This document shows, piece by piece, positions 1 to 64,000 of a stretch of DNA of 64,000 bases. Both the position numbers and the translations under genes were made by a program. Below the pieces are notes generated by a model that was given only the letters and a program-made list of their open reading frames with translations, was not told the origin of the DNA and ran no database searches. Position 1 is the stretch's first letter; each line of letters starts with the position of its first letter. This DNA comes from an uncultured Pelagibacteraceae bacterium (lineage in GTDB: Bacteria > Pseudomonadota > Alphaproteobacteria > Pelagibacterales > Pelagibacteraceae), in the NCBI GenBank assembly GCA_902532225.1, contig CACAHI010000002.1, positions 569 through 64,568 of the forward strand, written 5' to 3'.

Positions 1-48
1 TAGCACCTAATAACTTTGGAAAACTTGTTATCATTAAATTTATATCCA

Positions 49-741
49 TTAAAAGCCCCTGCTATATTTAATTTCCAGTCTATTAATTAACTTCATGCTT
101 AAAAATGTAAGTAATAAATATAAAACTGCTGCAAATGAATAAAAGAAAAGTGGATCTCTCGTTGACCCAGCAGCAATGTATGATTGTCTCATTATTTCAA
201 CTAAGCCTGTAACTGATATTAAAGATGTGTCTTTTAAAGTAATTTGCCAAACATTGCTCAAATTAGGAATTGCTAATCTTAACATTTGAGGCATGATTAC
301 TCTAAAAAAATAAACAAATCTCTTAAGTCCTAAAACTTGTGAAGCTTCAAACTGTCCTTTGTCTATAGATTGAATAGCTCCTCTAAAAACTTCTGTTGAA
401 TATGCGCCAGATATAATACCGATAGCAAATGATCCGGTTACAAATGCATTAATTTCAATATATTCGTTGTACCCAAATATAGACGCTACATACATAATGG
501 CACCACTCCCACCAAAAAAAAATAAATAAATTACTAGTAATTCTGGAACTCCTCTGATTACTGTTGTGTAAGAGTTTCCAATAAGATTAAAAAATTTATT
601 TTTAGATAATTTAAGTGGAGTAAATATTAATGCAAAAAGAAAACCTATAAACATAGCTGTAATTGATACAGCCACAGTCATTAGGGTTGCATAAAATAGT
701 TCATCACCCCAACCAGTATCTCCAAATGCTAGAAGTCCCAT
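49..741 (-). CDS. Polar amino-acid ABC transporter permease (HisQ/OccQ family)
   Basis: Hydrophobic 230 aa; RGVPEL and AYSTEVFRGAIQSIDKGQFEAS (EAA loop) motifs; follows the substrate-binding protein gene. Confidence 0.9.
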   Translation of the reverse strand: MGLLAFGDTGWGDELFYATLMTVAVSITAMFIGFLFALIFTPLKLSKNKFFNLIGNSYTTVIRGVPELLVIYLFFFGGSGAIMYVASIFGYNEYIEINAFVTGSFAIGIISGAYSTEVFRGAIQSIDKGQFEASQVLGLKRFVYFFRVIMPQMLRLAIPNLSNVWQITLKDTSLISVTGLVEIMRQSYIAAGSTRDPLFFYSFAAVLYLLLTFLSMKLINRLEIKYSRGF

Positions 742-747
742 ACAGAC

Positions 748-775
748 TGGCGACTATATAATATTATAGTCGCCA
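748..775 (-). terminator. Stem-loop between SBP and permease genes (terminator or mRNA stabiliser)
   Basis: 11-bp inverted repeat TGGCGACTATA...TATAGTCGCCA in the 47-nt gap; no clear U-tract on the minus strand. Confidence 0.6.
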
Positions 776-788
776 AATCTTAAATTAA

Positions 789-1616
789 TTACATAGAAGC
801 GTCAAAACCGAACCATTTAGTAGCAATTCTACTAATGTCTCCGTTCTTTCTCGCTTTATCAATTGCTTTGTTAAAAGCATTTAAAAGTTCAGTATCATCT
901 TTTCTAATACCAACTCCTACACCGTTACCAAATGCACCGCCTGAAAAAGTTGGTCCAGTTAAAACAACTGGTTTACCAGATTTTTCTGCATAATCACTGA
1001 ATGCTACCGCAGCAGCTAGTGCAGCGTCACATCTTCCTGATGTTAAATCTAAGTTAACTTCATCCTGTGTTTTATAAGTTCTTACATTCACTTTTCCAAC
1101 ATCGCCTGAGTCTAAAAAGTTTTGGTGAATTGTAGCCGTTTGTACACAAACTGTTTTTCCAGCTAAAGCACCTGTAAGGGTTTTTAATGCCTTTTTAGCT
1201 GCAGCATCAGGTTTGGTTAAATTTATTCCAGCAGGTGTATCTAATCCTTCAAGACTAGATCCTTTCATTACTGCTAATGAAGCAACTTCGTCTGCATATC
1301 CTTGCGAAAAGCTAATTGCTTTTTGTCTTTCTGCAGTAATTGACATTCCCGCCATTATTGCATCAAACTTTCTCATTATAAGTGCTGGTATCATTCCATC
1401 CCAATCTTGTTCAACGATCACACATTGTTGGCCAATATATCTACAAAGTGTCCAAGCTAACTCAACTTCGAATCCAATTAGTTTACCTGACTCATCTTTA
1501 GAGTTCCAAGGTGGGTATGCGCCTTCTGTTCCTATTCTTATTTTATCAGCATTAGCAGATATTGTTAAAAATAAAGTTATCAATAACCCTAAGCTAAATT
1601 TTTTAATTATATTCAT
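789..1616 (-). CDS. Basic amino-acid (Arg/Lys/Orn/opine-type) ABC substrate-binding protein, family 3
   Basis: IGTEGAYPPWN and QDWDGMIPAL...MSITAER motifs; start moved to ATG at 1616 (MNIIKKF, signal peptide) with GGAGG just upstream. Confidence 0.9.
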   Translation of the reverse strand: MNIIKKFSLGLLITLFLTISANADKIRIGTEGAYPPWNSKDESGKLIGFEVELAWTLCRYIGQQCVIVEQDWDGMIPALIMRKFDAIMAGMSITAERQKAISFSQGYADEVASLAVMKGSSLEGLDTPAGINLTKPDAAAKKALKTLTGALAGKTVCVQTATIHQNFLDSGDVGKVNVRTYKTQDEVNLDLTSGRCDAALAAAVAFSDYAEKSGKPVVLTGPTFSGGAFGNGVGVGIRKDDTELLNAFNKAIDKARKNGDISRIATKWFGFDASM

Positions 1617-1675
1617 TTTCCCTCCAATAATATAAATCGGAGTATTCCATAAAATTAAGGATTTAAAAAGAATAA

Positions 1676-2716
1676 TTATCTGTTTATTGACGTGGCAAAA
1701 TTCCAAGAACAATCAAAACTTGGTATATAAACTCTATCTAATACAGTGTTTCCAAAACTTTTGTCGAATAATTTTAACCAATTATTAACTTGTTTTGGTT
1801 TTTTGTCTTGGCTTCCTACTTGAGCAGTAATGGTTCCGCTTGGTTTTAATATTCTTTTGAGTGAATTAATATTTCTAGCTGCAAGATCAATACAATATTG
1901 ATCATCATTAAGATCAACAAATATCTTATCGTATTTATTATCTTCTACTTTTTTAATACTTTCAAAAGCATCTCCCCAAATACATTTTACTGAATTTTTA
2001 CTTGTAGCTTTTTTTCCAACTCTGGACAAATATTTATCGCAAACTTCAACAACTTCTGGGTCTAGCTCATACCAGTCTATAAAACTAAAGTTTTTGCTTA
2101 TACATTCTCTAGCTACTCCTCCATCTCCACCACCGATTATAGCTGCTTTTTCTTTTTTTTGGCTTAGTTTTAAACCTGAATTTACAAAAGTTGAGCTATA
2201 CAAGTGCTCATCTTTTTCAGCAACTTGTAATTCATTATCTATAAATAATGATTTACCAAATTGTTCTAAATCTAGTATTTCAATATGTTGACCTACTTTT
2301 GATGTAAAATCTTCTAAAACATTCTTTACCATGTAATATTTTTTTAAACCTGGCGAACTATAAATATCATCGTATAGACCAACTGTGTCTCTATTAAATT
2401 CTTTTTTTACAATTCTTTTATGATTGATTTCTTTTTTTAAAATATCTAAGGCAACAATTGGATTAATTTTGCCACAAGTAAAAAAATCAAAACTTATAAT
2501 GCCTTTTTCAGGAAATGTGTGAAAACTTATATGACTTTCGGCCAATAAAGCTACTAAGGTGAAACCTTGTGGTTCAAACTTATATTTTGAGATTTCTAAT
2601 ACTGTAACCTTCGCTTTTTTTGCAATTTTGTAGACAAGTTTTTCAAAGAATTTTGGTTCATATTCTTTAGTAGTGCCAAGAATATCTAATGTAATATGTT
2701 CGCCTACCTTAATCAT
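1676..2716 (-). CDS. speD-speE: S-adenosylmethionine decarboxylase / spermidine synthase fusion
   Basis: N-terminal LLAESHISFHTFPE pyruvoyl self-cleavage motif; C-terminal IIGGGDGG and ELDPEVVE aminopropyltransferase motifs. Confidence 0.9.
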   Translation of the reverse strand: MIKVGEHITLDILGTTKEYEPKFFEKLVYKIAKKAKVTVLEISKYKFEPQGFTLVALLAESHISFHTFPEKGIISFDFFTCGKINPIVALDILKKEINHKRIVKKEFNRDTVGLYDDIYSSPGLKKYYMVKNVLEDFTSKVGQHIEILDLEQFGKSLFIDNELQVAEKDEHLYSSTFVNSGLKLSQKKEKAAIIGGGDGGVARECISKNFSFIDWYELDPEVVEVCDKYLSRVGKKATSKNSVKCIWGDAFESIKKVEDNKYDKIFVDLNDDQYCIDLAARNINSLKRILKPSGTITAQVGSQDKKPKQVNNWLKLFDKSFGNTVLDRVYIPSFDCSWNFATSINR

Positions 2717-2745
2717 TGCTCCCCAATTATAAATTATAAAAAAAA

Positions 2746-3405
2746 TTATGCTTTTTTATAATGTTTAATTTTATCCAAAATTTTATTCATTTCTGCCCAT
2801 GAAAGAATCTTGGGTTTACCAATTTTTAAAGCAATTATGTATTGATGGCAAATATTTTCTACTTCTTCAGCAAGTTCAAAAGCTTGTTTTAGATTTGTAC
2901 CAAATGCAACCTGTCCGTGGTTTGACATCAAACATGCTTTTCTTTTTTCTAAAGCTTTAAGAATGTTGGTTGAAAGATCATCGGTGCCAAATGTTGCATA
3001 TTCGGCGCATTTGATATCATCACCTCCCGCTAAAGCGACCATATAATGAAAAGCAGGTATTGAATTACCATGTGCTGAAACAGCAGTTGCATGCGGTGAA
3101 TGAGCGTGAACAATTGCTTTAGCTTCTATTTTTTTTAAATAAATATCTTGATGAAAGCGCCATTCTGATGATGGATTAAGTCCAGTATTAAACAATTTGA
3201 GGTTGTCATATTTTTCCTTCAAAGCTAAAAAAACAATGTCTTCAGGAATCAAACTTTCGTATCGTTTACCTGAGGGTGTTAAAAGAAAACCTTCAACTCC
3301 ATTGTTATTAACTCTTACTGAAACATTTCCTGATCTCAAAGGTGATAAATTAGTGCTATTTAACTTTTGAGCATATTCAATTACTTGTTTTTTTAGTTCA
3401 ATCAT
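2746..3405 (-). CDS. Class II aldolase (FucA/Ald2-like)
   Basis: SGNVS, TPSG, PSSEWRFH, VHAHS and NHG zinc-binding motifs. Confidence 0.85.
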   Translation of the reverse strand: MIELKKQVIEYAQKLNSTNLSPLRSGNVSVRVNNNGVEGFLLTPSGKRYESLIPEDIVFLALKEKYDNLKLFNTGLNPSSEWRFHQDIYLKKIEAKAIVHAHSPHATAVSAHGNSIPAFHYMVALAGGDDIKCAEYATFGTDDLSTNILKALEKRKACLMSNHGQVAFGTNLKQAFELAEEVENICHQYIIALKIGKPKILSWAEMNKILDKIKHYKKA

Positions 3406-3419
3406 CTAAGTTTTATCAT

Positions 3420-4298
3420 TTATTTTTTAAAAATTTTTTTTAAAAATCTTCCAGGAAATTTAATTTCTCTAAATAGATAAAAAACAATTCTGTGAAATAA
3501 ATTATAATCACCAGGAAATTTTCTAAGAAATTTTGGTAAAAATTGAAATTTGTTATTTTCAATCTTTATTTTATGCCAACTAATATCGATGGGTTTAGTG
3601 GTGAATAAAGTACCATCATATGTTGTAAAAATAATATTTTTAATATCACTATCATTTCTTAAATCTTCTAAAGAAATATCTTCTTTTTCAACTTGATGTT
3701 TGTAGTTTTCATGAATAAAAATTAAATTAGTCGTTGTAGATGCAACCAAATGATAATTTTTATTTTTAGCTAAATTAATAATAGATTTAGCACTACTACC
3801 TTGTTTTATATTAAAATCTTTTTTCTGGATAAAATCTACTTCATTGGGAATTAAGTGGTTGAATTCAATTATTACAATTTTAGGTTTAAACAAGTTTAGA
3901 TTTTCAAAAATATAATAATCACAACCATCTACATCTATAGACAAAAAATCAAAATTTTTTGGCAAATCAGTGTCTTTTAAAATGTTATCAAGGCTGTTAA
4001 TTCCATCAAATGATACAAATTTGTTAATTTTAATAATTTTTTTGGATATAAAATTTTTTTCCAATTTTTTAAAATATTTTAAATCACTTTCTATTAAAAC
4101 AGCACTATAACTATGATTTTTGATTAAATTGTAGGTATTGGAGTCCAAAATTCCATCTTTTGCTCCAAATTCGACACACCATTTATCCAATTTATTATTA
4201 TCTATGCGATTAATAATTTCATTTAAAATTCCATCTTCTCCAAATTGAGAATATTTTTTTTCAGCATATTTATTTAATAGTTTTCTTATTTCGTTCAT
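3420..4298 (-). CDS. FkbM-like methyltransferase-fold protein
   Basis: YSQFGEDG, VEFGAKDG, DFLSIDVDGCDY and IIEFN motifs. Confidence 0.65.
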   Translation of the reverse strand: MNEIRKLLNKYAEKKYSQFGEDGILNEIINRIDNNKLDKWCVEFGAKDGILDSNTYNLIKNHSYSAVLIESDLKYFKKLEKNFISKKIIKINKFVSFDGINSLDNILKDTDLPKNFDFLSIDVDGCDYYIFENLNLFKPKIVIIEFNHLIPNEVDFIQKKDFNIKQGSSAKSIINLAKNKNYHLVASTTTNLIFIHENYKHQVEKEDISLEDLRNDSDIKNIIFTTYDGTLFTTKPIDISWHKIKIENNKFQFLPKFLRKFPGDYNLFHRIVFYLFREIKFPGRFLKKIFKK

Positions 4299-4309
4299 AA
4301 TTAACTATA

Positions 4310-4870
4310 TTAAAATGATAATAAAACTTGATTTTTAGTCTCATTTATTACTTTAAATTTCCTCTCAATCATAAATTTAATTGATAAATTAGTTTTTTGC
4401 CCTTTATCATCTAATAAAACAAGTGATTTTTCATGTAATTTATCTATAGCAAATTTTATTTCGTTAAGCTGATGTTCAGATGAATTTTTATAGAAACCAT
4501 CTAAAGAATCTAGATATAAAAAATCAATTTTTTTATCAAAATTTTTTAAAAAATTAACACTATCGTCTTTCACAAATGTGACATGGTTTTTATTTTTTCT
4601 AACAAATTTCCTAGCATTATCTAAATTTTCTTTACTAATATCACATGTGTATAGGTGTCCATTAATAAATTGTGCATAGTCAGAAAATATCATTGTACTC
4701 ATTCCATCATTCCAGTTTTTTTTGACAAAAAATAAAAGTTTTTGTTTACCTCTTGATACTCCTGTCTCAACTAAAATTTTATGATTTCTCTTGTATGCTT
4801 CATCTAAAGCAAATTTAAATGAATCAAATCTAAAATTTTTTGGGTGGTTGTAGTAACTAATAAAATTCAT
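4310..4870 (-). CDS. Class I SAM-dependent methyltransferase (Methyltransf_24-like)
   Basis: LVETG, DDSVNFL, IDFLYLDS and VLLDD motifs. Confidence 0.65.
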   Translation of the reverse strand: MNFISYYNHPKNFRFDSFKFALDEAYKRNHKILVETGVSRGKQKLLFFVKKNWNDGMSTMIFSDYAQFINGHLYTCDISKENLDNARKFVRKNKNHVTFVKDDSVNFLKNFDKKIDFLYLDSLDGFYKNSSEHQLNEIKFAIDKLHEKSLVLLDDKGQKTNLSIKFMIERKFKVINETKNQVLLSF

Positions 4871-5067
4871 TTAGATTTACTAATTTCTTTTTTACAGTAT
4901 TTAAAGGCGTCCTCTTTATTCATTATTTCAGAAGATTTGTTAGTTTGATATAAAATACAAGCTGACAATGATTTTTTAAGATTGTAATCGCTATATTTTT
5001 TACTTACAAAAACTAAAGCTAAAATTAGTCCCATAAAAAATAAAATGTTTTTTAAATTTTTTTTCAT
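4867..5067 (-). CDS. Small membrane-anchored hypothetical protein
   Basis: 66 aa, N-terminal hydrophobic helix, two Cys; tightly coupled to both neighbours. Confidence 0.6.
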   Translation of the reverse strand: MKKNLKNILFFMGLILALVFVSKKYSDYNLKKSLSACILYQTNKSSEIMNKEDAFKYCKKEISKSK

Positions 5068-5069
5068 TT

Positions 5070-6374
5070 TTAAATCTCGCTGTTTGCTTTTAACCTTTCA
5101 TAAAATAATCTTGAATTGATTCCAATATTTAAAAAGGGTTGAGGCGGTAGCCAATTGGGCTTCTTTCTATCTTCAATAACTTGAATTATGTCACTTTGTT
5201 GATTTGATGCCATTAATGCTATTTGTTCTCCGAACAATGTTCCAACGCCAATACCTGATCCATTATAACATCCTGCAACATATATATTTTCATCTAATTT
5301 TTCAAAAATTTGACTTCCATTGCCACTTCTACAAACAACTCCTGACCAAGTGTTCTCAATTATATCTTCGGGCAAACTTGAAAATCTTTTTTTTAAACCG
5401 ATCTTATGGTATTTCAAATTTTTAGTTAAATCATTATTATCCATAAAATTTGGTTTTTTGTTTTCAACTGTATTTCTTATAAGTATTCTTCTATCTTTTG
5501 TCATTCTTACGGTTGCACCCATCGGTCTAACAGGCAGTATTCCCCATTCTTTTGGTTGACCAATGCTTTCAAATTCTTTTTCTGTAAGTTGTCTGGTCAT
5601 ACTAGCTGTCAATGTAAGTGGAAAACTATATCTTTTTTTAACACCTAGTAAATTTAAAAAACCATTTGAACAGAAAATTATTTTATCTGTAATTAAATTA
5701 TGCTTGTTAATGCGAGCATGAATTTTTTTGTTTTGTTTGCTCCATTTTATTAATGTTGAATTTTCATATATATTTACATTTTGTGGTAATGCGCTAATCA
5801 TTGATCTAGCTAGCTTTGCTGGATTAATCAATATTCCACCATAAGTATAAAGTGCTACTTTATAAAATTCTGTTCCTAATCTTTTTTTTAAATCGTTTTG
5901 GTATAATATTTTGTTTTTGTAATTAATTTTTGATAATAATTTACTAAATTCTTTCACTTTTATTTCATCCTCAATTTTTGATGAAGCAAAATATTTTCCA
6001 CATTCATTCCAATCACAATCTACTTGATATTCATTAATAAATTTTTTAACTGAATTAATACCTTGCTTGTAAATTTTTATTTTTTTTAAGTAATCTTGAT
6101 GTTTTTTATTCGATGTGAAACCGTCATTTAAAGTAGTATCCACAAGATAGCCAGAATTTCTACTGCTAGCTCCTTCTCCAGCTAACTGTGCATCTATAAT
6201 TATTATTTTTTTATTTTTTTGAATTTCTCCTAATTGTCTAGCTGCGGAAAGGCCAGTAAAACCTGCTCCAATAATTAAATAATCACATTTTAAATCTTCT
6301 TTTATTACATTTATATTTTTTCTTTTTGGAAGTTGCTTTAACCAACCACAATTGGAATCGTTAACTATTTTCAT
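5070..6374 (-). CDS. FAD-dependent oxidoreductase, DAO family (OrdL/PuuB-like)
   Basis: IIGAGFTGLSAA, GASSRNSG and CYNGSGI motifs. Confidence 0.8.
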   Translation of the reverse strand: MKIVNDSNCGWLKQLPKRKNINVIKEDLKCDYLIIGAGFTGLSAARQLGEIQKNKKIIIIDAQLAGEGASSRNSGYLVDTTLNDGFTSNKKHQDYLKKIKIYKQGINSVKKFINEYQVDCDWNECGKYFASSKIEDEIKVKEFSKLLSKINYKNKILYQNDLKKRLGTEFYKVALYTYGGILINPAKLARSMISALPQNVNIYENSTLIKWSKQNKKIHARINKHNLITDKIIFCSNGFLNLLGVKKRYSFPLTLTASMTRQLTEKEFESIGQPKEWGILPVRPMGATVRMTKDRRILIRNTVENKKPNFMDNNDLTKNLKYHKIGLKKRFSSLPEDIIENTWSGVVCRSGNGSQIFEKLDENIYVAGCYNGSGIGVGTLFGEQIALMASNQQSDIIQVIEDRKKPNWLPPQPFLNIGINSRLFYERLKANSEI

Positions 6375-6386
6375 TATGAGTTTATA

Positions 6387-8225
6387 CTAATCTAACTCAA
6401 ACTGTTTAGTATAGTCTTTTTTTAATGATGGATTTTGTTCTTTTTTAATTAAATAACAATTGCCAATAACTAATGTATCTAGTTCTGTTCCCATAAAACA
6501 ATCAAAAGCATCTTTTGGTGTATTTACTATCGGTTCCCCTCTTACGTTAAAAGATGTGTTAACTATAACTGGACAACTTGTTTTTTCTTTAAATTTTTTT
6601 ATTAATTTATAATAAATTGGATTAGTTTTTTCATTTACAGTTTGAACTCTGGCTGAATAATCTACATGTGTAACTGCCGGTATCTCTGATCTTTGTACAT
6701 TTAACTTATCAATTCCAAATAAATTTTTATCTTTTTCTGACATTTCAATTTTTTTAGAATTATTTATGTTTGCTACCAAAAGCATATAAGGGCTATCTAT
6801 ATTTATTTGAAACCATTCGTTAACATCTTCTCTAAGAACTGAAGGTGCGAACGGTCTAAAACTTTCTCGATATTTAACTTTTAAATTTAAATTTTTTTGC
6901 ATAAATGGAGATCTTGCATCACCCAAGATTGATCTTCCACCTAAGGCTCTTGGTCCAAATTCCATTCTACCTTGGAACCAGCCTACTGCTTTACCGGCAT
7001 TTAAATCCTCGGCCGTTTTATTTATAATATCGTTCTCATCAAATTCATGAAATTTAGCTCCTAAATTACTTAACTTATCTTTTATTTCTTGGTTGGAGAA
7101 TTGAGGTCCTAAATAAGAACCTTTCATATCATCTTCTTTAGAAACAAATCTTTTATTTTTTAATTCCAAATACCATAAGGCTAATGCGCCCCCTAGGGAA
7201 CCGCCAGCGTCACCAGCAGCAGGTTGAATCCAAATATTTTCAAAAATTTTTTCTTCTAAAATTTTACCATTAGCTACACAATTTAATGCAACTCCCCCAG
7301 CCAAACATAAATTAGGAATTTTATATTCTTCTTTTAAAGATTTTGAAATTTTTAAAATAATTTCTTCAGTAACTTTTTGTATTGATGCAGCTATATCCAT
7401 ATGAAACTGTGTAACTTTTTCTATTTTTGGATTTCTTGGAGATTGTCCAAACAAATTATGAAATTTAGAATTTGTCATAGTTAATCCTGTTGAGTAATTA
7501 AAATAATCTTGATTCATTCTAAATGAACCATCGCTTTTAATATCAATTAAATTTTCCTTAATTTTATCTACGTACTTTGGTTCACCATACGGAGCTAGAC
7601 CCATTAATTTATATTCACCACTATTAACTTTGAAACCAGTGTAATATGTAAACGCAGAATATAGTAGACCTAATGAGTGGGGAAAATGTATTTCTTTTTT
7701 TATTTGTAAATCATTTTTATTTCCTATGGCTACGGTAGTTGTTGCCCATTCACCAACACCATCAGCTGTTAAAACTATAGCCTCTTCAAATGGCGAGGGA
7801 TAGAATGCGCTTGCAGCGTGACTAAGATGATGTTCTGAGAAATAAATTTTTTTTTCATCATTAAAATTTTTTTCAATTTTTTTTAATGAATCAATTATGA
7901 TTTTTTTTTGAAATAGTTTTTCTCTTAACCAGGAAGGCATAGCTTTAGCGAATTGGATAAAACCTTTTGGTGCCAATGCTACATATGTTTCTAATAATCT
8001 TTCAAATTTTAAAAAGGGTTTTTCGTAAAAAACAATATAATCTATTTCAGATAATTTTAATTTTGAATATTTTAAAACAAATTTTATAGCATTAAATGGA
8101 TAGCTTGAATCATGTTTTTTTCTTGTAAATCTTTCCTCCTGGGCGGCTGCAATAATCCTTCCATCAACTAAAATAGCTGCAGCGCTATCATGATAAAATG
8201 CTGATATACCTAAAATTGAGGTCAC
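6387..8225 (-). CDS. O-carbamoyltransferase (NodU/CmcH/SxtI family)
   Basis: YHDSAAA, QEERFTRKKH, EHHLSHAAS, GEYKLMGLAPYG, EFGPRALG, RESFRPFAP and NTSFN motifs; GTG start. Confidence 0.95.
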   Translation of the reverse strand: MTSILGISAFYHDSAAAILVDGRIIAAAQEERFTRKKHDSSYPFNAIKFVLKYSKLKLSEIDYIVFYEKPFLKFERLLETYVALAPKGFIQFAKAMPSWLREKLFQKKIIIDSLKKIEKNFNDEKKIYFSEHHLSHAASAFYPSPFEEAIVLTADGVGEWATTTVAIGNKNDLQIKKEIHFPHSLGLLYSAFTYYTGFKVNSGEYKLMGLAPYGEPKYVDKIKENLIDIKSDGSFRMNQDYFNYSTGLTMTNSKFHNLFGQSPRNPKIEKVTQFHMDIAASIQKVTEEIILKISKSLKEEYKIPNLCLAGGVALNCVANGKILEEKIFENIWIQPAAGDAGGSLGGALALWYLELKNKRFVSKEDDMKGSYLGPQFSNQEIKDKLSNLGAKFHEFDENDIINKTAEDLNAGKAVGWFQGRMEFGPRALGGRSILGDARSPFMQKNLNLKVKYRESFRPFAPSVLREDVNEWFQINIDSPYMLLVANINNSKKIEMSEKDKNLFGIDKLNVQRSEIPAVTHVDYSARVQTVNEKTNPIYYKLIKKFKEKTSCPVIVNTSFNVRGEPIVNTPKDAFDCFMGTELDTLVIGNCYLIKKEQNPSLKKDYTKQFELD

Positions 8226-8375
8226 TTAAAAAATTGTGTAAATGAATGGGGCCACTGCAGATCCTTGAGTTAAAATTATCAAACCTCCAAATAATACTAA
8301 AACAATTATAATTGGTAACAACCAATATTTTTTTCTAATTTTTATAAATTCCCAAAATTCTTTTACAAAACTCAT
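8226..8375 (-). CDS. Small membrane protein, SxtK/DUF5989-like (49 aa; not in ORF track)
   Basis: Manual translation MSFVKEFWEFIKIRKKYWLLPIIIVLVLFGGLIILTQGSAVAPFIYTIF; exactly fills the gap between its neighbours. Confidence 0.85.
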   Translation of the reverse strand: MSFVKEFWEFIKIRKKYWLLPIIIVLVLFGGLIILTQGSAVAPFIYTIF

Positions 8376-8765
8376 TTAAAATTGATTCTTCATGCTAGTC
8401 ATTTGTGATTTTTTTTCAATCCAATAAGTATTTTTATTGTTTTTTTTTAAACCTATTAGATCTTTTCTTAGTATTTTCATCACTATTCCTGTAGGTAAGA
8501 CAACTCCAAAAAAAATTATAGCCATAACAATAGGAGAGATAATATTTCCTAATAAAATACCAAATTTAAACCAAATTTTATTTAAAGGAGTTAAGATACT
8601 TGAATTTATCATCCCTAAAATTAAAAAAATAAAAGAAATAATTAAGGACCATAATCTTAAATCTTGTCCTTTTAACATTGGATATAATGCAATTATTAAG
8701 AAAACTATAAAAAAAACTATTCCAAAGCTTTTATTTGATCCAATTTTGATATCGTTATTTTTCAA
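8376..8765 (-). CDS. SxtJ-family membrane protein
   Basis: SNKSFG, PLNKIWFKFGILLG and terminal YWI...MKNQF pattern; upstream of the carbamoyltransferase. Confidence 0.85.
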   Translation of the reverse strand: MKNNDIKIGSNKSFGIVFFIVFLIIALYPMLKGQDLRLWSLIISFIFLILGMINSSILTPLNKIWFKFGILLGNIISPIVMAIIFFGVVLPTGIVMKILRKDLIGLKKNNKNTYWIEKKSQMTSMKNQF

Positions 8766-8769
8766 TCAA

Positions 8770-10551
8770 TTAAATATGATTTTTTTGAGATTTCATATCC
8801 TCTTTTTTTATACCTGCTACTTTTACAGGTTTTTTCATTGCATCTCTTCTAAAAGGTTCTCCAAGTTCTTGATTTAATATTACCTCAATGAATGTTGTAA
8901 TTCCTTTATTTTGATCTTCGCATGACTGCTTAATTGCTTTTGTCGTTTCTTCCATTGTTTTTACCGTTACTCCTTTTAAACCACATGCATTAGCAACTTT
9001 TGCATAACTTAGTTCTGGATCAAGTTCAGTTCCTATAAAATTATCATCAAACCAAAGTATCGAATTTCTTTTTTCAGCTCCCCATTGGTAATTTCTAAAA
9101 ATTACCATTGTTATCGCTGGCCATTCTTTTCTTGCACATGAGCTCATTTCATTCATACTGATGCCGAATGCTCCGTCTCCAGCAAAACCTATAACTGGTG
9201 TTTTTGGACAACCAATCTTAGCTCCTAAAATTGATGGAAACCCATAACCACATGGACCAAATAAACCTGGTGCTAAATATTTTCTTCCTTTTTCAAAAGT
9301 TGGATAAGCATTTCCAATAGCACAATTATTTCCTATGTCACTTGATATGATCGCATCATCAGGCATTGCAGTTTGAATTGCTCTCCAAGCTTGACGTGGT
9401 GACATTCTATCTTTATCTCTTTCTCTAGCTTCTTTATTCCATACTGTGCCCGGGTCATCATCTTCATGATCTAGGCCACTTAACGTTTGTAGCCATGCTG
9501 ATTTAGTTTGATGAATTAAATTTTTTCTATCTTCTCTTCCATTGTTTCCAGCTTTTTCAGATAATTTTGATAATAATTGTTGAGATACCATTTTTGCATC
9601 TCCGCATATACCAACTGTCACTTTTTTAGTTAAGCCTATCCTATCTGGATTCATATCTACTTGAATAATAGAAGCTTCCTTGGGCCAATAGTCAATTCCA
9701 TAACCTGGAAGAGTTGAAAAAGGATTAAGTCTAGTTCCTAAAGCAAGAATAACATCTGCTTTTGAAATTAACTGCATAGCAGCTTTTGATCCGTTATAAC
9801 CTAATGGTCCAACAGCTAAAGGGTGGCTTCCCGGAAAACTATCATTATGTTGATAACCACTACAAACAGGAGCATCTATCTTTTCAGCAATCTTTTTACA
9901 ATCTTCAATCGCATCTCCTATTACAACTCCCGCTCCAGATAGTATTACTGGAAATTTCGCATCAGACAATAATTTAGCAGCTCTTTCGATTGCATCTTTT
10001 CCTCCACCTTGTCTTTCAAATCTAACTATTGGAGGTAGTTCAACATCAACAACTTGGGTCCAATAATCCCTAGGAACATTAATTTGTGCTGGAGCTGAAC
10101 CTCTAAAAGCTTTTTCAATAACTCTATTTAATACTTCAGCCATTCTTGAAGGATCTCTAACTTCTTCTTGATAACAAACCATATCTTTAAATAAATTCAT
10201 TTGTTCAACTTCTTGAAAACCACCTTGTCCCATAGTTTTATTCGCAGCTTGTGGAGTGACCAACAATAAAGGTGTGTGATTCCAATAAGCAGTTTTAATC
10301 GGTGTTACAAGTCCAGTTATGCCTGGACCATTTTGAGCAATGACCATTGACATTTTTCCTGTAGCCCTTGTGTAACCATCTGCTATTAATCCGCCATTTG
10401 TTTCATGAGCAACATCCCAAAATGTAATTCCTGCTTTAGGAAATAAATCTGATATTGGCATAAATGCTGAACCAATAATTCCAAAAGCATGTTCTATTCC
10501 ATGCATTTGAAGAACCTTGATAAAAGCTTCTTCTGTGGTCATTTTAGTCAT
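8770..10551 (-). CDS. xsc: Sulfoacetaldehyde acetyltransferase
   Basis: MTTEEAFIKVLQMHGIEHAFGIIGSA N-terminus, GDGAFG TPP motif, NYQWGAEKRN, ELGEPFRRDAM. Confidence 0.95.
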   Translation of the reverse strand: MTKMTTEEAFIKVLQMHGIEHAFGIIGSAFMPISDLFPKAGITFWDVAHETNGGLIADGYTRATGKMSMVIAQNGPGITGLVTPIKTAYWNHTPLLLVTPQAANKTMGQGGFQEVEQMNLFKDMVCYQEEVRDPSRMAEVLNRVIEKAFRGSAPAQINVPRDYWTQVVDVELPPIVRFERQGGGKDAIERAAKLLSDAKFPVILSGAGVVIGDAIEDCKKIAEKIDAPVCSGYQHNDSFPGSHPLAVGPLGYNGSKAAMQLISKADVILALGTRLNPFSTLPGYGIDYWPKEASIIQVDMNPDRIGLTKKVTVGICGDAKMVSQQLLSKLSEKAGNNGREDRKNLIHQTKSAWLQTLSGLDHEDDDPGTVWNKEARERDKDRMSPRQAWRAIQTAMPDDAIISSDIGNNCAIGNAYPTFEKGRKYLAPGLFGPCGYGFPSILGAKIGCPKTPVIGFAGDGAFGISMNEMSSCARKEWPAITMVIFRNYQWGAEKRNSILWFDDNFIGTELDPELSYAKVANACGLKGVTVKTMEETTKAIKQSCEDQNKGITTFIEVILNQELGEPFRRDAMKKPVKVAGIKKEDMKSQKNHI

Positions 10552-10641
10552 TATAAATTCTTTCTATATAATTTTTTATTTTATTAATGATCACGATTAA
10601 TATATAAAGTTTTACAAATTTCAAACAAAGAAATCGTCACA

Positions 10642-10929
10642 ATGGTAAGTACAGATATTATAATACATGATGAAAAAGACAACGTAGGAGTTGTTGTTAT
10701 TGAAAAAATAACTCAAAATCAGGATTGTAATTGTTGGATTATGGAAAATGATAAATCAGTAAAAATCCAGTCCAAAAATGATATCCAACTAGGTCATAAA
10801 ATTGCAATGGTTGATCTAAATGAAGGTGACACAATATTAAAATATGGTCATGATATTGGTAAAGTAGTAAAATCAATTAAAAAAGGTGAGCATGTACATG
10901 TTCATAATGTAAAAACAAAGAAATGGTAA
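10642..10929 (+). CDS. suyA: Sulfolactate sulfo-lyase alpha subunit (SAF domain, UxaA N-terminal-like)
   Basis: DNVGV, GHKIA, KYG and GEHVHVHN motifs; divergent from xsc and adjacent to the beta subunit. Confidence 0.8.
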
Positions 10930-10930
10930 A

Positions 10931-12097
10931 ATGGAAATTCCGAAAAGTTTTTTAGGTTATAAAAGAGAAAATGGTAGAGCTGGTACAAGAAACCATGTGA
11001 TAATTTTACCTGTCGATGATATTTCAAATGCATGTGCTGAAGCAGTTGCGAATAATATTAAAGGCACAATTGCATTACCTCATTCTTATGGAAGATTGCA
11101 ATTTGGAGCAGATTTAGAGTTACATTTTAGAACTATGATTGGCACGGGAAAAAATCCTAATGTGGCAGCTGTTATAGTAATTGGAATTGAACCAAAATGG
11201 ACAAAAAGAATTGTAGATGCAATTGCAAAAACTGGAAAACCGGTTGAAGGATTTAGCATTGAAGGTGTAGGAGATATTGACACAATAGCAAAAGTTTCAA
11301 AAAAAGCCCAAGAGTTTTCAATGTGGGCTTCAGAAAAACAAAGAGAAGAATGCCCAATTAGTGATTTGTGGATTTCAGTAAAATGTGGCGAGTCGGACAC
11401 AACTTCAGGACTTGCGTCGAACCCAACTGTTGGAAATCTAATGGATAAACTTGAACCACTCGGTGTTCATTTATGTTTTGGAGAAACATCAGAACTTACA
11501 GGTGCGGAAACAGTATGTGCTAAGAGAGGAAAAACCCCTGAAGCTAAAGAAAAATTTATGAAAACTTGGAATGCATATAATGATTTTATTTTAAAAGAAG
11601 CGACAGATGATCTTTCCGAAAGCCAACCAACAGCTGGGAATATTGCTGGTGGATTAACTACTATTGAAGAAAAAGCATTTGGAAATTTTCAAAAAATTGG
11701 ATCAAGACAATTTATTGACGTTTTAGAACCAGCTGAAGAACCAACAAAAGGTAAAGGTTTATATTTTATGGACACCTCATCAGCTGCTGCTGAATGCGTA
11801 ACATTACAAGCTGCTGGCGGATTTAATATTCATTTATTCCCAACAGGCCAAGGAAATATTATTGGAAATCCAATCGAGCCTGTAATTAAACTTACTGCTA
11901 ACCCACTTACTGTTAAGACAATGAGTGAACATATTGATGTTGATGTATCTAAAATTCTATCTCGTCAAATGAATTTAGATCAAGCTGGAGATGAATTAAT
12001 CAAAGCAACTTTAAGAGTTGCAAACGGTAGATTAACATGTGCTGAAGCTTTAGGTCATAAAGAGTTCGTTATGACGAAATTATACAGAAGTGCTTGA
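10931..12097 (+). CDS. suyB: Sulfolactate sulfo-lyase beta subunit (UxaA family)
   Basis: [25 protein letters not shown] and [14 protein letters not shown] motifs; sulfonate gene context. Confidence 0.85.
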
Positions 12098-12111
12098 TTA
12101 AAATAAATTAT

Positions 12112-13197
12112 TTATTTTTTAATTACTTGAATATTTTTTCTTAAATCAGAAATAATTTTTCTAACTATTGCAGCACCTACTCCAAGTATAAGTGCCAACG
12201 AAATAGAAAAAATACCATAAAGAATTGGAGCATTAATTGAAATGTTTTTAATAAATTTTGCAAATGGGCTTAATAATTTACTTCCATTGCTTTCACTTAT
12301 TACTTTAACTGATTTTTCTGCAAAGAAAGCATCATAGGCTATTGCAATACCAACTAATAATAATAAGACTGCCAAAATAGTTTTAAATTCAGAGCTATCA
12401 ACTTTTTCACCTAGCTTTTGTCCTATTTGAACACCTAAAATAGAACCTAAGATTAATATCATAACAAGCATAAGATCAATCGATCCATAATTAAAAGCAT
12501 GGAGGACCGTAACGATTGCACTAACAAAAATTGTTACAAATAATGAGGTTCCAGGAACTAATTTTGTAGGCATTCCAATTATGTAAATCATAGCAGGTAC
12601 TAAAATAAATGCTCCCCCAACACCCATGATTGCGGCGATGAATCCAACAACAAGTCCAATTATAATTGGAGTAAAAGCACTTTCGTATAACTTAGATTTT
12701 TTAAATCTCATTCTAAATGGCAAGCCATGTATCCAATAATGTGAGTGAAGCTTTTTTCTTATAACAACTTTTTTTCTAGCTCTATCAATCTCACTAACAC
12801 CTTGAACAAGCATAATTGTTCCAATTATTGCTAAAATATACATGTAGGATAAGGAAATAACGATATTAATTTTTCCTATATCTTTAAAATAAGAAAATGT
12901 AATAATTCCTAAAATTGTTCCTGCGGCACCGCCAACAACAATCATTAAGCCCATTTTATAATCTAAGGTTCCTTTTAAATAGTGTGTTGTTGATCCTGAT
13001 ATGGATGTTCCTAAAATATTATTTGCTTCATTAGGTACTGCATATGCGGGAGGTATACCTAAGAAAATTAAAAAAGGTGTCATTAAAAAACCACCACCTA
13101 CACCAAATAAACCTGAAAGAATTCCAACTACTAAACTTAAAATAAATATTAACGGAAGGTTTACATAAACTTCTGCTATTGGAAGAAAATACTCCAT
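12112..13197 (-). CDS. TauE/SafE-family sulfite exporter
   Basis: Duplicated GxxSGLFGVGGGF / GFIAAIMGVGGAF motifs; multiple TM helices. Confidence 0.85.
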   Translation of the reverse strand: MEYFLPIAEVYVNLPLIFILSLVVGILSGLFGVGGGFLMTPFLIFLGIPPAYAVPNEANNILGTSISGSTTHYLKGTLDYKMGLMIVVGGAAGTILGIITFSYFKDIGKINIVISLSYMYILAIIGTIMLVQGVSEIDRARKKVVIRKKLHSHYWIHGLPFRMRFKKSKLYESAFTPIIIGLVVGFIAAIMGVGGAFILVPAMIYIIGMPTKLVPGTSLFVTIFVSAIVTVLHAFNYGSIDLMLVMILILGSILGVQIGQKLGEKVDSSEFKTILAVLLLLVGIAIAYDAFFAEKSVKVISESNGSKLLSPFAKFIKNISINAPILYGIFSISLALILGVGAAIVRKIISDLRKNIQVIKK

Positions 13198-13240
13198 ATA
13201 AACTAATTATTCTTCTAGAATATTAATGTCAACTAATTGA

Positions 13241-13387
13241 TTAAATATTAAAAAAAGTTCCAAAAAGAATTAGTCCCCAGTATGCCGCTAGTCCAAAATA
13301 AAGTGCTGATTTTGCATTAATAAATGATTGAATATTTGAAAGTTGCTTAACATAAGATTTGAGATTTTTATTAAAATTGTTAAGCAT
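13241..13387 (-). CDS. Putative 48-aa protein with C-terminal TM helix (not in ORF track)
   Basis: Manual translation MLNNFNKNLKSYVKQLSNIQSFINAKSALYFGLAAYWGLILFGTFFNI; co-oriented with the apr and TauE genes. Confidence 0.45.
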   Translation of the reverse strand: MLNNFNKNLKSYVKQLSNIQSFINAKSALYFGLAAYWGLILFGTFFNI

Positions 13388-13440
13388 AGTCAGGAATTAC
13401 ACCTGGTTTTAAAATTTTGCAAGTAGATTTTTAAAAATAT

Positions 13441-13791
13441 TTAAAAAATTGTTGCTCCAAAAACTTTAATCTGATCACCCTCATCACCTAGTACAAGTCG
13501 ACCTAAAAATTCCCCAGGTATCTTGGTGCTAGTCTGTTTATATAGTATCGTGACATACAAACCTCTTCTAATGCAGCCAAACGCCTTACAGCCTTCTGAC
13601 AATGTCGATATAAGTTCATTGTTAGCCCATTGCTTGCCGAGCTCGACTTCATTAGCTCCATAAAGCATCTGTGATGAGAGGTCTTTAGTAAAACTACCAT
13701 AGTCTTTTATATTTGATGATCTTACTAAATTAGCCCAAATTGGTTCAGCAACTTTGAATATTTCTTCGTCAGACTTATCGATAATGCTCAT
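13441..13791 (-). CDS. Hypothetical protein downstream of aprA
   Basis: 116-aa ORF with ATG start 17 nt after the aprA stop; no recognised family. Confidence 0.7.
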   Translation of the reverse strand: MSIIDKSDEEIFKVAEPIWANLVRSSNIKDYGSFTKDLSSQMLYGANEVELGKQWANNELISTLSEGCKAFGCIRRGLYVTILYKQTSTKIPGEFLGRLVLGDEGDQIKVFGATIF

Positions 13792-13808
13792 TAGATTGAT
13801 ATAATATT

Positions 13809-15665
13809 TTAAGAAGCTTGTTTTTTCTCTTTTTCATCTACAATGTGATAAACAGGCACCTTTTCTAAAGTAAATTTGCCAGTTTTTGGATCTCTTCTTG
13901 ATACTGTTAAACAATGCCAATTTTCATCATCTAGTTTTAAATGATCTCCTCTATAATAGTAACCTGGCCAACGTGTTTCTTCACGAAACATCGTATGCTC
14001 AGTTACACATTGTGAAGTAAGAGCTCTATGTTTCAGCTCCCAAGCTCGCATTAGCTGGTGATAGTCTTCAGCACCAACATTTTCCAAATCTTCTTGTAGC
14101 CACTGAAGTAGCTCTAGCCCTCTTTTAAGCATATTAGCATTAGTCATGTAGTTAGTAGCTATACCGCCTACATATTCATCCATAATTCTTTGAAGTCTTT
14201 GAAGTCCTTGGATTGGAGAAATATAGCTTGGTGATACTGTTCCTCCAGTAATTTCATTTCTTCCAACAGTATAATTCTCTAATGGTTTATAGATAATCTC
14301 TTTAAAATTTTCACATTGAGTATCTGATACTTTAATGTCTTCAGCTTTTTTATCTTGTATGTATTTTGCTGCGGCTTTTGCAGCTAAACGTCCTTCTGTA
14401 AAAGAACCAGATGAAAATTTATGAGCACTGCCACCTACTGTATCTCCAGCTCCAAAAAGACCTTCTACAGTTAACATTCTATTATATCCCCAAAAATATT
14501 CTGGAGGTGAAAGATCTTCTGGGCCACTAACCCATGCACCTGAACAGGTAGCATGTGAACCCATAACATATGGTTCCGATGTAGTTAATTCAGGATTAGT
14601 ATATTTTGGATCAATATTTTGTGATGCCCATACAACTGCCTGTCCAACTGTCATCCCTAAGAAATTTTCCCAACCAACTGTTTCTAAATGTGGGTCTTGA
14701 AATGCTTCTGTAGTGACCATATGAATTGGTCCACCTCCAGCCATTGTTTCTTGAATAAAAGCATGATTACGTAAACAAGTCGGTGTTGGATGATGATCTA
14801 TGTATTCACCAACCATTTCTTTAGTATGCTCATACCATTTTTTTTCATAATTCTCTCCATTGGCATTTTGAGTATAAGTTTTTAAATGTAAAAAATATGC
14901 GCCTACAGGCCCGTACCCATCTTTGAATCTACATAAAACAATTCTATTTTCCATTTGGGTCATTTTAGCTCCGACTGCGATTGGTAATGCATAAGCAGAA
15001 CCGTTACTCCAAGGTGCATACCAAGTTCTGCCCATCCCTTCACCAACAGCTCTTGGTTTAAATATATGTGATGCCCCACCTGCTGCTACTATTACTGTTT
15101 TTGCTCTAAAGACATAATAGTCTCCAGTTCTCATATTAAATCCTACTGCTCCACCTACTCTATTCTCTTTTGTTTCGTCCATAAGAAGATGGGTAATCAT
15201 AATTCTATTATATATTTTATCAGCAGATTTTTTTGCTGCTTCAGCAACAATTGGTTTATAACTTTCTCCATGTATCATTATCTGCCACTTACCTTCTCTT
15301 AAATAACGTCCAGTTTTTTCATTTTTCATCATAGGCAAACCCCATTCATCAAACATATGAACTGTTGAGTCTACGTGACGAGCCATGTCATAACCTAAAT
15401 CTTCTCTAACCATGCCCATTAAATCATTCCGTGCGTACCTGACGTGATCTTCGGGTTGATTTTCATCCCACTGCATTCCCATATAACAGTTGATTGCATA
15501 TAGACCTTGAGCAACTGCACCACTTCTATCTATGTTTGCTTTTTCAACACAAATAATTTTTAGATCTCTTCCCCAATGTCTCGCTTCAAAAGCAGCACCA
15601 GTTCCAGCCATTCCTCCGCCGACAACTAGAACATCGCAATCTTCAAAAATAGTTTTTTTAGCCAT
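13809..15665 (-). CDS. aprA: Adenylylsulfate reductase alpha subunit
   Basis: RSGAVAQGL, ARNDLMG, GKWQIMIHGESYK, RFKDGYGPVGA, HKFSSGS and REETRWPG motifs. Confidence 0.97.
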   Translation of the reverse strand: MAKKTIFEDCDVLVVGGGMAGTGAAFEARHWGRDLKIICVEKANIDRSGAVAQGLYAINCYMGMQWDENQPEDHVRYARNDLMGMVREDLGYDMARHVDSTVHMFDEWGLPMMKNEKTGRYLREGKWQIMIHGESYKPIVAEAAKKSADKIYNRIMITHLLMDETKENRVGGAVGFNMRTGDYYVFRAKTVIVAAGGASHIFKPRAVGEGMGRTWYAPWSNGSAYALPIAVGAKMTQMENRIVLCRFKDGYGPVGAYFLHLKTYTQNANGENYEKKWYEHTKEMVGEYIDHHPTPTCLRNHAFIQETMAGGGPIHMVTTEAFQDPHLETVGWENFLGMTVGQAVVWASQNIDPKYTNPELTTSEPYVMGSHATCSGAWVSGPEDLSPPEYFWGYNRMLTVEGLFGAGDTVGGSAHKFSSGSFTEGRLAAKAAAKYIQDKKAEDIKVSDTQCENFKEIIYKPLENYTVGRNEITGGTVSPSYISPIQGLQRLQRIMDEYVGGIATNYMTNANMLKRGLELLQWLQEDLENVGAEDYHQLMRAWELKHRALTSQCVTEHTMFREETRWPGYYYRGDHLKLDDENWHCLTVSRRDPKTGKFTLEKVPVYHIVDEKEKKQAS

Positions 15666-16135
15666 TAATAATAAACACCTTTTTTAAAAGCACTTTTTTC
15701 TACTTTAGGTAATTCTTTTTTCGTATTTAAACCTTCTGGTTCTGAATAAAGAATTTGTGAATTAATTTCCCCTTGGTTTGGTTTGTCACCTTCCGCAAGT
15801 TTTGGAATAAATTTTCCCCAAGGTTTTGTGGTAATTGGAGAAACAAAATCTTTTACTGTTCCGTTCCTAAATTTAATTTTCCAAGATATTGTTCCCTTTT
15901 CTTCTTCTCTTCTAACTCTTACACTGTGTCCCATAGGAGCAAAATCAGCGTAACCACGAACATCAATAGCATGATTAGGACATGCTTTAACACATGAATA
16001 ACATTCCCAACAAAAATTAGGTTCTATATTTTTTGCACGTCTAATAGTTTCATCTATATGCATAATATCTGATGGACAAATATCTACGCAATGACCGCAA
16101 CCATCACAACGTGTCATGTATACAAAAGTTGACAT
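15665..16135 (-). CDS. aprB: Adenylylsulfate reductase beta subunit
   Basis: CDGCGHCVDICPSD and CWECYSCVKACP 4Fe-4S motifs; VRGYADF. Confidence 0.97.
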   Translation of the reverse strand: MSTFVYMTRCDGCGHCVDICPSDIMHIDETIRRAKNIEPNFCWECYSCVKACPNHAIDVRGYADFAPMGHSVRVRREEEKGTISWKIKFRNGTVKDFVSPITTKPWGKFIPKLAEGDKPNQGEINSQILYSEPEGLNTKKELPKVEKSAFKKGVYY

Positions 16136-16164
16136 AATTTTATTTTTTTCCTTTCATTGTCATA

Positions 16165-16965
16165 TTAATAATGTTTTGGATCTTCTCTTGTTATACCTAA
16201 TCCAAATTGTTTTGGGGCATCAGATTCAGGTGGCAAATTGTCTCTAGATCCGTCTGCTTCTGCTAAATTTTTTTGTATTGCTGCACCAGGTTTGTAAAAC
16301 ATATGTGCAAACTTTGACCAATATACTCCGCCAAAGAGAACTAAATTTGATATAATAAATAAAACTAAAAATACTTTATCATCCCATCTGTTATTTAAAT
16401 TTAATGATTGTAGGTATGACCAAATTAAACCAAACAACGAAGAGGCAACAAGAGCAAGAACAAACAAGTCAGCTTTAATAATTCTATACCAGGGTTGTGC
16501 TTCAGAATAAACATCCACTCTTAAGAAAAACCAAAACCATCCTCCACCTACAACTGTCATAATTGCACCTACATGCCAAATCATTGGCCAAATTGATGGA
16601 GTAGTAGTTGATGGACTTGAATAACAAAATATCATGATAACTGAGCCTAACCAAAATAAAATTGTTCCATACATTCCTAGTAGATGAGCTGCTCTTCTTT
16701 TTCCAGCTCCAAGTTCAGAAGTTGTCGCTATATCGCTTACAATGGTTTTTGAAATTACATTTATTTTTTCACCTGTACTTAAAGTTTTTGTGGCAGACAG
16801 TTTAGCTTTTTTTGCATTTTCAAAAAAATATTTTACGTTTTTTTTATGGATAATATCTAAAAGAGTACCTGCAACTACCATAATGCCCATTAAAATAACA
16901 AATGATTGCATAAATACAGGGGATACGGTTTCAGCTAAAATTGAAAATGGATTTAATGATAACAT
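16165..16965 (-). CDS. aprM: APS reductase membrane anchor
   Basis: Multi-TM protein, WSKFAHMFYKP motif, directly upstream of aprB. Confidence 0.9.
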   Translation of the reverse strand: MLSLNPFSILAETVSPVFMQSFVILMGIMVVAGTLLDIIHKKNVKYFFENAKKAKLSATKTLSTGEKINVISKTIVSDIATTSELGAGKRRAAHLLGMYGTILFWLGSVIMIFCYSSPSTTTPSIWPMIWHVGAIMTVVGGGWFWFFLRVDVYSEAQPWYRIIKADLFVLALVASSLFGLIWSYLQSLNLNNRWDDKVFLVLFIISNLVLFGGVYWSKFAHMFYKPGAAIQKNLAEADGSRDNLPPESDAPKQFGLGITREDPKHY

Positions 16966-17014
16966 AATACTTTTTCCCTGTGAGGAAAGTTTTTAGTACA
17001 GTTGTCTATAGAGA

Positions 17015-17788
17015 TCAACCGTTATATGGAGGACAGTTCGTAACGGCTTTTGAGTAGATTTTAGATAAAATTCTATAATTATTTAAACTTTTTCTTTTCC
17101 AGTGTGGTTTTTTAATAGAATTGACTGAAGCTACCCCTTTACCTGAACCAATAACAATAATTTCATCATACTCACTAAGAGAATCAATACTTATATTTTT
17201 CCTTTTTATTTTTTTTAATTTTTTTGAAAAAAACTTGAAAGTAGTGCCTTTATAAAAACCATTAACAGGGGAATATATTTTATTTTTTTTAAAAAACAAT
17301 AGATTAGAGGTTCCGGTTTCCAATATATTATTATCCTTAAATAATGCTATATCTGATTTCGTTGTGTCCATTTTTTTTAAATAGGTTAAAATTTTTTTGT
17401 ATTTTAAATTTTTATATTCCGGATCAAATCTTTTATGATTAATTAATCTAAGACTAAAATTTAACTTTGATTTTAATCTTTTTCTCAATGAAATTGATAT
17501 CATTTTATTATTTGCTGCTACTCTGAATAAATGATCATATTTTTTTCTATTACTAATATTTATTTTAATTAATTTAAGAATATTTTTTTTAATACTTTTT
17601 TTTTTAATTTTATAAACCTTCAAAGATTTAAATAAATTATTAATATGACTTTTGAAAAATAGAATCCTTGCTGGTTTTCCTAATACTCTCATTGTAGTAA
17701 AAACCCCATAGGAGTTCCATAGATCGTGAAATTTTATTTCTTTAAGATCTTTATGCCGATAAGATTTTTTTAATAATAATGTTGCCAT
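17015..17788 (-). CDS. pabC: Class IV aminotransferase / 4-amino-4-deoxychorismate lyase-like
   Basis: GVFTTMR, ILETGTSNL and GTT motifs; last gene of the pab cluster. Confidence 0.7.
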   Translation of the reverse strand: MATLLLKKSYRHKDLKEIKFHDLWNSYGVFTTMRVLGKPARILFFKSHINNLFKSLKVYKIKKKSIKKNILKLIKINISNRKKYDHLFRVAANNKMISISLRKRLKSKLNFSLRLINHKRFDPEYKNLKYKKILTYLKKMDTTKSDIALFKDNNILETGTSNLLFFKKNKIYSPVNGFYKGTTFKFFSKKLKKIKRKNISIDSLSEYDEIIVIGSGKGVASVNSIKKPHWKRKSLNNYRILSKIYSKAVTNCPPYNG

Positions 17789-18308
17789 TTTCTGTTAAAA
17801 AAGATTCTGGGTGAAATTGAAAACCATATACACTATTTTTTTGATCTTCAATAGCCATTGGAATATATGTTTTTGAACATCTCATTGTTATTTTTAAATT
17901 ATTTGATTTATAAGGCTCGTATAATTTTAAAGAATGATATCTACCAACTTTAAATATTTTATTTTTTTTAAATAATTTACTTTCTTTCGTAACTCTCACT
18001 TTTGATTGATAACCATGAAAAATGTTTTTTTGCTGAACTATTTTGCCTTTCTCATTAAATAAAATTTGTTGATATCCTAAGCATATTCCAATTATTTTCT
18101 TTTTTCCTTTGTATTTTTTATAAATTTTTGAAGTTGTAGGATAATCCTTTGGTGCGCCAGGTCCTGGAGACAGAACAATTACATTTGATTGATCTAATTT
18201 TTTTTTATCAATATCAAAGAAATTAGAACAATAAACTTTATCAAATTTTGAAAATTGGTGAACAACATTCCAAGTAAAAGAGTCTTGATGGTCAATAATA
18301 TATATCAT
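17751..18308 (-). CDS. pabA: Aminodeoxychorismate synthase glutamine amidotransferase subunit
   Basis: DSFTWN, LSPGPG, GICLG, RYHSL and QFHPES motifs. Confidence 0.85.
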   Translation of the reverse strand: MIYIIDHQDSFTWNVVHQFSKFDKVYCSNFFDIDKKKLDQSNVIVLSPGPGAPKDYPTTSKIYKKYKGKKKIIGICLGYQQILFNEKGKIVQQKNIFHGYQSKVRVTKESKLFKKNKIFKVGRYHSLKLYEPYKSNNLKITMRCSKTYIPMAIEDQKNSVYGFQFHPESFLTENGNIIIKKILSA

Positions 18309-19519
18309 TTGTATAACTCCAATAAAGATTTTGCTTTAATAAAGTTTTCATTAAATTCTTTTTTTGGGGAGCTATCTAATACAACGCCAGAGGCAGCCGA
18401 TATTTCTGAGATATTTTTATAATTTAATATTGATCTTATTATTATATTAAATCTCATATCTTGATTGAATTTTATATAACCAAAACTTCCGGTAAATATG
18501 TTTCTATCTTCCGTTTCCTGTTTATTTAAAAGCTCCAAGGTTCTAATTTTTGGGCAGCCAATAACAGAACCTCCTGGCATCATAGATTTTATTATATTTT
18601 TAACTTTAGTTTTTTTTTTTAATAAACCTTGAATTGTAGTAACGTAATGGAAAAGGTGCTTGTATTCTTCAACGTACTTTTTTTTAGAGATTTTAACAGT
18701 TCCAGGTTTGCAAATTCTAGATAAATCATTTCTTTCCATATCCACAATCATATTGTGTTCTTTAGTTTCTTTGTCGTTATTTTTAAAAAAATTGAGCGCA
18801 TTAGCTTTATTAATTTTTTTGTTTTTTTTAAGAGTGCCAGCGATAGGTTTGGTAATTATAATATTTCCTTTTTTATTAATTAAGGTTTCTGGTGAACAAC
18901 TAACTATAGAAAAATCTTTATCTCTAATCATAAAAGACTCTGGGGATGAATTTATTTTCATTAATTTCCAAAAAAAATTTACTGGATCAATTTTGGATTT
19001 ATTTTTATATTTTGTACAAATTTTTATTTGGTAAGTTTCTCCTTGTTTTATTTTTTTCGAAAATAAGTTAAATATTTTCTTATATTTTTTATAATTTATA
19101 TTTATTTTAAAAGGACTTAAAATTTGGGTTTTATTAAAAATATTCCTAATAATTTTTTTCTTTTTTGATGTAATGATTTTTATATCTTTTCTAATCTTGA
19201 TTATTGTTTCTGGTTTGTAAAATATACCTCTGTAAAAATTTAATGTTTTTTGAGTTTTGATATTAATATTCAATAAATTGCAAAGTATTTCATATCCAAA
19301 AAAACCAATATATAAGTCGGTTTCTTTTTTATTTTTTTTTTTACTAAATATTTTAAAAAAATTATTTATATTTTTTTTTGTTAGTATGATTTTTCTAGAG
19401 AAATCTGTATACAAGTTATAACCATCTTTAACTTTATATATAATTAATGATTGATCTGAATTATATAATCTTTCCAGATACGGGTTGAACTTAGCTTTAT
19501 GCGAGTTGAGGTCTTTCAA
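18305..19519 (-). CDS. pabB: Aminodeoxychorismate synthase component I
   Basis: GETYQ, SPE, KPIAGT, EHNMIVDMERNDL and PGGSVIGCPK motifs; start codon uncertain (TTG). Confidence 0.85.
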   Translation of the reverse strand: MKDLNSHKAKFNPYLERLYNSDQSLIIYKVKDGYNLYTDFSRKIILTKKNINNFFKIFSKKKNKKETDLYIGFFGYEILCNLLNINIKTQKTLNFYRGIFYKPETIIKIRKDIKIITSKKKKIIRNIFNKTQILSPFKININYKKYKKIFNLFSKKIKQGETYQIKICTKYKNKSKIDPVNFFWKLMKINSSPESFMIRDKDFSIVSCSPETLINKKGNIIITKPIAGTLKKNKKINKANALNFFKNNDKETKEHNMIVDMERNDLSRICKPGTVKISKKKYVEEYKHLFHYVTTIQGLLKKKTKVKNIIKSMMPGGSVIGCPKIRTLELLNKQETEDRNIFTGSFGYIKFNQDMRFNIIIRSILNYKNISEISAASGVVLDSSPKKEFNENFIKAKSLLELYK

Positions 19520-20717
19520 TTGCTTTCTCTTTTATAGGTAAATGTATCAAGCCTGCAAATAAAGATAAAGCGATAGAAATGTACCAGGCATAATCCAAAG
19601 AACCATATAAATCATGAAACAGGCCGCCTAAGTAAGCTCCAAGAAAAGATCCAACTTGATGACTTAAGAAAACAAAACCATATAGCAAAGATATATACTT
19701 TGTTCCAAAAATATGACCAACAATACCATTTGTTGGAGGGACTGTAGATAACCATAAATAGCCAAATGTTGCTCCAAAAATTAAAGAATTAATTACATTG
19801 GCTGGCATAAATACAAAGTAAATTAAAGAAACTCCTCTTAATAAATAAATAGCACTTAAAAGTTTTTTCTTACTAACTTTTGTCGATAAGTAACCGCTTG
19901 ATAAAGTTCCAAAAACATTAAACAAACCTATTAATGCCAAAATTGCAGTTGCTGTCCAATCTTCAAGTCCTTTGTCTCTAATGTGCATAGGTATATGAGT
20001 TGCAACAAGAGCTATATGCCAACCACAAACAAAAAATCCTAGCGTTAGATAATTAAAACTTTTATTAGAAAATGCTTCTTTAATAGCCTCCATGGCAGTT
20101 TGGTCATTTTTGTTTTCTTGTTTAAATTCTGACATAGGAGTTGATAAAAATAGTGAAATAACTAACCCTGCCAAAATCATGACGCCAAAAATTACCAATG
20201 TTGTATTCCATCCAAATTCCATCAGTGTAAATCTTGTGTACATAGGAGATATAAAATATCCGAAGGAACCTGCTGCTGTAACAATTCCCGTTGCTATAGT
20301 TCTTGAATTTAATGGAAAATGTTTAGCTACAATTGAAACAGGAATACTTATAGCTGTAGCAGCAAGTCCAATTCCAATTAAAATTCCTATATCAAAAGTA
20401 AACCAAAACCCTGTATTAGGTCCATAATTTAAAAAATAAATTCCTGCTAAATAAAATATAAAACCTATAAAAACAGCAACCCTTCCGCTAAATTTATCTG
20501 TAATTATCCCAAAAATAGGTCCAAATAATCCCCAAAAAAATAATTGAATACCCATTGCAAAACCAAATTCAGTTTGGGTACAACCTAGATCTACTTCAAA
20601 ATCAAAAAAGAAAAGACCAAAAGTTTGCCTAATGCCTAGAGAAATAATAACCACTAAGCAAGCAGCTGTTAAGGTTACTAATGCTGTTTTATTTGGTATA
20701 AAATTTTCTTTGTTCAT
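19497..20717 (-). CDS. MFS transporter
   Basis: About 12 TM helices; GFFVCGWH, WLSTVPPT and HQVGSFLGA motifs. Confidence 0.9.
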   Translation of the reverse strand: MNKENFIPNKTALVTLTAACLVVIISLGIRQTFGLFFFDFEVDLGCTQTEFGFAMGIQLFFWGLFGPIFGIITDKFSGRVAVFIGFIFYLAGIYFLNYGPNTGFWFTFDIGILIGIGLAATAISIPVSIVAKHFPLNSRTIATGIVTAAGSFGYFISPMYTRFTLMEFGWNTTLVIFGVMILAGLVISLFLSTPMSEFKQENKNDQTAMEAIKEAFSNKSFNYLTLGFFVCGWHIALVATHIPMHIRDKGLEDWTATAILALIGLFNVFGTLSSGYLSTKVSKKKLLSAIYLLRGVSLIYFVFMPANVINSLIFGATFGYLWLSTVPPTNGIVGHIFGTKYISLLYGFVFLSHQVGSFLGAYLGGLFHDLYGSLDYAWYISIALSLFAGLIHLPIKEKAIERPQLA

Positions 20718-21889
20718 CTAATAAATTTTAAAGATCTTTTTAAATCTTCAATCAAATCTTTTGGATCTTCTAAGCCAATATGAAGTCTTACTAAATGTTC
20801 ATTTTTTTCTAACTTTAAAAATTTTCTGTTACCTTGTTCTCTTATATCTTGATGTAGTGCAAGGCTTTCAAATCCACCCCAACTATAACCGTAACCAAAT
20901 AATTTCAAAGAATTTACAAATTTTATTACAGATTGCTTGTTTTTTGATTTAATTTTTAATCCCATTAAACCCGATGCACCTTTGTAATATTTTTTCCACA
21001 TTCTAAAATTAAAGGAGTCTTTTTTATAAGGGTACAGAAGTTTAACTTTTTTATTTTTAGATAAAAATGAAGCTACCTTTCTGGCATTCTCTTGGTGTCT
21101 ATCTAATCTTACATCTAAAGTTCTTAAACCCCTGGTAATTAGGTACGCATCATCTGGTCCAAGTCTCAAACCAGTTATTTTATGAGCTTTTTCTACATGC
21201 TTAAATATTTTTTTATTAACTGCTAGGCTTCCTCCCATTACATCTGAATGACCAGAATAATATTTCGTTGCGGATACAATTGACATATCAAAACCTAATT
21301 TGACTGGTTTGAAAAAGTAAGGTGTTGCCCATGTATTATCTATAGCAGTGAATATTTTCCTTTTTCTTGCTATTGAAATAATCTTGGACAAATCTTGAAA
21401 TTCAAAAGTGTTACTTCCTGGATTTTCAACAAAAATTAATTTTGTATTTTTTGTAATATTTTTTTTAAGTGAATTAATATCATGAGGATTATAAAATACT
21501 GTCTTGATATTATATTCTTTTAAATAGTCTTCTGTAAGTAGTCTTGTAGGTTTATATACTGGATCTGAAACTAATATTTCATCTCCTGGTCGTGTTACAC
21601 TAAATATTGCCAAAAAAACTGAACCAAATCCTGTTGGTGTTAAAAACACATGGTAAGATTCTTCTAATTTATTCAAAATTTTTTCCAAAACATGAGTAGT
21701 TGATGTTCCCTGGCGGCCGTAATCAAAATGTCCACCAGTAGGATCTTTTTTATATTTATTTTGTGTTTTTCTAATATCTTGAATAGATTTAAATATAATC
21801 GTTGAAGCTCTAACAACTGGAGGATTGACTGACTGATTATGAAAATCCTTTGCCGTGTGTTTTAAAAAAGTTTTAAATGATTTATCCAT
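20714..21889 (-). CDS. metC: Cystathionine beta-lyase (PLP trans-sulfuration family)
   Basis: VNPPVVRAST, YGRQGT, DNTWAT, SATKYYSGHSD and YSWGGFESL motifs. Confidence 0.9.
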   Translation of the reverse strand: MDKSFKTFLKHTAKDFHNQSVNPPVVRASTIIFKSIQDIRKTQNKYKKDPTGGHFDYGRQGTSTTHVLEKILNKLEESYHVFLTPTGFGSVFLAIFSVTRPGDEILVSDPVYKPTRLLTEDYLKEYNIKTVFYNPHDINSLKKNITKNTKLIFVENPGSNTFEFQDLSKIISIARKRKIFTAIDNTWATPYFFKPVKLGFDMSIVSATKYYSGHSDVMGGSLAVNKKIFKHVEKAHKITGLRLGPDDAYLITRGLRTLDVRLDRHQENARKVASFLSKNKKVKLLYPYKKDSFNFRMWKKYYKGASGLMGLKIKSKNKQSVIKFVNSLKLFGYGYSWGGFESLALHQDIREQGNRKFLKLEKNEHLVRLHIGLEDPKDLIEDLKRSLKFIR

Positions 21890-21965
21890 AAAAAAATTTG
21901 ATATGTAGACAGGACAATGCTATATCCATTAAATAAGTCAATAAAATTATATAAATGAGGTAAAC

Positions 21966-22049
21966 ATGGGATATCCAAAAAAACATAGAGGCCGTAGAAA
22001 AATGGGCTCTAAAAAAAGAAGAGCAAGAAAAAAAAATAAGAAAAAATAA
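21966..22049 (+). CDS. 27-aa highly basic peptide (not in ORF track)
   Basis: MGYPKKHRGRRKMGSKKRRARKKNKKK; preceded by GAGGT Shine-Dalgarno sequence; ends 14 nt before the next gene. Confidence 0.7.
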   Translation: MGYPKKHRGRRKMGSKKRRARKKNKKK

Positions 22050-22063
22050 CCTTTTCAAAAAAA

Positions 22064-22768
22064 ATGGATAAAATAAAAACTGTTAAATCCATAAGTATAT
22101 GGATTTTCTTAGTTCCTTTTTTAGCGGTAAATACATGTTTAATATTGGTAACTCAATTTCACAGTTTGTTTCCAAACCCTGTTGATGTTATACACAACAC
22201 AATACCCTACATCGATGGTAAAGCTTCAATAAGTAGAACTGCTAGAGTATTTCCAACATATCTAATTTTTAAGCCAGCAATGTTTTTAACTTCATTTTTT
22301 TTAGTAAAATACTGGTTAGCAAATAGAGAAATAATAAGGTTTATAAATACAGAAGATCATAAATATTCAAAATACATAGTCTTTTTGGGAGTTTCTTCTG
22401 CAGTTTTTTTAACAATTCACTCTATTTTTTTAGGAATAAAATTTGATTATGCAGCTTATAAATTGTTTAGAAGAGTTGTTCTTTTGCTTTTTATTATTTT
22501 TGAACTTGTTGCCCAAACATATTTGGTTATAATTTTTTATTCATTTAGAGATAAGTTATTAAATTATATAAATCCTATATATCTCAGATTAAAATTATTT
22601 CTGGTATCATTGTTAATTATAGTTGCAATAATAAGTATTCCAATAGTTTCTCTTCCAGGAAATACATTTCTAAAACACGCACTAGAATGGGATTATTTTG
22701 TTGCTATAATAAGTTTTTACTTACTTACATATTTTATGTGGAGAAACCCTCATTCACACACCGGTTAA
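22064..22768 (+). CDS. Multi-pass membrane protein of unknown function
   Basis: About 6 hydrophobic segments; PYIDGKASISRTAR and LEW motifs. Confidence 0.75.
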   Translation: MDKIKTVKSISIWIFLVPFLAVNTCLILVTQFHSLFPNPVDVIHNTIPYIDGKASISRTARVFPTYLIFKPAMFLTSFFLVKYWLANREIIRFINTEDHKYSKYIVFLGVSSAVFLTIHSIFLGIKFDYAAYKLFRRVVLLLFIIFELVAQTYLVIIFYSFRDKLLNYINPIYLRLKLFLVSLLIIVAIISIPIVSLPGNTFLKHALEWDYFVAIISFYLLTYFMWRNPHSHTG

Positions 22769-22925
22769 GGTGTGTGATGAAAGATTTGGCTCGTCGTTGT
22801 ATGCGCTACCGCCAAGCCATGACCGCTCTACGATTTTAGCGCTACTCCGTAGAACTTTCTGCCCCCTGGGCTTGAACCTCTCGGTTTTTCCCCAATCGGC
22901 CAGTTAAGGGTTGCCCCTTAATTCA
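22750..22925 (-). ncRNA. Unidentified structured non-coding RNA
   Basis: 71 of 130 nt are G/C over 22791-22920 in an AT-rich background; nested stems; GCAA tetraloop hairpin and G-U pairs favour the minus strand; no substantial ORF noticed. Confidence 0.7.
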
Positions 22926-22998
22926 TTTTTAACAATATCAAAGTTAATAAGTTGTATGTATCACTTTTTGGTTGTTTTTTAATTATAATGAAATGTAT

Positions 22999-23016
22999 TG
23001 TGGATAATGTGGATAA
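22999..23016. promoter_or_regulatory. Two tandem perfect DnaA boxes
   Basis: TGTGGATAA-TGTGGATAA (reverse complement TTATCCACA twice), abutting the mnmA stop codon. Confidence 0.7.
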
Positions 23017-24135
23017 TTATTTTTTAATCCATCCACCACCTAAAAGCTTATCTCCAAATTTATCTTTTTTATAAAATACACATGCTTGACCTGGGGATAT
23101 GCCGTACTCATTTTCAAATAAAACAACTTCAGCTTGATTATTATCAATCAAATTAATTTTTGATTTTAAAAGCTTTCCTGTAGATCTTACTTTTGTATAA
23201 ACTTCCTCGCTAAATTCATCTTTATTTGCCAATAGATTAATTTTATTTATTTTAATTTTATTCTTTATCAATTTATTACGTGAACCAACTATTATTTCGT
23301 TTTTATCTGAATTAATATCTATCACATACAAAGGCTCTTTATCGGATACCTTGATTCCTTTTCTTTGTCCTATTGTAAAATTAATAATACCTTCATGAAC
23401 GCCAATAACCTTTCCTTCTAAATTTTTAATATTTCCCTTTTTATAAGAGTCAGGTCTAAATTTTTTAATTACTGAAGCATAATCTCCATTTGGAACAAAA
23501 CATATGTCTTGACTGTCAGGTTTCTCAGCAACATTTAAGTGTAATTCTTTTGCTATATTTCTTGTTTCACTCTTCAATTTAGTTCCTAAAGGAAATCTTA
23601 AATAATTTAATTGTTCTCTTGTAGTGTTAAATAAAAAATAACTCTGATCTCTATTTTCATCAATTGCTCTATACATATTTGTTGTATTTCCAGTAGTTAT
23701 ACTTTTTACGTAATGTCCTGTAATTAATGCATCTGCATCTAAATTTTTTGCCTCATCAAATAAATCTGTAAATTTTACACTCTGATTACACTGAACACAT
23801 GGTATAGGTGTTTCTCCGCTTAAATAACTATCTATAAAATTATCAATCACATTTTCTTTAAATTTATTTTGGTAATAAAGAATTTTATGATCTATATTAA
23901 GTTTGTGAGCTACCCTTTTAGCGTCAATTATATCTTGTCCTGCACAACATTGTTTTGATTTAGAAACTTGTTGGGTATCATCGTAAAGTTTTAATGTAAT
24001 TCCTATAACTTGATATCCTTCTTTTTTCATCATTCCTGCAACAGTTGATGAGTCGACACCTCCTGACATTGCTACAACAATTTTTGTCTCTTCGGGTTTT
24101 TTATCTAATCCTATTGAATTTAAATTATTTTCCAT
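23017..24135 (-). CDS. mnmA: tRNA 2-thiouridine(34) synthase
   Basis: [42 protein letters not shown] and PGQACV motifs; start trimmed to ATG at 24135. Confidence 0.97.
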
Positions 24136-24177
24136 TTTGATGGTATTTATACTTTTTTCTATTATAAATGAAAATAA

Positions 24178-24342
24178 ATGTTTGTGGAGTATGAACCGGG
24201 GGATAAAGTAATAAATCCATCTAAAAAAGATTGGGGAATTGGCCAAGTTCAATCTATCATAAAGTACAAAGTAACAGTAAATTTTGAAAATGTTGGTAAA
24301 AAAGTGATCGACATAAGAAACTTAGAATTAGAAAAGATATAA
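24178..24342 (+). CDS. DUF3553-like small protein (54 aa; not in ORF track)
   Basis: [54 protein letters not shown]; WGIGQVQS...VTVNFEN signature; stop overlaps the cysQ start. Confidence 0.85.
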
Positions 24343-25118
24343 TGGAAAAGAAATATAGCATAGCATTAGTAGACGAATTAATTAATGTTTTCAAAAAAGC
24401 CGGTCAATTAAGTATTGAACTACGTAATAAAGGTTTAATAAAAAAAACTAAGTCAGATGATACTCCGGTAACTAATGGTGATATTGAAGTTAACAATATA
24501 TTGGTAAATGAAATAAAAAGACTTACACCTAAATATCCTATTGTATCTGAGGAAACATTAGAAAATAAGTTTGAAAAAAATTTAAAAAATTTTTGGTTAA
24601 TTGATCCAATTGATGGAACTTACGATTATATAAACAACAAAGATGAATTTACATTAAATGCAGCACTTATTGTTGATAAGTCACCATTTTTAGGAATAGT
24701 TTATGCACCAAGTAAAAAAAGATTATTTTATACTTATGGCGATAAAAAAAGTTTTGAAATTAACGATAAAGGTCTAGTTGAATTAAAATGCCAAAAAATT
24801 ACAAAAAAAGATGAAGTGGTTGCATTAACTTATTCTAATAATATTAAGTCTGAAATATTAGAAATTCACAAAAAAAATGAGGTAACAAGTTTTGTAAAAA
24901 TGAAAAGTTCATTAAAGTTTTGTGTAATTGCCGCTGGTGAATTTGACTTGTATGTTGCAGAACCAAGAGCCTGTGAATGGGATATTGCTGCAGGTCATGC
25001 AATTCTTAAAAATGCAGGTGGAATTATTACTGACTTTGAAGGTAATGAAATATTATATGGTAAAAAAGATTTTATAAATCCAAGTATAGTTTTAAAAAGA
25101 TCTCACAATTTAAAATGA
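24342..25118 (+). CDS. cysQ: 3'(2'),5'-bisphosphate nucleotidase
   Basis: PVTNGD, SEE, WLIDPIDGT, SSLKFC and EWDIAAGHA motifs. Confidence 0.9.
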   Translation: MEKKYSIALVDELINVFKKAGQLSIELRNKGLIKKTKSDDTPVTNGDIEVNNILVNEIKRLTPKYPIVSEETLENKFEKNLKNFWLIDPIDGTYDYINNKDEFTLNAALIVDKSPFLGIVYAPSKKRLFYTYGDKKSFEINDKGLVELKCQKITKKDEVVALTYSNNIKSEILEIHKKNEVTSFVKMKSSLKFCVIAAGEFDLYVAEPRACEWDIAAGHAILKNAGGIITDFEGNEILYGKKDFINPSIVLKRSHNLK

Positions 25119-25252
25119 GTGAACAATTAAGAATTATATTAATTATAATAGTTTCTGTATCTATATTTGGTTTATTAGTATTTGTTTTTGTAAAAAATTA
25201 TATAAAAAATAAAATTGACTATTATCAAAAAGAAAAAAATAAAAAAAATTAA
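25115..25252 (+). CDS. Putative 45-aa single-TM protein (not in ORF track)
   Basis: MSEQLRIILIIIVSVSIFGLLVFVFVKNYIKNKIDYYQKEKNKKN; ATGA overlap with the cysQ stop. Confidence 0.6.
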   Translation: MSEQLRIILIIIVSVSIFGLLVFVFVKNYIKNKIDYYQKEKNKKN

Positions 25253-25812
25253 AGTAAATTTATAATTTTTAGATATTCATCTTTATTTAAATCCATAACT
25301 TTTTTTGATGTTTCAAAATCAAATCCTGAACGTGCTAAAATTGCAATGTCTTTTTTATAAAAAAGATTTCTGTTATCCTCTGCTCTAGAAGGTCCAATTT
25401 TTTTTTTTTTACAAATTTTTATCGCTGAAAAAAAATCTTGATCTTCATTATTATCTTTTATTTGATTAATAGTCTCCAGGATATATTTATTATCAATTCC
25501 CTTTGATAATAAATAGTTTCTAATTTTATTTATTGAACTTCCTCTATTAAGTAAACTTTTTGCTTTTGAATTTGAATAAAAGCTATCATTTACAAATTTA
25601 CTTTTTTCTAAATCCTGTAAAACTACATCAATAAGATCAGTAACATTTTTTTTATTTATATTGTGTAATTTAGACTGTAAATATTTTTTTAGTAAATAAG
25701 TTTTTAACTGTTGTTTAGAAGGCGCATATTTTTCAATATAAGTTAAAGAGAAATTACGCATCTCTTCAACAGTTACTTCCAAGGATTTTTTTTTATTTTT
25801 TGTATGAATCAT
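25249..25812 (-). CDS. recX: RecX-family regulator
   Basis: YIEKY..S, F(V)ND..Y, RGSS..KI..YL..KGI and LARSGF pattern; start trimmed to ATG at 25812. Confidence 0.75.
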   Translation of the reverse strand: MIHTKNKKKSLEVTVEEMRNFSLTYIEKYAPSKQQLKTYLLKKYLQSKLHNINKKNVTDLIDVVLQDLEKSKFVNDSFYSNSKAKSLLNRGSSINKIRNYLLSKGIDNKYILETINQIKDNNEDQDFFSAIKICKKKKIGPSRAEDNRNLFYKKDIAILARSGFDFETSKKVMDLNKDEYLKIINLL

Positions 25813-25839
25813 TAAATCTCTATTATAATATATCCACAA

Positions 25840-26313
25840 ATGATCGAACAAATTTCTAATTTTTTCTCAATTGAAATGATATATTTATGGTTAAATATAG
25901 GTGTTTTGCCATTTTGGATTTTATTAATTTTTTTTTCACACACTAGATTATCTTCTTTTCTAGTAACATCTATTTTCCCACATTTAATTTTAGGAGGTCT
26001 TTATATTTATTTAGTTTACTATTTTTATATATCTGGCTACGACTTTTTAAATAATTTCAAACTTTATTTGGGCATAAAACATCTAAATAATTTATTTTCA
26101 GATTATCCTTTCTTATTAATGTTTTGGGTACATTTCATTGCAATTAATCTTTTTTGTGGATGCTGGATAGTAAGAGATTCACAAAAATTAATGATTTCGA
26201 AATTCTTTATATTTTTGCCTCTAATTGTTACTTACTTTGTTGGGCCTCTGGGTCTATTAATCTATTGGATAATTAGAATATTTTTTGCAAAAAGAATAAG
26301 TCTTTATGATTAA
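25840..26313 (+). CDS. ABA4/DUF4281-family membrane protein
   Basis: VLPFW, WVHFIAINLFCG and GPLGLL motifs. Confidence 0.8.
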   Translation: MIEQISNFFSIEMIYLWLNIGVLPFWILLIFFSHTRLSSFLVTSIFPHLILGGLYIYLVYYFYISGYDFLNNFKLYLGIKHLNNLFSDYPFLLMFWVHFIAINLFCGCWIVRDSQKLMISKFFIFLPLIVTYFVGPLGLLIYWIIRIFFAKRISLYD

Positions 26314-26321
26314 TATAAAGA

Positions 26322-26708
26322 TTATTTATTTACCTTAAATCCAGAACTTTGCATTAATCCAAAACCACCCTCAACATGTGATACATTTTCAAAACCCATT
26401 TCTTTAAGTGCTTTTGCTGCTAATGCTGATCTTCCTCCAGCGGCACAAAACAGTACAATTTCTTTATTTAGATCTATTTTTTTATTTTGGACATGTGCAC
26501 TTTCAGGATGTATAGAAAATTCTAATAAACCCCTTGAAATATTTAGCGAATTTTCGATACTTCCAGTTTTTTGAAGCTCAACTGCATCTCTAATATCAAT
26601 TAGGTTGCATTTGTTTTCAGTAGACAATTTCAAAGCTTCTTCTGGAGAAATAGTTTTTACTGATTTTAATGCTTCCGCAACAAGAGTTTGTGATGATTTA
26701 ATTTTCAT
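26322..26708 (-). CDS. Rhodanese-like domain protein
   Basis: LIDIRD, RGLLEF, FCAAGGRSALA and VEGGF motifs. Confidence 0.9.
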   Translation of the reverse strand: MKIKSSQTLVAEALKSVKTISPEEALKLSTENKCNLIDIRDAVELQKTGSIENSLNISRGLLEFSIHPESAHVQNKKIDLNKEIVLFCAAGGRSALAAKALKEMGFENVSHVEGGFGLMQSSGFKVNK

Positions 26709-26731
26709 TTTATATTACATATATTTATATA

Positions 26732-27760
26732 ATGAAAGAATCGCATTTAAAGAAAAAAAATAGCTTTCTTAAGAAGTTTTTCATAAAAATTTGTAGATTA
26801 TTTAATTTTGAGATTATTGATCAGGCAAGTTTTTATTTACCTTTGGAAAATAAGACTGCAGAAGAAAGTTTATCTGTACTTGGAAAAAAGTCCATAACTA
26901 TACCAATGGGTAAAATAGAAATTAAAAGACCAGTTAATAATTTAGATATTATATTTAGATCGTGTTCATCGGTTAATATGTTAACACAAAATAAAAAGAG
27001 ATTGTTTGAAAAGGAAAAGTCTGAGTACACGCTAAGATCACTTAATTCAATTGTTAAGTCATTAAATTATTCTAAAGAAGAATTTAAAAATATTAAAATT
27101 AAAATTACAGTTGTAGATCATAATTCATCCGATCTTGTACTTGAATCAATTAACAAAATTCTTTCTAATAATTATTTTGAATTTGAAGTTTTTAAATTAG
27201 ATATCTCAAAATTTGAAAATGAAATAGATAAAATAAATGAACAAAAAAATAATGTCTCAAATAACCAAATTTCAAATATGTCAAATATCTATCAATCGAT
27301 ATTACTTGCAAAAAAATGTAGTGATTTAGTTTATTTTGTTGAAGATGATTATATTCATACAAAGGAAAGTTTTAAAGAAATCGTTTATACATATGAAAAA
27401 TTTTCAACTATTTTAGAAAAAGATATATTTATATGCCCTGCAGATTATCCATATCTTTATAATTCTCCTGAAAATACAAGAATTTTATTAGGTAATCAAA
27501 AACATTGGAGAATAGTAAATCAAACTTTGTGTACATTTTTAACCAGTCAAAAATTAGTTAATCAGTATTTTGAAGCATTAAAATCAATGTGTAAATTTGA
27601 GCATTATCCTTTTGAAAAACCCTTACATGATATTTATAAAAAAGAGTATTGTTTTAGCCCTGTTCCTTCTTTAGCAATGCATTGCACAAATATAAATTCA
27701 GTTTATGGTTTACCTCCTAACTTTAATTTAAAGAAAATTTGGGATGAAAATGAGGTTTAA
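26732..27760 (+). CDS. GT-A fold glycosyltransferase-like protein
   Basis: VVDHNS and YFVEDDYIH (DxD-type) motifs. Confidence 0.6.
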   Translation: MKESHLKKKNSFLKKFFIKICRLFNFEIIDQASFYLPLENKTAEESLSVLGKKSITIPMGKIEIKRPVNNLDIIFRSCSSVNMLTQNKKRLFEKEKSEYTLRSLNSIVKSLNYSKEEFKNIKIKITVVDHNSSDLVLESINKILSNNYFEFEVFKLDISKFENEIDKINEQKNNVSNNQISNMSNIYQSILLAKKCSDLVYFVEDDYIHTKESFKEIVYTYEKFSTILEKDIFICPADYPYLYNSPENTRILLGNQKHWRIVNQTLCTFLTSQKLVNQYFEALKSMCKFEHYPFEKPLHDIYKKEYCFSPVPSLAMHCTNINSVYGLPPNFNLKKIWDENEV

Positions 27761-27765
27761 TTTTT

Positions 27766-27812
27766 AGAGGTTCTCTGCTGAGTGTTATTAGAGCGGAGAA
27801 CAGAGAACCTCT
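27766..27812. terminator. Hairpin between convergent genes (probable terminator)
   Basis: 12-bp perfect inverted repeat AGAGGTTCTCTG...CAGAGAACCTCT with a 23-nt loop. Confidence 0.7.
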
Positions 27813-27825
27813 TTATCATGATTTG

Positions 27826-29127
27826 TTAATCTCTTATAGCGTAAGCAATTACTCCTGTTTCTGAAACATCTGTTCCTTTAAGTTCAGCTTCTTTGCTTAA
27901 TCTGATACCAATAGTATTTTTCATAATTGACCAAATAATAAATGCTAAAATAAATACGAATACATTTATGGATATAACTCCAAGAAGTTGTGTTCCAAAA
28001 TTAGCACTTGAATTAGTAATTGGTACAGCTAATGTTCCCCAAATACCTGCAAATAAGTGAGCTGGTATAGCTCCAACTACATCATCTATTTTGTATGAAA
28101 AAAGAAGTTTTGTTCCAAATACAACAATTATACCTCCCCCAGCTCCAATTAATATTGCTGCAAGTGGTGACGGCATTAAAGGTTCTGCTGTGATTGCAAC
28201 TAATCCACCAATCGCACCATTTAACATTTGTATTACATCAGTTTTTCCTAACATTAATCTCGTTAAGATTGCTGCAGCCAATACACCTCCGCAAGCTGCA
28301 AGATTTGTATTTATAAAAATTTTAGATACTGCGACAGCATCAGTAAACGATCCCATTGCTAGCTGTGAACCTCCATTAAAACCAAACCATCCCAACCATA
28401 AAACAAATACCCCTAATGTTACTAAAGGAATTGAAGATGCTGCAAAAGGTTTCACAGGTGCTGGATCTCCTTTTTTAGTAAATCTACCTAGTCTTGGTCC
28501 AAGTATAATTGCACCAGCTAAAGCTGCGGCTCCTCCGGCTGAATGAACAAGTGTTGATCCAGCAAAATCAGAAAATCCTCTTGCCGCTAGCCATCCACCG
28601 CCCCATTGCCATCCCATTTGTATCGGATAAATGAAACCTGTTAAAATTGCTGCAAATAAAAAAAATGGCCATAATTTTATTCTCTCTGCTAACGTTCCTG
28701 AAACAATCGAAACAGTAGTTGCACAAAATACCATTTGAAAATACCAATCAGAACCTGCAGAATATCCTGTTTCCAATTTACTACTATCAGACCATGGAAG
28801 AAATTTACCAATGTATCCTCCTTCAGGTATGCCGTAAGCAAGATTATATCCAACTAACCAAAACATTATTCCAGCAATTGAGTATAAACCGATGTTTTTT
28901 GCACAAATTACAGATACACTTTTAGATGTAACCATTCCTGACTCTAACATCGCAAAACCTGCAGCCATGAACATGACTAAAAATCCACAAACTAAAAAAA
29001 GAAAAGTATTAAAAATAAATCCTACTTCAGCAGAAACAGTCGTTTCCGCTGCCCCAGCACTGCTCATATTAAGCAGAAAGGATAAGGTAATAGCTGAAGT
29101 TAAAAACTTTTTCGAAATTTTAAACAT
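27826..29127 (-). CDS. amtB: Ammonium transporter
   Basis: GFAMLESG, FQMVF, AERIK, DFAGSTLVH, WLGWFGFNGGS and DDVVGAIPAH motifs. Confidence 0.97.
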   Translation of the reverse strand: MFKISKKFLTSAITLSFLLNMSSAGAAETTVSAEVGFIFNTFLFLVCGFLVMFMAAGFAMLESGMVTSKSVSVICAKNIGLYSIAGIMFWLVGYNLAYGIPEGGYIGKFLPWSDSSKLETGYSAGSDWYFQMVFCATTVSIVSGTLAERIKLWPFFLFAAILTGFIYPIQMGWQWGGGWLAARGFSDFAGSTLVHSAGGAAALAGAIILGPRLGRFTKKGDPAPVKPFAASSIPLVTLGVFVLWLGWFGFNGGSQLAMGSFTDAVAVSKIFINTNLAACGGVLAAAILTRLMLGKTDVIQMLNGAIGGLVAITAEPLMPSPLAAILIGAGGGIIVVFGTKLLFSYKIDDVVGAIPAHLFAGIWGTLAVPITNSSANFGTQLLGVISINVFVFILAFIIWSIMKNTIGIRLSKEAELKGTDVSETGVIAYAIRD

Positions 29128-29231
29128 ATTATTATCTCCTTTAAATTTTAAATAATAATTTTTTATAATTTCAAATAAAAAAAATAACTAACGCTAATGA
29201 TTAAAAATAGGTATGCAGTTTATGCATATAG

Positions 29232-29272
29232 AAACAGCCTTTATTAATTTATCATAATAATAAAGGCTGTTT
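29232..29272 (-). terminator. Intrinsic terminator after the HU gene
   Basis: Inverted repeat AAACAGCCTTTATTA...TAATAAAGGCTGTTT 8 nt after the stop codon. Confidence 0.75.
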
Positions 29273-29280
29273 ATAAAAGT

Positions 29281-29556
29281 TTACTTATTGAATATTTCTT
29301 TAAGTGCTTTAGCAGGTAAAAATTTTACCTTTTGAGATGCAGCTATTTGGATTTGTTCTCCAGTTCTTGGATTTCGTCCAATTCTAGCTTTTCTCTTTGC
29401 GACTTTATATGTTCCAAAACCAGCAATTTTCACTGAATCGTCACTTTTAAGTGCATCAAGAATAGTGTTGGTAATTGTATCAAAAGTACGCTCAGCATCA
29501 GCTTTGCTCTGATTTAAAGAGCCTGCTAATTTGGCTACTAATTGTTTTTTGTTCAT
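29281..29556 (-). CDS. hup: DNA-binding protein HU
   Basis: MNKKQLV, GFGTY, RKARIGRNPRTG and KFLPAKALK motifs. Confidence 0.95.
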   Translation of the reverse strand: MNKKQLVAKLAGSLNQSKADAERTFDTITNTILDALKSDDSVKIAGFGTYKVAKRKARIGRNPRTGEQIQIAASQKVKFLPAKALKEIFNK

Positions 29557-29639
29557 TTTAGCTCCGGTTTTAAAGGTTAATTGATATACTTAACAAAAAT
29601 GTTGATTTTTCAAGCTTTTTTTTAGTGTTCAAAATGTAT

Positions 29640-29648
29640 TTATCCACA
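29640..29648. promoter_or_regulatory. DnaA box upstream of the HU gene
   Basis: Perfect TTATCCACA in the rseP-hup intergenic region; a single copy could be chance. Confidence 0.4.
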
Positions 29649-29706
29649 ATATATTGTGCTGAAATAAGTATTGATTTTAAAGGGTTTTAAATGATTAAAA
29701 ATTCTT

Positions 29707-30816
29707 TTAAAATAAGCCTAAATCTCTTAAGTCATTAAATGTTGCGAAAAACATCAAAGATAAGAGTAAAAACATTCCGATTCGAAAAAAACCTTCCTGA
29801 GTTTTTTGACTTAAAGGTTTTCCTAAAATTTTTTCAAATCCGTAGAACAATAAATGACCGCCATCTAGCAAAGGAATTGGAAATAAATTAATTAAACCAA
29901 GGCTAATAGAGATATATGCCATTATACTTAAAAATGGAATAATTCCAAATTCAGCAACTTGTCCTGTTATTTTTGCTATTCTAATTGGTCCACCAAGTTG
30001 GGATGTATCACCTTTTCCAATTACCATGGAACCCAGGTATTTAAGAGAGGAAATAGTTACAAAATAAACTTCATTTAAAGAATGATAAAAAGCTTTAACA
30101 GGTCCCAATTTTACATGATTAACTTTATTATTATATGGACTTAAAGTAATACCAACCATTCGTTTTTTAATCTTATTACCTAAATTGTCTTCCGTCTCAA
30201 CAAGATTTGGTTTTACTTTAAATAAAATTTCTTGATCATATCTAGAAACTTTAAAATCTATGATTTCAGCAGTAGACATTGCTATAAGTTTTGACACATC
30301 AAGAATACTTTTAACCTTTGAACCATCTATTTCTAAAATAATGTCTTTTTTTTTTAATCCACTAACAAATGCAGGACTGTCCTTTCTTACTTCATCAATA
30401 ACAGCTGGCGTAAAATCTTTTCCAGCAAACATATAAATAAATAAAAATATAAAGATAGCTAAAATAAAATTTGCAATCGGACCTGCAGCAACAATCAAAG
30501 ATCTCTGGTATAACGGTTTTAAAACAAATAACTTTTTTCTATCTTCTTCATTATATTGTTTTAAAAGTTCTTCTTGATCAGACTGTGAAAAAACATTTCT
30601 ATCACCAAAAAATTTAACGTAACCACCTAAAGGTATCCAACATATTTTCCATCTAGTTCCAGATTTATCATTCCATCCAAATAATTCTTTTCCAAATCCT
30701 ATTGAAAAATCAGTTACACCTACACCATACTTTTTAGCAAAATAATAGTGTCCATATTCATGAATAAATACAACAACTAAAATTAAAACTATAAATGGTA
30801 ATATAAAATTAAGCAT
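29707..30816 (-). CDS. rseP: RIP metalloprotease RseP
   Basis: HEYGH, FSIGFG, PLGGYV, AGPIANF, PDZ region and NLFPIPLLDGG motifs. Confidence 0.95.
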   Translation of the reverse strand: MLNFILPFIVLILVVVFIHEYGHYYFAKKYGVGVTDFSIGFGKELFGWNDKSGTRWKICWIPLGGYVKFFGDRNVFSQSDQEELLKQYNEEDRKKLFVLKPLYQRSLIVAAGPIANFILAIFIFLFIYMFAGKDFTPAVIDEVRKDSPAFVSGLKKKDIILEIDGSKVKSILDVSKLIAMSTAEIIDFKVSRYDQEILFKVKPNLVETEDNLGNKIKKRMVGITLSPYNNKVNHVKLGPVKAFYHSLNEVYFVTISSLKYLGSMVIGKGDTSQLGGPIRIAKITGQVAEFGIIPFLSIMAYISISLGLINLFPIPLLDGGHLLFYGFEKILGKPLSQKTQEGFFRIGMFLLLSLMFFATFNDLRDLGLF

Positions 30817-30837
30817 ATATCATGAATAATAAACATT

Positions 30838-32268
30838 TTATTTAATTTTCCAAGTAAGTATCGGAAAAAATGTTGCTGTCAAAAATGACATAAACAATAA
30901 CGAATTTGACATAAATGATGGGACATAATGTGTAGGGATCAATATACCAATTAAAATAGATTTTGAAAAATCTGGACTTGGAAATAAAATAAGCCCGACT
31001 AATAAACCAATAATAATTGAAATATAAGCATTTTTTTCTTTAATACTTTTATCATAAAAACTATAAAAAATTGTTAGAACTGCAGCGCAACAAAATAAAT
31101 CAGCTAGCAAAAATAAGTAAAGTATACTTAATCCTTTTGATGCAACAAAAAAAGACACTAGAGATATAATAATTATTATTTTTTTAGACAAATTTAAATA
31201 ATCAACTTTAATATTTGTTAGTTTATTTCCATCTACTATAATTAAACTTGATATAGCATTAATCAAAGTATCAATGCTGCTAATTGTTAACGATATTGCT
31301 AATAGCAATATTATAAATGACATCATTAAAGTATTTTCATTTAGCAACAATGAGAAGAAAGCAAGATCAGAAACTACATTTGAATTTTTTGATACAGCTA
31401 TCAAACCAATGAATCCCATTAAAAATACAATTGGTATAATAATTACAAACGATGAAATTAAACTATATTTTAATACTCTATTGTCTTTTGCTGCATATAT
31501 TCTTTGCCAATTTCCTTGATGAAAAAGATTTGTTGCTGCAACAGCAATGAAAAATGTTAATCCTGCAGTAAAGTTAGGCAGATAATTTAAGCTTAATAAT
31601 TCAGGTTTTCTTAATTTGATATATCCAAAGTTAAATTCATTGTTAGCTGATGTTAAAAAAAAGTTAAAACATATAAGTAATAAAATTCCAAATACAATAA
31701 ACTGAATATTGTCTGTAAAAATTGAAGCTCTTAGACCTCCATATAATGTATAAGTAAGTGAACAAATAATTATGATTAGAGAAGTTATCCATAGATCAGT
31801 TCCTGAAATATAATTAATCAACATTGAAACAGCTGTAACCTCTGCAATTAAAAAAATAGTCATATAAAAAATTGATAAAAAAAGTATTAGTTTAAATAAA
31901 TTTAGCCCAAATCTTCTTCTGATTACTTCAATTAAAGTTCTTCCTTTAGAATGAGAATTTCTTATTTTTTTTCCTATGTAAATTAATATAAATAATGGAA
32001 ATGCTGTTCCTAGTGAATATCCTATAACTGCACCTATACCACCCCAAGTCGCTGCTGATGCTGGTCCAAATAAAATCCATGTACCTAGTGCTGATGCAAC
32101 AAAACTTGAAGTTAATGAAAAAATCCCAATGTTTCTATTTGCAACTAAATAGTTATTTATTCCACGATATTTTTTTGAATAAACAATCCCTATTATAGCA
32201 AACAAAATACTTATAATTAGAGTTAATGAAATAGCTGCAGGCTGGCTTATAATATTTATTACTTCCAT
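30838..32268 (-). CDS. thiV: Sodium:solute symporter, ThiV-like (thiamine precursor/HMP uptake)
   Basis: SSS-family TM pattern (YTLYGGLRASIFTD, WQRIYAA) directly downstream of a TPP-type riboswitch. Confidence 0.8.
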   Translation of the reverse strand: MEVINIISQPAAISLTLIISILFAIIGIVYSKKYRGINNYLVANRNIGIFSLTSSFVASALGTWILFGPASAATWGGIGAVIGYSLGTAFPLFILIYIGKKIRNSHSKGRTLIEVIRRRFGLNLFKLILFLSIFYMTIFLIAEVTAVSMLINYISGTDLWITSLIIIICSLTYTLYGGLRASIFTDNIQFIVFGILLLICFNFFLTSANNEFNFGYIKLRKPELLSLNYLPNFTAGLTFFIAVAATNLFHQGNWQRIYAAKDNRVLKYSLISSFVIIIPIVFLMGFIGLIAVSKNSNVVSDLAFFSLLLNENTLMMSFIILLLAISLTISSIDTLINAISSLIIVDGNKLTNIKVDYLNLSKKIIIIISLVSFFVASKGLSILYLFLLADLFCCAAVLTIFYSFYDKSIKEKNAYISIIIGLLVGLILFPSPDFSKSILIGILIPTHYVPSFMSNSLLFMSFLTATFFPILTWKIK

Positions 32269-32338
32269 TTTATCCCTTTCTGAATTACCGGACAGGTTCT
32301 AAGGGTTTAATCTCAGTCTTTCGACACCCCTTTAAAAT
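32267..32338 (-). ncRNA. TPP-class riboswitch (variant 3' arm)
   Basis: Minus strand GGGGTGTCGAAAGACTGAGATTAAACCCTTAGAACCTG...AGGGA; putative P1 (ATTTTA/TAAAAT) overlaps the start codon. Confidence 0.85.
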
Positions 32339-32357
32339 AAATTATATTAAATAAAAT

Positions 32358-33419
32358 TTAAAAGCAAACTATATGGTCTATATAAATCGGCCTTTTTATA
32401 CCAAATTTTTCATCTACTTCGTGTTGATGTATATGGTGGGAATGTACAAAAACAGGTATAAGTTTGTTGCTTGAAGTTTTAAGAGTATAAATAAAATTAG
32501 TACCTCTAAATTTTCTATCTACGACTTCAAGTTTAAGATTGCTTTTATCGTCATGTTCTAAATCCTCTGGTTGAAGTAATAATTGAACTTTTGATCCTTT
32601 TGGATAATGTTTAATAAAATTTCCTTTAATTGTTCCAAGATCTTCATTTTCAAGACTACTTTCGCCTGTAACCTTTGCGGGTATAAGAATTCCTCTGTTT
32701 AGAAAATTTACAACTTCGATAGAATTTGGAAAATGATATACATTATATGGATCATCAAACTGCTTAAGTTTTTCATCCAAAATTAAACCACATTTATTTC
32801 CTAAGTAGAAAGCTTCGTAAGAATCATGGGTAACAACAATGGTTGTTATTTTTAAATCATTTAAAAGTTTTTTCAGTTGGACTTGTATTTCTTCTTTAAA
32901 ACTTTGATCAACGTTTGATAATGGTTCATCTAACAATAAAAGATCAGGTTGAGTAACTAATGATCTAGCAAGAGCTGCTCTTTGTGCTTCCCCTGCACTT
33001 ATTTGGTGAGGATATTTACTTAATATTTTCTCTATATTTAACAATTGAATTATTTTTTTAGGGTTTATTTTCTTTTTTCCGTTTGCTTTTTTTGCTTCAG
33101 CTCCTAAATATATATTTTTTTCAACCGTATAATGAGGAAATAAACTATTTTCTTGAAATGATAGGGAAATATTACGATTTTCTGGTTCAATATGATTTTT
33201 TGCAGAAGATAAAATATTTTCTTTAAGTTTTATTGATCCAGATTTAATTTTTTCTAACCCAGCGATTGTTCTAAGGATTGTGGTTTTGCCGACTCCAGAT
33301 GGTCCTAACAGACAAATTATATCTCCCTTATTTTCAATATTAAAAGAGACGTTTCTTACTTTAGTTTTTCCACCAGCTCTAAAACTAACATTTTTAATTT
33401 CTAAAAAATTTTTACTCAT
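32358..33419 (-). CDS. fbpC: Fe(III) ABC transporter ATP-binding subunit
   Basis: GPSGVGKT Walker A, ISAGEAQR signature, LLLLDEP, VTHD. Confidence 0.9.
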   Translation of the reverse strand: MSKNFLEIKNVSFRAGGKTKVRNVSFNIENKGDIICLLGPSGVGKTTILRTIAGLEKIKSGSIKLKENILSSAKNHIEPENRNISLSFQENSLFPHYTVEKNIYLGAEAKKANGKKKINPKKIIQLLNIEKILSKYPHQISAGEAQRAALARSLVTQPDLLLLDEPLSNVDQSFKEEIQVQLKKLLNDLKITTIVVTHDSYEAFYLGNKCGLILDEKLKQFDDPYNVYHFPNSIEVVNFLNRGILIPAKVTGESSLENEDLGTIKGNFIKHYPKGSKVQLLLQPEDLEHDDKSNLKLEVVDRKFRGTNFIYTLKTSSNKLIPVFVHSHHIHQHEVDEKFGIKRPIYIDHIVCF

Positions 33420-35034
33420 CTTTATCTCTTAAAATATAATTAGACGTAAGTAAAATAAAGAAACTTGCAATAATTATCAAACATAATGATGGGACTGCAG
33501 CGGCTTCCAATAAATCCTCAGATGCCGAAATATACGCTGTAGTTGCAAAAGTTTCAAAATTAAATGGTCTTAAAATAAGTGTAATTGGCAATTCCCTAAT
33601 TATTTCTAATGAAATTAATATAATAACAAATAAAAGTGAATTTCTTAGGTAAGGAATGTGAATATTTAAAAAAGTTTTTGTTTTAGAATACCCTAGCAGA
33701 TAAGCACTCTCATCAACAGCAATATTCATTTTTTCATATCCTGATTTTATTCCATTAAAAGCTAATGAATAAAATCTTACAAAATAAACTATTACTAAAC
33801 CCAAAACAGAACCAATAAATATTTTTTTTATTGATAAAAATCCTAATGCTTTAATCATATTTTCATCAAACCATGCAACAAAAGTTATAAATGCTATAGC
33901 AAGAATTACTCCTGGTATTGCATAACCAGAAATTGAAAAAGTAGATAAAGCATTTAAAATTTTTTTATTAGAAACTCTATTTCCATAATTAGAAATTAAA
34001 GCAAAAAATATTAAAACTAAACTTGATAAAGAAACTAGATATAAAGTATTAAGTAAAAGATCGATTATTTCAAAGCCAATCAAATTTTCAGGGAATTTTA
34101 TTGTCCAGTATAACATTTGGCTTAATGGAAATAAAAAACTTAAAAAAAACAAAGTGAAACAAAACATAAATGCAAAAAAAGACTTCGTACCATAAAGTTT
34201 AACTTTTTCCTTTTTCTTAAATCCACCTTTTGCTTCCAAGTGATACTTGGCTTTTTTTCTAGATAAATTTTCAGTTAGAAATAATATAAAAATAAATAGC
34301 AAAAGAAAAAAGGATATTCGATTTGCGAATGCCAAGTCATCAAAGGTTATCCAAGCATTATAAATACCAGTGGTTAATGTGTTTACAGAAAAAAAATCTA
34401 CTGCTCCAAATTCAGCTAATGTTTCCATTGCTACCAATGATAAACCTGCAACAATTGCAGGGCGCGCGGAAGGTAATATTATTGAATAAAAAGATTTAAA
34501 TTTTGAAAAACCAAGATTTTTACCTAGTTCTATTAAACTTTGCGATTGGTATAAAAATGACGATCTTGCAAGTATATATACATAAACATACAATGAGAAA
34601 GATATTGATAATATTAATCCAAACATACCATCTAATTTTGGAATTTGTTTGTTGTAATTTCCATCACCAAAAAAATATTTTAAAATCGTAAATGCTGTCC
34701 CATAATTTTCAAAAAAAGCGAATAAAGAATAAGCATAGATATAAGGAGGTACAGCAAAAGATAGTATTAAAGCCCATTTAAAAAAATTAGCACAAGGAAA
34801 CTGATAAAAAGAAACTAGATATGCCGAACCTACTCCTAATATAAATGTTAAAAATAAAACCCCAATCAAAAGAGTTAATGAATTAAATATATATTCGAAA
34901 AAGAAAGTTTGTTTAAGAATTTCAAAATAGTTTGATGTATCTTGAAAAAAACTTGCAAAAACTGTTAAAATTGGAATAGCAACAACTATTGAAATTACAA
35001 ATGAACTTACATACCAGGCATTAAGCTGTTTCAT
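33412..35034 (-). CDS. fbpB: Fe(III) ABC transporter permease
   Basis: Duplicated permease; ARPAIVAG, METLAEFG and ELPITLILRPFNFET motifs. Confidence 0.9.
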   Translation of the reverse strand: MKQLNAWYVSSFVISIVVAIPILTVFASFFQDTSNYFEILKQTFFFEYIFNSLTLLIGVLFLTFILGVGSAYLVSFYQFPCANFFKWALILSFAVPPYIYAYSLFAFFENYGTAFTILKYFFGDGNYNKQIPKLDGMFGLILSISFSLYVYVYILARSSFLYQSQSLIELGKNLGFSKFKSFYSIILPSARPAIVAGLSLVAMETLAEFGAVDFFSVNTLTTGIYNAWITFDDLAFANRISFFLLLFIFILFLTENLSRKKAKYHLEAKGGFKKKEKVKLYGTKSFFAFMFCFTLFFLSFLFPLSQMLYWTIKFPENLIGFEIIDLLLNTLYLVSLSSLVLIFFALISNYGNRVSNKKILNALSTFSISGYAIPGVILAIAFITFVAWFDENMIKALGFLSIKKIFIGSVLGLVIVYFVRFYSLAFNGIKSGYEKMNIAVDESAYLLGYSKTKTFLNIHIPYLRNSLLFVIILISLEIIRELPITLILRPFNFETFATTAYISASEDLLEAAAVPSLCLIIIASFFILLTSNYILRDKDE

Positions 35035-35066
35035 ATTATAATCCGCCTTATAATCATGAAAACGAA

Positions 35067-35108
35067 AGTGCCCATGGCGAAAGGAGACCCTTCTTAACCA
35101 TGGACACT
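35067..35108 (-). terminator. Stable hairpin between the Fe SBP unit and the permease gene
   Basis: Minus strand AGTGTCCATGG...CCATGGGCACT (11 bp with one G-U pair) followed by TTCGTTTT. Confidence 0.7.
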
Positions 35109-35123
35109 AATTCAAGAAAATAT

Positions 35124-35291
35124 CTAAAAATTAAAAACTTTTAGGATGTGCGGAACCTCCTTGGTTTTTATTTCTGATAGTTTTCTATCATTTATTCTTT
35201 CATTGATTTTTTCACACTCTAAGAAACATGTGGGACATGACTCAGCTGATTTATTATAATCAATTTCAGAAATAAATTCTTTTTTATCCAT
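35124..35291 (-). CDS. 55-aa Cys-motif protein (not in ORF track)
   Basis: MDKKEFISEIDYNKSAESCPTCFLECEKINERINDRKLSEIKTKEVPHILKVFNF; ATG 1 nt after the stop of the iron SBP gene. Confidence 0.65.
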   Translation of the reverse strand: MDKKEFISEIDYNKSAESCPTCFLECEKINERINDRKLSEIKTKEVPHILKVFNF

Positions 35292-35292
35292 A

Positions 35293-36321
35293 CTACTTCC
35301 AACCAGCAGCAGTCATTACTTCTAATGCAGCAGCTTGGTTTTTTCCGTAAGTAGAAACTTTTGTTTTTAAATCTTGTTTAAAATCTAATCCCAAATTGTT
35401 TACTACTAATGGACTTGGTGAAACACCGGCAATCATTGGAAACTCAAAAGTATTATTAGTAAAGTGTTCTTGAGCCGAAGGTGATAATAAGTAATCAACA
35501 AGAGCTATAGCATTTGCTTTGTTTGGAGCACCTTTAACTAGAGCAGCACAACTAATATTCATGTGTGTTCCTCTTCCATCTTGATTTGGGAAAAATGCTT
35601 TAACTTTTTTAGCAGCTTCTTGTTGTTCTGCACCTTTGTTACCTGATAACATAAGAGCTAAATAATATGTGTTAGCTACAGCAATGTCAGCTTCTCCAGC
35701 AGCTACTGCCATAATTTGTGCTCTGTCGTTTCCTGTAGATTCTCTAGCCATGTTCGCAACAACTCCCTTTGCCCATTCAGCTGTAGCTTTTTTTCCATTG
35801 TTCGCAATTAATGAAGCTACAAGAGATTTATTGTAAATGTTGCTAGATTTTCTAATTACCAATCTACCTTTCCATTTTGGATCAGCTAGACCTTCATAAG
35901 TCATTCCAGATAATTCAGCACCAGTAACTCTTTCTGGAGAGTAATAAATTATTCTTGCTCTTTTTGCTACTCCAACCCAGTGTGCTGTTTTAAAGTTTTT
36001 TGGAACAGATGATTTAATTGTAGATGAAGTTAATCCTCCTTGAGTCATGCCTTTTGCTTGAAAAGCACCACATCTTCCAGCATCAGCTGTGATGTAAAGA
36101 TCTGCCGAAGAGTCAGAGCCTTCTTCTATCATTCTTTTTTCTAAAGCTCCTGATTTCCCGTTAATTAAATTTACCTTTATTCCAGTCGCTGCTGTAAACT
36201 TATCGTAAAGTTCAGCATCGGCTTTATAATGTCTTGCATTGAAAATGTTTACTTCGCTTGATATTGCAAAAGTTGATACAACCAATGAAAGAACAAAACT
36301 TAAAATTGTTATTTTTCTCAT
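35293..36321 (-). CDS. fbpA: Fe(III) ABC transporter substrate-binding protein (FutA/FbpA-like)
   Basis: Signal peptide; ARHY, NIYNKSL, GNDRAQI, ANTYY and GTHMN motifs. Confidence 0.92.
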   Translation of the reverse strand: MRKITILSFVLSLVVSTFAISSEVNIFNARHYKADAELYDKFTAATGIKVNLINGKSGALEKRMIEEGSDSSADLYITADAGRCGAFQAKGMTQGGLTSSTIKSSVPKNFKTAHWVGVAKRARIIYYSPERVTGAELSGMTYEGLADPKWKGRLVIRKSSNIYNKSLVASLIANNGKKATAEWAKGVVANMARESTGNDRAQIMAVAAGEADIAVANTYYLALMLSGNKGAEQQEAAKKVKAFFPNQDGRGTHMNISCAALVKGAPNKANAIALVDYLLSPSAQEHFTNNTFEFPMIAGVSPSPLVVNNLGLDFKQDLKTKVSTYGKNQAAALEVMTAAGWK

Positions 36322-36341
36322 TATTCTCCTTGTTTTTTATT

Positions 36342-36382
36342 GAAAATGATAACTATTCTCAACGATAATGATTATCAATTGC
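36342..36382. promoter_or_regulatory. Two Fur boxes upstream of the iron SBP gene
   Basis: GAAAATGATAACTATTCTC (36342-36360) and GATAATGATTATCAATTGC (36364-36382), each 15/19 to GATAATGATAATCATTATC. Confidence 0.8.
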
Positions 36383-36406
36383 ATCTATTGACGCAGGTGT
36401 CAATAT

Positions 36407-37297
36407 CTAAAATTTCCACTCTGATATTTTGCTATAAAGAAAGTTTCTAAAGGCCTGTACTCTGGCTACATTTTTCATCGATTGAGGATATACGAAATGT
36501 GCTTCTGTGATTGGTCCTTCTACGTTAGGTAAAATTTTAACTATATTTGGCTGATTTACTGTTAAATAATCAGGTAGAGCTGCAAGCCCTACTCCTGTTT
36601 GTACAGCTAAAAGTAAACCATAAACACTATTTACTTTCATGCATGTTTTTCTCTTTTTATTATCTTTCATCCCAAGCTTTAAAGCCCAATCAGGGTTATA
36701 AACTGGGGATGGATTTCCTTTCCCGTAAGATATAAATTTATGTTTGTTCAAATCATTTATTGTTTTCGGATAACCATATTTTTCAAGATATTTTGTTGAT
36801 CCATAGACGTGATAATTAATATCAATTAACTTTTTTTGTATATAATTAAGCTGTTTTGGTCTTCTCATAAATATTCCAATATCCGCTTGTCTTGTGCTTA
36901 AATCTAATTCTTTATCATCAAAGATTAATTCAACCTCAATTTCTGGGTTTAATTGCATAAACTCCTGTATTCTAGGAGTTAGCCAAGTAGTTCCAAAACT
37001 AACTACTGTTGTAACTGTAAGTTTTCCACTGGGTTTGTTCTTTTTATCGCCCAATGTGGTTTCAACTTCTTTTAATTTCCTTATTACTTCATGAGCTGTT
37101 TTAAAAACGTATTCACCATTTTCAGTTAAAGTAAGACCTCTTGCGTGTCTTTCAAATAATTTTACTTTGAGATCTTCTTCTAAAGATTGAATTTGTCTAC
37201 TTATAGCTGATTGGCTTAAATTTAAATTAACAGTGGCGCTAGTAAAACTTCCTGCCTCAGCAACAGCATGAAAAATTTTTAACTTATCCCAATCCAT
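36407..37297 (-). CDS. LysR-family transcriptional regulator
   Basis: MDWDKLKIFHAVAEAGSFT...LSQSAISRQI...LFERHARG HTH; DLSTRQAD. Confidence 0.95.
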   Translation of the reverse strand: MDWDKLKIFHAVAEAGSFTSATVNLNLSQSAISRQIQSLEEDLKVKLFERHARGLTLTENGEYVFKTAHEVIRKLKEVETTLGDKKNKPSGKLTVTTVVSFGTTWLTPRIQEFMQLNPEIEVELIFDDKELDLSTRQADIGIFMRRPKQLNYIQKKLIDINYHVYGSTKYLEKYGYPKTINDLNKHKFISYGKGNPSPVYNPDWALKLGMKDNKKRKTCMKVNSVYGLLLAVQTGVGLAALPDYLTVNQPNIVKILPNVEGPITEAHFVYPQSMKNVARVQAFRNFLYSKISEWKF

Positions 37298-38298
37298 TAT
37301 TTATTTAAATTAATTATATATCTTCCTGAAGTTTTTCCTTCCAGCATCTTTGAATATTCATCCAAAAGCTGTTCTAAAGATATTTCCTTAATAGATTTAT
37401 CTAAAAGTTCGAAATCTACTAATTTTGATGCTTCATCCCAAAGAAATTCTCTTCTTTTAATTGAAACACTTACTGAGTCAATTCCCCAGAGTTTTACACC
37501 ACGAATAATAAATGGCATTACTGTAGTATTAAGTTTAATACTTGAAGCATTACCACATGCTGCAACAATTCCATTTGGTTTTATATGAGATAAAACTTTT
37601 GATAAAATATTTCCTCCAACAGTATCTACAGCTCCATCATATAAGCCTTTATCCAAAGGCCTTGACTCTCCATCTAAATCGCCAGATTTTATAACATTTT
37701 TAGCACCAATAGATTTTAAATAATCTTCGTTTGGTTTAGTAGTAGCTGCAGTTACATTGCAACCCATTTTACTTAGCATCATAACTGCGATGCTTCCAAC
37801 ACCTCCTGATGCACCAGTTACAATTACATCATTAACTTTTTCACCTAGTAATAAAACTTCTCTTGTTTGTTTTGTTGTGAAAGCACACTGTATAGCTGTT
37901 AAACCGGCAGTACCTAACATCATTGCTTGCCTTGATGTAATATTTTTGGGTTTCTTAACTAAAAAATCTGCATTTACTTTTGCGTATTGTGAATATCCTC
38001 CATAATAAATTTCTCCAACTCTCCAACCCGTTTGAATAATTTCATCACCTTCTTTAAACTTATCACTTTTGCTTTCGACAACTTTTCCAGAAAAATCTAT
38101 TCCAGGTATGTGTGGAAATTCTTTGACCAGTCTTGCCCCATTTTTTAAAATTAAAGCGTCTTTAAAATTCAGTGTTGAATAATCGACTTTAACTAAAACA
38201 TCTCCATGTTTTAAAAAACTTTTATCAACTTCTTTGATTTCTCTTGAAAACTTTTCGCCTTCTTGATTAATAATTATAGCTTTAAATTTATCTGACAT
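37297..38298 (-). CDS. acuI: Acryloyl-CoA reductase, AcuI/YhdH family
   Basis: YSTLNFKD, PGIDFSG, GTAGLTA, TGASGGVGS, DTVGG and PFIIRGVKLWGIDSV motifs. Confidence 0.85.
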   Translation of the reverse strand: MSDKFKAIIINQEGEKFSREIKEVDKSFLKHGDVLVKVDYSTLNFKDALILKNGARLVKEFPHIPGIDFSGKVVESKSDKFKEGDEIIQTGWRVGEIYYGGYSQYAKVNADFLVKKPKNITSRQAMMLGTAGLTAIQCAFTTKQTREVLLLGEKVNDVIVTGASGGVGSIAVMMLSKMGCNVTAATTKPNEDYLKSIGAKNVIKSGDLDGESRPLDKGLYDGAVDTVGGNILSKVLSHIKPNGIVAACGNASSIKLNTTVMPFIIRGVKLWGIDSVSVSIKRREFLWDEASKLVDFELLDKSIKEISLEQLLDEYSKMLEGKTSGRYIINLNK

Positions 38299-38318
38299 TG
38301 AATTAATTATATAGATAT

Positions 38319-38924
38319 TTATTTACTTATAAATCTCAAATATCTATTTTGAAAACTTAAATCTTCTTTAAATTGTCCTAAATAATAGTTAGTCACTGTT
38401 GTAGCTTGTTCTTTTTTAATACCTCTCATAGTCATGCATTGATGTGCTGCATCAACAGAAACGGCAACACCCTTTGCATCTAACGCCTCCATCAATGTTG
38501 TGGCTATTTGTTTTGTTAGCCTTTCTTGTGTTTGCAATCTTTTTGCATAAACATCGACTACTCTCGCTAATTTACTTAATCCTACAACTTTATTTTTTGG
38601 TATATAAGCAACATGTACAACTCCAATTATTGGTGCCATATGGTGTTCGCAATGACTTTGTAGAGATATATTTTTTTGTATCACCATATCATCGTAACCT
38701 TCTACATCTCCAAAAGTTTTTGATAATATAGATTTAGCATCAACATCATATCCACTAAAATATTCTTTAAATGCTTTAACTAATCTTTTCGGTGTTTCTA
38801 CTAATCCCTCTCTCTCAGGATTTTCACCTATCCATTTCAATATTTTTTTGAACGCTTCCTCCGCTTCTTTGTCAGAAACGTTATTTTTAACTAAATCCTT
38901 TTCAATGTTTTTTACTAATTTCAT
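38319..38924 (-). CDS. folE: GTP cyclohydrolase I
   Basis: REGLVETPKR, SHCEHH, VGLSKLAR, RLQTQERLT and HQCMTMRG motifs. Confidence 0.97.
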   Translation of the reverse strand: MKLVKNIEKDLVKNNVSDKEAEEAFKKILKWIGENPEREGLVETPKRLVKAFKEYFSGYDVDAKSILSKTFGDVEGYDDMVIQKNISLQSHCEHHMAPIIGVVHVAYIPKNKVVGLSKLARVVDVYAKRLQTQERLTKQIATTLMEALDAKGVAVSVDAAHQCMTMRGIKKEQATTVTNYYLGQFKEDLSFQNRYLRFISK

Positions 38925-39005
38925 ATTGCTAGCTTTATATAAGCATTTTTTAATAATTTGAAATATTTAATATATTCAATAATATGCTAATAAACACCGA
39001 TCAAT

Positions 39006-39473
39006 ATGTTTAAAAAAAGAGAAAATGTCAAAGAAATAGAGGAAGGAAAGCTTTTATCTCCTAAGTTTGATAATGATGGCTTGATCCCGGTTGTGACAAC
39101 ATGCGCCAATACCAAAGAGATATTGATGCAAGGATTTATGAATGTTGAAGCTTTAAAACTTACTATTGAGACTAAAGAAGCACATTACTGGAGTAGATCA
39201 AGAAATGAAATCTGGCATAAAGGCAAAACAAGCGGATTTGTTCAAAAAGTTAAAGAAATAAGAATTGATGATGATCAAGACTCAATTTGGTTAAGTGTAG
39301 ATATTGGAAATGGTTCAAGTTGTCATGTTGGTTATAAATCATGTTTCTATAGATCTATACCACTTGGAAAAATAGAAAACGGAAGAAAAATTGAAATGAA
39401 ATTTGAAGAAAAAGAAAAAAAATTTGATCCAGAAAAAGTTTATAAAGGGCAACCTAATCCAACAAAAATTTAA
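39006..39473 (+). CDS. hisI: Phosphoribosyl-AMP cyclohydrolase
   Basis: YWSRSR, WHKGKTSG, DDDQD and CHVGYKSCFYR motifs. Confidence 0.95.
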   Translation: MFKKRENVKEIEEGKLLSPKFDNDGLIPVVTTCANTKEILMQGFMNVEALKLTIETKEAHYWSRSRNEIWHKGKTSGFVQKVKEIRIDDDQDSIWLSVDIGNGSSCHVGYKSCFYRSIPLGKIENGRKIEMKFEEKEKKFDPEKVYKGQPNPTKI

Positions 39474-39847
39474 TGAGCGAAAAACAAAAGAATGTACTAG
39501 GTGAAGATCTAGAAGAATGTTCTAAAAATCCTTTAACAGGATGGTTTAGAGATGGTTGTTGTAATACAGATGAAAATGATACAGGGCTACATACTGTATG
39601 TGTAAAAGTTAATAATGAATTTTTAGAATGGTGCAAAGAATCTGGCAATGATTTAATTACACCACATCCTGAATTTGGTTTTCCAGGTTTAAAAGATGGA
39701 GATAATTGGTGTGTCTGTGCAGGTTGGGTAGCAAGAGCTATAGAAGCTGGCAAAGGGTGTTCAATCTATTTAAAAAAAACTCACGAAAATACACTTAAAC
39801 TTGTTCCAATTGAAAAATTAAAAAAATTTGCAATAGATCTTTCTTAA
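39473..39847 (+). CDS. DUF2237-family protein
   Basis: NVLG..LE.CS..PLTGWFRDGCC, GNDLITP and FPGLK.GD.WCVCA motifs. Confidence 0.9.
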   Translation: MSEKQKNVLGEDLEECSKNPLTGWFRDGCCNTDENDTGLHTVCVKVNNEFLEWCKESGNDLITPHPEFGFPGLKDGDNWCVCAGWVARAIEAGKGCSIYLKKTHENTLKLVPIEKLKKFAIDLS

Positions 39848-39848
39848 A

Positions 39849-41468
39849 TTACATATTTCCATATTTAGGACCTCCCCCTCCTTCAGGTGTAACCCAATTA
39901 ATATTTTGGGAAGGTTCTTTTATATCGCATGTTTTGCAATGAATACAGTTTTGAGAATTTATAACAAATTTTTTTTCATTATTTTCACTTTGAACTTCAT
40001 AAACTCCTACAGGGCAATATCTTTGTGCTGGTTCATCAAATTTTTCTAAAGTATAATTTATTGGCAAATCTTTATCTTTTAATTTCAAATGAACTGGTTG
40101 GTTATCAGTATGATTTGTTCCCGTAAGATATACCGAACTAGTTTTATCAAATGTTATTACATTATCTGGTTTTGGATATTCAATTTTTGGCATTTTGTTT
40201 GCTGCTTTTAAAGTTTCATGATCAGCATGTTTATGTCTTAATGTGAAAGGTAATTTTCCTCTAAATAAAATTTGATCAATTCCTGTAAAAATTATACCCA
40301 ATATTAATCCCCAACTAAAACTCGGTTTAACATTTCTTGCAGCTTTAAGTTCTTGATAAACCCAACTTTTTTTAAATTTATCTTCATAAATTGATAATTC
40401 TTTTTTTTCTTTAAAATGATCAAAAATTGTTTCTGCAGCTATAATTCCACTTTTCATTGCAGTATGTGATCCTTTTATTTTAGGCATATTTAAAGTTCCA
40501 GCATCGCAACCAATTAATAAAGCACCGGGCATATACATTTTAGGTAAACTTTGTAGTCCACCTTCAATAAGAGCTCTTGCACCATAAGAAATTCTTTTTC
40601 CTCCTTCTAATATTGATTTTATAGAAGGATGTGTTTTGAATCTTTGAAATTCATCAAAAGGTGATAGATGAGGGTTTTGATAATCTAAACCAATTACATA
40701 ACCTAAGAATACTTGTTTATTTTCTGCATGATAAACAAAACTTCCTCCATAAGTCTTTTTGTCTAAAGGCCAGCCTGCTGTGTGCATTACAAGCCCTTCA
40801 TGGTGATTTTCCTCTTTAATTTCCCATATTTCTTTAAATCCTATTCCGTATTGTTGTGGATCACTATTTTTATCAAGTTCAAATTTTTTTATTAATGTTT
40901 TTCCCAAATGACCCCGGCATCCCTCTGCAAAAACTGTTACTTTTGCATGAAGCTCCATTCCTGGTTCAAAACTGTCTTTTTTGTTGCCCTCTTTATCCAA
41001 GCCCATGTCTTGAGTAACTATGCCTTTAACTGATCCATCTTCATTATATAAAACTTCACTTGCGGGAAATCCTGGAAATATTTCTACCCCAAGTCCCTCT
41101 GCCTGTTCAGCTAACCATCTACACAAATTTGCAAGGCTTATAATATAATTATTTTTATTGTGTTGTACTTTAGGAAGTAACCAAGTAGGCCAACTTATAC
41201 TTTTTGACTTACCTAAAAATAAAAATTTTTCTTTATTAACTTTAGTTTTTATTGGAGCACTTAATTCTTTCCAGTTAGGCAATAGCTCATCCAAGGCACG
41301 TGTTTCAAACACATTCCCTGATAATATATGCGCACCTATTTCAGATGCTTTTTCTAAAAGGCAGACATTTAAATCTGGATTTAACTGCTTTAACTTAATA
41401 GCAGTTGAAAGTCCTGACGGTCCGCCACCTACGATTACTACATCGTATTCCATCACTTCTCTGGACAT
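39849..41468 (-). CDS. Electron transfer flavoprotein-ubiquinone oxidoreductase
   Basis: GAHILSG, AEGCRG, KIKGSHTAMKSG, RYCPVGVYE and NCIHCKTCDIK motifs. Confidence 0.97.
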   Translation of the reverse strand: MSREVMEYDVVIVGGGPSGLSTAIKLKQLNPDLNVCLLEKASEIGAHILSGNVFETRALDELLPNWKELSAPIKTKVNKEKFLFLGKSKSISWPTWLLPKVQHNKNNYIISLANLCRWLAEQAEGLGVEIFPGFPASEVLYNEDGSVKGIVTQDMGLDKEGNKKDSFEPGMELHAKVTVFAEGCRGHLGKTLIKKFELDKNSDPQQYGIGFKEIWEIKEENHHEGLVMHTAGWPLDKKTYGGSFVYHAENKQVFLGYVIGLDYQNPHLSPFDEFQRFKTHPSIKSILEGGKRISYGARALIEGGLQSLPKMYMPGALLIGCDAGTLNMPKIKGSHTAMKSGIIAAETIFDHFKEKKELSIYEDKFKKSWVYQELKAARNVKPSFSWGLILGIIFTGIDQILFRGKLPFTLRHKHADHETLKAANKMPKIEYPKPDNVITFDKTSSVYLTGTNHTDNQPVHLKLKDKDLPINYTLEKFDEPAQRYCPVGVYEVQSENNEKKFVINSQNCIHCKTCDIKEPSQNINWVTPEGGGGPKYGNM

Positions 41469-41489
41469 ACTATTTTTTTACAGTATTTG

Positions 41490-42443
41490 TTATTTTTGTA
41501 TAGTGTTTAATTTGTTCAATTCTTCTAAGAACTGAGGTAGTGCTTCAAATAAATCTGCTTCTAATCCATAGTCTGCGACACTAAAAATTGGAGCTTCTCC
41601 ATCCTTATTTATTGCAACAATAACTTTGCTTTCTTTCATTCCTGCTAAATGTTGTATTGCTCCTGAAATACCTACTGCAATATAAAGATCAGGAACAACA
41701 ACTTTTCCTGTTTGACCCACTTGATGATCGTTTGTTATATATCCGGCATCTACTGCAGCTCTTGATGCTCCAATTGCAGCATTTAATTTATCTGCAATTG
41801 ATGTAATTAGTTTAAAGTTTTCACCGCTTTGCATTCCTCTTCCACCTGAAATTACTATTCTTGCAGTTCCAAGTTCTGGTCTATCTGATTTAACTTCTTC
41901 TCTTTTTATAAATTTTGTTAATGTAGTAGCTTCGCTACCATCAACTTTTATAATTTCAGCAGATCCACCTGTTGATGGTGCTGGGTCAAAAGAAGTTGGT
42001 CTAATTGTAATACATTTTTTTTTATCGTTACTTTTAACAGTAGCAAAAGCATTTCCTGCATATATAGGTCGTAAAAAAGTGTCTGCTGAAATAACTTTTA
42101 TGATATCACTTACTTGGGAAGTGTCTAGCAAAGCTGCTACTCTCGGCATTAAATTTTTTCCAAAAGTGTTTGCTGAACAAACAATGTGAGAATAATTTTC
42201 AGATTGTTTAATTATAACTGGAGTATAGTTTTCAGCTAAAAAATTTTCGTAAATTTCATTATCAACCTGAATTACTTTTTTAACATTAGGCACTTCTGAT
42301 ATTGATTTAGTTACTGCATCAACATTTTTTCCAATGACTAAAACATGTAGATCTTGGTCTATTTGTGAAGCGGCGGTAATGGCGTTTTGAGTAAATGGTT
42401 TTACTTCCTTATTGTTGTGTTCCGCTATTAATAATACAGACAT
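41490..42443 (-). CDS. etfA: Electron transfer flavoprotein alpha subunit
   Basis: RPIYAGN, SGGRG, GASRAAVDAG, QVGQTGK and GISGAIQH motifs. Confidence 0.97.
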   Translation of the reverse strand: MSVLLIAEHNNKEVKPFTQNAITAASQIDQDLHVLVIGKNVDAVTKSISEVPNVKKVIQVDNEIYENFLAENYTPVIIKQSENYSHIVCSANTFGKNLMPRVAALLDTSQVSDIIKVISADTFLRPIYAGNAFATVKSNDKKKCITIRPTSFDPAPSTGGSAEIIKVDGSEATTLTKFIKREEVKSDRPELGTARIVISGGRGMQSGENFKLITSIADKLNAAIGASRAAVDAGYITNDHQVGQTGKVVVPDLYIAVGISGAIQHLAGMKESKVIVAINKDGEAPIFSVADYGLEADLFEALPQFLEELNKLNTIQK

Positions 42444-43192
42444 TATATTACCTTTGCCTCATTTTTTAATTTTTGAACTAATTCAGCTACACTTGATACT
42501 TTGATACCTGCTTTTCTTTTTGGAGGTTCTTCAACTTTAATTTGTTCTATTCTTGGTTTTGTATCAACTCCTAAATCGGTAGCATTAATTTGTTCCAAAG
42601 GTTTTTTCTTTGCTTTCATTATATTTGGCAATGATGCATACCTAGGTTCATTTAGCCTCAAATCACATGTAACTATTGCAGGAATATTTACTTCAATAGT
42701 TTCTAATCCTTCATCTACTTCTCTTATCACTTCTAATGATTTATCTTTAACTTCAATTTTGGATGCAAAAGTTGCTTGGGGATAATTTAAAAGTGCTGCT
42801 AACATTTGTCCTGTTTGGTTACAATCATCGTCTATCGCTTGTTTACCCATAAAAATTAAGTCAGGTTTTTCTTTATCTACAATTTTTTGTAAGATTTTTG
42901 AAACAGCCAAAGGTTCCACAATTCCGTCGACTTTAACATGAATTCCTCTGTCAGCTCCAACTGCTAATGCTTTTCTTACTGTTTCTTGTGCTTTATCTTC
43001 TCCAATAGTAACTGCTACTATTTCTTTGGCTTTTCCCGACTCTTTTATTTTTACTGCTTCTTCGATTGCATTGTCATCTGGGGGATTGGTTGACATTTTA
43101 ACATTATCTGTGACTACACCAGTACCGTCCTCTTTTACTCTTACTTGAACGTTGTAATCAATGACTCTTTTTACTGCTACTAATATTTTCAT
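42443..43192 (-). CDS. etfB: Electron transfer flavoprotein beta subunit
   Basis: [14 protein letters not shown] and [19 protein letters not shown] motifs. Confidence 0.97.
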
Positions 43193-45627
43193 TATGCTCT
43201 TAATAATTTGTTTTCCGGATCATATGGGCTTTCATCCAGAATTGTAGCGTCGTGCATTTTTCCTAAAATATCAATTTTTAATTTTTGTCCTGTTGTCGCA
43301 ATCTCAGGTTTAACCATTCCAATTGCTATAGATTTATTTAATCTAAAACCAAAATCTCCTCCTGTTGCTCTTCCGACTACTTTATTATTTTGATAAATTG
43401 GGTTGTTGCCTAATACATCTGCGTCTGTAACATTGTGCACTTCCATTGTTACTAATTTATTTTGGAAACCCTTTTCTCTCCATTTATTCAATGCTTCTAA
43501 ACCTATAAATTTTCCTTTGTTTGGATGAATAAATCTGTCTAAACCTGACTCGTATGGTGAGTATTCTATAGACAATTCTGTTCCGACAAGTTTGTAAGAC
43601 TTTTCAACTCTTAAACTATTCATAGCTCTGATTCCAAATGGTTTCAAACCAAGATCTTTTCCGTGTTCCATTAATTTATCAAAAATATGATTTTGATATT
43701 CAAGAGGATGATGAAGTTCCCACCCTAATTCGCCAACAAAATTTACTCTAATTGCTGTGCATGGTGCATACCCAATATCCACTTTCTTGGAACTTAGCCA
43801 TTTAAAATTTTCATTTGAGAAATCATCTTTAGAAACTTTATTCATTAAATCTCTAGCTTTTGGACCAGCTACAACTAAAACTCCAATTGAATTTGTTAAA
43901 TTTTCAAACTGAACTGAACCATCTTTTGGCATCCATTTTTGTATCCAATCATGATCTAATCTTTGAAAAGCTCCTGCTGAAACCAAATAAAAACTATCTT
44001 CTGCTTCTTTCATTATCGTAAATTCAGAATGCACTCCACCTTTTGTATTTAGAGCATGACATAAGTTTACTCTGCCAATTTTTTTTGGGAGTTTGTTTGC
44101 AACTAAATAGTCTAAAAATTCCTCAGCTTTAGGTCCTTTAATTCTACATTTTGCAAATGCCGACATATCTAAAAGGCCTACATTTTCTTTTACATTTTTG
44201 CATTCTTTTTGTACTGCTTGAAACCATTTAGATCTTCTAAAAGACCAATCATCTTTTTGTTCCATGCCATCCGTTGCAAAAAAGTTGGCTCTTTCCCATC
44301 CAAATTTTTGTCCAAAAACAGCACCTAATTTTTTTAATCTATCATAACATGGTGCTTGTCTTAATGGTCTAGCCGCTCCCCTTTCTTCATCAGGATAGTG
44401 AATGATAAAAACATTTCTATAAGCTTCCTCATTTTTTTCTTTTAGATAAGCTTTAGAACAATAGTCTCCATATCTTCTTGGTTCTACTCCAAGCATATCT
44501 ACTGTTGGTTCACCATCAATAATCCATTCTGCTAATTGCCAGCCTGCTCCACCCGCTGCAGTAATTCCAAAACTATGACCTTCATTTATCCAAAAATTTT
44601 TCAGACCCCAAGCGGGTCCAACAATAGGATTTCCATCTGGGGTATAACAGATAGCTCCATTATAAACTTTTTTTACTCCAACTTCGCCAAAAGCTGGAAC
44701 ACGATGAATTGCTCCTTCAATGTGTGGTCCGAGTCTTTCTAAATCTTCTTGAAATAATTCATATTCTGAATCTTTTGATGGTCCATCTACATAACAACAT
44801 GGTGCACCATCTTCATAGGGTCCTAATATTAATCCTCCCGCTTCTTCTCTCATGTACCAACGGCTATCACTGTCTCTAAGAACTCCCATTTCTGGAAGAC
44901 CTTCTTTTTTTCTTTTTTGAATTTCAGGATGAGGTTCAGTAACAATGTATTGATGTTCAACTGGTATCACAGGTATATCTAAACCGACCATTTTCCCTGT
45001 TTGTCTTGCAAAGTTTCCTGAGCAAGAGACAACATGTTCGCATTCTATTGTTCCTTTGTCAGTTTCAACTACCCATCCCTCTTTAGTTTGTTTAATTCCA
45101 ACTACTGTTGTGTTTCTATAAATTTCGGCTCCTTTATTTCTAGCACCTGTTGCAAGCGCTTGGGTTAAATCAGCTGGTTGAATATATCCATCTTCGGGAT
45201 GTTGAATTGCACCAATTAAATCTGAAGTATTACATAAAGGCCAGATTTCTTTTACTTGATCAGGAGTTAAAAATTTATATTTAACACCAATAGTCTGCGC
45301 TACTCCTGCGTACTGATGGTATTCATCCATTCTATCTTTTGTGCTTGCTAGTCTAATATTAGATACAACACTGAAACCAACATTTTTTCCAGTTTCTTCC
45401 TCTAAAGTTTTATAAAAATTAACTGCGTATTTATGGAGTTGTCCCACAGAATAACTCATATTAAATAGTGGAAGTAAGCCAGCTGCGTGCCAAGTTGATC
45501 CTGATGTTAATTCTTTTCTTTCTACAAGAACAACGTCTGACCAACCTTTTTTTGCAAGATGGTAGAGCATGCTAACTCCAACAACACCTCCTCCTACAAC
45601 AACAACTTTAGCTTTTGATTTCATCAT
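43192..45627 (-). CDS. Dimethylglycine/sarcosine dehydrogenase-like FAD + GcvT-domain protein (paralog 1)
   Basis: [36 protein letters not shown] and SLRVEK motifs; directly upstream of etfBA. Confidence 0.9.
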
Positions 45628-45670
45628 GCGATTCCTACTAAATTTTTAATATTAACGAAACATAATTTTT

Positions 45671-46135
45671 TTATATAGATGAGCCTATAGCCACTGGCTG
45701 AGAAACAGCCGTGGTTAACCAACAATCTTTTAAAGGGCCTTCTTTATTATACTTTTCAACCTGCCATTTAAATTTGTAATACTTTTTCTCTGTATCTAAA
45801 ATTATAACTTCAAAAGTAGCTACTTTGTCAGATAAATAAACTTCATTAATTTTGTGATCTTCGTGATTTAACAGCATTGAATAAGATTTCCCCTTTAACA
45901 TGGTTTGAAATTTATCCAATGGACCAGTAAATTTTTTATTATTTGGATGGGCAAATTCCCATGTTTGTTCAATGCCTCTATCTTTGGTTGGATTGTCATT
46001 TTTCATTAAACTTTTTAACTGAATTTTAACTACTTGATATGGTTCTATTTCAATATTTGGCTTTAAAATATCTGAAATAGAGTTGCTTGAAAAAATAAAA
46101 AAAATTATAAAAGAATATCTTAATATTTTGATCAT
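45671..46135 (-). CDS. Exported DUF4864-like protein
   Basis: Signal peptide; VVKIQL..L, FAHP.N..TGP and CWLT..V pattern. Confidence 0.6.
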   Translation of the reverse strand: MIKILRYSFIIFFIFSSNSISDILKPNIEIEPYQVVKIQLKSLMKNDNPTKDRGIEQTWEFAHPNNKKFTGPLDKFQTMLKGKSYSMLLNHEDHKINEVYLSDKVATFEVIILDTEKKYYKFKWQVEKYNKEGPLKDCWLTTAVSQPVAIGSSI

Positions 46136-46710
46136 AAATTATTTGCAGTCTTTTTAACATCTTTTAGAAATTTTTTTCTCTTATCATCTGAAACAAATGG
46201 TACAGCAAAATATCTTTTATAAATAACATTTGTTATTCCACAAATATTAAATACACCTCTTCTAAGTCTTTTAGTTGGCATATTTAAAAAAAAAGTCCTA
46301 ATAGCAAATTGTGGTGAACCATATGTACAAAATACAATAGCCTTTTTTCCTTTTAAATTTCCTACTGGGTATCCATAGTTTCCAAAAATTTTTTTAAATT
46401 TAAATGCCCAGGGTGGAGCTAAAACTTTATCAATCCATCCTTCTAAAATTGCTGGCATTCTAAAATTCCATATTGGTGCAATTAAAACAATTACATCAGA
46501 AGCTTCTATTCTCTTTTGATGATCCAATACTATTTCATCTGGTTTTTCACCAGCATAGACTGGGTTAAATTTTTCTTTATATAAGTCAACTACATCTACT
46601 TCATTTCCATTTTCTTTTACGGTATTGATAAATTCTTCTTTAATTGCAGCATTAAATGATTTGTCATTATAATGTCCATAAACTAAAAAAACTTTTTTCA
46701 TTAATTCCAA
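46132..46710 (-). CDS. Flavodoxin-like NAD(P)H-dependent oxidoreductase (MdaB/KefF family)
   Basis: SFNAAI, DLY..KFNP and PIWNFRMPAILEGWIDKV motifs; true start may be MKKVF. Confidence 0.85.
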   Translation of the reverse strand: MELMKKVFLVYGHYNDKSFNAAIKEEFINTVKENGNEVDVVDLYKEKFNPVYAGEKPDEIVLDHQKRIEASDVIVLIAPIWNFRMPAILEGWIDKVLAPPWAFKFKKIFGNYGYPVGNLKGKKAIVFCTYGSPQFAIRTFFLNMPTKRLRRGVFNICGITNVIYKRYFAVPFVSDDKRKKFLKDVKKTANNL

Positions 46711-47267
46711 ATTTTATTTAAGGTTTTTTCTCTTCCACAAGCTTTTTTATATCTTAAATAGTTTAAAAATTTAACTTGATAATAGTTTTGATGTTTGTCT
46801 TCAGCTTTGTAAAATTTTTTAAATTCTTTGACGTAAGTTACGATTTTTTTATCAAATTTTTTTTCTAATTCCATAATACTTTTATTTATTAAATCTTTTT
46901 CTTCTTTATTTTTATAGAAAGCTACGGATCTATAACTATAACCTTTATCACAAAATTGACCGTATTTATCAAATGGATCTATATTTTTCCAAAAATGATC
47001 AAGTAAATCTTTGTAATTTATTTTGCTCTTATCGTAAATAATTTCAATTGTTTCAAAATGTCCTGTATTTCCATATGTAACTTCTTCATATGTTGGATTT
47101 TTTGTTTTTCCACCTGAATAACCAGAAATAACCTCGGTAACTCCGTCCTTTTTTTCAAAAGATTCTTCCATACACCAAAAACAACCTCCTGCAAAATATG
47201 CTTTTTCCAAATCTTTACTAAAAACTGATGTTTGAAAAAGAAAAATTAATATTAGAATTTTTTTCAC
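46701..47267 (-). CDS. msrA: Peptide methionine sulfoxide reductase A (exported)
   Basis: FAGGCFWC, SGYSGG, TGHFE, GQFCDKG and AEDKHQNYY motifs; signal peptide. Confidence 0.95.
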   Translation of the reverse strand: MKKILILIFLFQTSVFSKDLEKAYFAGGCFWCMEESFEKKDGVTEVISGYSGGKTKNPTYEEVTYGNTGHFETIEIIYDKSKINYKDLLDHFWKNIDPFDKYGQFCDKGYSYRSVAFYKNKEEKDLINKSIMELEKKFDKKIVTYVKEFKKFYKAEDKHQNYYQVKFLNYLRYKKACGREKTLNKIWN

Positions 47268-47734
47268 TAATTTTTAAGGACAGGGAATACCGGATTAGCT
47301 TTTTGAAATAATTTTTGATATTCTTGTTTTATACATAAGTTTGATACATATTGAATATTTGCATCTTCAGCAATTTTTTTAGCCTCTTCGTTTTGAATTC
47401 CATATTGTAACCACAAGACTTTAGTTCCAATTTTTACCGCTTCCTTTGCAATAGCAGGTGTTTCTTTTGAAGGTCGAAAGATATCAACAATATCTATTTT
47501 TTCAGAGATTTTATCTAAACTCCCAATCACTGTTTCTCCATTTATCACTTCTCCCTCTGCAAAAGGATTGACTGGTATTACTTTATATCCAAAATCTTGC
47601 ATGTATTTCATTACTACATTAGCTGGTTTTCTTTTTAAATTTTTCGGATCTTCACCTTTTTTTTCTGAACTCACCCCAACCATCGCTATAGTTTTTGAAT
47701 TTTCTAATATTTTTTTTATTTCATTATTATTCAT
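47267..47734 (-). CDS. CoA-binding protein (YccU-like)
   Basis: IAMVGVS, GYKVIPVNP, DIVDIFR and WLQYG motifs. Confidence 0.9.
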   Translation of the reverse strand: MNNNEIKKILENSKTIAMVGVSSEKKGEDPKNLKRKPANVVMKYMQDFGYKVIPVNPFAEGEVINGETVIGSLDKISEKIDIVDIFRPSKETPAIAKEAVKIGTKVLWLQYGIQNEEAKKIAEDANIQYVSNLCIKQEYQKLFQKANPVFPVLKN

Positions 47735-48504
47735 TTATTTTTCCATTTAGGTTTTCTTTTTTCTAAAAATGCAGATATTCCTTCATGAGCGTCTCTGGCC
47801 ATCATATTTAAAGTCATCATTTTACTTGTATATAAATATGCTTTCCTTAAAGGCATTTCTAATTGTTTATAGAAAGCTTGTTTTCCAATTTTTATTGTTA
47901 GATTTGACTTAGAAGCAATTGTTTTTGCTACTTTTAGAACTTCGCTATTTAATTTTGATTTTGAATAATGATCATTAATCAAACCTATGTCTTTAGCATA
48001 GTTAGCTTTTATTGGTTCTCCAGTTAAAAGCATTTTCATCATTCTTTTTCTATGTATTTTTCTACTAACCGCAACCATGGGTGTGCTGCAGAATAATCCT
48101 ATATTAACTCCAGGTGTTGCAAACATTGTATCTTTAGTGCTGTAAGCTAGATCACAACTAGCTACTAATTGGCATCCAGCAGCATAAGCAGCCCCATGTA
48201 CTTTTGCTATAACTGGTTTTCTTCCTTCAACTATTTGGATCATTAGTTCTGAACAAAGATTAAATAGTTTAAGATATTTAGATCTTACTTTTAAAGATCT
48301 TACTTCTTTCAAGTTATGACCTGCGCTAAACCCTTTTCCCGCACCTTCTAAAATAATTACTTTTGTATTGTTATCTTTATCAAGTTTTTTAAATGTATTT
48401 AAAAGAGATCTTAGAGTTGCAAAAGATAATGAATTATATGTTTTTGGATCATTTATTGTTACATTCTTTATTCCATTGCCTAAATTTTTGACCAAAACAT
48501 TCAT
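47731..48504 (-). CDS. Enoyl-CoA hydratase/isomerase (ECHDC3-like)
   Basis: FSAGHNLKE, AAGCQLVASCD and TPGVNIGLFCSTP motifs. Confidence 0.9.
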   Translation of the reverse strand: MNVLVKNLGNGIKNVTINDPKTYNSLSFATLRSLLNTFKKLDKDNNTKVIILEGAGKGFSAGHNLKEVRSLKVRSKYLKLFNLCSELMIQIVEGRKPVIAKVHGAAYAAGCQLVASCDLAYSTKDTMFATPGVNIGLFCSTPMVAVSRKIHRKRMMKMLLTGEPIKANYAKDIGLINDHYSKSKLNSEVLKVAKTIASKSNLTIKIGKQAFYKQLEMPLRKAYLYTSKMMTLNMMARDAHEGISAFLEKRKPKWKNK

Positions 48505-48519
48505 AATATTTTATTACTA

Positions 48520-49467
48520 TCATTTTCTTATCTTGTCTTCATATTTTTTTCTTAACTTCTGAAGTTTAAGTAAATATTCATCTCTAATTTTTGATAATTT
48601 TTCTACTGATTTGCCTTTTGCTTGTTTTCTAGTGCCATTAATAACTCTCGATGAAAGTTTTTTTGAAAGCTTTGGAGCTTTTAGTTTTGTCCAAGGTAAT
48701 TTTAACGCAGGTCCAAATTGTTCTAACATATGTTTCATGCCCGCTTTACCACCTGCTAAATGAAATGTTAGGAAAGTTCCCATCAGAGACCATCTTAGGC
48801 CAGGACCATCTTCAATTGCTCTATCTAAATCTTTTGTAGTAGCGTATCCTTCGTTTACTATATGTAATGCTTCTCTCCATAAGGCTTCTTGGAGTCTATC
48901 TGATAAATAACCTGGTAATTCTTTTTTTAACATGATTGGATTCATTGAGATGGATTTGTAAAATTTATTAGCTTTATTCAAAAATTTATTTTTTGTTTTT
49001 TTACCAGGAACAATTTCAACACCGGGGCACATATAAACTGGATTAAATGGATGTCCTATCATGGTACGCGCTGGATTTTTACATTTTGAATATATTTTTG
49101 TTGGAAGCAACCCAGATGAACTTGATGAAATTATAGCATTTGGTTTTGCATAATTGCCAATTACTTTCATCAATTTTGTTTTTAATTTATAGTTTTCAGT
49201 TGCACATTCTTGAATAAAATCTGCTTCCTTTAGAGCTTCTTGAATAGAAGTGACATAAATAAAATTTTTTAGATTTAATTTTTTTTTATTGAATAACTTT
49301 TTTACATAAGGCCAAGTACGTTTTATTTCTGCAACTAATCTCTTTTTTAATTTAAGATCTTTGTCAAAAGCTACAACCTTTTTGTCATGAGCTAAGCATC
49401 TAATTATCCATCCAGTTCCAATTACTCCTGTGCCAACAACAGCAACATTTTTAATGTTGTTTTTCAT
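48520..49467 (-). CDS. lcdH: L-carnitine dehydrogenase (3-hydroxyacyl-CoA dehydrogenase family)
   Basis: GTGVIGTGW, GHPFNPVY, DRLQEALWREALH, GPGLRW and HMLEQFGPALKLPWTKL motifs. Confidence 0.8.
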   Translation of the reverse strand: MKNNIKNVAVVGTGVIGTGWIIRCLAHDKKVVAFDKDLKLKKRLVAEIKRTWPYVKKLFNKKKLNLKNFIYVTSIQEALKEADFIQECATENYKLKTKLMKVIGNYAKPNAIISSSSSGLLPTKIYSKCKNPARTMIGHPFNPVYMCPGVEIVPGKKTKNKFLNKANKFYKSISMNPIMLKKELPGYLSDRLQEALWREALHIVNEGYATTKDLDRAIEDGPGLRWSLMGTFLTFHLAGGKAGMKHMLEQFGPALKLPWTKLKAPKLSKKLSSRVINGTRKQAKGKSVEKLSKIRDEYLLKLQKLRKKYEDKIRK

Positions 49468-49661
49468 CTTTTAGAAACTTTTTCATGTAATCTTTTTATC
49501 TTGTCGCTTGCGGAATTCTGAAATACTGCAGGACATATGGCGTGTATGATTGCTTGAAAACCTCCTACTATCATTAAACGACTAACATTAAATGCAACTT
49601 TAAAATGTTGAATATAAGTTTCGTTTACTAAATCTAAATGTTCTTTAGATTTTTTTATCAT
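49464..49661 (-). CDS. DUF6356-like small protein
   Basis: H...V.ETY.QH and IIHA..P..F...AS pattern. Confidence 0.7.
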   Translation of the reverse strand: MIKKSKEHLDLVNETYIQHFKVAFNVSRLMIVGGFQAIIHAICPAVFQNSASDKIKRLHEKVSKR

Positions 49662-49675
49662 AATTAATACTCATA

Positions 49676-50527
49676 TCAATCTGCTAGGCCATCTGATCTA
49701 GCAACATTTCTCTCTAAATGAATTGGTAACACTTTGCCATATATAGCCTTAGAATGTTCAGGGGTATTTACTCTCCAAGGATCTAAAACATAAGCTGGAA
49801 TACACATGTATCTCGATTTTTGACCCTCTATTTTTGTTACTCTATGTAAAGTAAATCTTCCTTTAAATATTTGTAGATCACCTGGTTCTAATTTTAATTG
49901 TTTAACTCTTGCTCTGTCACCATTTAAAACTTTTTTAACTTCATCAAAATTTTCATTTCCAGGTTCTCGAATATTTGGACAATATTCAAATACTCCACCT
50001 TTCTCTGGTTTTTGAATCATTAAGCTTAAAGTAAATTCGCAACTATCAAAATGCCAAGGAAGAATTCCTTCTGGTTCCATAACATTATATGCATGGCAAG
50101 CCAACGGATCTGCCCATCTATAAATTGGAGAAACTCCTAAACACGCAGATACAAATTTTAAAAGTTCATCTGTTTCATAAAGATATTTCATTTCAGAATT
50201 TTTTGGAAAACAATCTGAATTTAAATATCCATTATATCTATTCATAAAAGTTCTTTTTGGATGATCTTTTGGTAACTTTGGATTATCTTCAGCATATAAA
50301 TAGGGATTTATACTTTCTTTGGACATATAAACCTCATCTAGTTGTTTCTCTAATTCTGAATTCATTATTTCTAGTGATTTTGGTAAAATAAAATTAGGAA
50401 TAGTTGAACAGCTAAATTGATCTAGTTCTTCTTTGCACCTTTTAATTAAACTTTTAATTATTGGAGAGTTTAAGTCGTAAATTGGATACTTTTCTAAATC
50501 TACTATCGACTTAAGTCTTTCGTTCAC
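49676..50527 (-). CDS. 2-oxoglutarate/Fe(II)-dependent oxygenase (BesD/HalD-like fold, hydroxylase-type motif)
   Basis: WHFD (H-x-D), GGVFEY and PGDLQIFKGRFTLHRVT motifs. Confidence 0.75.
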   Translation of the reverse strand: MNERLKSIVDLEKYPIYDLNSPIIKSLIKRCKEELDQFSCSTIPNFILPKSLEIMNSELEKQLDEVYMSKESINPYLYAEDNPKLPKDHPKRTFMNRYNGYLNSDCFPKNSEMKYLYETDELLKFVSACLGVSPIYRWADPLACHAYNVMEPEGILPWHFDSCEFTLSLMIQKPEKGGVFEYCPNIREPGNENFDEVKKVLNGDRARVKQLKLEPGDLQIFKGRFTLHRVTKIEGQKSRYMCIPAYVLDPWRVNTPEHSKAIYGKVLPIHLERNVARSDGLAD

Positions 50528-50898
50528 TTCAATTCTCCATCCTCTCGCATTTTAGCTCTAATTTTTGTAGCTGAAATTTTTTGTATTTCTTCAGGCATAA
50601 CTATTTCTTCTATTTTGTAACCTACACCTCTTCCATAACAAATATTAGTTATATTTGGCACTAGAATAATTTTAAATCTACCTTCGTATTTAGGATTTAA
50701 TCTTTCTTCTATATTTTTTTTAACTGTTTCAAAATCAAAAGGATTATCATCAACACCTTGTACATCCCTTATTTGAATACAAACTTGTCCTGTTTTCTTA
50801 ATTATTTCTTCAAATAAAGCATAATGACCATCATGAAATGGTTGCCATCTACCTAGCATTTGTGCAGTTGGTTTTTTGTTATCCCATTTGTAGCTCAT
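50524..50898 (-). CDS. Small HxGH nucleotidyltransferase (cytidylyltransferase-like)
   Basis: GRWQPFHDGH and ISATKIR motifs. Confidence 0.85.
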   Translation of the reverse strand: MSYKWDNKKPTAQMLGRWQPFHDGHYALFEEIIKKTGQVCIQIRDVQGVDDNPFDFETVKKNIEERLNPKYEGRFKIILVPNITNICYGRGVGYKIEEIVMPEEIQKISATKIRAKMREDGELK

Positions 50899-50930
50899 AA
50901 GAATTTTAGTTTATTCCTATTAAAAAAAAA

Positions 50931-53216
50931 TTAAAAGACTTTATTTAGGTTTATACTAGCTTCTTTACTATCACCTAAATTAGTTAAATCATCGTTTAAA
51001 TCAAAACTTAAATCATAACCATTAATATTTTTCTTTATTTCAAATTTTGATATTAAATTCTCAGATCCATTTATTGAAAATGCATATTCTGTATCTTCGT
51101 GAGGTAAATATCCTAAAGCTATATATAAGTTGTCAGTATATCCAGTGCCAAAAGCATGGTTTCTCTCATAAATAATAAAGACACTGTAGTGTTCGGGAAA
51201 AATTATATCTATACCAATTTCACCGTTAAGATTATGTAACGCTCCAGTGTGCAATGTATCATTAAACTTAACACTACCATCCCCAACATAGGTATATTTA
51301 AAGTTTGATGAACGATCTAACTCAGCAACATACTCCAATTTACCATGGCGTTTTAAGGTATATTTTTCGTTTGATAAATCCTCAACCAATGCCATTGCTG
51401 CTCTTAAATTTTTCGTTCTTACATGTTGGTCTTCAACTTCAATAGCTCCTGTGCCTGCTTCTTTATATCCGTGTAATATTGTATGCCCAAAATCGAATTG
51501 TCCAGAAGGTATAAGAGTTAATTTATCCCTTTTATACTCGTCCTTAATTTTTAAAGTGCCATATATTTGATTGCCTGTCCTATCTGCAGTTAATCTTTTA
51601 CCGTCATCATTATTGAGTATATCAGATCTTATTTTTCCTATTCCAAAGATCTTGTCTAAATATTTTGTGTCATCATTAATAGGAGATGTACTATAATACG
51701 TAATATTATATGTATTAGAATTTAAATTGCTTCCAGTACTACCAACATCAACATCATCGTTACCAAATCTAAAAGCAAATCCTTCAAGGCCATAATCATC
51801 TGTAAATCTATCAAGACCAAAGGTTAAAGAATTTGTATGAACTTCTTTTGTCGATGCAATACTAGTATCACCCACTCTTCCAAGAGAAATACTTCCTTCG
51901 CTCCAATAAAAATAGTTTTTGTTTGAATCATTTTTATTTTTAGAGGTTGATATTTTTTTAAAAGATGAAATTGGTACTGCTTTTAAAGATGAAAGCATAC
52001 TGTTTGAAAAATTTAATTTTACATTTTGATTAGATAAATTTTGTTTATCTTTATTTCTTCTAATCCACTTCAATCTATTTAAAGCTGAGTTTGTTGAGAA
52101 ATTAATTGTTCTTTTTGCTAATTCTACTTGAGCTTCTGCCATTCCTATTCTATCACCTTCTGATATCGAAGGACATTTTCCTGAAATAATATTAAAAGGA
52201 CAAACTAAATCGAATTCAACGACCTCGTCTCCTCCGTTTACTGTTCTATCACTACCTATATACATTTTAAAACCATTTTGACTAAATCCAATACCTCTTT
52301 GTTGTGCTAGATTACCGTTTCCACCAAAATTTACTAATCTAACTTCACCATCAATAGTGAAAGAAGATGTTGAATACGCAACGTCAAGGGAAATTTGAAC
52401 AACATCTGAAGTAGAATTTATATGTTCAACACACCAAAGTTTTTTTCCATCTTTACTAAATCTAATTCCCATAGGATTATTGCACTCGTCTTCTAATTCC
52501 ATACCTGCATTAGTTACAAGCGACATTGTGCTTAAACTATAAGGAGTTGAAAGCTCATACTCTAATAATCTTGTATTTCTTACATCTGAGCCATTATTTC
52601 CTTGGCCGTGATAAATAATAAATATTTTAGTTCCGTCATCATTAATCTCCACGCCTTGTGGACGATTTTTTCCCGCAGCTCCAAGCATTACCCCAGCATT
52701 ACTTCCGTCTTGTAAATTTGGAGAATCAGTAGAACCAATATTGGTATTTTGCTCTACATATTCACATGTTGAGAGATCATAAGACTTAGTTACTTTATAA
52801 TGATATATTACATTTGTATTGACACTATTTTGACTGGATACAAAAAAAAATTTCATACCATCACTGCTAAATTCAAGGTCATAAACACCTTGTTCAGTAC
52901 TGTCCGCATGAAAGCCATTATTCAATGTACATCTTTGGTCATCGCCTGCATAAACTTTTGTTGAAACATCAAAAGGGACAGTTAAATTATAAGTGTTTAT
53001 ATGTGATTGCTCGCCATCATTTAAATTACTATCTCTGTAAATTATGAACATTTTATCTCCTGCAGGATTAAAATGAATACCTTGAATATGTCCTAGTGGA
53101 CTACCCGCATCCTCTGTTACAAATGCTTGTTGTACATAAGTAACCATAGCTCCAAATGAATTAGAGATTGGAAATAAAAATAATAAAACTAAGATAATTT
53201 TTTTTAAAAAGTTCAT
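50931..53216 (-). CDS. Autotransporter with repeat-containing passenger domain
   Basis: Signal peptide; five F-xx-D-G-x-K repeats; C-terminal amphipathic beta-strand region (WSEGSISLG..., terminal Phe). Confidence 0.75.
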   Translation of the reverse strand: MNFLKKIILVLLFLFPISNSFGAMVTYVQQAFVTEDAGSPLGHIQGIHFNPAGDKMFIIYRDSNLNDGEQSHINTYNLTVPFDVSTKVYAGDDQRCTLNNGFHADSTEQGVYDLEFSSDGMKFFFVSSQNSVNTNVIYHYKVTKSYDLSTCEYVEQNTNIGSTDSPNLQDGSNAGVMLGAAGKNRPQGVEINDDGTKIFIIYHGQGNNGSDVRNTRLLEYELSTPYSLSTMSLVTNAGMELEDECNNPMGIRFSKDGKKLWCVEHINSTSDVVQISLDVAYSTSSFTIDGEVRLVNFGGNGNLAQQRGIGFSQNGFKMYIGSDRTVNGGDEVVEFDLVCPFNIISGKCPSISEGDRIGMAEAQVELAKRTINFSTNSALNRLKWIRRNKDKQNLSNQNVKLNFSNSMLSSLKAVPISSFKKISTSKNKNDSNKNYFYWSEGSISLGRVGDTSIASTKEVHTNSLTFGLDRFTDDYGLEGFAFRFGNDDVDVGSTGSNLNSNTYNITYYSTSPINDDTKYLDKIFGIGKIRSDILNNDDGKRLTADRTGNQIYGTLKIKDEYKRDKLTLIPSGQFDFGHTILHGYKEAGTGAIEVEDQHVRTKNLRAAMALVEDLSNEKYTLKRHGKLEYVAELDRSSNFKYTYVGDGSVKFNDTLHTGALHNLNGEIGIDIIFPEHYSVFIIYERNHAFGTGYTDNLYIALGYLPHEDTEYAFSINGSENLISKFEIKKNINGYDLSFDLNDDLTNLGDSKEASINLNKVF

Positions 53217-53235
53217 AAAAAAAAGATTTGATATC

Positions 53236-53646
53236 TTATTTTTTTAGATCTTTATATATTTTAGGTGCCCAAGTTTGTGCATCTTGAGATGTGACATGAA
53301 AGTCATATTTTTCAGGCTTTACGAACATTTGATTTGTGTCGTCAAATCTACCTTTTTGGATGGTATCTACCCAAACAACATAGTCTGCTGGAAATAATTT
53401 TCTCGCTTCAGGTGTTGGGCATATAAAGTCAGCTATTACATTGTTGCCTTCATTTTTAATTTTTAGCGCAGCCTCTGCCATTCTTTTTGATTGTCTTGTT
53501 CTACCTTCTTCTGAAAAATCCCAATCGTTTGCAGCTTTTCTAATTTCATCTGCATTTAATCTTTTTGCTTTTATTAATTTTGCTAGCTCATTTGCTAGAG
53601 TTGTTTTACCAGCCCCGGGCAGTCCCATAATTAAAATTATTTTCAT
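53236..53646 (-). CDS. Short adenylylsulfate kinase (CysC)-like P-loop protein
   Basis: GLPGAGKTT, LNADEIR, DFSEEGRTRQ and ADFICP motifs echo CysC; only 136 aa. Confidence 0.75.
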   Translation of the reverse strand: MKIILIMGLPGAGKTTLANELAKLIKAKRLNADEIRKAANDWDFSEEGRTRQSKRMAEAALKIKNEGNNVIADFICPTPEARKLFPADYVVWVDTIQKGRFDDTNQMFVKPEKYDFHVTSQDAQTWAPKIYKDLKK

Positions 53647-54881
53647 TAGATATCTTCTAAAGGATGATGGGACATAAGTTCAAGGTTATTCTCACCTACT
53701 AAGTACTGTTGTTCAAGTTTAACCCCTTCTTTTCCACCTACTTTGCCAATATAACTCTCAAGTGTGATAGTCATATTTTTTTCAAAATGACCTTCTCTTT
53801 GTCCACCATCAGTTGGATATTTTATTTGCGGCCACTCATCGCATAGACCAATTCCATGAAGCATACATGAATATCTATTTCCATAATATTCATCAGGAAG
53901 TTTCCAAGATTTTTCAGTAAATTCTTTAAAAGATGTCCCAGATTTTATTAATCTATAATTATGATTAATTTGCTCAACAGCCATTTGATATAATTTTTTT
54001 TGATCTTCATTAAATTTATGTCCTTCAACAAATGTTCTAGATATATCTGCACAGTATCCATAAGGTCCGACCATATCCGTATCAAAAGATACTACTTCAC
54101 CACTTTGAATTACTTTGTTACTGCTTTCTTGCATCCAAGGGTTTGTCCTTTCTCCTGAAGATAAAATTCTACATTCAATCCATTCTCCACCATGTTCAAT
54201 ATTAGTTTTGTGCAAAATAGACCAAAGTTCATCTTCGGTCATACCTGCTTTTAATTCATTGCGCATTTTCATAACACCAATTTCTGCAACATCAATTGCA
54301 GCTTTCATGCATTTTAATTCTTCAGTAGATTTAATTACTCTTGCTTGTTCTAGTATTAGCTTTGCATCGACTACTTTAAAGCCTTCTTTATTTAAAGCTG
54401 TTACTGCTGGGCCATTAATAACATCAATGGCTATTTTTTTATTTTTAAAATACGAATTTGATAAATCTTTTACTTCATTAACCCATTTCTCTAATTGCAA
54501 ACTGGCTTGGTCTCCGTTGCTAAAATAATCCCATGTAATTGCTGGTCTTATTTCATCGATTAAGTTTAAATGTTTAGATAATATTTCACAATTGAAATAC
54601 TCGTAAAGTATTGTTGGTCCACTTACAGGAACAAAACAATATCTTGTAAGGTTATGCATATTGTAAACACTCATATTTACAGTATCTAAAGCGTATCTAA
54701 TATTTACTGGGTCAAACAAAATGCATGCTTCTAAATTATTTTTTTCTAATTCTTTTTTGACTCTGTCTAACCTGTATGATCTAAGTTTTTTAAAATTAAT
54801 ATCATCTTCACCTAATCTTTTTTTAGTTATAAAATTTGTTACAGGTTTATTGTTTGGTGCAATTTTTCTATTAAATTTCAT
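53646..54881 (-). CDS. M24 metallopeptidase-fold protein, DddP-like
   Basis: LFDPVNIRYA, SGERTNPWMQE, FDTD...DISR, HGIGLCDEWP and KLEQQ motifs. Confidence 0.8.
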   Translation of the reverse strand: MKFNRKIAPNNKPVTNFITKKRLGEDDINFKKLRSYRLDRVKKELEKNNLEACILFDPVNIRYALDTVNMSVYNMHNLTRYCFVPVSGPTILYEYFNCEILSKHLNLIDEIRPAITWDYFSNGDQASLQLEKWVNEVKDLSNSYFKNKKIAIDVINGPAVTALNKEGFKVVDAKLILEQARVIKSTEELKCMKAAIDVAEIGVMKMRNELKAGMTEDELWSILHKTNIEHGGEWIECRILSSGERTNPWMQESSNKVIQSGEVVSFDTDMVGPYGYCADISRTFVEGHKFNEDQKKLYQMAVEQINHNYRLIKSGTSFKEFTEKSWKLPDEYYGNRYSCMLHGIGLCDEWPQIKYPTDGGQREGHFEKNMTITLESYIGKVGGKEGVKLEQQYLVGENNLELMSHHPLEDI

Positions 54882-54883
54882 AT

Positions 54884-56059
54884 TTAAACTATATTAGTTG
54901 CTACCCATTTATGAAAGTGATGTGTTGGATTATCCATAATTGGTGAAAAATTTCCACCGTTATAAGATGGTGAATTTCTTCCTTCTTGCATACCTTCAAT
55001 TATATCAACGTCTTCTGCCTGAACGCTTTTCCAAAGTTTGTGATTTTGTTTTCTTAAAGATTTATATTTTTTTGAATTAGCTGCTTTTTCTCCCACATAA
55101 TAAATTTCCATATGTTCTTTAGTAAACTTATGATCAACAGGTTCAAGCCAGTAAGCGTAAAAATGATCTTTATGAATTCCTAACATAACGTTAGGAAATA
55201 AAGCTACATATTCTGCTATATTTTCTTTATCTTTTGGCCAGTTAGGAAAACAAGGAAATTTCTCTTTTCCTTTAAATCTTGGATTATAAACTTTAGTTCC
55301 TTGCCCGGCAAAACGGTTTGGTAATCCTTGAATATGATAATGATCGCTTATCTTTGAGTAAGAATTTAAACCAGGATGTACCCATGGCAAATGATAACTT
55401 TCACAATAATTCTCTATTGCAAATTTCCAATTACATTTTGCATTCAAATTGAAATATCCAAAATCATTTGAATAAACCATTAATTTTCTATCTTTTTCTG
55501 GCCAGAATTCTTCCCATCTATCACTTAATGGTTTTATATATTGTTCAAAAGAAATTTCATTTTCACTTATATTTACAAAAATCATATCAAGCCAAATGTA
55601 AGATCTAATTTCTTTTAAATTACTTTTTGATTTGTCAAACTTTTTACACTCATGTTTATTCATTCCTCCAACGTGTGGGGTTGCAACAAGTTTTCCTGTC
55701 AAATCATATGACCAAGAGTGGTAAGGGCACCTTATTACATTTTTAATTTTACAGTCTTTTTGTAAAATTTTATATCCTCTATGGCTGCACACATTATGAA
55801 AAACTCTTATTTTATTTTGTTTATCTCTTAATATTATTATTGGAATACCTAAAAGATCAAAAGGTTTTGCGTCGCCTATTTTTGGTAAAGAACTTGCAAC
55901 ACCTATTACTACCCATTTATCTTCAAATAATTTTTTTCTCTCAAGTTGTGTATATTTTTCACTTGTATAACATTCGTTTGGTAAACCATGAGATTTTTCA
56001 ATCGGATTGCTAACAACATCTAATTTTTTTTTCTCTATGATGCTGTATATTTCAGACAC
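54884..56059 (-). CDS. Rieske non-heme iron oxygenase alpha subunit (choline monooxygenase/CntA-like)
   Basis: NVCSHRG...CPYHSW Rieske motif; NWK...ENYCESYH..VH mononuclear iron motif; GTG start. Confidence 0.88.
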   Translation of the reverse strand: MSEIYSIIEKKKLDVVSNPIEKSHGLPNECYTSEKYTQLERKKLFEDKWVVIGVASSLPKIGDAKPFDLLGIPIIILRDKQNKIRVFHNVCSHRGYKILQKDCKIKNVIRCPYHSWSYDLTGKLVATPHVGGMNKHECKKFDKSKSNLKEIRSYIWLDMIFVNISENEISFEQYIKPLSDRWEEFWPEKDRKLMVYSNDFGYFNLNAKCNWKFAIENYCESYHLPWVHPGLNSYSKISDHYHIQGLPNRFAGQGTKVYNPRFKGKEKFPCFPNWPKDKENIAEYVALFPNVMLGIHKDHFYAYWLEPVDHKFTKEHMEIYYVGEKAANSKKYKSLRKQNHKLWKSVQAEDVDIIEGMQEGRNSPSYNGGNFSPIMDNPTHHFHKWVATNIV

Positions 56060-56688
56060 TATTTAATTACCTCATAAAGACCAAGCCAAGCATTAACATC
56101 TTTGCTTGCTATGTAGTCTGATTTAAAAAATTCTATTTCCTTCCATTTGTTATCTTTATTTAATTGTGCAATTTTTTTATCAAAACCATATTCTTCATGA
56201 ATTCCTTCGTTTATGGTAAAACAAATAAGTCCTTTATTTTTTGTTATTCTTATAAATTCATCAAGTGCAGGAGGTTTTACATGGCCAAAGGTAAATGTTC
56301 CAACGCACAAAACAGCATCAAATGTATCATCCTCTTCTTGAATGGGTTTATTTAAATCTACTTTTTCTAATTTTTGATAAAGACCATCTGGGACTAAATC
56401 TAAAAGTTTTTGAGATAAATCTGCTCCATAAAAATTATTATAACCATGATTTTTTAATTCAACAGCAACCAATCCTGTGCCACAACCAGCATCATAAATT
56501 TTAGCATCTTTATTCTTATTATGTTTGATAAAAACTTCTGAAGTTTCTTTTGGACCTGTATAATTCCAATCAACCATATCTTTATCGTACTTATTTCCTT
56601 CACCCCACTCGTCATAGTATTTCATAACCTCTTCGGTTTTTTTTAGTTTATAAATTGGAACTTTGTTACCTACGTCTTTTTGTGCCAT
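56059..56688 (-). CDS. Class I SAM-dependent methyltransferase (METTL27-like)
   Basis: YYDEW...YDKD, DAGCGTG, GADLS and CVGTFTFGHV motifs. Confidence 0.85.
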   Translation of the reverse strand: MAQKDVGNKVPIYKLKKTEEVMKYYDEWGEGNKYDKDMVDWNYTGPKETSEVFIKHNKNKDAKIYDAGCGTGLVAVELKNHGYNNFYGADLSQKLLDLVPDGLYQKLEKVDLNKPIQEEDDTFDAVLCVGTFTFGHVKPPALDEFIRITKNKGLICFTINEGIHEEYGFDKKIAQLNKDNKWKEIEFFKSDYIASKDVNAWLGLYEVIK

Positions 56689-59093
56689 TAGCTTCTCATT
56701 TTCTTTCCACTTGGATCATAAAGTGGATCTTTTATAATTGAACAATTAAACATATCACCGTTAATTTCAACTTGTATGCCTTTGCCAGAATTTAATTCTT
56801 TTGTATCCAGGTATGAAAACGCAATACTTTTGTTAATAAAGTGAGCAAATCCTCCAGATGTAACATAGCCAATACTTTTATCACCTTTCATAACAGCTTC
56901 GTTGTAAGTTACGTCTATTTCGTTAGTTTCTACAATAAGCGGGGTAATCTTATGTTTGCTATCATCTTTTTTAGCTGAATCTTTTCCAATAAATTCTTTA
57001 TCCCAGTTTATAAATATATCTAATCCTGTTTCTTTAGCTGTAAAATCAGGTCTATAATCAAGAGTCCATGCGCCCCAATTTTTTTCTAATCTCATTGACA
57101 TTAAAGCTCTTGAACCAAAGGGTTTTATATTAAATTCTTTTCCTGCTTCCATTAATTCTTCATATAATTTAATTAAAAAATGAGGAGCAACATAAATTTC
57201 GTACCCCAATTCACCTGTGAATGATAATCTATTAACTATAGCTGGCACACCAGCGACATACATTTTTTTAGAGTCTCTGAATTTGAATTTATTATTTGAA
57301 ACATCTTCTCTAACAATTTTTTGAAGCAAATCTCTAGACTTCGGTCCTGCAATAGCCATTCCATGGAATTCATCAGATCTATTTTTATAACTTAAGTTAA
57401 ACTTATCAAGATGAGTTTCAAACCATCGTCTGTGCATTTCTTGTGCAGCACCTGAACCAAAAATCATAAATTCATTTTCATCCATACACGCAACGGTTAG
57501 ATCTCCATAAAGTTTTCCTTTCTTTGTTAGCATTGGAGTTAGTGAAATTCTTCCTGGTTTAGGTAATCTCCCTGCCATTATGTAATCTAAAAATTTTCTA
57601 GCATCAGGACCTTTAAACTCATGTTTTGAAAAATTTGCAACTTCGATTGCTCCAACATTTTCTCTTACATTAATTACTTCTTTTGAAACATAATTATGTG
57701 ATCTAGATCTTTTTATTGTAGGTTCTTCATGAGCATCTTCTTTATTTTTTGAAAACCACAAAACACTTTCTAAACCAAAGGCATCTCCCATTACTGCACC
57801 TTGATTTACAAAACGATCATATAATGCAGTAGTTTTTTGTTTTCTACCTTTTGGTAAAGTTTCATTTGGAAATGTCATTATGAATCTTCTTTCATAATTT
57901 TCTGATGATTTGATTGTTCCATATTGAGGAGACGCGTAATCTCCAAACCTTGCCACATCCATTGCCCAAACGTCAATTGAGGGCTCCCCATCGATTATCC
58001 ATTCTGCCAAACATTTACCAACTCCTCCACCTTGGCAAAAACCAGCCATGACACCTACAGCTACCCAATAATTTTTCATTCCTGGAACAGGACCAATTAA
58101 TGGACTTCCATCTGGTCCAAAAGTAAAAGGGCCATTTACAATATTTTTTATACCTGCTTTTTCTAAAGCTGGCATTCTTTTAAAACCAATTGCCAATCTG
58201 TCTTGAATGTTATCTAGTTTTGGTTCTAAAAGTTCATGTCCAAAGTTCATAGGAGTTCCTTCTACTTTCCACGCTGTAGATTTTTGTTCGTAAGTTCCTA
58301 GAAGCATCCCCTTGCCTTCTTGTCTAAAATAAATATTACCCTCGAAGTCTGTTCCTATTGGTAGTCTTTGATCTCCTAAAGCTTCAATCTCTGGAATTGC
58401 CTCAGTAATTAAATAATGATGTTCCATAGGTTGAACAGGTAAGTTTAATCCTGCCAACTTTCCAACTTCTCTTGCCCATAATCCTCCTGCATTAATAACT
58501 ATTTCTGCATTAATATTTCCTTTGTCAGTTATAACATTCCATGAACCATCTTCTTTTTGCTTTGTGTCCTTAACAACTGTATGTGTATAATATTTTCCAC
58601 CATGAACTTTAGCTGCTTTAGCAAAAGCATATGTTACTCCTGAAGGATCTACCTCTCCATCTATTGGATCCCATAATGCTAAAAGATATCTTGAAGGATC
58701 AATAAGTGGATTTTTCTTTTTAACTTCTTCTAGAGAAATAAATTCTTGATCAAGACCCATATATCTTGCTTTTGATCTTTCCCTTTTAAGATATTCGGCC
58801 CATACATCGTTTGACGCTAAATAAAAACCGCCACTTGGTTTAAATCCAGTCGAGTGTCCTGATTCTTTTTCGATTTCTTTATAAAGACCTATAGTATAAG
58901 CCATCATTCTAGAAATGTTTGGATCTGAAGATATTACATGGACATTTCCAGCTGCATGCCAAGATGATCCTGAAGTTAGTTCATTCCTCTCTAGTAATAA
59001 GCAGTCTTTTAGTCCAAATTTTGAAAGGTGATAAAGTATTGAACAACCAACAACACCTCCTCCTATTATTACTACCTTGGCATGTTTCTCCAT
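56688..59093 (-). CDS. Dimethylglycine dehydrogenase-like FAD + GcvT-domain protein (paralog 2)
   Basis: GGGVVG, LTSGSSWHAAG, NGPFTFGPDG, SFTGELGYE and SMRLEK motifs. Confidence 0.9.
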   Translation of the reverse strand: MEKHAKVVIIGGGVVGCSILYHLSKFGLKDCLLLERNELTSGSSWHAAGNVHVISSDPNISRMMAYTIGLYKEIEKESGHSTGFKPSGGFYLASNDVWAEYLKRERSKARYMGLDQEFISLEEVKKKNPLIDPSRYLLALWDPIDGEVDPSGVTYAFAKAAKVHGGKYYTHTVVKDTKQKEDGSWNVITDKGNINAEIVINAGGLWAREVGKLAGLNLPVQPMEHHYLITEAIPEIEALGDQRLPIGTDFEGNIYFRQEGKGMLLGTYEQKSTAWKVEGTPMNFGHELLEPKLDNIQDRLAIGFKRMPALEKAGIKNIVNGPFTFGPDGSPLIGPVPGMKNYWVAVGVMAGFCQGGGVGKCLAEWIIDGEPSIDVWAMDVARFGDYASPQYGTIKSSENYERRFIMTFPNETLPKGRKQKTTALYDRFVNQGAVMGDAFGLESVLWFSKNKEDAHEEPTIKRSRSHNYVSKEVINVRENVGAIEVANFSKHEFKGPDARKFLDYIMAGRLPKPGRISLTPMLTKKGKLYGDLTVACMDENEFMIFGSGAAQEMHRRWFETHLDKFNLSYKNRSDEFHGMAIAGPKSRDLLQKIVREDVSNNKFKFRDSKKMYVAGVPAIVNRLSFTGELGYEIYVAPHFLIKLYEELMEAGKEFNIKPFGSRALMSMRLEKNWGAWTLDYRPDFTAKETGLDIFINWDKEFIGKDSAKKDDSKHKITPLIVETNEIDVTYNEAVMKGDKSIGYVTSGGFAHFINKSIAFSYLDTKELNSGKGIQVEINGDMFNCSIIKDPLYDPSGKKMRS

Positions 59094-59102
59094 AATTTTT
59101 TC

Positions 59103-60149
59103 TTATAAAGTTTTTGCTGCGTCAATATTATGTTTTTTTAAAGTTTTGTCAGTTCCATGTGCGTAATGTTTGGACATGTCAGGATAATATTTGTAAGAAA
59201 TAGGTTTTCGACCTAAGGCAACAGCCATTTCTCTAACATGGTGAGGTTCAGCACCGCAACATATTCCAATAAAGTTTATTTTTTTTTCTGCACATTCTTT
59301 TGCAAACTCTGCCATTTCAAATCGATTGCAATATAAATTATCTAGTGCAACAGGGAATGCATTTCCACCTGGAATACAATCACAACCTTCATCAGTTTGA
59401 TTTAAAAATCCTGGATCTTTTTCAGTAGTTCGATAAGGAACTGGAAGTGCTGCGACATGACAAGAAACAGCTTTTCTAATTTCTGGCAAAAGTTTCATTG
59501 TCATTTTTGGACCTCTAAAACAATTTAATCCAACAACATCGGCACCATTGTCTTCGAGAATTTTACATGCATCTCCTGGGGAGTGGCCATCTCTTGTTTT
59601 TCCATCTCGTCTAAATGCATAATTACAAACGGCTATTAGACCCGCATCCTTTATAGCTTTGAGAGCAATTTTCATTTCTTCTACCCAAGTAATTGTCTCT
59701 GCTACCATAAAATCAACACCTGCTTCTTTAGCCCAAGCTACCTGCTCTTCAAACATTTTTTGACACTCAATATTGCTTTTTTTATCGTTTGGATCGTAAA
59801 CATTTGTATTAGCAATATCTCCACACACCATCAAATCCAAATCTTTAAACTCTTCTTTGGAATCTTTTGCAATTTGCAATGCATTTTTTTGAAGTGGTTC
59901 AAGCAATTGTTCCTTTCCAATTATTCTTAACTTTTCTCGATGTCCATAATAAGTAAAAGCTTGAATCACATCTGAACCTGATCTTATAAATTCTCTATGT
60001 AATTGGGATAATACTTCAGGATGTTCTAAAACTACTTCAGGAACAAATGCTCCTGCTTGTAAGTATCCTCTTCTTTCCATAGCAAACAGATATCCTTCTG
60101 CACAAAGAACAGGTCCTTCATTTAACCTTGTTATTAAATCTTTTTTCAT
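59103..60149 (-). CDS. bhmT: Betaine-homocysteine S-methyltransferase
   Basis: EGYLFAMERRGY, LHREF, QAFTYY, GLNC and GICCG zinc motifs; AAGGAG Shine-Dalgarno sequence. Confidence 0.9.
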   Translation of the reverse strand: MKKDLITRLNEGPVLCAEGYLFAMERRGYLQAGAFVPEVVLEHPEVLSQLHREFIRSGSDVIQAFTYYGHREKLRIIGKEQLLEPLQKNALQIAKDSKEEFKDLDLMVCGDIANTNVYDPNDKKSNIECQKMFEEQVAWAKEAGVDFMVAETITWVEEMKIALKAIKDAGLIAVCNYAFRRDGKTRDGHSPGDACKILEDNGADVVGLNCFRGPKMTMKLLPEIRKAVSCHVAALPVPYRTTEKDPGFLNQTDEGCDCIPGGNAFPVALDNLYCNRFEMAEFAKECAEKKINFIGICCGAEPHHVREMAVALGRKPISYKYYPDMSKHYAHGTDKTLKKHNIDAAKTL

Positions 60150-60199
60150 AAATTCTCCTTTTTAATTTTTTTGATTTATTTTTTATTAAAGAAAAAAAT

Positions 60200-60322
60200 T
60201 TACTGACTCTGGAAAGAGTTTGAATGAATGTGATAATAAAACCTATTCAAATATATATGATCAAATCTTGAATATCCGACCACCAAATACTCTTTTATAA
60301 ATTTTTGTGCCCCTTTGGACAT
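60200..60322 (-). CDS. Putative 40-aa ORF in the bhmT leader (not in ORF track)
   Basis: MSKGAQKFIKEYLVVGYSRFDHIYLNRFYYHIHSNSFQSQ; no clear Shine-Dalgarno sequence. Confidence 0.35.
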   Translation of the reverse strand: MSKGAQKFIKEYLVVGYSRFDHIYLNRFYYHIHSNSFQSQ

Positions 60323-60463
60323 AATTCAAATTTATATCTTAATAAAAATGTTTGCAAAAACATTTTATCTACAACTAGAAGTTGAAGCGCATTTGCTTTT
60401 TTTTATTCTATGTGTTTTTATGAATTATTAAATTAATTAATTAATTAATGAGGAGATAAATAA

Positions 60464-61483
60464 ATGAAAATAAAAAAAATACTTATTTCTGCTCTAGTTT
60501 TGTTTGGTTTCACTTCTTTAAGTGGGATAGCAAATGCTGGATGTGGAAAATTAGTAATTGCTGAACAAAACTGGGCATCGGCTGAGTTAATGGCCAATGT
60601 TGACAAAATCATTTTAGAAAAAGGATATGGTTGTGAGGTAGAACTTATACCAGGAGCAACTATGCCAACTTTTACTTCAATGGATGAAAAAGGTGAGCCA
60701 GACATGAACCCTGAACAGTGGGCTAATGCTGTTTACACTCCTTTAAAAAAAGCAGTTTCAGAGAAAAGATTAATCATAGCAAACCAAGCTCCAATTACCG
60801 GTCTTGGTGAAGGTTGGTGGATAACTCCGGGAACTGTTAAAAAACATCCTAAAATAAAAGGAATGACTGCAATGGAAATTTTAGAACATCCAGAGTGGTT
60901 TCCATCAAAAGAAGATCCTTCTAAAGGAGCTTTTGTTGGTTGTCCTGCAGGATGGGGATGTCAATTAGCTAATGCAAACCTTTTCAGAGCTTTTGAAATG
61001 GAAAAAAAAGGTTGGGTATTAATCGATCCAGGTTCTGCAGCAGGTTTAGATGGTACAATATCTAAAGCAGCTGACTCTGGAAGTCCTTGGTTTGGTTACT
61101 ATTGGAACCCAACATCAATGGTTGGAAAATATAGTTTAATTTCGGTTGATTTTGGTGTGAAATTTCACAGCAGAGACAACTGGGATAACTGTATAACTTT
61201 AGCTGAACAAGATTGTGCTAATCCTAAACCAACTGCTTGGACAAAATCTGAAGTTAATTCTATCGTTACAGCAAACTTTGCTAAAACTGGTGGAAAAGAA
61301 GCTTTAAGTTATGTTGAAAAACGTACTTACCCAGGTGATGTAATGAATGGAATGCTTGTTTATATGGCAGATAATCAAGCTAAAGGTTCAGATGCAGCAA
61401 TTGAATTTTTAAAACAGCATGAAGGTGTTTGGGGTAAATGGGTATCTTCAGCAGCTGCTAAAAAAATCAAAGCTGGTCTTTAA
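60464..61483 (+). CDS. proX: Glycine betaine/proline-type ABC substrate-binding protein
   Basis: Signal peptide; NWASAE, GEGWW, CPAGWGC and WFGYYWNP motifs; GAGGAG Shine-Dalgarno sequence. Confidence 0.85.
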   Translation: MKIKKILISALVLFGFTSLSGIANAGCGKLVIAEQNWASAELMANVDKIILEKGYGCEVELIPGATMPTFTSMDEKGEPDMNPEQWANAVYTPLKKAVSEKRLIIANQAPITGLGEGWWITPGTVKKHPKIKGMTAMEILEHPEWFPSKEDPSKGAFVGCPAGWGCQLANANLFRAFEMEKKGWVLIDPGSAAGLDGTISKAADSGSPWFGYYWNPTSMVGKYSLISVDFGVKFHSRDNWDNCITLAEQDCANPKPTAWTKSEVNSIVTANFAKTGGKEALSYVEKRTYPGDVMNGMLVYMADNQAKGSDAAIEFLKQHEGVWGKWVSSAAAKKIKAGL

Positions 61484-61495
61484 AATATAATTTAT

Positions 61496-61536
61496 TTAAC
61501 GAGCCTATAATTAAATAGGCTCGTTAATTTTTTTTT
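61496..61536 (+). terminator. Intrinsic terminator after the SBP gene
   Basis: TTAACGAGCCTAT...ATAGGCTCGTTAA followed by a run of nine T. Confidence 0.85.
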
Positions 61537-61544
61537 GGAATTAT

Positions 61545-62429
61545 ATGGAATTTTTAACAAAATTTCCCGTGATGGAACGTACTTCCCTAATGGAATTAAG
61601 AAAAGGGATTGATCATACGTTTAGAGAATTTTCTAGAGCTTATGGTGATAGTATAGAGGCTTTTTTTGATCCATTATTATTTTTTTTAATAAGATTAGAA
61701 AAACTATTATTAGCTACACCTTGGCCAATAATACTATTGGTACTTGGTACATTAGCTTGGCTAGGTTCAAGAAGTTGGAAACTTGTAATTGGAAGTATGG
61801 TTGCTTTTATGTTGATTGGATACTTTGGTATGTGGAAAGATTGTATGGCAACAGTAGCAATTATAACTGTATGTACAATTATGTGTATAGCTGTTGGAAT
61901 ACCTTTGGGAGTATTAATGGCAAGATCTAACAGGTTTGAAAGAGCAATGCTTCCTGTCCTAGACATGATGCAAACTATTCCTAGTTTTGTCTATTTAATT
62001 CCAATTTTAATGTTACTTGGTATAGGAAAAATTCCTGGTTTAATTGCTGTTTGCATATATGCAATCCCACCTGTTATCAGGTTAACAAATTTAGGAATAA
62101 GAGAAGTTGATAAAGAAACAATAGAAGCTAGTGAAGCTTTTGGTGCAACTAAAATACAAAAACTAAGAACTGTACAAATACCTTTGGCTCTACCAACTGT
62201 TTTTGCCGGTGTTAACCAAACAATTATGATGGCTTTAGCTATGGTTGTCATAGCATCTATGATTGGTGTTAAAGGTTTAGGTGTTCCTATTTTAAGAGCT
62301 ATATCAAACCAGTATTTAGCCCTAGGGTTATTCAATGGTTTAGCTATTGTAGCTTTGGCTATAATCTTTGATAGAATCACTCAAGAGTACGGTCGAAGAA
62401 TACAAAAGCACAGAGGAATTAGGAAATAG
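61545..62429 (+). CDS. proW: Glycine betaine/proline ABC permease
   Basis: LDMMQTIPSFVYLIP, RLTNLGIR, EASEAFG and GVNQTIMMALAMVVIASMIG motifs. Confidence 0.92.
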   Translation: MEFLTKFPVMERTSLMELRKGIDHTFREFSRAYGDSIEAFFDPLLFFLIRLEKLLLATPWPIILLVLGTLAWLGSRSWKLVIGSMVAFMLIGYFGMWKDCMATVAIITVCTIMCIAVGIPLGVLMARSNRFERAMLPVLDMMQTIPSFVYLIPILMLLGIGKIPGLIAVCIYAIPPVIRLTNLGIREVDKETIEASEAFGATKIQKLRTVQIPLALPTVFAGVNQTIMMALAMVVIASMIGVKGLGVPILRAISNQYLALGLFNGLAIVALAIIFDRITQEYGRRIQKHRGIRK

Positions 62430-62494
62430 TATTCTTTGGCGCATAAGGTTAGATTTTTATAGACAGTTATTTCAAAATACATAAATATCCTCTA

Positions 62495-63223
62495 ATGAAT
62501 TTTTCTTTGGAAATTAGTCCGAAAACTGACTTAGATACTTTACCAGCATTAAAAGATGTATACATAACGATGCTTCCTGGTGGCGACTTTAAAGACACTG
62601 CTGATCAAGCTATTAAGCTTGTTGAAAAAGGCTTTAATCCAATACCTCATTTTCCAGCTAGATCTATTGAGAGTGAGACTCAACTTAAAGAATATGTATC
62701 TAGATGTAAAGATGGGGGTGTGAAGCAAGCTCTTGTTATCGGAGGAAGTAGAGATCCAATTGGGAAATTTGATAGCTCAATTCAACTTTTAGAGACAGGT
62801 TATTTTGAGCAAATGAAGATAGGAATTGCTGGACATCCAGAGGGGAGTCCTGATATATCCGATTCAAATTTAGAAAAAGCTATGAATGATAAAAAACCTT
62901 ATGCTGACTATATAGTAACTCAATGGTTATTGAATCCTCAGCTAATCATAGATTTTATTTCTAAACAATCAGTTCCAGTTCATGTTGGAATTACTGGGCC
63001 ACTAAAAATAACTAGCTTAATTAAATTTGCTAATATAGTTGGGGCAAAAAATTCCTTAAATTTTCTTAAATCTAATTTTACTAAAGCTTTAGATTTAATG
63101 AAACCTAGAGACCCAAATGATTTAATAGGGAAAGTTAAATCGCATACTGATTTCTTCCACATTTATACATTCGGCGGCTTGAAGGAAACTAACAAGTGGT
63201 TGATGGAGAACAAATATGTCTAA
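62495..63223 (+). CDS. metF: Methylenetetrahydrofolate reductase (short form)
   Basis: PHFPAR, IGIAGHPEG, IVTQW and HIYTFGG motifs. Confidence 0.85.
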   Translation: MNFSLEISPKTDLDTLPALKDVYITMLPGGDFKDTADQAIKLVEKGFNPIPHFPARSIESETQLKEYVSRCKDGGVKQALVIGGSRDPIGKFDSSIQLLETGYFEQMKIGIAGHPEGSPDISDSNLEKAMNDKKPYADYIVTQWLLNPQLIIDFISKQSVPVHVGITGPLKITSLIKFANIVGAKNSLNFLKSNFTKALDLMKPRDPNDLIGKVKSHTDFFHIYTFGGLKETNKWLMENKYV

Positions 63224-64000
63224 TGAATTTGACTATACAAAACTAAAACATGTAACTTCAGTAGATCAATCTGATCGGGAAGTTCCATATAACTTAAGAC
63301 AAAGTGGACCTACTAAAGTTGAAATGTTAATTTCAACAAGAGTAAGAAAATCACCTTACTGGCACTTATCTATGAAGGCTGGTTGTTGGAGAGCAACAGT
63401 TTACAACAGAATTTACCATCCAAGAGGTTATGTTAAACCAGAAGATGGTGGAGCAATGGTAGAATATGATGCAATAGTAAATCATGTTACTATGTGGAAC
63501 GTGGCTGTTGAAAGACAAATAAGAGTTAAAGGTCCAGATGCAGAAAAATTTACTGATTATGTAATAACAAGAGACGCAACTAAAATTTCTCCAATGAGAG
63601 CAAGATATGTAATTTTATGTAATGCTTATGGTGGAGTTTTAAATGATCCAATTCTTCTTAGAATTTCAAAAGATGAATTTTGGTTTTCTTTATCGGACTC
63701 TGATATTGGTATGTACCTTCAAGGTGTCAATGCAGATGGAAGATTTAATTGTACTGTTGAAGAAATTGATGCTTGTCCAGTACAAATCCAAGGTCCGAAA
63801 TCAAAAGCACTAATGAAAGATTTGCTTGGTGATCAAGTTGATTTAGATAATATGCCTTTCTATGGTTTGGCAGAAGTTGAAGTTGCTGGAAGAAGTTGTG
63901 TTATTTCTCAATCTGGTTTTTCAGGAGAAGCTGGATATGAAATATATTTAAGAAATGCAACTTTGTATGCTGACGACATGTGGAATGCTGTTTTAGAGGC
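63216..64000 (+). CDS. GcvT/DmdA-family THF-dependent aminomethyltransferase (runs off the window end; not in ORF track)
   Basis: Manual translation MSNEFDYTK...RVRKSPYW...WNVAVERQIRVKGPDA...LNDPILLR...QIQGPKS...SGFSGEAGYEIY; overlaps the metF stop. Confidence 0.9.
   Translation, partial: MSNEFDYTKLKHVTSVDQSDREVPYNLRQSGPTKVEMLISTRVRKSPYWHLSMKAGCWRATVYNRIYHPRGYVKPEDGGAMVEYDAIVNHVTMWNVAVERQIRVKGPDAEKFTDYVITRDATKISPMRARYVILCNAYGGVLNDPILLRISKDEFWFSLSDSDIGMYLQGVNADGRFNCTVEEIDACPVQIQGPKSKALMKDLLGDQVDLDNMPFYGLAEVEVAGRSCVISQSGFSGEAGYEIYLRNATLYADDMWNAVLE

What the first reader, a model, noticed from the sequence alone, without database searches (positions are those of the whole stretch)
22750..22925. 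Unidentified ~170-nt GC-rich structured RNA between mnmA and a membrane protein gene
Seen: 55% GC over 22791-22920 between two convergent genes. Nested pairings CAAGCC(22813-18)/GGCTTG(22869-74) and TCTACG(22827-32)/CGTAGA(22848-53) plus a weaker outer stem give a rod with internal bubbles. Flanking hairpins are TTAAGGG-GCAA-CCCTTAA (GNRA loop on the minus strand) and CACACACC/GGTGTGTG (22755-22776), the latter overlapping the stop of the opposite-strand gene. With no co-oriented gene directly downstream on either strand, it is unlikely to be a riboswitch. I see no tRNA, tmRNA, SRP or RNase P signature. Inference: a standalone RNA, either a divergent 6S RNA or a new class, retained despite strong genome streamlining.
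Basis: partly seen in the sequence, partly recalled or inferred. Interest (0 to 1): 0.8.

Follow-up and report, generated by a model that had tools for sequence, protein, structure and literature searches.

The report
Known SAR11 small RNA IMES-2
This is a full copy of IMES-2, an already catalogued small RNA of the ocean bacterium SAR11 with no known function; two of its loops are predicted from matched mutations to lock together, and it likely works as a stand-alone protein-binding RNA whose promoter may be controlled by the replication initiator DnaA.

Summary
The RNA is real but known: IMES-2 (Rfam RF02035), full length, 156.6 bits, minus strand 22928-22786. This scan met it before in other genomes. 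Three things go beyond the Rfam entry. (1) Loops L3 and L4 kiss: among loci chosen only for a variant L3, 107 of 107 anchored metagenome loci (of 120) and 22 of 22 genomes carry the exact complement in L4; the pairing is probably already in Weinberg's own alignment (inferred). (2) The RNA sits in a 250-260 bp cassette that is present or absent as a unit: tandem DnaA-box-like pair, conserved upstream element, extended -10, RNA, terminator hairpin. (3) It is dispensable: found in 46 of 136 near-complete Pelagibacterales genomes, at four unrelated sites. No 6S RNA was found in 151 genomes. Best mechanism, inferred: an abundant, compact, trans-acting RNA that binds a protein, with DnaA-gated transcription (about 0.45). 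No partner was found.

The parts
22786..22928 (-). IMES-2 RNA (Rfam RF02035), model positions 1-141; likely 5' end near 22924-22925
   Evidence: RNA-library contigs of runs X2 and X4 stop at 22924 and 22922 and X8 has no cover above 22927 (weak hint only)
22904..22921 (-). Stem P1 with GCAA (GNRA) tetraloop
   Evidence: 100% of cells paired, 4 of 7 pairs with double changes
22859..22903 (-). Stem P2 with 4x4 A-rich internal loop and GNRA tetraloop (GAGA)
   Evidence: 92.6% and 90.5% paired; 9 of 15 pairs with double changes
22825..22855 (-). Stem P3 (8 bp) with 15-nt loop L3; kissing strand GCGCUA at 22842-22837
22788..22818 (-). Stem P4 (9 positions, one G-A pair that swaps to A-G) with 13-nt loop L4; kissing strand UAGCGC at 22808-22803
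22744..22787 (-). Long terminator-like hairpin outside the Rfam model; here its U-tract is short and it overlaps the end of the membrane gene
   Evidence: 205 of 262 homologues have a U-rich end; RNA contig cover falls off over 22783-22760
22932..22940 (-). Predicted extended -10 element (TG-n-TATTGT)
   Evidence: 107 of 142 TGnTA hits put the -10 hexamer exactly 21 nt after GTGATA; not found by the consensus scan; inferred
22958..22977 (-). Conserved upstream element CAAC-N3-AAAGTGATAC, probable activator or polymerase contact site; factor unknown
   Evidence: 231 of 272 unique upstream regions against 1.9% of random windows; best site in the own assembly by far (29.1 bits, next 15.4)
22999..23016 (-). 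Two perfect head-to-tail DnaA-box 9-mers (TTATCCACA, consensus recalled), starting right after the mnmA stop
   Evidence: only such tandem pair in the 830-kb assembly at up to 1 mismatch each; tandem in 232 of 272 homologous upstream regions against 0.4% of random windows; 0 of 35 empty mnmA sites
23017..24252 (-). mnmA, upstream neighbour; not part of the element
22064..22768 (+). Convergent membrane protein gene of no known family; not part of the element
   Evidence: directly abuts mnmA where the cassette is absent

Best explanation
This is the gene for IMES-2, a stand-alone four-stem RNA of SAR11 bacteria whose third and fourth loops are predicted by covariation to pair into a kissing helix, and which likely acts in trans as an abundant, compact RNA that binds and titrates a cellular protein, its transcription probably gated by DnaA. 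Shown: identity, structure by covariation, cassette boundaries, independence from neighbouring genes, presence in RNA libraries. Inferred: the promoter elements and start site; termination at the 3' hairpin; that DnaA binds the tandem boxes and ties RNA output to replication state; that P3 and P4 (fixed at 8 and 9 positions, short linker) pack side by side within one molecule while the GNRA loops and A-rich internal loop make tertiary or protein contacts; that the job is protein binding. Identity as IMES-2 about 0.99, kissing helix about 0.97, stand-alone trans RNA about 0.9, DnaA control about 0.55, protein decoy or scaffold about 0.5.
For: Rfam match over the whole model, single copy in the assembly. 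Covariation in all stems. Kissing helix: 96.2% of cells paired, 4 of 6 pairs with double changes, 0 of 500 shuffles as high, slid controls at most 55.5%; the two variable pairs rank 7 and 11 of 9316 column pairs and change together in all 3 parsimony events each; out-of-sample, six other dinucleotides in L3 are each answered by the exact complement in L4. No exact match of 13 nt or more to the rest of the assembly on either strand. Four unrelated sites with different downstream genes, convergent at two of them. The cassette begins at the first DnaA-like box and ends at the terminator in a close pair of genomes with and without it (G074, G064) and at the mnmA site. Box pair sits 39-41 or 48-50 nt from the upstream element in 199 of 206 regions. 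RNA-library contigs pile up on 22781-22928 and hardly on the flanks in X4, X7, X8, X9 and X12. The degenerate copy in G124 has lost both the L4 strand and the promoter module.
Against: No protein partner is identified: comparing G000 and G074 (with the RNA) against 800 of 1200 kb of G064 (without) gave 16 candidates, 13 short and probably spurious, one scoring partly in G064, and the two tested did not track the RNA. Covariation cannot tell a kiss within one molecule from a kiss between two. DnaA binding is inferred from a recalled consensus; most homologues have degenerate boxes and another direct-repeat-binding regulator could use them; the random-window control is mostly coding DNA. The terminal kissing pair is broken in 21 of 124 sequences. 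Contig depth is not a measure of expression, diverged flanks of relatives would not map, and runs X1, X2 and X16 show little or no contrast with the flanks. Two thirds of near-complete genomes lack the RNA, so it is not essential.
Confidence: 0.45

Rival explanations
1. The kiss forms between molecules (L3 of one RNA with L4 of the next), so IMES-2 builds dimers or rings, as phage phi29 pRNA does (recalled) or as the RNA-only multimers of large ornate RNAs do.
For: The same covariation fits either geometry; in the commonest variant L3 is also self-complementary (L3-L3 duplex -10.9 against L3-L4 -8.0 kcal/mol); high apparent abundance.
Against: Selection is on L3-L4, not on the palindrome: L3-L3 pairing collapses in several natural variants (-0.2 to -3.5 kcal/mol; 89.8% of cells against 99.0% for L3-L4). 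Adjacent stems of matched length with a short linker suit pairing within one molecule (inference).
Confidence: 0.15
2. A functional stand-in for 6S RNA: an abundant RNA that sequesters RNA polymerase holoenzyme.
For: No RF00013 match in 151 of 151 Pelagibacterales genomes searched while control genomes ring; similar size; abundance (recalled from the original description).
Against: No rod or central bubble; no 6S match even at E 10; 104 of the same 151 genomes have neither RNA.
Confidence: 0.07
3. An aptamer or ribozyme acting on its own: the knotted fold binds a small molecule or catalyses a reaction, with no protein partner.
For: Kissing loops, GNRA loops and many invariant unpaired bases are typical of such folds (general knowledge); no partner gene found.
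Against: No match to any riboswitch or ribozyme family; no joints or cut sites seen in contigs (which can hardly show them); no conserved regulated gene.
Confidence: 0.1
4. A base-pairing small RNA that regulates mRNAs in trans.
For: Own promoter and terminator, patchy occurrence.
Against: The loop centres change freely between lineages and always with each other, so they are not seeds; no exact match of 13 nt or more elsewhere in the 69%-complete assembly. Short or imperfect seeds were not tested.
Confidence: 0.07
5. The DNA matters more than the RNA: the cassette is a DnaA-titrating or origin-like site, or a selfish passenger, and the RNA is a by-product.
For: Boxes travel with the cassette; the commonest site in genus g1 lies beside a tyrosine recombinase gene in a slot with variable content.
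Against: Strong RNA-level covariation; in complete genome G098 it lies about half a chromosome from dnaA; absent from most genomes; single copy; the recombinase is also present in 19 of 20 other RNA-negative g1 genomes tested; 2 viral pattern matches were not IMES-2.
Confidence: 0.07
6. A riboswitch or attenuator leader for the alkyltransferase (ogt/MGMT) gene that follows it in many Pelagibacter genomes.
For: At the recombinase site the RNA and its terminator lie about 55 nt before a co-oriented ogt-family gene; 119 of the 166 assigned or unassigned loci of the two unselected sets are at that site.
Against: In this window and in all deeper-branching genera sampled it lies behind mnmA facing a convergent gene; the ogt gene stays when the cassette is absent.
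Confidence: 0.04

Closest known systems
IMES-2 RNA motif (Rfam RF02035); from memory described by Weinberg, Perreault, Meyer and Breaker 2009 (Nature) and seen as a psRNA group by Shi, Tyson and DeLong 2009; neither paper could be read here
   Same: Whole model matched, 156.6 bits; the same four stems; confined to SAR11.
   Different: Only a 2-nt longer P3-P4 linker. The Rfam structure line lacks the L3-L4 kiss, the 3' hairpin and the promoter module. Table S1 of PMC7657543 lists 39 pairs (15 covarying) for Rfam and 44 (17 covarying) for the ZWD alignment: five more pairs with two covarying is what the kiss would add, so it is probably known (inferred; the alignment itself was not seen).
6S RNA (Rfam RF00013)
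   Same: Abundant stand-alone bacterial RNA of similar size.
   Different: Four stems and a kissing helix instead of one rod with a central bubble; no model match.
Purine riboswitch aptamer and phi29 pRNA (recalled, as architectural analogues)
   Same: Two neighbouring hairpins joined by loop-loop pairing.
   Different: No sequence or model similarity, no three-way junction closing the two hairpins, no regulated gene, no known motor protein.

Membership tests
IMES-2 (RF02035) | Score above the gathering cut-off over the full model | tested here: met
   156.6 against 54.7 bits, positions 1-141
IMES-2 (RF02035) | Four stems supported by covariation | tested here: met
   93.5% of cells paired, 30 of 45 pairs with double changes, 0 of 500 shuffles
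IMES-2 (RF02035) | Marine SAR11 host range | tested here: met
   46 of 123 genomes of the own family, 0 of 27 of the other family; 1 of 150 class-wide, that one in the own family; 78 of the 80 titles shown name Pelagibacteraceae or Pelagibacterales and the other two are not IMES-2 by profile
IMES-2 (RF02035) | Very abundant transcript | tested here: inconclusive
   contig depth far above the flanks in 5 of 8 RNA runs laid, but contigs cannot give level or strand
6S RNA | Match to RF00013 | tested here: not met
6S RNA | One long rod with a central bubble | tested here: not met
   rod pair does not covary; four stems do
6S RNA | Binds RNA polymerase holoenzyme and templates product RNAs | not testable with these tools
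   needs co-purification
Riboswitch or cis-leader | Consistently upstream of a co-oriented, functionally related gene | tested here: not met
   convergent gene at the mnmA and g5 sites; four unrelated sites
Riboswitch or cis-leader | Ligand-dependent refolding | not testable with these tools
   needs probing
Replication origin (oriC) | Present in every genome, usually near dnaA | tested here: not met
   absent from most genomes; 672 kb from dnaA in the 1379-kb genome G098; GC skew uninformative
DnaA-regulated promoter | Conserved DnaA boxes at a fixed distance from the promoter | tested here: met
   dnaA present
DnaA-regulated promoter | DnaA binding changes transcription | not testable with these tools
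   needs gel shift and in vitro transcription
Type III antitoxin RNA | Tandem pseudoknot repeats upstream of a toxin gene | tested here: not met
   single unit, no conserved co-oriented neighbour

The most novel reading that the evidence does not exclude
Probability: 0.12. Interest if true: 0.75.

Novelty: already known. Interest (0 to 1): 0.27.

Why it matters
The element itself is a catalogued family, so it is no discovery. Its function has stayed open since 2009 (recalled; ten library searches found no paper on it), although it is reported as one of the most abundant RNAs in seawater. What this work adds makes that question easier to test: exact cassette boundaries, a conserved promoter with a DnaA-box pair, seven natural loop codes that serve as ready-made compensatory mutants, and close genome pairs with and without the cassette.

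Tried and rejected
New RNA class, 6S, riboswitch, origin, type III antitoxin: rejected as above. L3-L3 palindromic dimer and an inner GCG-GUAG-CGC hairpin in L4 fit worse than L3-L4 (89.8% and 95.9% against 99.0% of cells). A likeness of the loops to tRNA-Pro D-arm words, of P2 to the sarcin-ricin loop and to the c-di-GMP-I riboswitch (all recalled) was dropped: the words vary in homologues and Rfam gives no second hit. No tRNA or tmRNA in the window. Phage carriage: 2 viral pattern matches, neither IMES-2. A regulon for the upstream element: no second good site in the assembly. Tandem-box pattern search in five genomes gave no excess over its reversed control, so it says nothing on other DnaA targets. 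GC skew follows gene orientation here. Partner search: a DusA-like protein (label recalled) is present in 5 of 5 negative genomes; a 189-aa protein is in 100 of 151 genomes regardless of the RNA; a third of G064 was not compared, so a partner encoded there is not excluded. Rows left out: 6 pattern loci without a profile hit and L081 (no L4) from alignment A1 (124 of 125 unique); L126 (unrelated 3' half), 10 of 120 metagenome loci too short and 3 without the anchor (these three still pair at 5 of 6 positions). The MnmA tree is the quick one; the careful search did not finish. Literature: ten searches found no paper treating the IMES-2 RNA in its main text; the 2009 papers are not held.

Full report
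Observation. The stretch 22791-22920 is 54.6% GC in a window of 30.2% and lies between convergent genes: mnmA on the minus strand and a 234-aa membrane protein of no known family on the plus strand. The minus strand folds much better than its shuffles (z -5.3). There is no tRNA or tmRNA in the window.

Identity. Rfam gives one hit in the whole window: IMES-2 (RF02035), minus strand 22928-22786, all 141 model positions, 156.6 bits against a cut-off of 54.7. Nothing else reaches E 10 on 22700-23030. The assembly (69% complete) holds one copy. From memory, IMES-2 was described in 2009 from marine metagenomes and metatranscriptomes as a very abundant RNA of unknown function; I could not read those papers. 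Earlier notes of this scan reached the same identification on other genomes.

Distribution. 47 of 151 genomes of the order have a match, 46 of 136 among near-complete ones; 46 of 123 in the own family, 0 of 27 in the other. Class-wide, 1 of 150 other genomes matches, and it belongs to the own family. Titles of pattern matches name Pelagibacteraceae. A quick MnmA tree of 88 rows, one gene only and with the careful search unfinished, puts the mnmA-site copies in all deeper genera sampled and in this genome, the recombinase-ogt site only inside the own genus, and RNA-negative genomes scattered among positive ones (8 changes, at least 4 forced by strong branches). The mnmA site is therefore likely ancestral for most of the family, with relocation and repeated loss or regain later (inference). 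6S RNA was not found in any of 151 genomes, but 104 of them have neither RNA.

Structure. On 124 distinct homologues the four Rfam stems and one further helix hold in 93.5% of cells, with double changes in 30 of 45 pairs. The further helix joins loop L3 (GCGCUA, 22842-22837) to loop L4 (UAGCGC, 22808-22803): 96.2% of cells paired, 4 of 6 pairs with double changes, 0 of 500 shuffles as high. Its two variable pairs rank 7 and 11 among 9316 column pairs and change jointly in each of 3 parsimony events (123 rows, L126 left out). As an independent test I selected loci only by a changed L3 and then read L4: 107 of 107 anchored metagenome loci (120 fetched; 10 too short; 3 without the anchor, still pairing at 5 of 6 positions) and 22 of 22 genomes carry the exact complement at both variable positions, over six alternative dinucleotides. 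These loci are related and not independent events, but the six codes are distinct solutions. Against: the end pair of the helix is broken in 21 of 124 sequences. Self-pairing of L3 fails in several variants. Novelty of the kiss is doubtful: Table S1 of PMC7657543 (I read part 1 of that supplement and passages of the text) gives 15 covarying of 39 pairs for the Rfam structure and 17 of 44 for the ZWD structure. The 39 equals the pairs in the structure line, and five more pairs with two covarying is what this helix adds. The alignments of that paper were not among the files that hold the term, so this is inferred, and supplements I could not see bear on it.

Cassette. Behind the model lies a long hairpin, usually with a U-rich end (260 of 262 unique tails fold at -10 kcal/mol or better; 205 U-rich). 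Upstream, 272 of 272 unique regions have a DnaA-box-like 9-mer within two mismatches (9.5% of 5000 random windows of the own assembly, mostly coding), 232 a tandem pair (0.4%), and 231 the element AAGTGATA (1.9%) (these counts leave out the divergent copies of genus g5, which by eye show the same module, and G124, which lacks it). In this window both boxes are perfect and form the only such pair in the assembly. Spacing is tight: first box to element 39-41 or 48-50 nt in 199 of 206, element to extended -10 exactly 21 nt in 107 of 142 hits, too long for the element to be a plain -35. Where the RNA is absent from the mnmA site, mnmA abuts the membrane gene (-7 to +12 nt in the 8 genomes that have it there) and 0 of 35 sites show a tandem pair; single box-like matches in 16 of 35 come from codons of the membrane gene. 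In the close pair G074 and G064 the difference at the recombinase-ogt site runs from the first box to the terminator. So boxes, promoter, RNA and terminator are one unit of about 250-260 bp. It is not an origin: most genomes lack it and in G098 it lies 672 kb from dnaA on a 1379-kb chromosome.

Context and expression. Four sites were seen: behind mnmA, between a tyrosine recombinase and an ogt-family gene, a site in genus g5 with a convergent downstream gene, and a degenerate copy in G124. This excludes a dedicated cis role. Twenty RNA runs of 14 studies hold part of the stretch. Of 8 laid, X4, X7, X8, X9 and X12 show contig depth on the RNA far above the flanks; X1, X2 and X16 show little or no contrast. 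Contigs of three runs end between 22922 and 22927, near the predicted start. Contigs give no strand or level, and relatives' flanks would not map, so this shows presence and hints at the ends, no more.

Mechanism. Shown: a self-contained RNA gene under selection for shape. Inferred: sigma70-type transcription from an extended -10, helped or hindered by DnaA at the boxes and by an unknown factor at the upstream element; termination at the hairpin; folding into a compact body in which P3 and P4 are locked by the kiss and the GNRA loops and A-rich internal loop dock or face a protein. An abundant, compact, dispensable RNA without free seeds and without a linked gene most plausibly binds and titrates a protein (about 0.45 for the whole chain). 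A search for a dedicated partner by comparing G000 and G074 with two thirds of G064 found none that tracks the RNA, which fits a core protein as the partner but does not show it.

Literature seen. PMC7657543: passages and supplement part. PMC5069720: passages, no mention of IMES. PMC2704228: term search, no mention of IMES, 6S RNA or DnaA. PMC13414033: two passages on psRNAs. Others: search listings only. I found no statement in print on DnaA boxes at the IMES-2 promoter in these searches, but the original papers are outside the library. Tallies of the 151- and 401-genome searches include one genome marked unpublished (G118) as a single row.

Verdict. Real, already known, function open. Interest 0.27; the most novel reading not excluded has probability about 0.12 and would deserve 0.75.

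Noticed in passing
window 21966-22049 (+): A 27-aa Lys/Arg-rich ORF with a good ribosome-binding site, conserved near the mnmA end in most SAR11 loci; no NCBIfam hit. From memory it resembles the small basic ribosomal proteins of the bS22/AURKAIP1-COX24 type.
   Followed up: partly
window 22064-22768 (+): 234-aa membrane protein without Pfam or NCBIfam match, present next to mnmA in only some genomes; here its last codons run through the RNA's terminator hairpin on the other strand.
   Followed up: partly
151 Pelagibacterales genomes: No 6S RNA (RF00013) found in any, while controls ring; SAR11 may lack 6S RNA or carry one too divergent for the model.
   Followed up: partly
L081 2077-2204 (-), genome G124: Degenerate IMES-2 (69.7 bits) at its own site, without the L4 kissing strand and without the promoter module; perhaps a decaying or repurposed copy.
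   Followed up: partly
L086 1771-2721 (-) and L209-L233: A 317-aa tyrosine recombinase below all XerC/XerD cut-offs, in 25 of 28 genomes tested, beside a slot of variable gene content; roughly opposite dnaA in G098 and G064.
   Followed up: partly
alignment A1, loop L3 columns 80-94: The base of L3 reads AGUA on one side and GAA or AAA on the other, like a bulged-G (loop E) motif (recalled), with columns 83, 93 and 94 covarying; it would leave exactly the six kissing bases as the loop.
   Followed up: no
window 25249-25851 (-): RecX-like protein, below all curated cut-offs.
   Followed up: no
window 29640-29648 (+): A third perfect DnaA-box 9-mer in the window, single.
   Followed up: no
window 50931-53216 (-): 761-aa secreted-looking protein with repeats in the first half and a probable outer-membrane barrel at the end (by eye).
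   Followed up: no

Follow-up and report, generated by a model that had tools for sequence, protein, structure and literature searches.

A putative split, minimal PAPS synthase in Pelagibacterales: a lid-shortened APS-kinase-like protein and a NadM-derived candidate ATP sulfurylase

The K and N Genes and Their Surroundings

The window analyzed here, a stretch of 64,000 nucleotides from an uncultured Pelagibacteraceae bacterium, carries on its minus strand three closely packed genes: a P-loop kinase resembling APS kinases, with a shortened lid (136 aa, 53236-53646, hereafter K), an autotransporter-like protein of 761 aa (50931-53216) recognized by its beta-domain (PF03797, E 4e-18), and an HxGH nucleotidyltransferase of 124 aa (50524-50898, hereafter N), regarded from its matches to the NadM family and its context as a candidate ATP sulfurylase of NadM descent. 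The autotransporter gene is separated from its two neighbors by 19 bp and 32 bp, the start of K is overlapped by the stop of an upstream peptidase gene, and the stop of N overlaps the start of the next gene by 4 bp. The P-loop of K reads GLPGAGKT and its RDPKGLY motif is absent, while N contains both GRWQPFHDGH and ISATKIR; the open reading frames thus bear out an earlier note, made from the sequence alone, which had described a 136-aa APS-kinase-like protein apparently devoid of the RDPKGLY lid and a co-oriented 124-aa nucleotidyltransferase with these motifs, separated by an autotransporter only. K exceeded the cut-off of PF01583 (45.4 bits against 21.1) and did not reach that of TIGR00455 (37.9 against 138.7); N scored 20.8 bits with PF01467, for which the cut-off is 21. 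A single family, PHROG 10255 (230 positions), matched both proteins on separate halves: its positions 1-111 align with K (E 1.9e-33) and its positions 126-228 with N (E 1.1e-23), so that their pairing is not due to chance. In 66 of the 80 genome loci K lay at most 300 bp from N, and the two domains are often fused. The autotransporter was rejected as a member of the module, since it stands between K and N in just 3 of these 80 loci; it is a lineage-specific insertion.

The pair sits inside a betaine/carnitine-type catabolic run, 34 kb away from aprM. The neighboring HalD-like oxygenase, Rieske and ech genes were considered as partners and rejected, being variable among SAR11 and absent from the mapped apr-linked, phage and archaeal loci. 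This genome, which is 68.6% complete, yielded no PF13469 sulfotransferase.

Elsewhere in the window, the minus-strand genes aprM-aprB-aprA (13809-16965) encode APS reductase, the likely producer of APS out of sulfite and AMP. The presence of aprMBA and cysQ in the window, claimed in the earlier note, was confirmed for aprA (13809-15665; TIGR02061, 990.9 bits) and aprB (15665-16135; TIGR02060), both over the cut-offs; aprM (16165-16965), having no family match, was named from its position alone, and the CysQ-like gene of the inositol-monophosphatase family (24342-25118, plus strand), whose product would recycle PAP to AMP, scored 201.5 bits with TIGR01331, just below the cut-off of 228.8. In four other genome loci cysQ lies directly upstream of K-N, and there it is over the cut-off (scored for L224). 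The aprMBA genes are adjoined by sulfite-yielding and export genes (8770-13197), namely xsc (8770-10551, minus strand; TIGR03457, 965.6 bits, over the cut-off), a pair on the plus strand (10642-12097) designated SuyAB-like from its GD_AH domains (Pfam) and context, and a TauE-family exporter (12112-13197, minus strand; Pfam). Since the apr and cysQ-like genes lie 25-37 kb from the K-N pair, sharing of the window is by itself weak evidence for a common function.

K as a Lid-Shortened APS Kinase

Conservation in K was determined over 44 diverse sequences aligned with 13 canonical CysC domains. In CysC of Mycobacterium tuberculosis the APS-binding set comprises D480, R483, F492, R497 and the backbone of I523-S524 (PMC4373884). 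This set is retained in K, where R483, F492 and R497 correspond to R36, F44 and R49 (100% each) and D480 to D33 (93%), with P77 kept at 98%; the P-loop is intact, G8, G13 and K14 being invariant. The lid is shortened, RDxKGLY and any conserved counterpart of Lys562 are missing, and a new conserved motif, GRFxDTNxxFxxP, stands in their place, with D103, T104, F108 and P111 at 89-98%. Further departures are Asn at the equivalent of Asp478 (position 31) in 84% of the sequences, by which LDGD mostly becomes LNAD, Gln for Asn after R49, an Asp preceding FISP, and Cys or Ala in place of the Ser within FISP.

The fold search was performed with a model (pLDDT 93.1) of P0126, a natural fusion whose K part is 79% identical to K of the window. 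Its five best matches were APS kinases (Z 18.0-15.6), followed by gluconate kinase at Z 15.2, less than 1 under the fifth of them. Judging by these residues and this fold, K probably functions as an APS kinase with a shortened lid (APS + ATP -> PAPS + ADP).

N as a Descendant of NadM

Over the 95 sequences of N, residues G16, R17, Q19, H22, H25, S109, T111 and R114 are kept at 96-100%. Specific to the family are R44 (93%) and the loop G89-R90-x-V-G93, commonly GRDVG, in which G89 (100%), R90 (99%) and G93 (100%) are nearly invariant and position 91 is D in 54%, G in 22% and K in 12% of the sequences, N of the window having GRG. The loop resembles the GRD loop that follows the fourth core strand of Sat, a possible equivalence drawn from sequence position and not from superposition. 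The motif of Sat is QxRNxxHxxH (PMC3779200); N lacks its sulfate-binding QxRN and, over the 95 sequences, has G-R-[WYF]-Q-P-x-H-x-G-H instead. N did not match PF01747 or TIGR00339 at E 0.1, and hhalign yielded a probability of 5 with an alignment of 2 SAR11 Sat sequences and of 98.8 with NadM (residues 11-82). The scores with NF002243 (28 bits, cut-off 127) and TIGR01527 (23.8 bits, cut-off 181.2) were both under the family cut-offs, and the best matches among solved structures were all NMN adenylyltransferases. The ATP-binding motifs GRxQPxHxGH, NPF and SxTxxR and the HUP fold of NadM are present in N. In a local alignment with two phage NadM proteins, ending at N residue 82, N lacked the Trp-bearing helix after strand 3, PN running straight into the YGR strand; this helix presumably takes part in nicotinamide stacking.

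Matches in the ESM Atlas were 'cytidyltransferase' clusters only. A single-sequence model of N (pLDDT 54.8) was discarded, as the fold search with it gave unrelated matches only (Z at most 5.1). With the P0126 fusion model, hits to the kinase domain filled the 50 matches listed, none of which was an ATP sulfurylase chain aligned with the N part. By its sequence relationships, N is a descendant of NMN adenylyltransferases of the NadM type and not of Sat, and a sulfurylase activity of N would therefore be convergent.

N and APS Reductase in Pelagibacterales

The presence of AprBA and the absence of sat and cysDN were reported for Ca. Pelagibacter ubique, in which AprBA was supposed to serve possibly for sulfite detoxification only (PMC5069961), and sat was found in only one of seven SAR11 strains (PMC3448164). 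These findings raise the questions of what becomes of APS and what supplies PAPS to the sulfotransferases. As to expression, two supplements of PMC5069961 contain no entries for the genes considered here, no mention of a SAR11 sulfurylase was found in the passages of PMC2211403 consulted, and no description of the N family was found in the accessible part of the open-access literature.

Among 109 Pelagibacterales genomes at least 90% complete, N and aprB occurred together in 86 and were both absent from 14, with N alone in 5 and aprB alone in 4; as related genomes are not independent, the Fisher p values of the profiles overstate the significance. The 124-residue candidate is thus found in 86 of 90 aprB-positive genomes, and Sat and CysD are found in 4 and 3 of the 109, respectively; N tracks aprB, which was one of the checks proposed at the outset. 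All nine discordant genomes are drafts of 20-30 contigs, and the four with aprB only also lack ech, the usual neighbor of N. A lack of co-occurrence of the two genes, named in the earlier note as a refutation, was not observed: K was never present without N (0/109), and the two domains are adjacent or fused in bacteria, phages and archaea. N was kept and K lost in eight genomes, seven of which have aprB and none a PF13469 sulfotransferase, a family present in 42 of the 83 K-positive genomes. Altogether, sulfotransferases were detected in 49 of the 109 genomes, four of them having one without K and without CysD.

In five genome loci (L408, L409, L203, L205, L206) N is found without K, co-oriented with aprM and directly upstream of it; in the four measured, the gap to aprM is 49-74 bp and identity to N of the window is 72-78%. 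A co-transcribed sat-aprMBA operon with sat upstream is described for Allochromatium vinosum (PMC3779200). Because close relatives of N occupy exactly this position of sat in sulfur oxidizers, the small N is likely a third kind of ATP sulfurylase. In a second family, all nine N-positive genomes have N on the strand opposite to that of aprB, at a distance of about 2.2-2.6 kb, and in the maps of G037, G040, G046 and G048 K-N ends head-on at an aprMBA-orf116 operon. The three CysD genomes lack both N and aprB; in one of them, G038, cysD-cysNC is found between the flanking genes that enclose aprMBA-N-K in relatives, these genes mostly sharing 69-91% identity with their counterparts in G052. The occurrence of N does not strictly exclude the known enzymes, since Sat is also carried by four N-positive genomes and a CysD match was obtained in two of five other N-positive alphaproteobacteria.

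Fusions and Relatives in Phages and Archaea

N-family domains are fused, in both orders, to CysC domains over the TIGR00455 cut-off (6/6 tested). Such fusions occur at three separate places in the tree, and the best 120 matches to one of them cover 92-100% of its length. In phage and metagenome loci the commonest neighbor is a sulfotransferase family (52/167); 102 of the 159 N loci have no sulfotransferase in the flank, and no further ones were found among the 107 of 130 additional neighbors scanned. An adjacent sulfotransferase was present in only 3 of 21 loci of N/CysC fusions, and the order sulfotransferase-CysC/N-YqcI/YcgG was observed in all nine annotated loci on haloarchaeal plasmids. 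In a phage control the sulfotransferase tracked K (6/6), N being present in only two of those six. The 2OG-oxygenase control was seeded from a K-N locus and covers phages that are near relatives, so that its p value exaggerates the significance; the peptide-deformylase control, likewise seeded from a K locus and comprising 10 loci, had K in 4 of 9 and a sulfotransferase in none, and was set aside as uninformative.

Proposed Function

From the observed reading frames, folds, conserved residues, fusions, gene order and profiles we infer the activities, their direction and the fluxes as follows. N is quite probably a non-canonical ATP sulfurylase, which likely converts Apr-made APS into ATP and sulfate, with K likely diverting APS to PAPS; together they would represent a split, minimal PAPS synthase. 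Sulfite would be released from organosulfonates by Xsc and the SuyAB-like pair and combined with AMP into APS by AprMBA, the electrons passing to the membrane. N would then catalyze APS + PPi <-> ATP + sulfate, standing in for the absent Sat with recovery of ATP, K would turn a part of the APS into PAPS for sulfotransferases, and CysQ would convert PAP back to AMP. In phages and on haloarchaeal plasmids the reactions would run forward, from sulfate and ATP via APS to PAPS, feeding the adjacent sulfotransferase. A stripped-down pair of PAPS synthase and ATP sulfurylase had been proposed in the earlier note; its link to APS is supported by the aprM-adjacent N, the profile against aprB, Sat and CysD, the CysC fusions and the sulfotransferase neighbors, but N is derived from NadM and is not a stripped-down Sat.

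On somewhat more cautious grounds, we also consider it probable that N represents a third family of ATP sulfurylases, evolved independently on the NadM scaffold and only 110-135 residues long, which would complete sulfite oxidation with a substrate-level gain of ATP in most SAR11 and which, with a trimmed or canonical APS kinase, would form the smallest PAPS synthases, spread in marine and freshwater phages, where they would explain orphan 'cysC' genes, and on haloarchaeal plasmids. N would thereby provide these highly abundant bacteria with the step that is reported as missing from them. If so, SAR11 regains ATP from sulfite released out of organosulfur, metabolic models scoring SAR11 without a sulfurylase step need revision, the viral 'cysC' auxiliary genes gain their missing partner, and a PAPS synthase of 250-300 residues becomes a handy tool for in vitro sulfation.

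N might instead act on APS otherwise than as a PPi-dependent sulfurylase, splitting off sulfate either phosphorolytically (APS + Pi -> ADP + sulfate) or by simple hydrolysis (APS -> AMP + sulfate) and so returning the nucleotide to AprBA, with K still an APS kinase fed by AprBA or a host enzyme. The sat position of N and the aprB profile would be explained equally well, the QxRN motif is absent, and in some phages, such as L359, N is not needed for PAPS supply, since a sulfotransferase and K are present there without it. However, an APS-destroying enzyme fused to CysC in a sulfotransferase cassette, as in the nine haloarchaeal loci, would strip the kinase of its substrate. Moreover, HxGH and SxTxxR, which bind the beta and gamma phosphates of ATP or PPi in this superfamily, are 96-100% conserved in N, and the APS:phosphate adenylyltransferases known to us have another fold; we regard such a role as improbable.

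Kinases are fused to HxGH transferases also in NadR and CoA synthase, which act on organic substrates, and K-N could be a similar pair using nicotinamide riboside/NMN or another nucleotide cofactor and unrelated to sulfate. The nearest families and structures of N, NadM and PPAT, agree with this, as does a NADAR gene that phages Sano and Bacata carry directly upstream of their K-N fusion. Left unexplained would be the sat position, the aprB profile, the replacement by cysD-cysNC, the fusion to canonical CysC, and the cysQ and sulfotransferase neighbors; besides, the Trp-bearing helix of the two phage NadM proteins compared is missing from N, and nicotinamide phosphoribosyltransferase, which follows both of the true NadM phage genes retrieved, was found in none of 198 neighbor proteins scanned. 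Considering the sulfur context and the missing helix, an NMN/NAD substrate, which had been thought equally possible, is much less likely; a role in NAD salvage is unlikely, and the organic-substrate pair as a whole is rather remote.

Still slightly less credible is the activation of another small anion (for instance sulfite, thiosulfate, sulfamate or a small sulfonate) to adenylyl-X and its 3'-phosphate, a non-PAPS donor for sulfotransferase-fold proteins: both active sites depart from the canonical ones (K near R49 and FISP, N by its own arginine set) and many neighbors are of sulfotransferase fold by profile only, but N also partners unmodified CysC domains over the equivalog cut-off and sits in the operon of an APS-forming reductase. 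Fungal-type sulfurylases bear an APS-kinase-like regulatory domain, and chains of this kind appeared among our structure matches. That K likewise binds APS with weak catalysis or none and serves N, the only enzyme, as a regulator or channel is hardly to be believed, even though little of the lid remains, its Lys is gone and lid closure is described as essential in M. tuberculosis CysC (PMC4373884), because the P-loop is intact, a new conserved motif replaces the old lid, and phages keep K beside a sulfotransferase without N.

Comparison with Known Systems

Taken as a lid-shortened APS kinase, K shares with CysC (PF01583, TIGR00455; M. tuberculosis 4bzp/4rfv; Aeropyrum pernix 2yvu) the fold (Z 18.0, rmsd 1.8 over 125 residues), the P-loop, and D33/R36/F44/R49 and F-x-C-P matching the APS-binding set, but has just 136 aa and a lid shorter by roughly a dozen residues. 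N and Sat (PF01747; Allochromatium vinosum Sat, PMC3779200) have in common the HxxH nucleotidyltransferase superfamily, possibly a GRD-like loop, the predicted reaction and, in close relatives of N, the place directly upstream of aprM, whereas N has 124 aa against 344 aa in the SAR11 Sat proteins found here and its ancestry is that of NadM. With NadM (M. jannaschii MJ0541, 1f9a; NadM-Nudix, 2qjt/2qjo; phage bifunctional NadM) N shares motifs (profile E 3e-13) and fold (Z 10.3, rmsd 2.6 over 111 residues); it is about 45 residues shorter than MJ0541, has Arg44 in place of Gly-Ser after strand 2, and occurs in a sulfur rather than an NAD context.

The members of PHROG 10255 ('kinase'; Xylella phages Sano, Salvo and Bacata and Stenotrophomonas phage DLP_6) belong to the same family, K and N being fused in 243-246 aa at 41-49% identity; their annotation goes no further than kinase or adenylylsulfate kinase, and no function is assigned to the N half. 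Bifunctional PAPS synthases combine, as K-N does, an HxxH transferase with an APS-kinase domain, with the kinase first in human PAPSS1 (1x6v) and the sulfurylase first in Aquifex (2gks), and both orders occur in the K-N family as well. They comprise 530-630 aa, whereas the K-N family has 245-310 aa, its transferase domain is not Sat, and in most SAR11 K and N are two genes.

Gene Content of the Window

The two genes under study lie on the minus strand of the window (GC about 30%): K (53236-53646, 136 aa), an APS-kinase-like protein with a shortened lid, passes the Pfam APS_kinase threshold and scores under the TIGR00455 cut-off of canonical CysC, and N (50524-50898, 124 aa), an HxGH nucleotidyltransferase, falls narrowly under PF01467 and has weak NadM-family matches. 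A 761-aa autotransporter-like gene (50931-53216, minus strand) separates them, which bears out the arrangement described in the earlier note, and all three belong to a closely packed series of catabolic genes. That note had also placed aprMBA and cysQ here: aprA and aprB both exceed their family cut-offs, as does xsc, aprM was assigned from position alone, and the cysQ-like gene is narrowly under its family cut-off. In the window's own genome, which is 68.6% complete, searches for Sat, CysD and a PF13469 sulfotransferase gave no match. Directly after aprA, in the window (13441-13791, minus strand) and in every mapped aprMBA locus, lies a 116-aa ORF without Pfam family that may belong to the SAR11 apr operon as its fourth gene. 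A gene for a HalD-like Fe/2OG enzyme (49676-50527, minus strand; PF23169 over cut-off) overlaps the N stop by 4 bp; it adjoins N in part of the SAR11 loci only.

K and N as One Module

The search for domain fusions and adjacency yielded both. When K homologues of more than 238 aa were examined, 114 of the best 120 had N behind K. The two halves of a single PHROG family correspond to K (first half) and N (second half), and a K-N fusion is encoded by the cultured phages Sano, Salvo, Bacata and DLP_6. In the 80 top-ranking genome loci for N, taken from a scan of 5 of the 64 parts of the genome collection, K is within 300 bp of N in 66, more distant in 4 and missing in 10. Since an autotransporter lies between the two in only 3 of these 80, it is a real but incidental insertion; genome G036 has two in tandem at this place. 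The passenger of the inserted autotransporter is rich in repeats and gives a weak match of WD40 type; contig C3 encodes a paralogue of the protein with 31% identity.

The closest N relatives in named genome records are Pelagibacteraceae, which together with the low GC content identifies the window as SAR11 DNA. Among Alphaproteobacteria outside SAR11 the N family is sparse (6 of ~397 genomes), and in viral contigs the family is common, an estimated ~5,900 stretches fitting the search patterns. A 77-aa DUF2061 protein occurs near the K/N pair in 16 phage loci, in one of which (L047:2019-2249) it sits between K and N. In the single-contig genome G068, which keeps K and aprB, N is split into two pieces in different frames (C1:283928-284301), by either a frameshift or a sequencing error. 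Genome G014 carries a second, divergent N copy beside a 183-aa CysC-like kinase and a TauE gene (L072:9561-11204), within a sugar-nucleotide gene island.

Phylogenetic Profile and Position of N

N, aprB, Sat, CysD, K and PF13469 were all sought in one set of 111 genomes; 109 remained after the window's own genome and the unpublished G115, on which no statement here depends, had been left out. As proposed, the profile was compared with aprB and Sat, and N tracks aprB: both were found in 86 genomes, neither in 14, N only in 5 and aprB only in 4. Sat is present in 4 genomes, all N-positive, and CysD in 3, all negative for N and aprB; in G038, cysD-cysNC has the same neighbours on either side as aprMBA-N-K in G052 and G059. 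All nine discordant genomes are drafts of 20-30 contigs, and the N region of the four aprB-only ones may have escaped assembly or been lost in one piece, because the neighbouring ech is missing from all four and the Rieske gene from three. K, found in 83 genomes (six K-negative genomes being inferred from per-genus tallies), never occurs without N, so that the two genes do co-occur. Eight genomes have N without K; aprB is present in 7 of them and a PF13469 match at E 1e-20 in 0, versus 42 of the 83 K-positive genomes. N therefore goes with AprBA and K with sulfotransferases, the pattern to be expected of a Sat substitute (N) and a PAPS branch (K). Related genomes are not independent data points, and a sulfotransferase with neither K nor CysD was found in 4 genomes. 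The sporadic SAR11 Sat proteins of L413 (7914-8948) and L414 (7204-8238), both from N-positive genomes, are short (344 aa), and that of L413 scores under the NCBIfam cut-offs.

In five loci (L408, L409, L203, L205, L206) the genes aprM-aprB-aprA-orf116-tauE are directly preceded by N alone; where measured, in four of the five, N is 49-74 bp from aprM and 72-78% identical to the window's N. The window's K found no counterpart in G145, G118 and G122, nor did PF01583 in G145 and G118. The place of N in these five loci is held by sat in the co-transcribed sat-aprMBA operon of A. vinosum (PMC3779200). In a second family, K-N ends head-on at the aprMBA operon, and four alphaproteobacterial loci have the order cysQ-K-N. 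In a tree built on a short alignment (106 rows, with two haloarchaeal sequences entered twice; deep nodes weak), the window's N groups with the copies upstream of aprM at a local support of 0.95.

CysC Fusions and Sulfotransferase Neighbours

Among 50%-identity representatives, N precedes a full CysC in protein P0357 and follows one in P0343; the 120 best matches to P0357 cover 92-100% of its length, the apsK cut-off was passed by all 6 N/CysC fusions tested, and such fusions are found at three separate places in the N tree. The commonest neighbour cluster within 3.5 kb of K or N is PF13469/PF00685 (52 of 167 phage and metagenome loci). A sulfotransferase flanks N in 57 of 159 such loci (in 42 within 1.5 kb; 8 of 27 clusters at 80% N identity) and is lacking from the flank in 102; only 3 of 21 metagenome N/CysC fusion loci have an adjacent one. 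In 79 related phage loci retrieved via a 2OG-oxygenase, K with a sulfotransferase directly upstream was found in 6, only 2 of them with N as well, and neither in 73. Ten of 11 plasmid matches are haloarchaeal, and all 9 annotated haloarchaeal plasmid loci show the order sulfotransferase, CysC-N fusion, YqcI/YcgG, probably through a single spread of one cassette. Between the sulfotransferase and the fusion there is often a small ORF (about 50-120 aa), and the whole seems to form a complete pathway of its own, leading to a sulfated peptide or small molecule (L427-L430, L434-L438).

In Ralstonia phage phiRSL1 (L024:6995-14354, ORF238-230) a K-domain protein comes first in a cluster with genes for a TET-associated glycosyltransferase, a Sulfotransfer_2 protein, a 5-hmdU kinase domain and a thymidylate-synthase-family protein, company suggestive of a DNA base modification that bears sulfate; ORF238 has no N match in its C-terminal half at E 1e-5. 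In Xylella phage Sano (L021:5963-7732, gp33-gp35) a NADAR gene lies ahead of the K-N fusion, as does the gene of a protein that matches Sulfotransfer_4 weakly, under the cut-off (E 4e-4).

Thus, position, profile, CysC fusions and sulfotransferases are four ways in which the genomic context of N points to APS.

Ancestry and Conserved Residues of N

The suggestion that N is a stripped-down Sat gave way to another origin: judged by sequence, N comes from NadM-type NMN adenylyltransferases. The 11 best solved-structure matches of its profile are all NMN adenylyltransferases (E 3e-13 to 8e-9), hhalign gave a probability of 98.8 against two phage NadM proteins (residues 11-82) versus 5 against two SAR11 Sat proteins, and the N half of the P0126 model matched PPAT and NMN adenylyltransferase at Z 10.3. 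The QxRN motif of Sat, as defined in PMC3779200, does not occur in N, which belongs by membership to neither Sat nor NadM. N looks catalytic, since its HxGH and SxTxxR residues are kept in 96-100% of 95 sequences of <70% identity, chosen from 595 domains. In N the Trp-bearing helix of NadM has been lost, and R44 (93%) and G89-R90-x-V92-G93, most commonly GRDVG, are new; an organic-substrate pocket may thus have been converted to a small-anion pocket.

K as a Probable APS Kinase

The natural K-N fusion P0126 was modelled from an alignment of 69 sequences (pLDDT 93.1). The best fold match of its kinase half is M. tuberculosis CysC (Z 18.0, rmsd 1.8, 125 residues), followed by further APS kinases (Z 17.2, 16.6, 16.4, 15.6) and then gluconate kinase (Z 15.2); Foldseek also ranked APS kinases first. 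Conservation at the APS-binding residues given in PMC4373884 was assessed in 44 diverse K sequences (<65% identity; random 330 of 513) aligned via 13 canonical CysC domains: R483 (R36), F492 (F44) and R497 (R49) in M. tuberculosis CysC numbering are kept in 100%, D480 (D33) in 93% and the FISP proline in 98%. K fails the CysC equivalog test, yet keeps these substrate residues. In contrast to canonical CysC, it lacks RDxKGLY, about a dozen lid residues and the conserved lid lysine, and mostly has Asn in place of D478. Since lid closure is essential in M. tuberculosis CysC (PMC4373884), kinase activity of K is likely, not assured.

Proposed Function and Comparison with Known Systems

The most economical reading, which we consider probable, is that N catalyzes APS + PPi <-> ATP + sulfate and K catalyzes APS + ATP -> PAPS + ADP. 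In SAR11, Xsc and a SuyAB-like pair would supply sulfite, AprMBA would oxidise it to APS, N would set sulfate free from APS and regain ATP, K would draw off APS for sulfation, and CysQ would turn PAP back into AMP; phage and haloarchaeal pairs would work in the forward direction. APS phosphorolysis or hydrolysis by N would likewise act on the substrate to which the context points, and seems unlikely. An organic or NAD substrate, which the earlier note held equally possible, would suit the NadM ancestry of N; set against position, profile, fusions and sulfotransferases, it is now quite improbable. Action of the pair on another anion would fit the deviations of both active sites from the usual ones; the CysC fusions and the place in the apr operon speak for APS, and we give it slightly less credence still. 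A non-catalytic K, compatible with the reduced lid, is the least credible given the intact P-loop.

The APS reading of the pair does not restore assimilatory sulfate reduction, because cysH, cysI and cysJ are reported absent from the strains examined in PMC5069961. According to Table 3 of the same source, 5 of 7 SAR11 strains have cysC and aprA. A cysC annotation for SAR11 has thus been published before; this cysC is presumably K. For the enzyme family of the first step (N), no description was found in the literature searched; the reaction and the two-domain plan are already known.
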